A stretch of DNA of 26,915 bases from a virus (taxonomy: Duplodnaviria; Caudoviricetes): IMG/VR virus record IMGVR_UViG_3300044769_000127, positions 1-26,915 of that record; one strand, given 5' to 3'. Both the position numbers and the translations under genes were made by a program. This document shows, piece after piece, positions 1 to 26,915 of the stretch (the stretch's first letter is position 1; the number at the start of each line of letters is the position of its first letter). The notes under the pieces were generated by a model, which saw only the letters and a list, made by a program, of their open reading frames with translations, made no database searches and had not been told where the DNA came from.

Positions 1-21
1 ACGGGACGGGTTTCCGGTCAT
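1..21 (-). CDS. 5' fragment of next gene (MTGNPSR...), runs off the window
   Basis: ATG at 21 overlaps the TGA (18-20) of the upstream gene in an ATGA junction, as elsewhere in the window; only 7 codons visible. Confidence 0.45.
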
Positions 22-1757
22 TCCGCGAGGACCCTCGGGCGGCCCGTCGCGACGACCGTCCATCCAACGATGTCGGGGTGGAGTGGCCTCGCTGCACAGG
101 TGACCGCCAAGGTGGCTGGGGCGACGGTGAAAGCCCCACCGGTGACCGTGACGGGCTGTGCGGTGGCGGTGCCGGCAGCCCGGCCGGCGGCGATCTGCAC
201 CGCGGTGACCTGTACGGCGAGCGGCCGAGCGACGCAGCTGCGGGTAGCCCTGACCGCCGCCACCGTCACACCGGACCCCTGCGGGGTGACAGGGCGGGCG
301 GTCAGGACCGGATGGGCGCGGCTGAGCGCGACGGTGGCCACTCCGGCACCGGCAGGCGTCAAGGGTTGCGCCGCGACAGTGCCGGCGGCCCGCACAAGGG
401 GGACCGCCGGTGCGGGGCCGGGGGTGACAGTCCACGCCCGGGCAGTCAAGGTCCGCGCCGAACGGGTCAGGGCGACAATGACCGGCCCACCCGTCGGCAC
501 GGGCCTGCGGGCGGCAGCTGTGCAGGTGGCCCGCCCCAACTGGACCGCAGCGGCCCCCACAGTGACCGTCACCGGTCGTGCGACGGCTGTGCAGGTGCCG
601 TGCACCGGGTGGACCGCGGCGGCGGCCCCTGCGGGCGTCACAGGCCGGGCTGTGAAGGTGCCGGTGGCCTTGACCGCGGCCAACGTCGCGGCACCACCCG
701 CGACAGTGACGGGCCGTGCGACGGCGGCGAGCGGGGGGCGGCCCGCAGCGACCAGCAGCGACAGGAGCGACGTGACAGGCCGTGCGACCGCAGTGAGCGC
801 CGGCCGGCCCAGCAGCGCGGTGACCGTCCCAGGTGCCGGGGTGACCGGCCGGGCTGCGCTGGTGATGATCGCGGGGGCCAACTCGACGGGGAACGCCCCC
901 ACCGGCCGGGCCGACAAGGTGCGCGCCGCGGTCCCTACAGCGACGGTCACCGCCCCGGCTGTGACGGTCACCGGGCGGGCCACAGCAGTCGCCACGGCAC
1001 GAGGCAAAGTGAGGCTGGTAGCGCCAAGCGTCACGGTCACCGGGAGGGCCGCCGGGTGCCCGGTCGCCGGGCCCAACGCGACGGTGTCAGCGTTGAACGA
1101 GATTTCCAGCATGACCGCCGAGTGGTCCGCTTCGTCGCCGGCCGACAACGACACGGTGACCGTCTTGCCTATCGACCCGGCACCCGCAAAGACGCGGCCC
1201 TTCGCGTTGTCGTCGGCGGTGTGGTCCTGCACCACCGTGTAGCCGGCCTCAGCGATTTGGCTATCACCAGTGAACGGCGACTGCGGCCGGTTCGTGACAC
1301 CGACGAGCAGCTGTGAGGCGGCCTCCGGCACGTTGTCGAGTGCCATCGCCCACGACTCGCCCGCGTCGATGTCGCCGCCCGCGATCTGGGTTTGGCGGAC
1401 CGTGTTCGCTGCCCGGTACCGGTAGGCGTACACCTGGATGAGCCGTTCACCGGTCGTCGCTGTGATCGCAACCGTGTACGTCCCTGCCCCTGCGGTCGCC
1501 GCCGTGATCTTCGCCCACCATGCGACCGTCACAGTCCGCCGGGTGTTGTCGGTGCCGTTGGCCCGCACCTCCGTGAATACCGATGTCCAGGTGTGCGCGA
1601 AGGTCAGCGGGACGTTGAGCCCGTCGTTCTTCCCGACGCACAGGGCGACAATCGCGACCAGGTCACCTTCGTTGAGGGGGAGGCTCCCGGAGGTGCGGTT
1701 TACCTCGGTGTCTAGCGCCGGCTCATACGAGTCGATCAGGGTGCGGACAAGGGCCAT
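18..1757 (-). CDS. Putative virion fibre/structural protein, 579 aa: N-terminal beta-rich domain plus about 15 imperfect ~23-aa 'ARPVTV' repeats
   Basis: GGAGG-type RBS upstream; Ala/Thr/Val-rich repeats (A-x-x-T-x-x-ARPVT-x-x-x-G) from ~aa 225; position downstream of capsid genes. Confidence 0.7.
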   Translation of the reverse strand: MALVRTLIDSYEPALDTEVNRTSGSLPLNEGDLVAIVALCVGKNDGLNVPLTFAHTWTSVFTEVRANGTDNTRRTVTVAWWAKITAATAGAGTYTVAITATTGERLIQVYAYRYRAANTVRQTQIAGGDIDAGESWAMALDNVPEAASQLLVGVTNRPQSPFTGDSQIAEAGYTVVQDHTADDNAKGRVFAGAGSIGKTVTVSLSAGDEADHSAVMLEISFNADTVALGPATGHPAALPVTVTLGATSLTLPRAVATAVARPVTVTAGAVTVAVGTAARTLSARPVGAFPVELAPAIITSAARPVTPAPGTVTALLGRPALTAVARPVTSLLSLLVAAGRPPLAAVARPVTVAGGAATLAAVKATGTFTARPVTPAGAAAAVHPVHGTCTAVARPVTVTVGAAAVQLGRATCTAAARRPVPTGGPVIVALTRSARTLTARAWTVTPGPAPAVPLVRAAGTVAAQPLTPAGAGVATVALSRAHPVLTARPVTPQGSGVTVAAVRATRSCVARPLAVQVTAVQIAAGRAAGTATAQPVTVTGGAFTVAPATLAVTCAARPLHPDIVGWTVVATGRPRVLAE

Positions 1758-1777
1758 GGGGGCTCAGCCCCTCCCCG

Positions 1778-2215
1778 CTATTGGAGCCAGATGAGATCGG
1801 AGATCGTGACGGTCAGGTCGCCGCCGTTCGTGACCTTCGGGAAGTTCGTGTCGTGGAAGGAGAGCAGTTCCCTCGACGAGTCCGCCCCACCATCTTTGTA
1901 GGTGACGAGCGCCCGGGCGGTGCCGGCGTCGATCGCGGTCCACGTCACGTTGGCGGCGTCGAGTGCGACCCGGTCGTTCGTGTCGTCCTCGGTGCGGGTC
2001 AGCGACCCGAGCGACTTGCGGACGTAGCCGGTGCCGGCCATCTCTGTGACGCCACCCACGGCGAGCAGTTCCGACACGAAGTCGAGGTCGACGGACGACG
2101 CCCCACCTGGCACCGACGCACCCGCGATGATGAGGCACGAGAACGTCGTGGAGCCGTCAGCGAACAGGCCACGGGCGATCGTGTACTTGCCCTTGTTGTA
2201 GACGATGTCGGCCAT
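1778..2215 (-). CDS. Putative small virion structural protein, 145 aa
   Basis: Pattern 'E..GTGYVRKSL....DAANVTWT....ARALVTYKD....LLSFHD....TNGGDLTV' resembles small beta-rich phage proteins that typically precede fibre genes; GAAGGGA RBS. Confidence 0.7.
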   Translation of the reverse strand: MADIVYNKGKYTIARGLFADGSTTFSCLIIAGASVPGGASSVDLDFVSELLAVGGVTEMAGTGYVRKSLGSLTRTEDDTNDRVALDAANVTWTAIDAGTARALVTYKDGGADSSRELLSFHDTNFPKVTNGGDLTVTISDLIWLQ

Positions 2216-2235
2216 GGCCAGTCAGGTCCCTTCGG

Positions 2236-2568
2236 TCAGGCGACCTTGCCGAACCCGATGGTCGGCAAGATGCGGTCATTGAGCGCGCCGTTCGTGAAGG
2301 GCTTCCAGAGCCCGACGTAGGAGAACACGGCGATGGCGGTGGCCAGCATCCATTGCTGGAACATGGCCCCGGAGATGATCGCGGCCCCCGACGGGTCGAT
2401 GGCGTCAACGATCAGGGTGTGGGCTGCGGCGAGCACCAGGGTGATCACGGCCCGCCACCTGTCCGCCAAACCCGACTTGGAGACGGCCGCGACGATGACA
2501 GGGATCAGGAGTGTCGTGAGGAACGCGACCAGCTGCGGTGACAGGATGAACTCGGCGGCTGCGAACAT
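2236..2568 (-). CDS. Putative holin, 110 aa
   Basis: Three hydrophobic segments; 'LIPVIVAAVSK' and C-terminal 'SYVGLWKP' resemble actinophage holins; AAGGGAA RBS. Confidence 0.7.
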   Translation of the reverse strand: MFAAAEFILSPQLVAFLTTLLIPVIVAAVSKSGLADRWRAVITLVLAAAHTLIVDAIDPSGAAIISGAMFQQWMLATAIAVFSYVGLWKPFTNGALNDRILPTIGFGKVA

Positions 2569-2571
2569 GGG

Positions 2572-3150
2572 TCAGTTCCCCTTCTTGCCGGCGTCGGCGG
2601 TGGGCCGGCGGGCTATCTCCTTGACGGCGGCCACCACCGATGCGCGTGTCTTGGCGCGTCGCTGTTCGGCCCTGAGTACGTCTCCGGCCCGGTCCGGGTG
2701 GGCCTTCACGAACCGGATGACGGCCGGGACCGGCAACGCCACCACGGCGGCCCCATCGGCATCCGCGGCGATCGGGCCGGCGGCCTCCGCAGCTGGCGAA
2801 GCCGCGATCGCGTCGTTGAGGGCGGCGTCGTCGGGGGCCGACACGGGCGCATCCCCGAGGGCGGCCTGCCGGCCCTCGGGTAGCTCCGCGAGGGCATCGA
2901 GGGCTTTCGCCTCGATGGTGTCCTGCCCCGTGAAGTAGGCGGCATCGATCCAGCCCGGGTTGCCGTCACGGGTGCGGCCAGCCGGCGGCTTCGATCTTTC
3001 ACCCGTCGGGAGGATCATCCCCAGCCGCTCTAGGCGGCCTTCGGCGTCGTCCAGGTCGGACAGCCACACGGTCGACGCCCGCTGGTGCAGGCCGGTGGAG
3101 GTTGTGATGCCCTGGTCAGCGAGAACCAGGTAGGTCGCTTCGGTTGCCAT
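2572..3150 (-). CDS. Hypothetical head-associated protein, 192 aa
   Basis: CAGGAGG RBS; directly after major capsid; C-terminal helical motif 'VLRAEQRRAKTRASVVAAV' of a kind often seen in post-capsid genes. Confidence 0.65.
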   Translation of the reverse strand: MATEATYLVLADQGITTSTGLHQRASTVWLSDLDDAEGRLERLGMILPTGERSKPPAGRTRDGNPGWIDAAYFTGQDTIEAKALDALAELPEGRQAALGDAPVSAPDDAALNDAIAASPAAEAAGPIAADADGAAVVALPVPAVIRFVKAHPDRAGDVLRAEQRRAKTRASVVAAVKEIARRPTADAGKKGN

Positions 3151-3170
3151 CAGGCGGGGCCTCCTGCCGG

Positions 3171-4166
3171 CTACTGCACGACTGCGGAGAAGAAGATGCC
3201 GAGGTCCGACGCGACGACCTTCTGTGTGTGTGCCGTCGCCGCCTGGAAGAAGTCGGACGACGCCCCTTCCTCACGCCAGCGCTTCACGGAGACGCCTGCG
3301 GCCTGACCGCCGAGCAGCCCGTTCCATGCGAACGTGTAGCCGGCCGATGGTTCCTCCAACCCGGGGGCGGGGGCGGCGTAGGCGAGCAGCGCCGACTTCG
3401 CCGGCAAGATGAACGCCATCGTCTCGGTGGCGTCCTCCACGGCGCTGTTCCAGATGCCACGCCCGACGACGATCTTCAAACCGAACGCGGCTTCCAGGGT
3501 GGCCAACTCGACGAGCGCCGGATCGGACTTCGATGCGCCACCCGAGATACGGGCGACGACAGCCGGGTTGTCGAGCAACGCCAGTTCGACATCGGACCCG
3601 AGGACGAGGACGTTCGGCATCAGGCCGGTCGCCCCGAGGATGGCCCGCTTCCGCTTCCGCATCTCCACCACCGGATCGGACGTGGAGAGGTTCCAGAAGA
3701 TGGTCTGGTTCGCTGTGGGACCGGACGCCACACCTGTCACGTCGGTACCCCAGATCGAGGTGGCCATGAACGCCGCGGCGAACTTCCGATCGGCGTGGAT
3801 GAGGTGCTGCGACATCAGCATCCGCACCTTGGCCCGCTCCATGTTGATCGGGTTCGTCTGGTTGGCCCGCTCCCGATCGTCGATGGTGGCCGACAGGCCT
3901 TCCTCTTCGATCGTGTAGCTCAGCCAGTCAGGCTTGACGCCTTGCATCGGGGCCCGGCCACCCATGGGGCGCACCTTGACGTCGTCCCGGTAGAAGTTGC
4001 CACGGGGCCACCGCGGGTACACGTCGGAGGCGTTCGCCACAGGCACGGGCGGGAACACCCGCTGCGCCACGAAGTTGTCCGTGGTCTGCATGTAGCTGAT
4101 GCCGAACGTGGTGAGCGGGGCGTCGTAGTGCCCGACGTTCTGCGAGGTGATCGGTGCGGGAGGCAT
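3171..4166 (-). CDS. Major capsid protein, 331 aa
   Basis: Size and position after scaffold/decoration genes; 'DAPLTTFGISY...FVAQRVFPPVPV', 'GLMPNVLVLG', 'EPSAGYTF', 'KVVASDLGIFF' match a widespread HK97-fold capsid family; AAAGGAA RBS. Confidence 0.88.
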   Translation of the reverse strand: MPPAPITSQNVGHYDAPLTTFGISYMQTTDNFVAQRVFPPVPVANASDVYPRWPRGNFYRDDVKVRPMGGRAPMQGVKPDWLSYTIEEEGLSATIDDRERANQTNPINMERAKVRMLMSQHLIHADRKFAAAFMATSIWGTDVTGVASGPTANQTIFWNLSTSDPVVEMRKRKRAILGATGLMPNVLVLGSDVELALLDNPAVVARISGGASKSDPALVELATLEAAFGLKIVVGRGIWNSAVEDATETMAFILPAKSALLAYAAPAPGLEEPSAGYTFAWNGLLGGQAAGVSVKRWREEGASSDFFQAATAHTQKVVASDLGIFFSAVVQ

Positions 4167-4199
4167 CGTCGGCTGTTCCTTTCAGATGATCGGGGCGGG

Positions 4200-4565
4200 T
4201 TAGGCGGACAGGCCGCGGTAGCCGAGCTCAACCCGGATGATGTTGAGGTCGGCGGCGGCCGCTTCCAGCGCCTTGCCGACGATCGGCTTCCCGGTGGTCG
4301 CCGTGATGAACTTGCCATTCGCGTCGGTCATGAGGTTGGCGTTGATCGTGATGGCGGCACCGGCGATGCCCTTCACCACGTCACGCACCTGGTAGGTGCC
4401 GGTCTGCCCGTTCTTCGGGTCGTCGACCAGGACGCCATCGATGACGACTTCGGCTCCGGCGATCGCGAGGACGCCAGCCGCCACGACAACGGCGTAGCCG
4501 GTCTTCGCGGAGAGGTCCGACGTGGTGGGGGCCCCACGGAGAGGGCCGGTCTGTGCGCTTGCCAT
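4200..4565 (-). CDS. Capsid decoration/cement protein (DUF2190-like), 121 aa
   Basis: Immediately upstream of MCP; 'AGAAITINANLMTDANGKFITATTGKPIVGKALEAAAADLNIIRVEL' is a typical cement-protein pattern. Confidence 0.8.
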   Translation of the reverse strand: MASAQTGPLRGAPTTSDLSAKTGYAVVVAAGVLAIAGAEVVIDGVLVDDPKNGQTGTYQVRDVVKGIAGAAITINANLMTDANGKFITATTGKPIVGKALEAAAADLNIIRVELGYRGLSA

Positions 4566-4570
4566 GGGGC

Positions 4571-5404
4571 TTAGGCTCCTTCGGTCCGGTACTTGACGAC
4601 GAGATCGGGCCGCTCATCCCAGGCGGCCGCTTCGGCCTGCTCCGGGGTGAGGGACGGGTCGGCGGCCCGCTTGGCTACCGCCAGCTTCGCGATTTCGCCG
4701 GCCGCCGAGGTGGCGTCGGGGTGCTGTGCGGAGCCGACCGTCGCCGTGAGCACCCGGTCGGCCTCAGCGACCGTCTCGGCCGCCGACTTCAACACCCGAT
4801 CCAGTTCGGTGTAGGCCTCCGGGGTCATGCCGGCGGCGGCCGCCTTCAAGACCGGCCCGAACGTGGCCGGCGTCACGAGGGTGCCGTAGTCGGCCGCCTT
4901 CGCGATGAACTCCCGATCGGCTTCGGCGTCGGCCATCTTGGCGACGAGCGCCCGGTCGGCCTTGGCCTGGTCGGCCTGTGCACGGAGGGCCGCCTTCAAG
5001 ACCGGGTCGAGGTTGCCATCAGCGAGGGCCTTCTCGATTGGGTCGGTGGGGGCGTCGGGGGCGGCGGCTGCGGCCTTGTCGGCGGCGGCCTTGTCGGCGG
5101 CCTCCTTCGCCTTGGCCTCGGCCTCCTTGCGGGCCTCCTGCTCCTTCTCCAACTCGGCGGTCAGATCCTCGATCTGCTTCTCCAAGTCGGTGATCTTCTC
5201 GGCGTCCGTCTTGGCCTTGTCGGCCTCTGGTGCGGCGGCGGCTCCGGGCACGGCGTGCTCCTTCGGGTCGGTGGGTGTGTCGGCCTTCAATACCAGCCAG
5301 CCTTCGGCCCCGACCTGCGCGTTGTTCGCCGGGTGGTCTACCCCTGACGAGTCGAGCATCGTCGGGAGCACCATGCGGCGTGTGCGGGTACCGGCGGCGG
5401 GCAT
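4571..5404 (-). CDS. Capsid scaffolding protein, ~277 aa (alternative starts 5410/5416)
   Basis: N-terminal 'SSGVDHPAN...GWLVLK' motif, then a long Ala/Glu/Lys coiled coil and a C-terminal 'LTPEQAEAAAWDERPDL' capsid-binding-like helix; start 5404 lies 7 nt after a CATGAT -10-like hexamer. Confidence 0.78.
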   Translation of the reverse strand: MPAAGTRTRRMVLPTMLDSSGVDHPANNAQVGAEGWLVLKADTPTDPKEHAVPGAAAAPEADKAKTDAEKITDLEKQIEDLTAELEKEQEARKEAEAKAKEAADKAAADKAAAAAPDAPTDPIEKALADGNLDPVLKAALRAQADQAKADRALVAKMADAEADREFIAKAADYGTLVTPATFGPVLKAAAAGMTPEAYTELDRVLKSAAETVAEADRVLTATVGSAQHPDATSAAGEIAKLAVAKRAADPSLTPEQAEAAAWDERPDLVVKYRTEGA

Positions 5405-5452
5405 CGGCATGATCATGGCGGCGGACGACGGCCGGTGTCACGCACCGCCGGA

Positions 5453-5860
5453 TTATCGGGACACAGCCTCGCGGCGGCCTGCCCGTGTGCGCCGCGACTC
5501 GGCGCGGCGCAACGCTTCGGCTTTCTGGACGCAATCAGGGGCGTGGTACAGCGGCGGCCGGCCCGGGCCGGACACATCGGGGAGGGGCAGCCCGCAGTAG
5601 CCGCACACTCGGGGGACCACCTGCACGACTTCCTCATCGCAGCTGACCCCATTGAGGTCGGGTGGTTGCAACCGGCGCGACAGGCGGCCCCACCCGTCGA
5701 CCACCTGCCGGATGGTGGCCTGCCCGTCGATGACGAGCAGCGCCGACAGGAACGCTGTGCGTACCTCCGGATGCAACCCGGACAGCCACCGTTTCAACAG
5801 GTCCTCGTCGGCCTCCGTCCGGGCGACGCGGTAGTAGGTGTCCCCGCCGAGCCGACTCAT
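5453..5860 (-). CDS. Hypothetical protein with C-terminal zinc-finger-like motif, 135 aa
   Basis: 'CGYCGLPLP....GRPPLYHAPDC' followed by a basic helix; ATGA-coupled to the upstream gene. Confidence 0.65.
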   Translation of the reverse strand: MSRLGGDTYYRVARTEADEDLLKRWLSGLHPEVRTAFLSALLVIDGQATIRQVVDGWGRLSRRLQPPDLNGVSCDEEVVQVVPRVCGYCGLPLPDVSGPGRPPLYHAPDCVQKAEALRRAESRRTRAGRREAVSR

Positions 5861-6138
5861 GCCGTGTCGGGGGCCTCACCGCGAACGGCCCGCCCGAGCG
5901 CGACCGCCGCCGCCATCTGCGCCTCGGTTGTCGACACGACACCGGCCGCGACGAGAGTCTCGGCCAGGCGTGCGATCGTGGCGAGCGCGTCGAGGTCGCC
6001 TACGGCGATCACCCGTTCGACGTGGGAGCCGATGACCGACGTGGCGGCGATCACCTTGGCGGCGGCGGCCGCCGCGTCAGGGTCCACCTCGGCGGCCGCT
6101 ACGACGGGAGCGGGTGTGGCGGGGGCGCGTGTAGCCAT
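5857..6138 (-). CDS. Hypothetical Ala-rich protein, 93 aa (MATRAPATP...)
   Basis: GAAGGAG RBS before ATG 6138; stop overlaps the next start. Confidence 0.6.
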   Translation of the reverse strand: MATRAPATPAPVVAAAEVDPDAAAAAAKVIAATSVIGSHVERVIAVGDLDALATIARLAETLVAAGVVSTTEAQMAAAVALGRAVRGEAPDTA

Positions 6139-6143
6139 CGGGG

Positions 6144-7505
6144 TCAGTCTCCTTCGGGTGGTTCCTGGTCGGCGCGCCACGCTGCGCCGCCCATGCTGAT
6201 GCCGTTGATTTCGTTGGCGAGGATCGCGGCGTAAGCCCACGGCTCCCACACGATCCCTTGATAGATGGTGCCGGCCGGCAACGTGACCTGCTCGCTGCCG
6301 GTGCCATCCCCGAGGCTCATGGTCGCTTCCAACTCGAACGGCCACGCCACGATTTCGACGCACTCACCGGCGATGGTGCCCGGTATGTGTTGGAGGCTGA
6401 TGGTGCGCTCGCCGCAACGCACATACTCCCAAACCATGGCCTGTAGATCGTCGGCGGTGGCCCACTCGCCGTGGGTGTCGAGCGCATCGGGGACGTACAG
6501 CGGCGCGAACGTGTACCGCTTCGCGTCGGCCTTCGTCATCATCTCCATCGAGTCGGGCCCGTAGTCGATGTGGAGGCGGGGCCCATCGAACGGCATACGC
6601 CACACGTCGGCACCGGCGACCAGCATCAGCGAGTCGAACATGACGCCCACGACGGGCGGCTGCGGCAGCTGGCGCAGCTGGTCCACCGGCCCGTAGGCGA
6701 GCGTGACGTGCGCCGTGAAGTCGTGCCCGTCGAGCGGCCCGACATCGTTGGCGCGCAACATCTCAGCGAGCCGTGTCCGCCACTCGGACAGGTACGGGAC
6801 ATCGACCAGGGCGACCGCCGCGCCGGCATCGGGGGTGCCGTCGGTGTCACCGACTGTCAGGTTGAACACAGCGAACCCGCTGATCACGCCTTCCATCGGC
6901 CACTCGTACGGACAGAACGAGCGGAGCACAGCGGCCAGCCGTTCCACCTCATCGGCCGGCCAATACGACACGTCACCCATGTAGGCGAGCGTCACGTGGA
7001 GAGCGGCGGCGGGTTCCACCTCGATGCCATCGGGGGCGGTCGCCGGGTCAACCGCCAGGAGGTCGGCTATCTCGGGGGCGAGCCCCAACGCGACCATCAC
7101 CCCATGCGGGTTCGTGTCGCCGGCTTCCGGGTCGAACGACACGGCCTGTTCTTTGCGGAGCGCTGCGGGTAGCTCCTGCCCCGGGTGGACCTTCTCCCAT
7201 GCGAGCCGGATGCGGGCCCTGGCCTCGCGGGCGAACCGGACCGGAATCGTCGGGTCGGCGTCAGCCGAGAGGCGGCCCAACGCGTAGGCGACCAGCCCGG
7301 CATCGGGCTTCGATTCTCCGTCGTAGTAGAGCGGCAGCCGCCACGTGGAGGCGTCGTCGGCGTCGGGGACAAGCGCCCAGCAGTCAGCACGGGCAGGGTG
7401 CGCTTTGCCGTCGCGTTTCGTGACGGGCGGGACGTGGAGCGGCACCCCCTGCACGGCTGCACGGGCGGTGCCCGGGTCGATGGCGGTGACCGTGGGGCGA
7501 TGCAC
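6144..7505 (-). CDS. Three-domain head protein, ~453 aa: N-terminal helical phage domain + 2H phosphoesterase + XkdF-like (peptidase S78-like) prohead protease
   Basis: Two HxT motifs (LHVTLAY at 6998-6987; AHVTLAY at 6710-6699); C-terminal 'YVPDALDTHGEWAT', 'SLQH', 'LPAGT', 'INGISMGG' typical of XkdF-like proteases; GTG 7505 sits 7 nt after CAGACT. Confidence 0.82.
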   Translation of the reverse strand: MHRPTVTAIDPGTARAAVQGVPLHVPPVTKRDGKAHPARADCWALVPDADDASTWRLPLYYDGESKPDAGLVAYALGRLSADADPTIPVRFAREARARIRLAWEKVHPGQELPAALRKEQAVSFDPEAGDTNPHGVMVALGLAPEIADLLAVDPATAPDGIEVEPAAALHVTLAYMGDVSYWPADEVERLAAVLRSFCPYEWPMEGVISGFAVFNLTVGDTDGTPDAGAAVALVDVPYLSEWRTRLAEMLRANDVGPLDGHDFTAHVTLAYGPVDQLRQLPQPPVVGVMFDSLMLVAGADVWRMPFDGPRLHIDYGPDSMEMMTKADAKRYTFAPLYVPDALDTHGEWATADDLQAMVWEYVRCGERTISLQHIPGTIAGECVEIVAWPFELEATMSLGDGTGSEQVTLPAGTIYQGIVWEPWAYAAILANEINGISMGGAAWRADQEPPEGD

Positions 7506-7564
7506 GCCCCCTAGTCTGCACCAGCCGGCGCAGCCGCGGGCACCTTGCCCGGTTCGCGGGACTG

Positions 7565-7960
7565 CTAGCGGCGGCCGTTGGCTTGGCGTACGGCCTGCGC
7601 GGCGACCTGCTCGCCGGTGGCGACGATGCGGACCGGGATGCGGGCCACGTGGGCACCGCGGCGCAGCACCACCGTGACACACCCGGACCCGTCGGGGTCG
7701 GTGCCCACGTGGTACACGTCGTCGGCGGTCCACCGCCAGGCGGCGGCGGCAGCCCGGATGGTGGCGACTGTGGCCGGCCCGGCGGCCCGCATGGTTGCAC
7801 CCTCAGCGGCGAGCGCCTGGACGGCGGCCCGGTGGGTGTCCTCGGCTTGGATGGCGGCCAGCTGGTGCTCGACGCAGGCTTCCGTCACGTCCCAGGTGTT
7901 GACCAGGTCGCGGCGTTCCTCGATGCACCCGCAGGGGGCGATCCGGCGGCCGGCGTTCAT
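7565..7960 (-). CDS. Hypothetical protein, 131 aa (MNAGRRIAPCGC...)
   Basis: ATGA overlap with 7957-8217; fills the cassette between promoter 8225-8253 and the protease gene. Confidence 0.65.
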   Translation of the reverse strand: MNAGRRIAPCGCIEERRDLVNTWDVTEACVEHQLAAIQAEDTHRAAVQALAAEGATMRAAGPATVATIRAAAAAWRWTADDVYHVGTDPDGSGCVTVVLRRGAHVARIPVRIVATGEQVAAQAVRQANGRR

Positions 7961-8217
7961 CGCCCGGCCCCGTCGTCGGTGAAGCGGACTTCCAGCCAGG
8001 TGTAGCCGCCGAACCGGCCGCAGCCGCAGTTCCAGTCCTGCTCGCATTCGCAGCCGGCAGGGTCGGCGTCCCGGTCATCCCAGGGGGCCGCCGAGTCGAC
8101 TTCGCGGCGGGTGAGGGCGGCGTCGGCGGCGTAGCGGTCCGGGTACTCGGCAACGGCCTGACCGTCGCGGTACCCAACCCAGGGCTCCATGGTGGTGGCG
8201 GTGGCGGTGGTGCTCAT
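7957..8217 (-). CDS. Hypothetical Cys-containing protein, 86 aa (MSTTATATT...)
   Basis: ATG exactly 7 nt downstream of a TAGAGT -10 box (leaderless); CECxxxxxCGC motif. Confidence 0.72.
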   Translation of the reverse strand: MSTTATATTMEPWVGYRDGQAVAEYPDRYAADAALTRREVDSAAPWDDRDADPAGCECEQDWNCGCGRFGGYTWLEVRFTDDGAGR

Positions 8218-8224
8218 GCCACGT

Positions 8225-8253
8225 ACTCTAGCACCGCTGGGTTAGGGATGCAA
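8225..8253 (-). promoter_or_regulatory. Conserved leaderless promoter copy 1: TTGCAT-N17-TAGAGT-N7-ATG
   Basis: Housekeeping-sigma-like -35/-10 with extended TG; shares TAACCCAGCGGTGCTAG with the copy at 12351-12379. Confidence 0.8.
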
Positions 8254-8267
8254 GGCCCGGGGTGTGG

Positions 8268-8621
8268 TCATGTGGTCGGCGGGATTTCACCGAAGATCAA
8301 CGCCCACCCCTCCGGCTGATGACAGGCCGGTGTCGCCGTCGGCTCATCCACATACCAGCCGGCCGCCGCATTCGTCCACCTCGTCGAACACCGAAGCGCC
8401 GCCGGAACCTCCGCCGCGAAAGCCTCAAACCCGGCCTGCACACGCTGCCCATTCGAACGGACGTAACGGACGCACGCCGGATGCCCCGTCGCGCTACATG
8501 CCTGAATCTCGACGGGAGCGCCATTACTAGACACCCCACACGCCACCAACGTCGCCGTCAACACCGTCGCGGCGATCACCTTACGAAGTGGGGCAGCTGC
8601 GCGACGTGGGCGGTTGAGCAT
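8268..8621 (-). CDS. Putative lipoprotein, ~117 aa
   Basis: Basic N-terminus (MLNRPRRAAAPLRK), hydrophobic stretch, lipobox LVA-C (Cys28, 8538-8549); TAGCAT hexamer 8 nt upstream of ATG 8621. Confidence 0.62.
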   Translation of the reverse strand: MLNRPRRAAAPLRKVIAATVLTATLVACGVSSNGAPVEIQACSATGHPACVRYVRSNGQRVQAGFEAFAAEVPAALRCSTRWTNAAAGWYVDEPTATPACHQPEGWALIFGEIPPTT

Positions 8622-8632
8622 GACGCGGGATG

Positions 8633-9442
8633 CTAGTCCGTGAGGATCGCGGTACAGCGGCATCGCACATGGTCGGGTGGCATCAGCCGCCCATTGGAGA
8701 ACGGCTCATCCAATCCGACGGGGGCCTCGCCGGCCAGTTGCACGCAGCGGGGGCAGGCGGTGGGTGTCTCGGCGTGCCACACCTTGCGCTGGTCTGTAGG
8801 GAACGCGCCGGTCTGCTGGCCTTCTTTCCAGGTGCGCCACCGGCCCATGTTGCGGGCATCTTGCACCTCCCACCGTGCGATGTTCATGGCCCGGGCCCGC
8901 AGGAGCTTCTGGCCGTAGCGGCTACTCATCCGTTCGACCTGTGCGGCGGGGCGGGCCTGGTCGATGAGGCGGCGACGGTAGTTGACGACGGCGGTAGCCC
9001 ACCGTGGGTGTAGCCCGATGACGGCACGCACCTCGCCAGCCACGGCATCCATCGAGCGACCCTTGCCGATCCCATCGACGATGATGCCGCTGACCGCGGC
9101 GCGGGTCGAGTCGGTGACGGAAGTGATGAGCGCCGCCGAATGCTCATAGCCCCATGCCCGGGCGAGGGCAGTCGCGTCGAACGTGACCGTGACGCCTGCG
9201 GAGGTGGCCTCGATGGTCGACAGGTACTCGTCGATCAGTAGCGGCTCCCACCGGGCGAGCACCTGCCGCCACGCATCCCACGCGACGGCCTCCAACGCGA
9301 CGGTAGCTGAGCGTCCCGCTACAGCCTCCGTAAAGGGCCCCACCGCGAGGACAGCGGCGGCGGCGGCGGCGGTGAGCACGGCGGCCACGCGGCGCTCAGC
9401 GGCCGTTGGGGCATCGGGTAGCGGTTCGTCCCGGTCGGCCAT
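8633..9442 (-). CDS. Phage head morphogenesis protein (MuF / SPP1 gp7-like), ~269 aa
   Basis: 'RARAMNIARWE', 'RKVW', 'CPRC', 'PPDHVRCRC' are MuF-family hallmarks; ATG 9442 is 7 nt after TACCAT. Confidence 0.85.
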   Translation of the reverse strand: MADRDEPLPDAPTAAERRVAAVLTAAAAAAVLAVGPFTEAVAGRSATVALEAVAWDAWRQVLARWEPLLIDEYLSTIEATSAGVTVTFDATALARAWGYEHSAALITSVTDSTRAAVSGIIVDGIGKGRSMDAVAGEVRAVIGLHPRWATAVVNYRRRLIDQARPAAQVERMSSRYGQKLLRARAMNIARWEVQDARNMGRWRTWKEGQQTGAFPTDQRKVWHAETPTACPRCVQLAGEAPVGLDEPFSNGRLMPPDHVRCRCTAILTD

Positions 9443-9480
9443 CGCCGTGATGGTAGGCGGTGGGACCTGACCGGAGACGC

Positions 9481-9557
9481 GACGCACCCCCGGGGTGCGG
9501 GCCCCCAGGGGTGCGTCCCTTCGTCAACGGCAGGGGGAGAGGACCCTACCGTTGGCG
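9481..9557 (-). terminator. Two tandem GC-rich hairpins downstream of the LPETG gene (putative intrinsic terminator)
   Basis: GACGCACCCC (9481-9490) pairs with GGGGTGCGTC (9508-9517) and extends inward; second imperfect stem 9522-9557 spans the stop codon; no U-tract. Confidence 0.55.
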
Positions 9558-10295
9558 TGCCAATCGCCAGCCCCTGATCGGCTTCCGACCGCGGAGGATC
9601 AGGAGCGCCACTCCGGCGGCGAGCATGAGGACCGCCGCCCCGAGGGCGGGCCCCTCGTCTCGGCCAGTCTCCGGGAGCCGGTCCCCGGGAGGTACGGGCG
9701 GCGGACGGTTCGCCGGGGGCGGCGTCGGCCGCTTCGGGGTGCCGGGCGGCGCTCCTGGCGGGGCGGCCGGGATCGTCGGCGGCACCGCGGGCGGTGCAGC
9801 CGGTGTAGGCGTCGTGGGCGGCGTCACGGGGGTGTCACACCCGGTGCCGTTCTCAATCCAGGGGCCACCTATCAGGCCCCGGGCGTCACCCGGCGCGATG
9901 TAGACGGCCTTCACGTCGGCTTGCCCGTCGCGGCAAGGTGCGGAGTCCTGTAGCCGGATCGACAACCCGCCGGGCGGGATGATGCCGCTCGCTGAGTCCT
10001 GTGCGCCGCCGTCACCCGACTTGCCCTCATGGTGGCGGATGACCGTCGGTGTCGGGATCGGGCGGGGGGCGTCGAGGGTGATCGTCGCCGTGACGACCGC
10101 ACCAGTCGCGACGAGCAGCACCTTGAAGCGGGTACCGTCGATCGTGCGCCAAGGGATGGTGCACGTGTACGGCGTCGGCTGCGGGAGCGCCTTGTTCCCG
10201 CCGCAGTTCTTGGCGTGCGCCACCCCCTGCGCCCCGACGGGAACCCCCAGCAGGATCAGGAGGGCAGCGGGCCACATGGCCAGACGGCGGCTCAT
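9546..10295 (-). CDS. Secreted LPXTG cell-wall-anchored protein, 249 aa
   Basis: Signal peptide ending AHA; beta-rich domain with 4 Cys; Pro-rich linker; LPETG (9677-9663), hydrophobic helix, basic tail RGRKPIR. Confidence 0.82.
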   Translation of the reverse strand: MSRRLAMWPAALLILLGVPVGAQGVAHAKNCGGNKALPQPTPYTCTIPWRTIDGTRFKVLLVATGAVVTATITLDAPRPIPTPTVIRHHEGKSGDGGAQDSASGIIPPGGLSIRLQDSAPCRDGQADVKAVYIAPGDARGLIGGPWIENGTGCDTPVTPPTTPTPAAPPAVPPTIPAAPPGAPPGTPKRPTPPPANRPPPVPPGDRLPETGRDEGPALGAAVLMLAAGVALLILRGRKPIRGWRLARQR

Positions 10296-10675
10296 CGGGT
10301 GCCGTCCAGACTGCCCTGCTGCGGGTCGGCCGCCTTGCGGGTGCGGGGCGTCAACGAACGGACGATGGCCTGCCGCTCGTGGAGGGCCTGGCGTTCGCCG
10401 CGGACGATGCCGGTGGCGTGGTCCACTTCGGCCTTCGCCTTCGCGACGGTGGCCGCCTGCCGGGCCTTCGCTGCGGCGAGCGCATCGAGGGCGGCGTCGA
10501 GGCGGACCTGCTGCGCGTCGAGGTTGGTTTGCTCATCGGCCAGTAGCTCGGCCCGGGTCTTGACGGGCGGGGCGGCGGGCTGGTCGTCGCCGGGCACCTC
10601 GGTGACGGGATGCAACGGCTCCGGGGCGTTGAACGTGATGGGCCCGGTGGGCTCATTGGTGGTGGGGTCGGACAC
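10292..10675 (-). CDS. Hypothetical coiled-coil protein, ~127 aa (MSDPTTNEP...)
   Basis: AAAGGAGAG RBS before GTG 10675; heptad-like Ala/Leu/Gln helix; ATGA overlap with LPETG gene. Confidence 0.68.
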   Translation of the reverse strand: MSDPTTNEPTGPITFNAPEPLHPVTEVPGDDQPAAPPVKTRAELLADEQTNLDAQQVRLDAALDALAAAKARQAATVAKAKAEVDHATGIVRGERQALHERQAIVRSLTPRTRKAADPQQGSLDGTR

Positions 10676-10698
10676 TTTGCTCTCCTTTGGGGTTGGGG

Positions 10699-11094
10699 TC
10701 AATCTCCGTCGAGGACGGACCGGAGCCGGTTGGCTGGCCGTTCCTCTGGCGGTTGGTTGGCGACACTCGACAGCCAGTCGATGTCGGCGCGTTCGATGCG
10801 GACCAGCAGGCGGCGGATGCTGCGCTCACGCCAGCTTTGACGGGGACAGCGATCCCATATGACGCCGATCCGGGCGGCGATCGTCTCGTACGGGGAGCGG
10901 TAGTAGGCGGCGACGTACAGCAGCCGCACCTCACGGGCCGATATCGGCGGTGGGGCTTGCGGCTGGATGGGGGCCGGCCACGCGGCGAGCGGGCAGGCGT
11001 GGGCCTCGACAAGCGCGGCCTGAGCAGTCGCGGTCAGGCCGCGCTCACGGCTGAGGGTGGCGTTGCACGCCCCACAGGTGACGCTCGGCTCCAT
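10699..11094 (-). CDS. Hypothetical protein, possible HTH-like DNA binder, ~131 aa (MEPSVTCGAC...)
   Basis: ATG 7 nt after CACTAT; CxxC; 'ISAREVRLL....PYETIAARIGV' resembles a LuxR/sigma region-4 helix-turn-helix. Confidence 0.6.
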   Translation of the reverse strand: MEPSVTCGACNATLSRERGLTATAQAALVEAHACPLAAWPAPIQPQAPPPISAREVRLLYVAAYYRSPYETIAARIGVIWDRCPRQSWRERSIRRLLVRIERADIDWLSSVANQPPEERPANRLRSVLDGD

Positions 11095-11120
11095 GCCAGC
11101 CATAGTGGCATCCACCCGCG

Positions 11121-11798
11121 CTACTGGTCCCGGGGGCCGGTGGCGCACGCGTCGCACACCCGCTCATCCCAATGCTCATCGATGGCGAGGTCGAGCCCGT
11201 AGCGGCCACAGTTCCAGCAGGCCGGCCCGGCGGCGGCCTCCAACACGGAGAGCCGGTCGCGTTGCCGCTTGATGTTCCCCGACAGGTTCGACAGGTGGTA
11301 GGCGGGAAACGCGCCGCCCTTGCATTGCCAGGCGGCCACCCGCAGCACACCCGCCAACGCTTCCCGCTGCGCCTCATCGAGCAGAGTGGCATCGGGGGCA
11401 CCCTTGCGGCATGTGGCGTTGTACGCCTTCACCCGGGCCCGTTCGGCTTCCAGGGTGGCGAGCCGGTCGCGTAGCTGGTCGATGGCGTCCGGGTCGTCGC
11501 TGTAGATGGCCCGGGCGGCGGCCTGCTCGATGTTGGCGGCGGTGGCGTTCATGCGGTCAGCGGTGCGAGCATGTTCGACGCCCCGGTCCATCGCGCCGGC
11601 GATCCGGGCCCGGTAGCGGCGGTCCCGCCCGTAGCTGTAGTGGTCCGACAGCATCGGCTGACCGAGTGGGATGACGGAGGCCATCGCGCCGGCCTGGTCG
11701 TAGGCGGCTTGCGCTTTGACTTCCCGCTTGGCGGCCCATTCCCGGAGGCGGGCAGCGCGGGCCTCGCGACGTTCGCGGGTGGTGCGCTCACCGGTCAT
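11121..11798 (-). CDS. DUF3560-family protein with C-terminal zinc ribbon, ~225 aa
   Basis: 'IPLGQPMLSDHYS', 'IYSDDPDAIDQLRDRLATLE', 'YHLSNLSGNIKR' match DUF3560; tail CWNC...CDAC; ATGA start. Confidence 0.82.
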   Translation of the reverse strand: MTGERTTRERREARAARLREWAAKREVKAQAAYDQAGAMASVIPLGQPMLSDHYSYGRDRRYRARIAGAMDRGVEHARTADRMNATAANIEQAAARAIYSDDPDAIDQLRDRLATLEAERARVKAYNATCRKGAPDATLLDEAQREALAGVLRVAAWQCKGGAFPAYHLSNLSGNIKRQRDRLSVLEAAAGPACWNCGRYGLDLAIDEHWDERVCDACATGPRDQ

Positions 11799-11968
11799 CG
11801 GATCAGCCCCCTGGCGTGCCTGTCGCGGTGGACGTCGGCCACGATCCGCAGGTGCGGCGCTCGCGAGTGGTCGGCCGGTTCGCTCACCCATGCCCGGCAG
11901 GCTGCACACCACACCCGGTACTGGACGACGGGCTCCACCCGAACGTCGCTGTAGGTGAAGTCAGCCAT
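11795..11968 (-). CDS. Hypothetical protein, 57 aa (MADFTYSD...)
   Basis: CxxC...H...H motif; overlaps both neighbours in coupled fashion. Confidence 0.6.
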   Translation of the reverse strand: MADFTYSDVRVEPVVQYRVWCAACRAWVSEPADHSRAPHLRIVADVHRDRHARGLIR

Positions 11969-12251
11969 CGTCGTGGCCGTGGTCGCTGGCCTCGCGCCCG
12001 TCGATGACGAGCGGGTAGCGGGTTGACATTGGGGGCATCGGCGGGATGGGGGCCACCTCGTCGTCACGGACCACGATGGCAGCGGTGCCGCCCAACGGGT
12101 GCCGCACCTCGGCGTAGCGCAGCTGCCCGATGCCGACGCCGAGACGGTCGATGCGGGTCCCGGCGGGGAACGTGACCGGGGGGCGTTGGGGGCCATCGAC
12201 GCCTTGCGTGATCGCGACGCGCAGGTAGTGGGTGCCGTAGGGGGCGGTCAT
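11961..12251 (-). CDS. Hypothetical beta-rich (SH3-like?) protein, 96 aa (MTAPYGTHY...)
   Basis: ATG 12251 overlaps TGA of the 31-aa leader ORF. Confidence 0.6.
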   Translation of the reverse strand: MTAPYGTHYLRVAITQGVDGPQRPPVTFPAGTRIDRLGVGIGQLRYAEVRHPLGGTAAIVVRDDEVAPIPPMPPMSTRYPLVIDGREASDHGHDDG

Positions 12252-12343
12252 GGCGTCAAGCTGCGGAGGGCCCGGCGGACGCTCATGGGGAGCGGCCGGG
12301 TGACGGGACGGGCGGCCGGCTTGCCTTTGGCGGTGGTGCTCAT
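12248..12343 (-). CDS. Small basic leader ORF, 31 aa (MSTTAKGKPAARPVTRPLPMSVRRALRSLTP); absent from ORF track
   Basis: ATG exactly 7 nt after TAGTGT -10; starts MSTT like other cassette-first genes; ends in ATGA overlap. Confidence 0.62.
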   Translation of the reverse strand: MSTTAKGKPAARPVTRPLPMSVRRALRSLTP

Positions 12344-12350
12344 GCCACAC

Positions 12351-12379
12351 ACACTAGCACCGCTGGGTTATGTGGGCAA
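12351..12379 (-). promoter_or_regulatory. Conserved leaderless promoter copy 2: TTGCCC-N17-TAGTGT-N7-ATG, overlapping the portal stop codon
   Basis: 17-bp identity (12354-12370) with 8228-8244; portal TAA (12370-12368) lies in the spacer. Confidence 0.8.
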
Positions 12380-13810
12380 CCCTTCGTCCGTGTCGTCGTC
12401 CTGCTGGCCGCCGCCGGGGCCGCCAGCTGCACCCGACGCGCCAGACGATCCGCCCTCATCGACGGCGGCAGCATCGGGGGCGGGCAGGTCGGCGCGGCGC
12501 ATCAGTTCGGCGGTCAGCCGCTCATCCGGGAACAGGATCGCGCCGGCCCCCGACACATCGGTCAGGAACTTGCCCAACGTCTCCAAGTCGATGGCCTTCA
12601 CTTCGCCGTGCGTCAAGGTGGGGCACAGGGCCCGTTCCGTGATGCCGTTCAGGCGGCACAGGGTGGGGATGGCCCGGTCGTTGAACTGCGCCGCGATCGA
12701 ATCGACCCATGCCTCTAGCCCTGCGGTGAACAGGTCGACCTTTGTGCCGGCAAGGTTGACGCCGATGCCGCCGCCGACGCCCTCGTGTCCGAGGATGATG
12801 AAATCCGCGAGGGTGGTCATGGCGATGCGCTGGTCGTAGCGGCTGATGATCTTGTCGGTGTCGAACTGACGGGTGCCGCCCGATGTCAGGAGAGCGAACC
12901 CGTAGCGGTTGTTTCCGTTCGCGTCGAACGATGAGGGCCACAGCAGCCCGTCGGTTTCGTTGCGGCGCACCAGCCGCACCGTGCGTCTGATGTTCGCGAT
13001 GGTTACCCGGTCGGCGTCGGTTGCGCCGGTGCCCAGCATCGACTCGGGGACGGTCGCCATCGGGAGCCCGGCAAGGTCACGCTCCACCCCGATGGCTTCG
13101 TATTCCTCGATGCGCCGCTTGAAGAACCACGGCCGATACGCGGAGCGGAGAAGCGAGCGGCCCTCCGGGTTCCCGCGGCGGGCCGTCGTCCGGAAATGCA
13201 ACGACTTGGCGAGCGGGATATCGGCCATCCCGCCGGTTTCCTCAAGGTACTGGCGCATCCCCAGGAGGGTCCGGTTGTCGGCCGGGTCGTAGATCCATTC
13301 GGACAGCGATGTCTGCGCCCGGCTAGCTATCGACTGCCACCCCCACCACCCGTCATCGTAGATCGAGGTGGCCACCTTCGCCCCGGGGCGTTGCTCGCCG
13401 CGCCGCCGCTTGTATGTCACCTCGGACCACGCCCACCCGTACGGCAACATCTCCAACGCTTCGCTGATCACGTCAGGCCAGGTGCGGTCCATATCGTGGA
13501 GGCAGGAGCCCACCTGGTCACCGATCGCGACGGCCCGTGCTGACGGGTCGTTGTCGGGGCCCTGATCGCGGGCAGGTTCGACCGCCCATTCGATCTGGCG
13601 GATGGAGAGCTCCACCGCCAGGAGCATCGCCCCGATGACCGGATCGTTCTCCGACATCTCCCGGATGACGCGCCGGCCGGCGTCGCCCTGTAGCTCCGGG
13701 AGGAACTCTTCGACGATGACACCGCCGTACCGGTGGAGCCCTTCGGTGCCGATTGGTTCCGTCGGGTTGAACGCTGCCATCCCGGCGGCAGTCGTCCCGA
13801 TGTCGCTCAC
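12368..13810 (-). CDS. Portal protein (Mu gp29/DUF935-like), 480 aa
   Basis: 'EEFLPELQG', 'MLPYGWAWSEVTYK', 'GNPEGRSLLRSAYRPW', 'EAIGVERDLAGLP', 'IISRYDQRIA'; size and position upstream of MuF. Confidence 0.9.
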   Translation of the reverse strand: MSDIGTTAAGMAAFNPTEPIGTEGLHRYGGVIVEEFLPELQGDAGRRVIREMSENDPVIGAMLLAVELSIRQIEWAVEPARDQGPDNDPSARAVAIGDQVGSCLHDMDRTWPDVISEALEMLPYGWAWSEVTYKRRRGEQRPGAKVATSIYDDGWWGWQSIASRAQTSLSEWIYDPADNRTLLGMRQYLEETGGMADIPLAKSLHFRTTARRGNPEGRSLLRSAYRPWFFKRRIEEYEAIGVERDLAGLPMATVPESMLGTGATDADRVTIANIRRTVRLVRRNETDGLLWPSSFDANGNNRYGFALLTSGGTRQFDTDKIISRYDQRIAMTTLADFIILGHEGVGGGIGVNLAGTKVDLFTAGLEAWVDSIAAQFNDRAIPTLCRLNGITERALCPTLTHGEVKAIDLETLGKFLTDVSGAGAILFPDERLTAELMRRADLPAPDAAAVDEGGSSGASGAAGGPGGGQQDDDTDEGLPT

Positions 13811-13823
13811 GGCGTGGAGTCTG

Positions 13824-14318
13824 TCATGGTGCGCTCGCCGGAGGCGCGCTAGAGCAGATTTCTACGGACTTGGCGCGGGCCTCGACGGCGCGCCGTATGT
13901 CGGCGGCATGGTCGCGGGCCTCCAACGCGAGGGCGGCCAGTGTGGCCGGATTGACCCGGCCCACGTCTGCGATGGCGGCCAAGCCCCGCAGGATCACGTC
14001 CTCGGCTTCGGCGCTTGCCGTGTCCAAGTCTCCGGCGATGATCGACCGGCAGCCAAGCTCGGCGTCGAGTAGCGATACCCGGTCCCGGAGCCGGTCGATG
14101 GTGGCCTGTAGCTCATGGACCTGTTCACCGCGTGCACGTGAGGTTTGTAGCTGCGCGACTTGGGAGAGGATCACGGCGACCGCCCCGCACAACACGGCGA
14201 GCTTCAGTAGGCCCCGCCCGCTGCGCGGCGACCGTGCCGGCTTCGGTTTGCCGTTGCCGTTGGGGGCCAACGCGGCGTCCACCTCGGCTTGTGTCACGCG
14301 CCCCAGGTCGTCTGTCAC
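13824..14318 (-). CDS. Single-pass membrane protein with coiled coil, 164 aa
   Basis: TM 'LLKLAVLCGAVAVIL' then coiled coil with two Cys; GTGA overlap and GGGAGGGAG RBS. Confidence 0.72.
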   Translation of the reverse strand: MTDDLGRVTQAEVDAALAPNGNGKPKPARSPRSGRGLLKLAVLCGAVAVILSQVAQLQTSRARGEQVHELQATIDRLRDRVSLLDAELGCRSIIAGDLDTASAEAEDVILRGLAAIADVGRVNPATLAALALEARDHAADIRRAVEARAKSVEICSSAPPASAP

Positions 14319-14833
14319 CCGTCGTCTCCCTCCCTGACCGCCGGGTGCGGACCGGTCGGGTCACGCTGGATGATGGCGTTCACGTCCCTGCTCAATAGCT
14401 CGACCTTCGTGTTGAGCGTAGCCTTGTGTTCCTCGCATTCGTGGATGCGTGCCGCCAGCCGTTCCGTCTCGCCGCGGGCGGTGTCCAGTTCGGTGCGGAG
14501 CGCCGCGATGCGTTCGGCTTGCTGCCCGTTGGCGGTCCGCAGCAGGTCGTTGAGGCCACGTTGCGCCTCCACGACGGCCTGTAGCTCATCGACGGTCACG
14601 GAGCGTTCCTGTAGGGCAGCGGCCCGGGCAGCCGAGAACGCCGCGGCCCGTTCAGCTGTCCGGGCCCGCAGGTAGCCGGCAACCGCAGCCACCCCAGCGA
14701 CCGCAGCAGCCGCCAACCCGTACCAGCCGCCCACCTGTGGCGGTGTCTCCACCTGCGCCCACACAGCGCCCCCCACCGCCGCCAGCCCGGCAGCCACGAC
14801 ACTCGCGGCGGCTAGCAGCGGGTGCGAATGCAT
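14315..14833 (-). CDS. Membrane protein (2 hydrophobic helices) with cytoplasmic-type coiled coil, ~172 aa (MHSHPLLAAA...)
   Basis: ATG 14833 is 8 nt after TACCAT; the longer 356-aa ORF call overlaps two other genes and is not plausible. Confidence 0.7.
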   Translation of the reverse strand: MHSHPLLAAASVVAAGLAAVGGAVWAQVETPPQVGGWYGLAAAAVAGVAAVAGYLRARTAERAAAFSAARAAALQERSVTVDELQAVVEAQRGLNDLLRTANGQQAERIAALRTELDTARGETERLAARIHECEEHKATLNTKVELLSRDVNAIIQRDPTGPHPAVREGDDG

Positions 14834-14865
14834 GAGCCCGGATGGTAGGTGCCGGGCCCGGCCGG

Positions 14866-15123
14866 TCACTCGCCGTGGCGGCGTTTCCGGTACCGCTGTG
14901 ACCACCCACCGTAGACGGCGGCCACGAACGCGCCCGTCAGTGTGGCGAGCGCGACGGACGCCGCGCCGTGCCAGCCGCCACCCGCGAACCCGGCCACCGC
15001 CGCCGCCGGTGCGGTGGCGAGGATCAGGACGGCCGAGACGTGGGCACCGGCTGACGGCGGCGCGATGTCGCCCCGCTGCCGGTCGAGCCCACGGGCCTCG
15101 TCCCACTCGTCGCCGCGGGTCAC
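14866..15123 (-). CDS. Small two-TM membrane protein, 85 aa
   Basis: GTGA-coupled to translocase stop; two hydrophobic helices and basic tail. Confidence 0.65.
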   Translation of the reverse strand: MTRGDEWDEARGLDRQRGDIAPPSAGAHVSAVLILATAPAAAVAGFAGGGWHGAASVALATLTGAFVAAVYGGWSQRYRKRRHGE

Positions 15124-16985
15124 GCTGCCGCCCCCTCACGGACAGCGACAGCCCACAGGGTGCCGGCCTTGCGGAGCAGCCCGATCGTCTCCAACCGGGC
15201 CAGGGTCCGTTTCGCTGTCTTGTCGCTGGTGCCGGCCCGGCGGGCCGCCTGCGTCTGGGACAGGGGGCCATCCAGGAGCGCCCGGTAGATGGCTTCGGCG
15301 TAGGCCAGGCCGGTCCCTTCCAGCTGGCTGAGGATGGCTGCCGGCAGCAGGTCAGGGGCCCCCGGCGTGTCCGCACGTCCGTCACCCCCTATAGCCGCAC
15401 CGTGTTCGGCGTCCTGTACGTCCGGTCCAGGGGCAGGTCCAGGGCCTTCCGGGGTGCCAAGTCCAGGGCCGGGTCCAGGGGCGGGCATGGCGTACGGGAC
15501 AAGCTCCGTGGAGGTGGCGTCGATGGCGTCGGCGTGGGCCAACATCGAGTGCGGCGCAACATGGCGGCCTTCGGGGAGGGCGAGCGCGAACCGGTCAAAC
15601 TCGATGTCCTCCACCCACCAGGCCCGGGCCCGGGTCGGCACCTTGTCACCGGCCCGGCGGACGTAGCAGTGGCCGCCCTTCGCCAGATGTGAGCAGTCGT
15701 AGCCTTTGGCTGCCATCCCCTGCCCGAGCAGCAGATCGGATGCCTGATCCGAGTCGGTGGCGAGGGCGATCTTCGTGCCTAGGTTGCGGCGGGTGTTCAC
15801 ATCGAAGATGGAGTGCTGCGGCGACTGTGTGCCGACGATGAGCGTGATCCCCGCCCCGGACGATTCGGCGGCGAGGTGCTGTAGCCGCAGCTTCACCCGT
15901 TCGGTGCGGACAGCGTTGGCGGCCTCATCGATGACGACCACGATCTGTGGTCCTTCGCCGTGGGGGGAGCCCTCCGGGGCGGGCCTCCACTGGCCGGTGC
16001 GGTTGCCTTTGCGGCCCGTGTAGCGGGCCTCCATCGTGGCGTACAACCACTCGACGGCAGCCTCAGCCTCGGCTGCGGTCGTGGCGTAGATGAGGCAGGC
16101 GTGTTCCCACCGGGCGAAGTCAGCGCCCCGCTTCGCCGTATCAATAACGACAAGCCAGGCGTCCGGTGCGAAGGCGGCGTAGGCGCAAGCCATGTGCTGC
16201 ACGTGGGTCTTACCGGAGCGGGTCATGCCACCGACCAGCCAATGCTCCGCGATGAACCCGAGGTACAGCTGCCGGCCCGATTCGATCAGCCCGACGGACA
16301 TCGGGCGGACGATCCGGCAGTCAGCGGGTGGGGTGGGCCACGGGGTCGGCGGGGTCGCCAACGGGTCCGAGGTTTGGATATGGACGTGGGCGATCGACGC
16401 GTTCTGTGGGTCGGCTTTGATCGTGACCTTCGTCTTGCCGGTCCCCAGCAGCGACGCCATGGTGCCCTCCCTGTTCGCGAGGGCTTGCGCGTCGCCGGGC
16501 ACCGACACCTTCAAGTCGATGCCGTTGGCTGTGGCCTCCGGGTCGTCGATCAGTTTGGAGTCCTCCGGGAACCCGGTGGCGTGCGCGATCTTCGGCCAAT
16601 GGTTGCGGATCAGGAGGATGGCACGCCGATGCTCGACCTTCTGTTCGAACTCGGCCACCCACCGCCACCGATACCCGAAGCTGCGCCACCCGATGACGAC
16701 CGTGAGGAACAGGAGGCACGCCGCGGCGGGGAACGGCCCGGCGGCCGGCACCGATAGGGCTGCGGTCCCCACCCATGCCAGGGATAGCCCCACCGCCGAC
16801 AGGTACGGCCGGAACCGGTGCGACACGACATCGACGGCGAGCCCGGCGGCCGCGATGCCGACGAGCACGATCATGGTTTGCTGTAGCGGGGAGAGCCGCA
16901 GCCCGGCCGCGCCGGCGGCGGCTACTGCGGCGGCGGCAGCCCACCACGGGAGGGCATCGGGGCGGCGGCGGGGCTTGTCGGCCAT
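15120..16985 (-). CDS. FtsK/SpoIIIE-family DNA translocase, TraB-like, 621 aa
   Basis: N-terminal TM helices; Walker A GGMTRSGKT (16232-16206); Walker B VVVIDE; 'IVGTQSP' sensor; Pro/Gly linker; C-terminal winged HTH 'LSQTQAARRAGTSDKTAKRTLARLETIGLL'. Confidence 0.87.
   Translation of the reverse strand: MADKPRRRPDALPWWAAAAAVAAAGAAGLRLSPLQQTMIVLVGIAAAGLAVDVVSHRFRPYLSAVGLSLAWVGTAALSVPAAGPFPAAACLLFLTVVIGWRSFGYRWRWVAEFEQKVEHRRAILLIRNHWPKIAHATGFPEDSKLIDDPEATANGIDLKVSVPGDAQALANREGTMASLLGTGKTKVTIKADPQNASIAHVHIQTSDPLATPPTPWPTPPADCRIVRPMSVGLIESGRQLYLGFIAEHWLVGGMTRSGKTHVQHMACAYAAFAPDAWLVVIDTAKRGADFARWEHACLIYATTAAEAEAAVEWLYATMEARYTGRKGNRTGQWRPAPEGSPHGEGPQIVVVIDEAANAVRTERVKLRLQHLAAESSGAGITLIVGTQSPQHSIFDVNTRRNLGTKIALATDSDQASDLLLGQGMAAKGYDCSHLAKGGHCYVRRAGDKVPTRARAWWVEDIEFDRFALALPEGRHVAPHSMLAHADAIDATSTELVPYAMPAPGPGPGLGTPEGPGPAPGPDVQDAEHGAAIGGDGRADTPGAPDLLPAAILSQLEGTGLAYAEAIYRALLDGPLSQTQAARRAGTSDKTAKRTLARLETIGLLRKAGTLWAVAVREGAAA
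15425..15480. repeat. Four exact 8-bp direct repeats GTCCAGGG (CCCTGGAC on coding strand) at 15425, 15437, 15461, 15473
   Basis: Read directly; 12/24/12 spacing; inside the translocase linker. Confidence 0.85.
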
Positions 16986-17024
16986 GACGCGAGGGTACGC
17001 GGCGGGTGCGCTACCGGGGCGGGG

Positions 17025-17279
17025 CTACAGGCGGAACGCTCGCCGTGTGGCTGTCGTGACGATCTTCACGCGGATCATGAGGCGGCCGATGCCGATGCCG
17101 AGGATCAGCCCGATTGACAGCCACCCCCACATCGGTTCGGTGCCGGTCGGCTGTGTCTCTAGCCCGGCGGGTTGCGTCCCGGCCACCGGGGGCAGGGTGC
17201 CGGTACCGACGGCGGTGGTCGGCGCGGCGAGCGCAGGGGTGTCGGTGGTTGGCGGATCGGTCGTCCAGGCGTAGGTCAC
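17025..17279 (-). CDS. Small Thr/Pro-rich protein with C-terminal TM, 84 aa (MTYAWTTDPP...)
   Basis: GTGA overlap at 17279-17276; TM 'WGWLSIGLILGIGIG' plus basic tail. Confidence 0.62.
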   Translation of the reverse strand: MTYAWTTDPPTTDTPALAAPTTAVGTGTLPPVAGTQPAGLETQPTGTEPMWGWLSIGLILGIGIGRLMIRVKIVTTATRRAFRL

Positions 17280-17431
17280 AGCGGGCAGGCCCCTACGTTG
17301 CGGCGGTGGTCGCCCGACGTGAACCCGCAGGTGTTGCAGGCGTGGACGTGCCAGCCGACAGCGGTCGGGTGCGGTTCGCAGCGGTCCACGTCGTCGGAGC
17401 CGCAGGCCGGGCAGCGCAGCGCGGCAGGCAT
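17276..17431 (-). CDS. Zinc-ribbon protein, 51 aa (MPAALRCPACGSDDV...ACNTCGF...); absent from ORF track
   Basis: Translated by hand; CPAC...CNTC; TGATG and GTGA overlaps at both ends. Confidence 0.7.
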   Translation of the reverse strand: MPAALRCPACGSDDVDRCEPHPTAVGWHVHACNTCGFTSGDHRRNVGACPL

Positions 17432-17598
17432 CAGGTGCCCCGCGAGTGGTGGACGTGTCCAAGGCTCATGTTGCGGGCCATCCGGTGCTTCTCGGCCGGC
17501 GAGGGCGCATCGCCCGGCGGGTAGCCATGCTCGGACACGTAGGCGTCATATTCGGCCTTCGTCATGGTGCGCTCGTCCTTCGGGGCGGCGGGCATCAT
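17431..17598 (-). CDS. Hypothetical protein, 55 aa (MMPAAPKDERTMTKAEYDAYVSEHG...); absent from ORF track
   Basis: Translated by hand; coupled at both ends. Confidence 0.58.
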   Translation of the reverse strand: MMPAAPKDERTMTKAEYDAYVSEHGYPPGDAPSPAEKHRMARNMSLGHVHHSRGT

Positions 17599-17693
17599 CG
17601 ACCGCCGCGCCGGCGGATGGCCCCGCCGACGATCGGGCCGGCGATACAGGCGGCGGTGAACCAGGCTGCCAGGAGTCCGAGGGCGGCGGTCAT
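17595..17693 (-). CDS. Tiny membrane peptide, 32 aa (MTAALGLLAAWFTAACIAGPIVGGAIRRRGGR)
   Basis: ATGA overlaps at both ends; one TM plus basic tail. Confidence 0.6.
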   Translation of the reverse strand: MTAALGLLAAWFTAACIAGPIVGGAIRRRGGR

Positions 17694-18055
17694 CGTTCCC
17701 AGCCCCGGGCGAGGTCGAGTAGGGCGACGTTCGCTTCGGCTGCCGTGTCGAACGGGCCGGCCGCGAGCATGTGTTCCTCGGGGAGCGGCGCGGAACAGAC
17801 CTTCACGTCGGCCGACGCGTGGGGGGCGTGCGGGTTGGAGAGGACCCATGCGACGACGTAGCCGGCCAGGTGGCGAGCCCCGTTGTCCCGCGGGTCCCGC
17901 GGGTCCCGCCGGGGTGTAGCCCCGTTGGACGGGTGGGACTTGCGCCACTCCCGCATGTAGGCGGCGTGGCGCGCTCGGCGGTCGGCGGCAGAGCCACGCG
18001 ATGTTTCACGTGCAACGTCAGCCACGTCGGCCGGGTGGGGCCGGTGGGCGCTCAT
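17690..18055 (-). CDS. Hypothetical protein, 121 aa
   Basis: Basic helix 'RHAAYMREWRK', RDP repeat, C-terminal 'GPFDTAAEA'; coupled junctions. Confidence 0.65.
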   Translation of the reverse strand: MSAHRPHPADVADVARETSRGSAADRRARHAAYMREWRKSHPSNGATPRRDPRDPRDNGARHLAGYVVAWVLSNPHAPHASADVKVCSAPLPEEHMLAAGPFDTAAEANVALLDLARGWER

Positions 18056-18093
18056 GATGGGGCGAGCCGGGCGAACCCGCGGGTGGTGCTCAT
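18052..18093 (-). CDS. 13-aa mini-ORF (MSTTRGFARLAPS)
   Basis: CAGGAGG RBS; ATGA overlaps at both ends, exactly bridging the two flanking genes. Confidence 0.5.
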   Translation of the reverse strand: MSTTRGFARLAPS

Positions 18094-18308
18094 GCGGTGG
18101 CCTCCTGGCAGGTTGGGCAAGCGGTAGTGGCGAGGCGGGCCTTGGCGGCGGCGATCACGGCGCGATAGGTGCGCTTGTCGCCGTGCCGGCGGGACCACTG
18201 GTGGTCCTCGGTGCGGACCCTGACCTGGTGCCCGCAGGGGCGGGCGAGAACGATGAAGTAGCCGTTATCGGGTACTGCGACGGTGGTGCGGGTGGTGGTG
18301 GCTTCCAT
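18090..18308 (-). CDS. Small zinc-binding protein, 72 aa (MEATTTRTT...PCGH...CPTC)
   Basis: ATG 7 nt after TAGAGT -10. Confidence 0.72.
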   Translation of the reverse strand: MEATTTRTTVAVPDNGYFIVLARPCGHQVRVRTEDHQWSRRHGDKRTYRAVIAAAKARLATTACPTCQEATA

Positions 18309-18315
18309 GCCAGCC

Positions 18316-18345
18316 ACTCTAGCACCGCTGGGGTGGGGGTGGCAA
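18316..18345 (-). promoter_or_regulatory. Conserved leaderless promoter copy 3: TTGCCA-N18-TAGAGT-N7-ATG
   Basis: Contains CCCAGCGGTGCTAGAGT as in copy 1. Confidence 0.8.
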
Positions 18346-18361
18346 GGGGCCGGCGGGGCCA

Positions 18362-18859
18362 TCAGTGCCACGCCCGCTCGCGGCGACCCGGGCGGGGCAC
18401 CACCTCCATGTAGCCGGCCCGGCTATGGGCGAGCCGCCACAGGTACTGAGGCGTCGGGAGTTTCCCGGACTTCTTGGCGTTGTGTGGCCGGCACAACGCC
18501 TGCCCGTTCCCGAGGGTGGTCGGCCCACCGAACGCCCACGGGTACACGTGGTCGGCTTCCAGCTGCACGCCTGGCGCACCGTGGCGGGCCTCGCAACGCT
18601 TCCAGCCGTCCACCCATTCGCACTGGTAGCCGGCCCGGGCAATGATCGCGGCCCGCTCATCCGGCGTGAACCCCCTCCTGCTGTCCCTCGGACGATGAGA
18701 CCGGGCCACGCGCCGGGCCCATCCCACCATCCTCGGGACAGCTAGGAGGACCGCAGCTGCCATCCTCCGTCCCCGTCGCGCACGGGCGATGAGGACGAAG
18801 GCGGCCGCTGCGATCAACTGCCACGGTACCGACAGCCCGTGGTACGTCAACGCGATCAT
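18362..18859 (-). CDS. HNH endonuclease with N-terminal hydrophobic anchor, 165 aa
   Basis: 'RRGFT...IIARAGYQCE', 'EADHVYPWAFGGPTTLGNGQALCRPHNAKK'; TGATG overlap at start. Confidence 0.85.
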   Translation of the reverse strand: MIALTYHGLSVPWQLIAAAAFVLIARARRGRRMAAAVLLAVPRMVGWARRVARSHRPRDSRRGFTPDERAAIIARAGYQCEWVDGWKRCEARHGAPGVQLEADHVYPWAFGGPTTLGNGQALCRPHNAKKSGKLPTPQYLWRLAHSRAGYMEVVPRPGRRERAWH

Positions 18860-19170
18860 CAGTCGGGCATGGCGTCGGGGACGCCCGGGTGGCCGCCGAG
18901 GCCGCTTGTCTCCGGATGCCAGATGCAGACCAGCACATCGGGGTGGACCGTGATCGTGAACTGGACCGTGAACCCGTGGCCATCAGGGTCGGTGGCTTGC
19001 TGCGTGCAGTCGAGCAGGGTGGCGTCGGGGGCGTGGTGGATGGCGGCCAGCTGCCCGCGTTGCGTGTGGCCCAACACCTTCGGGTCGCCCATGACGAGGG
19101 CCCCCAACATGGGGCCGGCGAGCAGCCGGGCCGGGATGGTCAGATCGGGGGTGTCGAGGTCGGCGCTCAT
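18859..19170 (-). CDS. Hypothetical protein, 103 aa (MSADLDTPD...)
   Basis: ATGA overlap at 19170-19167. Confidence 0.62.
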   Translation of the reverse strand: MSADLDTPDLTIPARLLAGPMLGALVMGDPKVLGHTQRGQLAAIHHAPDATLLDCTQQATDPDGHGFTVQFTITVHPDVLVCIWHPETSGLGGHPGVPDAMPD

Positions 19171-19394
19171 GGATGCACCACCTGCACCTGGACCGTTGCC
19201 CGCACCCACGTTGAGCGCACCTCGCGGCCGGCCCGGTCGATGCGTTCCGACACGGACGAGACGATGGCCGGCACATCGATCGGTGGGCCGCCAGGTGCCT
19301 GGATTCGCAACGTGACGGCGGTCCCGAGGTCGAGGGTTGGGCCGGTTAGCTGCACCTCGAACGCATCGACTGCGACACGGGTAGTGATGGTCAT
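19167..19394 (-). CDS. Hypothetical beta-rich protein, 75 aa (MTITTRVAV...)
   Basis: CAGGAGG RBS before ATG 19394. Confidence 0.65.
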   Translation of the reverse strand: MTITTRVAVDAFEVQLTGPTLDLGTAVTLRIQAPGGPPIDVPAIVSSVSERIDRAGREVRSTWVRATVQVQVVHP

Positions 19395-19418
19395 GGTTGG
19401 GGCCTCCTGTGCGCCCTG

Positions 19419-19467
19419 GCGGTCGCCCGGGGCAGGGTGGGCGCTTGCCCCTGCCCCGGACGGCTGC
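19419..19467. other. Intergenic inverted repeat/hairpin downstream of DUF932 gene
   Basis: CCGGGGCAGGG (19427-19437) / CCCTGCCCCGG (19449-19459), with G-T-containing outer extension. Confidence 0.6.
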
Positions 19468-19474
19468 GGGACGC

Positions 19475-20593
19475 TCAGGAGGCACCGGCGAACGTCAGGG
19501 CCAGGCGGCCGAGGCGCAGCTGGTCGCCGGTTGCGTCCGCGATCGCGGCGAGCACCTTCGCGTCGGCTTTGGCGGTCGCCCCGTCGATGACGTTCATCAT
19601 GTTCCGTTCGGCCCGGTGGCCTACGCCACGCACCGTCGAGTCGTGATGCTGGTACGTGTTGAAGGCCTGCACCACGCCGAGGGCGGTACCCCACCAGGTG
19701 GAGGCCCGCTCGTCGGACAGGTACAGATGCCGGACACGGGCCCGCTTCTTGTCGGCCAACGCCACAGCGTGCGCCGTCGCTTCTTTGCCGGTGGGGATCG
19801 GGGCCAACTGGTCGACGATCTTGCCGAACTCCTGATCGGTGATCTCCCACTCGCACAGCTGCCGGATGGCGTCACTGATCGAGTCGGTGGCCTTGTAGAT
19901 GAGCCCCAACGTTTCGCGGGCCTCAGCGACCTTCAGCCGGGAGTGCCGCGAGTGTTGCACCCGCACCATGGGCCCGGCCTCAGCCATCCCGATTTCGAGG
20001 GTGTTGTCGCACACGACAGCCTGGAAGCACAGCTTCGCCCGGCTGGCCATCGACCCGTTGAACGAGGTCGCGGCGACGACGAACGGCCGGAACGTGAACC
20101 CTTGCGGAGTCTCGATGCTGTCGGGGAGCTCCACCTGCACCCAGGCCTTCGCCCGGTTCTGCAGGAGCCCGGCCGAGCCGATGCCCAGGTCGTCGTCCAG
20201 CAGGTTGCTGAGCGTCGCGATGCACCAGTCCTGATACTGGTGGCCGACGTAGCCGGGGGCGTGGTGCCCTAGCTTCGTGTCGTCGTCGGATGCCAGCCAG
20301 TAGCGGTCCTGCGGGATGATGACCACCCGGTACAGCTGCCCGTCGATGGCGACCGTCGTGTCTGTGTCGGTGGTGGGGTCGCCGGGTTGGATGGGGACCA
20401 GGCCGGCGGCGGGGCGGGCCTCGGCTGTGAAGTGGAACAGGCGGCGGATCACGTCCTCGACGGGGATCGCACCCGGGTAGTGGTTCGGCTCGTCGCCCTG
20501 GTCGGCGGCCCGGTAGTGCCAGGCGGTGCCGCGCTTCTCGGTGAACCCGATGAGGGTGTTCGTGTTGAGCCAGATCATGGACTCTTTGCTCAT
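19475..20593 (-). CDS. DUF932-family (TIGR03299-like phage/plasmid) protein, ~372 aa
   Basis: 'AWHYRA...NHYPGAIPVEDV', 'SAGLLQNRAKAWVQ', 'ATSFNGS', 'VVCDNTL', 'WWGTALGVVQAFNTYQHH'; AAGGGAG RBS before ATG 20593. Confidence 0.85.
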   Translation of the reverse strand: MSKESMIWLNTNTLIGFTEKRGTAWHYRAADQGDEPNHYPGAIPVEDVIRRLFHFTAEARPAAGLVPIQPGDPTTDTDTTVAIDGQLYRVVIIPQDRYWLASDDDTKLGHHAPGYVGHQYQDWCIATLSNLLDDDLGIGSAGLLQNRAKAWVQVELPDSIETPQGFTFRPFVVAATSFNGSMASRAKLCFQAVVCDNTLEIGMAEAGPMVRVQHSRHSRLKVAEARETLGLIYKATDSISDAIRQLCEWEITDQEFGKIVDQLAPIPTGKEATAHAVALADKKRARVRHLYLSDERASTWWGTALGVVQAFNTYQHHDSTVRGVGHRAERNMMNVIDGATAKADAKVLAAIADATGDQLRLGRLALTFAGAS

Positions 20594-20638
20594 GGTGGTG
20601 CTCCCTTGCGGTTGGGCCGTAGCGGCCATGTGCCACCC

Positions 20639-20668
20639 ACTCTAGCGCAGGCGTGCTACAGGGTGCAA
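20639..20668 (-). promoter_or_regulatory. Related promoter: TTGCAC-N18-TAGAGT, driving the DUF932 unit (probably leadered)
   Basis: Same -10 and similar -35 as copies 1-3 but without the CAGCGGTGC box. Confidence 0.7.
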
Positions 20669-20679
20669 CCGCAGCTGTG

Positions 20680-21120
20680 CTAGAAGCGGCCGGGGCGTAG
20701 CTGGTGGATGCGTTGCCGCGACACACCGAACATGGCGGCCAGCTGCCCAGCCGGCAAGGTGGACACCTGGATGCGGACCACATCGGCCCCGGACAGCTTC
20801 CGGGTGGTCGCCTGGCGGCAACGCAACGCCAGATGCGACGGCGCGCAACACAGGTCATCGGTGCAGGTGCGGGCCACCACCGGTGTCTCCGGCGGCGGCG
20901 GCCCGTTGAGGGCGATCCAGACGGCCCGGTGGGCATCCTCGGGGCGTACACCGCGGGCAGGGTCCGGGGCGGTGCCCTTCGTGGGGCGGCCAACCGGGGC
21001 CGGCATCCAGTGGCGGTGCCCGTCACGGTCACGGTCAGTCAGGTGGTCAAGGAACGCCATCTGGTAGGCGGCCTCAGGTGCCGCGTCGGGGGTGGGGCGG
21101 CGCACACGTGTCGGGCTCAC
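20680..21120 (-). CDS. Degenerate HNH (His-Me finger) protein with C-terminal HTH, 146 aa
   Basis: 'AHRAVWIALNGPPP..VVARTCTDDLCCAPSHL' plus 'KLSGADVVRI...GQLAAMFGVSRQRIHQL'. Confidence 0.75.
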   Translation of the reverse strand: MSPTRVRRPTPDAAPEAAYQMAFLDHLTDRDRDGHRHWMPAPVGRPTKGTAPDPARGVRPEDAHRAVWIALNGPPPPETPVVARTCTDDLCCAPSHLALRCRQATTRKLSGADVVRIQVSTLPAGQLAAMFGVSRQRIHQLRPGRF

Positions 21121-21521
21121 GGTGCCGGCTCCTGCGGGCAGTAGCGGCCGCCTGCTTCCTCATCGGTCAGGCCGGCGACCGCGGCGACGATCCCGGCGTG
21201 GCCGTAGGCGGCGACCCACTCCATCAGGCCGGCCCGGATCGTGTCGTGCTCCGGGTGTAAGGCAGCGGCGAGCACCACGTACCCTTGGCCCTGTAGTTCC
21301 TCCAAGGTGGGGCGAGCGAATGTGGCGGTTTCGCCCTGTAGCCACACCTTGACCCGATACTTGGATAGGGCCGGGCCGTGCTCGCGTTGGCGGGCTTCGT
21401 TGACGGCGGCCGGCGGCCGGTTGGGGTCTTTCGCCGGGTCGTAGCCGGCGGCGGCTTCCCGGTTGCGGCGGCGGGCCTCCCGGTTCGATTTCGGCGGCTC
21501 GGGCGGATACTGGTCAGCCAT
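21117..21521 (-). CDS. Hypothetical protein, 134 aa
   Basis: CAGGAGG RBS; coupled junctions. Confidence 0.68.
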   Translation of the reverse strand: MADQYPPEPPKSNREARRRNREAAAGYDPAKDPNRPPAAVNEARQREHGPALSKYRVKVWLQGETATFARPTLEELQGQGYVVLAAALHPEHDTIRAGLMEWVAAYGHAGIVAAVAGLTDEEAGGRYCPQEPAP

Positions 21522-22239
21522 GGGGGGCCTCCTGGTGGGGGTGGGGCAGGTCGAGCACCTGATGCCAGTCGACCTGTTCGGGGTCGTCGAGTCCGGCGGC
21601 GAGCGCGTCGAGCCGGTCGGCGGCGATGTGGAGGGTCAGGCCGGCGATGCCCCTGCCGGTCGCGTCGTCGTAGCTGCCGTTCGCCCGGTGGTCGTGTGGG
21701 GCGAGCCCGAAACGGGCCCGGACAGCGGCACGGGCGTCGTCAGCGATCGCGTGGCGTCGTTGCCGTTCGGCTAGGTCCGCGGCTTGTGCGGCGGCGACCG
21801 TCGCGGCCTGCTCGCGGCGGGCTTCGGCGGCGACACGTTCCGCTTCGACCCGTGCGGCGACGGCCGCGACGGTCGCATCGTCCCACGGGCCCCGCAGGTC
21901 GCGGAGACGCACGGCGCGGGGTTCGCCCATGGCGTCCATCCACTGCACCGACCACGGCTTGTAGTTGTGATGGTGGTTGGTGACGGTCGCCCCGGGGTGA
22001 TCGGCGGCGCAGGCTTCGGCTTCGGCCTGTGTGGCGAACCCGCGGGTTTCGTCAACGTCACGGAACGCCACGATCACCTCGATAGCAGCCGGCTTCCAGC
22101 CGTAGCGCGACGGGATTTCCTGCACCGCGACCATGGTCACCCGGACGCAGCGGCCGAGGTCGGCCGCCGGGTCGAACCGGCGAGAGTAGTTCCGGAGGTA
22201 GGCGTAATCGTCTCCCGGGACCAGGTCACGGCGCAGCAT
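21514..22239 (-). CDS. Hypothetical protein, ~241 aa (MLRRDLVPGDDYAY...)
   Basis: CAGGAG RBS before ATG 22239; beta-rich N-terminus then coiled coil. Confidence 0.7.
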   Translation of the reverse strand: MLRRDLVPGDDYAYLRNYSRRFDPAADLGRCVRVTMVAVQEIPSRYGWKPAAIEVIVAFRDVDETRGFATQAEAEACAADHPGATVTNHHHNYKPWSVQWMDAMGEPRAVRLRDLRGPWDDATVAAVAARVEAERVAAEARREQAATVAAAQAADLAERQRRHAIADDARAAVRARFGLAPHDHRANGSYDDATGRGIAGLTLHIAADRLDALAAGLDDPEQVDWHQVLDLPHPHQEAPHG

Positions 22240-22549
22240 GGTTGTCTCCTGCCGGGTGGGGGCGACGCGATGGGCGGCCGCCGTCATCGAGGTTGTAGCC
22301 GGGCCCGATCGCGACGGCGAGTGTCGCGGCGAGCCGGTCGTAGCGGGCCATCGCGACGAGGGTGGCGTCACGGCAGCCGGGTTCCGGTATGAACGTGCCT
22401 TCCTTCGCTTTCTGGCGGGCCTTGCGGGCGTACGCGACACGGACCAGGCGGGCCAAGCTGAGCAGCTGGCCGCGGGTCAGCCGGATGGTGATGGCTTCGC
22501 TGAGGGGGCCTGGCTGATCGGCGGCCAAGTCGAGCGGGACGCCGGTCAC
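22226..22549 (-). CDS. Hypothetical protein, 107 aa
   Basis: GTGA overlap with upstream gene; helical, basic. Confidence 0.6.
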   Translation of the reverse strand: MTGVPLDLAADQPGPLSEAITIRLTRGQLLSLARLVRVAYARKARQKAKEGTFIPEPGCRDATLVAMARYDRLAATLAVAIGPGYNLDDGGRPSRRPHPAGDNHAAP

Positions 22550-22884
22550 AGGTCATCCCCGGTGTAGCCGCCGGGCAGGTGGAGTGCCCCGTTGCCGTCC
22601 AGCGGGTCCTCGGCTTGGAGCAGCGAAACGGTGTCCGAGGTGTGCGGCCGGATGACCAGGTGGCCGGACCCGCCTTGGTCTATGGAGCGCACCTCGATGC
22701 CGCCCGGGACGGGTGTCACCTCGATGTACGACCCGTCGCCCCACAGGTAGCGGGCCACCTGGTACCGGCGGCCGGTGCCCATCGGGAACGGCTGCGGTTG
22801 ACGGCGCTCGCCGCTGCGGCCGCCGTCGAGTACGTAGTCGAACATGATCGGGGTCGGTTCCGGCCAGGCCGGCGGGGTGGTCAT
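22546..22884 (-). CDS. Hypothetical protein, 112 aa (MTTPPAWPEP...)
   Basis: CAGGAGG RBS; ATGA overlap. Confidence 0.68.
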   Translation of the reverse strand: MTTPPAWPEPTPIMFDYVLDGGRSGERRQPQPFPMGTGRRYQVARYLWGDGSYIEVTPVPGGIEVRSIDQGGSGHLVIRPHTSDTVSLLQAEDPLDGNGALHLPGGYTGDDL

Positions 22885-23114
22885 GGTGCTACCTCCTGTA
22901 GCTGTGGGCGGGGCCGGTGGGCCTCGCGGCTCAATGTGACTTCGGGGGCGGGTGGCAGCTGCCACACATCGGGGCAGGTGTGCCCGACACGGTTGAGGGG
23001 CACGATGACGGTGACGGGGATCGGGTGGGTGGCTTTGCACCCGGAGCAGACGAGCAGGTCGGCCGGGTTGCGGTCGTAACCGGTGGCGCATCCGGTGCGA
23101 CGCGAGATGGTCAC
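22881..23114 (-). CDS. Hypothetical Cys-containing protein, 77 aa (MTISRRTGC...)
   Basis: GTGA/ATGA overlaps at both ends; CSGC...HTC. Confidence 0.58.
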   Translation of the reverse strand: MTISRRTGCATGYDRNPADLLVCSGCKATHPIPVTVIVPLNRVGHTCPDVWQLPPAPEVTLSREAHRPRPQLQEVAP

Positions 23115-23359
23115 GGTGCGGCCTCGGTGACGATCTGGCCGGGGCGGCAGTCGCGGGCCCCGTAGCCATCGAAGATGACCTGGACCCACACGGTGCCGGC
23201 CCACTCGCCGCAGCCCTCACCGCGCCAGGACTCCCGGCCGGGGGTGCCGGCCGGTACCGGGTTCACGCCCGGGATGGTGGCGCAGCTGCGGACGTGGGGG
23301 CGGGCGGCCCGGATCGCGGCTGCACGGTCGGCTGCCTCACGCCATTCGCGGCCGCTCAT
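23111..23359 (-). CDS. Hypothetical protein, 82 aa
   Basis: ATGA/GTGA overlaps. Confidence 0.62.
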   Translation of the reverse strand: MSGREWREAADRAAAIRAARPHVRSCATIPGVNPVPAGTPGRESWRGEGCGEWAGTVWVQVIFDGYGARDCRPGQIVTEAAP

Positions 23360-23688
23360 CGTCGCCCCAGCCGCTCATCATTGGCCCGGGTGTACGCCTT
23401 GTCGGCGGCGGCGGCGGCCCGGTCCTCGTCGGTCCACTCCCGCTCAGGTTCGGCCAGGTGGGCGTCAAGCCAGGTGTGCGGCACGGCGAGCATGGAGCCG
23501 GCCAGTAGCACCTCGTCGTCGTCGCTGACCAGGTCCTCGACGGTGGCGTCATCGACGGGAAGCCAGCTGCCGTCGTGGCAGCGGACAGAGTCGATGGTGA
23601 AGGGGCCGGCGTCGGCAACGCGGAGGCGGCGCAGGGTGCCGGGGTCGGCCCGCTCGGACCACGTGTAGGTGTAGGCGGTGGTGCTCAT
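23356..23688 (-). CDS. Hypothetical acidic protein, 110 aa (MSTTAYTYTW...)
   Basis: ATG 7 nt after TACACT -10; first gene of leftward operon. Confidence 0.72.
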   Translation of the reverse strand: MSTTAYTYTWSERADPGTLRRLRVADAGPFTIDSVRCHDGSWLPVDDATVEDLVSDDDEVLLAGSMLAVPHTWLDAHLAEPEREWTDEDRAAAAADKAYTRANDERLGRR

Positions 23689-23695
23689 GCCACTC

Positions 23696-23725
23696 AGTGT
23701 AGCAGCACGGGCTCGAGGTTGACAA
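23696..23725 (-). promoter_or_regulatory. Leftward leaderless promoter TTGTCA-N18-TACACT-N7-ATG
   Basis: Near-consensus -35/-10 with extended TG. Confidence 0.78.
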
Positions 23726-23746
23726 GTAGCCAGCCGCGCATTTCGC

Positions 23747-23776
23747 TTGTGCTCCTGGCCTCACCGGTGCTAGTGT
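23747..23776 (+). promoter_or_regulatory. Rightward leaderless promoter TTGTGC-N18-TAGTGT-N7-GTG
   Basis: Shares CGGTGCTAGTGT with copy 2 and GGCTGGC discriminator with copy 3. Confidence 0.75.
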
Positions 23777-23783
23777 GGCTGGC

Positions 23784-24044
23784 GTGAGCACCACCCGCAC
23801 CACAGCCCAGGAGGCCACCGTGCCCTTCGCCACTCCCGCTTTCGTCACCACCCACCAGGCCGCCACCATCCCGGCCGGGTTTCTCCCCCTCGGTACCACG
23901 GTCGCGAACGTCGGCGTCATCGTCGACAAGACCCTGACCGCCTACGTGGTCGCCCCGTTGGCCGGCGGCAGCGACACGATCGTGCCGTTCTGCCAGGTAC
24001 ACGGCCAGCCCGCCCCGGTCGCCCCGCTGGTGCTGTTCGCATGA
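23784..24044 (+). CDS. Hypothetical protein, 86 aa (MSTTRTTAQE...)
   Basis: GTG 7 nt after -10; an internal AGGAGG-GTG start at 23820 is an alternative. Confidence 0.68.
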   Translation: MSTTRTTAQEATVPFATPAFVTTHQAATIPAGFLPLGTTVANVGVIVDKTLTAYVVAPLAGGSDTIVPFCQVHGQPAPVAPLVLFA

Positions 24045-24277
24045 GCGCCCTGTGCCCCACCTGCGGGCAGCCGTACCCCGCGCCGCCCCCGGAGCCGCCT
24101 GTCGGTACCTGGATCGTGGATCGTCACGGTGGCACCTCGGTACGTCATGCAGGCGGCGGGTGGGCGTCCCCCGGGATGATGCCATTCGGTCGGTGGGAAG
24201 CGATGTGGGCTGCCCGTGGACCGCTCATCGTGTGCGGCCCGTACGGGGCCCCGCTGGCCGGCGAGGTGCCGGCATGA
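24041..24277 (+). CDS. Hypothetical protein, 78 aa (CPTC; 'PEPPVGTWIVDRHG')
   Basis: ATGA overlaps at both ends. Confidence 0.7.
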   Translation: MSALCPTCGQPYPAPPPEPPVGTWIVDRHGGTSVRHAGGGWASPGMMPFGRWEAMWAARGPLIVCGPYGAPLAGEVPA

Positions 24278-24516
24278 GACTGGTGGAGGCCCGCATCGAG
24301 CGAGCGCTTGACGGTGGCGGGAGCCTGATCGTCGAGACACCGCACCGCTGGCGTCGCCTGTACGTCGGAGGCACCCTGCGCCGTCGGCCCCTCGCTGACC
24401 GATGGCGCAGCCAGTTCGTGCGGGGCGTCTACGTCCGGCTGTGGCCCTACACGTGGCGCGGGGAGCGGCTGTGGCGTGTGCTCGGGTTCTCATGGCGGCC
24501 CCGGTCGAGCCGATGA
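24274..24516 (+). CDS. Hypothetical Arg/Trp-rich protein, 80 aa (MRLVEARIER...)
   Basis: GAGG RBS; ATGA overlaps. Confidence 0.62.
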   Translation: MRLVEARIERALDGGGSLIVETPHRWRRLYVGGTLRRRPLADRWRSQFVRGVYVRLWPYTWRGERLWRVLGFSWRPRSSR

Positions 24517-24887
24517 TCCGGCGCTGCCAGCCGTGGGGCCTCCACTACTGCCCGCGGGGCGACTGCGGTGTCCCCATCGGGCCGATACCGCAGCTGTACC
24601 CGTCCGGGGCGGCGGTCGTCGCCGGGGTCCGCGTCGTCGAGGTGACCGGCGGCGTCAGGGGGGCGCGCATCAACACCGCCGGGCCGCTCGCCGCGGAGGG
24701 GCAGACGTTGACGGGCCGCATCGGGACCGTCACACGGGCGGGCGGCTGCGGCTGGCCCGGCTGCCGCTACGGGGCCGACTGTGTGACGGTCCGGTTCGAT
24801 GATGGGCGCACCACCGAGAACCGGCCGGCCGCCATGCTCCGGCGGGTGGTCATCGCGGCGGACCTTGGCGGCGAGTGGCGTGGCTGA
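24513..24887 (+). CDS. Hypothetical protein, 124 aa, SH3/KOW-like C-terminus
   Basis: ATGA start; 'GRIGTVT...VTVRFDDG'. Confidence 0.6.
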   Translation: MIRRCQPWGLHYCPRGDCGVPIGPIPQLYPSGAAVVAGVRVVEVTGGVRGARINTAGPLAAEGQTLTGRIGTVTRAGGCGWPGCRYGADCVTVRFDDGRTTENRPAAMLRRVVIAADLGGEWRG

Positions 24888-25182
24888 CGGCCGCCGGTAC
24901 GTCGCATCGCAGGTGACGCCCTACGGGCGGCGCTTCTGGTCCACCCCCGACCCTGCCGCCCCCAGGCTCGTCCTGCGGTTCTGTGTGGAGGGTCACCCGG
25001 CTGTGCGCCGGTTCCCGTCGTACACGGCAGCTGAGGCGGCCATGGCGGACGCCTACCGGCAGGCCGGCTACGACGCGATCCCGGATCGGATCGACATTGG
25101 CCGCGAAATCGCGCAGGTGCACTCGCGCACCTCGCGGGCCGCCGAACACGAGGCACGCGTCAAGCGGTCATCCGCAGGGTGA
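24880..25182 (+). CDS. Hypothetical protein, 100 aa (MADGRRYVAS...)
   Basis: GTG overlapping upstream stop; ends overlapping the convergent lysin gene. Confidence 0.6.
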   Translation: MADGRRYVASQVTPYGRRFWSTPDPAAPRLVLRFCVEGHPAVRRFPSYTAAEAAMADAYRQAGYDAIPDRIDIGREIAQVHSRTSRAAEHEARVKRSSAG

Positions 25183-26134
25183 CGCCTGCGGCCAACTTGT
25201 CGGTGGTGGCCTGCGCCGCCTTCGCCGCGGCCGCCGCTGCGCTCGCTGCGTTGGCCGCTGCGGCCGCCGCGTTGGCCGCTGCGCTCGCCGCCGCCGCGGC
25301 GTTCTCGACGGCCGCCCGCCCGTTCGGGATCGACGCCAGCCAGGCGGCCACGTTCGCGGGTGACCCGTCGATGATCTGCGCGCTCGCGCCAAGCCAGAAC
25401 ATGTCGACATCGAGCGCCAGCCCCGATGTCGGGACCTTCGACATCGCGTTAGCGGCCACCCGCCACACATTGCCGGCACCGTCACGCCACAGGGAGTAGT
25501 CGGGCATCGTGGACTCCTTCGGGTACTGGCCCCAATCGGGGTGGTGGACATCGTTCACGTCGTACATCAGGTCCGGCCATGGCGGCGTGTACAGCTTCTC
25601 TGGTAGCTGCCGGAGGCGGGCGTTGGGGCTGAGGCGGGCGTTGTCGTGGTAGCCGGTCGACGCCGACTGCCACCCCCACGGGGAGAGCCCGGCCCGCACC
25701 ATCGCATCGATGATCCACGCCTGCCCGTAGACGGGTTGCGGGCCGCAGCCGCCGCCGTCGATGTAGCCGTGAACGTGTTCGGTGGCGACGGCAAGGTTCG
25801 CGGGTTGGAGGTTGTCGTCGAGCGCCAACGACACAAGGTCGGTGTCGGCGCGGCCCAGGCGGCGGGCCTGAATGCGTGCCTCCCGCCCGAACGCGTAGCC
25901 ATCCGGGTAGCCGCCCCGCCAGCTGTCACGGTGGTACTCCCACACGAGCCCGATCGGGAACCCGGACGCCACATAGAGGGCGTTCTCGGTGGGGCCCAAC
26001 ACCTTCCAGGCTGCCGCCAGCTGCGGGTCAAGCCACGACAGGTACCGCAACCCGCCGACGATCCTGGCGGCTTGCATCTCGCGGACGATTTGGGCGGTGG
26101 GCCGCCAGCCTGACCAGTCGAGCGCGTGGGGCAC
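25160..26134 (-). CDS. DUF1906 (Rv2525c-like) glycoside hydrolase, putative endolysin, 324 aa
   Basis: 'ALDWS..RP', 'GGLRYLS', 'IGLVWE', 'LALDD', 'VYG', 'WGWQS', 'YDVN' fit the DUF1906 TIM barrel; C-terminal small domain and Ala-rich helix. Confidence 0.82.
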   Translation of the reverse strand: MPHALDWSGWRPTAQIVREMQAARIVGGLRYLSWLDPQLAAAWKVLGPTENALYVASGFPIGLVWEYHRDSWRGGYPDGYAFGREARIQARRLGRADTDLVSLALDDNLQPANLAVATEHVHGYIDGGGCGPQPVYGQAWIIDAMVRAGLSPWGWQSASTGYHDNARLSPNARLRQLPEKLYTPPWPDLMYDVNDVHHPDWGQYPKESTMPDYSLWRDGAGNVWRVAANAMSKVPTSGLALDVDMFWLGASAQIIDGSPANVAAWLASIPNGRAAVENAAAAASAAANAAAAAANAASAAAAAAKAAQATTDKLAAGVTLRMTA

Positions 26135-26137
26135 GTG

Positions 26138-26914
26138 CTACCGGAAGTTCGTCGCGATCGCGTCGATCAGACCCCACGTCGCCGGACCACACACGCCATA
26201 CCATGCTTCCTCGGCGGCGGCCCTGTTCGCGTTGTTCGGATCGAAGAAGTTCCGGACGTTGCGTTGCGCCCATATCGACCCACCCTCACCGACGGCGGTC
26301 GCCGGGTTGTCGGCCTCGGTCCCGGTGTAGACCGCATAAGGGACCCTGATCGGCTGCCGACACTTGAAAACGAGCACATGATTGAAGTAGGTGACCTGTG
26401 GCTGCCATGCGACGGTCGCCGCGGGCGCGTACCCGGACAGCCACGACAGCGTCGGCTTGTTCCTGTCGATCGGGAACAGGCCCCACTGATCGGCGGCCGG
26501 GTTGTAGTAGCCGGGGTTCGGCGGTGGTTGTCCGCCTCCGCCGGGGAGCGGGAGGAACGGGAGCACCCACGGAGCCCGCCGGTAGTTGCGGGATGCCGGT
26601 ATCTCCCACGGCTGGATATGCCACGGCTCACTGTTGACGTTCCTAAACGACCGGAGCCCGAACGCTGCCAGGTGGGCTTCCATCCACGGCCAGGAGACAT
26701 CGGGAACCATATCGGCGGCGACTGCACCACCGGAGACGCCATCGGCGGGGAAGCCCTCATGGTTGGAGTTGCCGGGCGACGCGAAGCCGGGGGGAGGCGG
26801 GTTGGGCTGGATGCGCCAACCGGTGCCGACGCCGAGCGGGACGCCGACGGAGCCGGCGTAGATCATGAGCGCCCGGGTGCGCCGCCAGAACTCGAAGTTC
26901 AACTGACGGATGGT
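26138..26914 (-). CDS. M15-family zinc peptidase endolysin with C-terminal peptidoglycan-binding-like domain (5' end probably outside window)
   Basis: 'GWR...ASPGNSNHEG...AADM' and 'EPWH' zinc-ligand motifs; Pro/Gly linker; 'GVCGPATW'; frame stays open to the window edge. Confidence 0.82.
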   Translation of the reverse strand, partial: TIRQLNFEFWRRTRALMIYAGSVGVPLGVGTGWRIQPNPPPPGFASPGNSNHEGFPADGVSGGAVAADMVPDVSWPWMEAHLAAFGLRSFRNVNSEPWHIQPWEIPASRNYRRAPWVLPFLPLPGGGGQPPPNPGYYNPAADQWGLFPIDRNKPTLSWLSGYAPAATVAWQPQVTYFNHVLVFKCRQPIRVPYAVYTGTEADNPATAVGEGGSIWAQRNVRNFFDPNNANRAAAEEAWYGVCGPATWGLIDAIATNFR

Positions 26915-26915
26915 G

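Follow-up and report, generated by a model that had tools for sequence, protein, structure and literature searches.

A TraB-like DNA translocase gene among phage virion genes, with a candidate loading site in its own codons and an arginine swap in its motor

What is a predicted DNA pump of the plasmid-transfer type doing among the virion genes of a phage? The stretch of DNA analysed here (the window) is a whole virus record of 26.9 kb, with 70% GC and an estimated completeness of about 33%. Its recognized genes, called by Pfam, PHROG and NCBIfam scans of 52 selected open reading frames, lie nearly all on the minus strand, in the order two lysin-like genes, many small genes, DUF932, HNH, the translocase and then the portal gene. 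An LPXTG-type surface protein, MuF, a protease, a scaffold-like protein, a decoration protein and the major capsid protein follow 3' of the portal gene on the same strand. A second viral contig, G001 (28.5 kb, 27% complete), represents a sister phage with the gene order of the window and about 71-75% DNA identity to it, and two short metagenome contigs carry parts of the locus. Terminase_6N and Terminase_6C genes (ATPase and nuclease) are found upstream of the lysins in G001; the window is without that region, and no terminase was found in the Pfam and PHROG scans of its 52 selected frames. The GC content, the LPXTG protein and the Atlas look-alike clusters, whose commonest phylum is Actinomycetota, indicate that the host is probably an actinobacterium. 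A search of GTDB genomes with a four-sequence alignment gave no relative, and a lysin search matched no phage record, the G001 contig being its sole match. Integrase, serine recombinase, ParA and ParB (PF00589, PF07508, PF02195, PF13614) were found in neither fragment, 33% and 27% complete.

Is the gene truly part of a phage genome? The original prediction placed it in a virion-encoding genome, and the run from portal to major capsid gene downstream on the same strand, repeated in the same order in G001, bears this out. Contigs from four other sediment runs tile positions 12000-17023 with near-identical overlapping pieces, no single one spanning the whole; no RNA data set was listed among the carriers. 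Because these contigs and the gene order of G001 agree, an assembly chimera is rejected. A pseudogene is rejected as well, on the strength of the single open frame and a dN/dS against G001 of 0.22 for the whole gene and 0.19 for the motor, where the portal gene gives 0.18 (Nei-Gojobori). The translocase is intact and under purifying selection.

Table 1. Features of the translocase locus (positions in the window; residues for protein domains)
Feature	Position	Strand	Basis or remark
Major capsid protein	3171..4166	-	32-36% identity to Roseobacter RDJL-like and Arthrobacter Laroye-like phages
Portal protein	12368..13810	-	Pfam/PHROG; puts the locus in the virion-gene region
164-aa protein, 1 predicted membrane segment	13824..14318	-	directly before portal gene; dN/dS 0.37
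172-aa protein, 2 predicted membrane segments and coiled-coil-like tail	14315..14833	-	ATG start; no Spd match
85-aa protein, 2 predicted membrane segments	14866..15123	-	overlaps translocase stop codon; no Spd match
TraB-like FtsK-family DNA translocase, 621 aa	15120..16985	-	Pfam, PHROG, NCBIfam, PDB sequence match, fold, tree
Translocase domains: membrane anchor; alpha domain and RecA-fold motor; Pro/Gly linker; winged helix	residues ~14-106; ~130-468; ~478-546; ~563-613		
Conserved DNA block, CACGGTG + 4 nt + 22 invariant bases from TATAGG	15372..15404	-	linker codons; rare codons
Four direct copies of CCCTGGAC, candidate clt/TRS-like repeats	15425..15480	-	repeat scan; synonymous shuffles
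Ser376, at FtsK R620 trans-finger position	15858..15860	-	alignment; Arg in 156/168 rows
Arg256, third P-loop residue (GMTRSGKT), candidate cis arginine finger	16218..16220	-	covariation with finger loss
TACCCT, possible -10 element of a leaderless transcript	16992..16997	-	6 nt before ATG; hexamer and spacing the same in L004 and L005
84-aa protein, Thr/Pro-rich N-terminus, C-terminal membrane segment	17025..17279	-	GTG start
51-aa CxxC...CxxC protein, non-membrane	17276..17431	-	98% identical in G001
Non-membrane gene within the interval of the original prediction	17431..17598		
32-aa protein, single membrane segment	17595..17693	-	hydropathy
Host-type parS-like 16-mer	18002..18017	-	1 mismatch to the consensus quoted in PMC2346475

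What kind of translocase is it? The three parts that had been noticed in the original prediction (N-terminal membrane helices, FtsK-type ATPase core, C-terminal winged helix) are all recovered. Hydropathy predicts two membrane segments in residues 37-99 of the window protein and four in its sister, and the structure model has four N-terminal helices, at low confidence. Walker A (residues 253-260), Walker B (VVVIDE, residues 349-354) and the conserved Gln are intact. The core matches the FtsK/SpoIIIE-like PHROG 1358 (E 9e-24) and the PDB FtsK motor, the latter by sequence and by fold. The model, built from a 12-row alignment with a mean pLDDT of 73.4 (an earlier three-sequence model with a pLDDT of 47.7 was discarded), has the FtsK motor as its best Foldseek match (E 2.5e-17), followed by TcpA and EccC. 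The winged helix gives only weak Pfam HTH matches (E 0.0008-0.008), and its block is well predicted (pLDDT 81-92). Residues 8-462 match plasmid_TraB (NF041214, E 5e-21), the best NCBIfam model for the protein; as the score is 74.8 bits against a curated cut-off of 800, the protein is filed as TraB-like and not as a member of the plasmid_TraB equivalog. There is no Pfam match to FtsK_4TM or FtsK_gamma, and no match to an NCBIfam EccC model at E<=0.1. A type VII EccC/EssC identity is rejected: the model has one motor domain, unlike the tandem-ATPase EccC/EssC, and there is a winged helix. EccC is absent from the trees; the exclusion is by architecture.

Phylogeny points in the same direction. 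A profile search for homologues was taken to its best 150 representatives; of these, 41 top homologues were scanned, 34 of them with plasmid_TraB as their best NCBIfam model. A careful tree of 31 motor domains, from which the long and redundant rows of a 46-row quick tree were left out and whose ingroup was picked by similarity to the query, places the translocase with the TraB proteins of pSVH1, pCQ3 and pSSPS4.7a and with Gilgamesh gp10. The Tra/TraB side (25 rows) is split from five FtsK-type rows by a long branch (support 100/99). The translocase stands in a six-row clade of its own (97/91) within a Tra/TraB radiation whose branching order is without resolution, and core identity to all named references is 25-29%. 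The comparison of sequences therefore supports the TraB-like protein of the original prediction and sets it apart from chromosomal FtsK.

The gene is found at the syntenic place in the related phage G001, with 72% protein identity. How widely is it distributed? It was found in none of 79 portal-related loci (the best 79 of 258 portal homologues besides G001, at 41-49% identity), 41 of which extend more than 3.7 kb upstream of the portal gene, nor in five of these 79 records that were searched whole, two of them complete. A single-protein scan of viral contigs gave no relative, and word-index protein searches gave two close relatives besides the translocase itself. The translocase is lineage-restricted.

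Are the flanking small genes partners of the pump? The five membrane-protein genes are present as described in the original prediction, with one or two predicted membrane segments each, and all have counterparts in G001, three with a dN/dS of 0.32-0.69; the starts of the 172-, 84- and 32-aa genes are corrected to those given in Table 1. Their proposed role as Spd proteins did not find support. None of the five has a Pfam match at E<=0.001, and the best profile comparison with 23 Tra/Spd neighbours gives E 0.064, each profile being built from two sequences, except that the 32-aa protein was represented by one. Pfam, PHROG and comparison with these 23 reference neighbours recognized neither Spd nor TraA nor a GntR-type regulator nearby. 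The 172-aa protein weakly matches gp24 of Rhodococcus phage ChewyVIII (E 7e-4), and its Atlas look-alikes score below 0.9. As short membrane proteins diverge fast, absent Spd homology is weak evidence; what speaks for the Spd reading is position and nothing else, and the five may be ordinary phage membrane proteins.

If the protein is a TraB-like pump, where would it load? In the available text of the sources, the TraB winged helix binds published clt loci, in which short direct repeats are clustered; direct repeats of 7-8 bp are the hallmark, and one of these clusters overlaps its gene by 16 bp (PMC3583192, PMC4447253, PMC3218068). Known clt loci mostly adjoin their gene, whereas the phage repeats lie 310-360 bp inside it. 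CCTGGAC is likewise present four times in G001, where the copies use two different reading frames, and three times in L006. Four copies arose in none of 1000 synonymous shuffles of the window and in 3 of 1000 of G001. Outside the cluster CCTGGAC occurs three times per strand in the window; confinement to one tight cluster argues for a local site and not a polarized KOPS-like signal. Beside the repeats is a 22-bp block that is invariant in all three DNA sequences covering the element, two of which are close to each other. Of the conserved-residue columns, 10 of 23 in residues 500-545 retain rare A/T-ending codons, as against 6 of 258 elsewhere (p ~1e-8, for an interval chosen after seeing the data). 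A G001-like variant found in three runs matches 34 of 36 bases in the block, with flanks below 80%.

The same scan recovers the clt repeats directly after traB in pSVH1 (four copies) and pSSPS4.7a (six), and a weaker cluster in pCQ3; near the gene end in Gilgamesh and in four ~130-kb plasmids (pNBC536 and relatives) it found no repeat cluster. Five of ten Streptomyces reference genes and phage cases are without an obvious cluster, so the scan is not universal. A general repeat finder run on 13500-18500 gave nothing usable. The intragenic element is read as a candidate loading site (clt) of the pump, which agrees with the TraB-like reading of the protein. If this is true, it would explain how a transfer function can enter phages as a single gene, and searches restricted to intergenic DNA would miss such sites.

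A further motif is the parS-like site, about 1 kb upstream of the translocase gene and conserved in both phages: in G001 the homologous place carries it too, again one mismatch away from the consensus. Such a match arose in 0 of 100 shuffles in the window and in 0 of 100 in G001. A parS site is also present in 4 of the 79 portal-related loci that yielded no translocase (two of these four look like one phage); parS and translocase therefore need not be linked. The site suggests an extrachromosomal phase in which the phage would borrow host ParB.

Of most interest is the motor itself. According to the available part of the source, FtsK R620 is a trans arginine finger, held to coordinate firing around the ring, and R632, K643, K657 and R661 are DNA contacts (PMC7321959). 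In the phage protein the finger is replaced by serine and an arginine is found in the P-loop (Table 1). Is this a chance loss? Across 168 aligned motor domains, all 12 finger-less rows carry the P-loop Arg and none of the 156 finger-bearing rows does, one of the latter having Lys at the third P-loop position. Three rows were dropped from this set for bad envelopes, and all three have Arg at the finger position; the TraB proteins of pSVH1, pCQ3 and pSSPS4.7a keep it as well. On a tree built without the two columns (10 of the 12 swapped rows plus 20 neighbours) there are nine changes, at least six of them forced by starred branches, and all six independent pairs agree on the swap (sign test p 0.03); on the 168-row tree five of five pairs agree (p 0.06). 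The set of motor domains was collected with a profile made from three swapped proteins, and several swapped rows are long branches.

A P-loop Arg accompanies every loss of the finger, which speaks against a dead enzyme. Arg256 is likely to take over the stimulation of ATP hydrolysis in cis, by analogy with other enzymes: in the available text, the third P-loop residue of GBP1 acts as an internal arginine finger (PMC5084822), and in the D6E terminase an Arg at this P-loop place acts in cis, alongside a trans finger (PMC5727402). Arg400 was considered as a substitute finger and is less favoured than Arg256, because just 5 of the 12 finger-less rows have it, all from one lineage, and it also turns up in 2 of the 156 finger-bearing ones. 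No description of such a swap in FtsK or TraB was found in the literature searched, most subscription journals being outside its scope. The swap is the stronger, mechanistic point of this case, and its natural recurrence makes the FtsK trans-firing model directly testable.

How might these parts work together? The reading put forward here, to which we give an even chance, is that a sequence-loaded pump for double-stranded DNA moves the unpackaged phage genome between cells or compartments, as a second route besides virions. By analogy with pSVH1 TraB and pWTY27 TraA, the protein would form a membrane-anchored ring and pore, its winged helix would load on the intragenic repeats, and the unpackaged double-stranded genome would be pumped into a neighbour cell or compartment; as in GBP1 and the terminases, Arg256 would do the work of the neighbour's finger and stimulate ATP hydrolysis within its own subunit. 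The fuller version is offered tentatively: a phage lineage unrelated to known plasmid-phages would possess a one-gene conjugation unit, in which the pump gene is also the loading-site DNA, and its catalytic arginine would have moved to its own P-loop, as in at least six independent Tra-like lineages, so that, if true, a working FtsK-type ring need not be triggered in trans. On the other side, neither the trans finger nor the DNA contact R632 is conserved, and parS fits segregation at least equally well. Segregation is the main rival, although we think it rather unlikely: a pump loaded on the same repeats would clear an extrachromosomal or carrier-state genome through the septum of its dividing host, with host ParB at parS, and serve inheritance and not spread. 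The host-type parS close to the gene in both phages, the finding that a single parS can stabilize a plasmid in Bacillus (PMC2346475), the lack of recognized Spd or TraA partners and the FtsK fold are all in keeping with it, but in the tree the protein falls with Tra/TraB, away from FtsK, the repeats form a cluster with no polarity along the genome, and parS also occurs in the four loci without a found translocase.

Does transfer to a neighbour, the reading preferred here, also fare better than a role in lytic infection? The protein might tether or move replicating DNA at the membrane or disturb host division, with an ATPase low or altered after finger loss. Around the gene are small genes that follow leaderless promoter motifs of the host type (TTG.. 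then TAGAGT, 7 nt, ATG; three in the window and three in G001), no lysogeny genes are seen in the two partial fragments, the phages WXIN and Cr-LKS4 also have FtsK-type genes, and both finger and R632 are lost. Against this, Walker A, Walker B and the Gln are maintained by purifying selection, every finger-less row has the P-loop Arg, and a TraB-type anchor has stayed together with winged helix and repeat cluster; a lytic role is considered unlikely. It is improbable, too, that the intragenic element serves downstream genes as an origin, a packaging signal, an operator or an internal promoter, with the role of the pump separate and less constrained. TATAGG at the start of the invariant block could be a -10 and the block is upstream of the portal operon, but no -35/-10 pair is called in it, no hairpin is significant (z -1.5 to +0.7), it occurs just once in each fragment whereas the promoter motifs recur, and the neighbouring direct repeats are of the clt type. 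Most improbable by far is that the translocase replaces the terminase as packaging motor: it does precede the portal gene, the usual terminase place, in a window where no terminase was found, but G001 has a terminase of its own from the region missing in the window, and packaging is therefore not the job of the translocase; the protein, which lacks a nuclease domain, carries a membrane anchor.

How new is such an arrangement? The novelty implied by the original prediction does not stand, although its TraB-like protein does: pZL12, pCQ3 and Gilgamesh-like phage-plasmids are earlier cases of TraB beside virion genes. In pCQ3, traA-traB lies about 10 kb from a capsid gene. Gilgamesh carries an FtsK-like gene, and four of five plasmids tested share its terminase at 77-78%; a PF03237 search of Gilgamesh and two plasmids missed even the annotated terminase of Gilgamesh and so carries no weight. 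No literature was found that names Gilgamesh together with Streptomyces and phage. The available text (PMC3583192, PMC7157519) calls pZL12 conjugative and extrachromosomal, and three further viral contigs carry distant Tra-like genes. As the gene for a predicted pump of the plasmid-transfer type is intact, the virus may spread as naked DNA beside virions, which has already been reported for other actinomycete phages. The conjugative-phage idea being known from Streptomyces plasmid-phages, this case adds an independent phage lineage. What is new here is the intragenic clt candidate, the conserved host-type parS and the finger loss accompanied by a P-loop Arg.

Among known systems, the protein shares with chromosomal FtsK/SpoIIIE the motor fold seen in its best PDB matches, but it is separated by the long supported branch and is without FtsK_4TM and FtsK_gamma; FtsK R620, R632, K657 and R661 are not conserved in it, K657 and R661 being absent from pSVH1 TraB as well. 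The arginine of GBP1/atlastin (Arg48) and of the D6E large terminase (R44) is likewise third in the P-loop, three before the Walker lysine. These belong to other enzyme families, and D6E has both arginines, which are mutually exclusive across the translocase homologues. TraB, Tra or TraA and clt of Streptomyces plasmids and AICEs (pSVH1, pJV1, pIJ101, pWTY27) have the same anchor, FtsK motor and winged helix, the same side of the tree and a cluster of 7-8-bp direct repeats. The phage protein differs in its separate clade, with 25-26% core identity, in its replaced trans finger and in repeats placed within linker codons, and its locus is without a recognized Spd, TraA or GntR regulator. pZL12, pCQ3, Gilgamesh and the four ~130-kb plasmids likewise have a Tra/TraB-like gene in a genome with virion genes. 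The head module of the phage is different from those of pZL12, pCQ3 and Gilgamesh (capsid nearest RDJL-like and Laroye-like phages), its gene lies between terminase/lysins and portal, with no maintenance genes seen in the fragments, and the translocases of the plasmid-phages form another clade, all finger-bearing (pCQ3 and Gilgamesh type).

A stretch upstream of the TraB-like translocase gene may have a distinct history. Identity to the sister phage contig (G001, sequence L088) is 88% at window 17276-18012 vs approximately 71% in the surroundings, which suggests recent recombination in this segment. A 55-aa gene (window 17431-17598) is missing from the sister phage.

Among the head genes, a host-surface protein carrying a sortase-type anchor is encoded; identity to its sister phage counterpart is 63%. 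Of the two lysin-like genes, the upstream one has no match in Pfam, PHROG or phage records, and shares >90% identity with the sister phage. In G001, the large terminase is split over two genes (L088:6562-9630), with two unrelated open reading frames separating ATPase from nuclease, and the terminase lies ~14 kb from the portal. A promoter-like motif also recurs (TTG.., about 18 nt, TAGAGT or TACACT, 7 nt, ATG), its copies preceding small genes dispersed amid virion genes; leaderless transcripts would be expected from such an arrangement.

Coordinates of features in the window and in compared sequences
Feature	Sequence	Position	Strand	Remark
XkdF-type protease + 2H phosphoesterase (LigT-like) domain fusion	window	6144-7733	-	
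Pro-rich secreted protein, LPETG sortase-type anchor	window	9546-10295	-	between portal and MuF
Two lysin-like genes	window	25160-26902	-	ahead of head genes
Promoter-like motif	window	near 23701, 18321, 8230	-	
Promoter-like motif	L088	329		
Promoter-like motif	L004	2179, 7744, 14605		comparison sequence
Large terminase ATPase	L088	6562-7617		G001
Large terminase nuclease	L088	8965-9630		G001
Host-type parS, perfect or 1-mismatch	L017	584		phage locus
Same	L028	2652		phage locus
Same	L030	2652		phage locus
Same	L032	3115		phage locus
Short FtsK-clade protein, no membrane segments	L095	3644-4945		Mycobacterium phage WXIN; adjoins Ku gene

The translocase was not found in the available sequence of these four parS-bearing loci of other phages, whose portals are related to that of the window. 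Loss of the trans finger (FtsK R620 position) with presence of the P-loop arginine, as in the window protein, is found in P0009, P0014, P0026, P0041, P0057, P0123 and P0131, which are unrelated Tra-like proteins. Four Streptomyces records of ~130 kb (L002, L090, L091 and L092), catalogued as non-mobilizable plasmids, have a terminase in common with phage Gilgamesh (77-78%) plus a Tra-like gene; these are unlabelled phage-plasmids.
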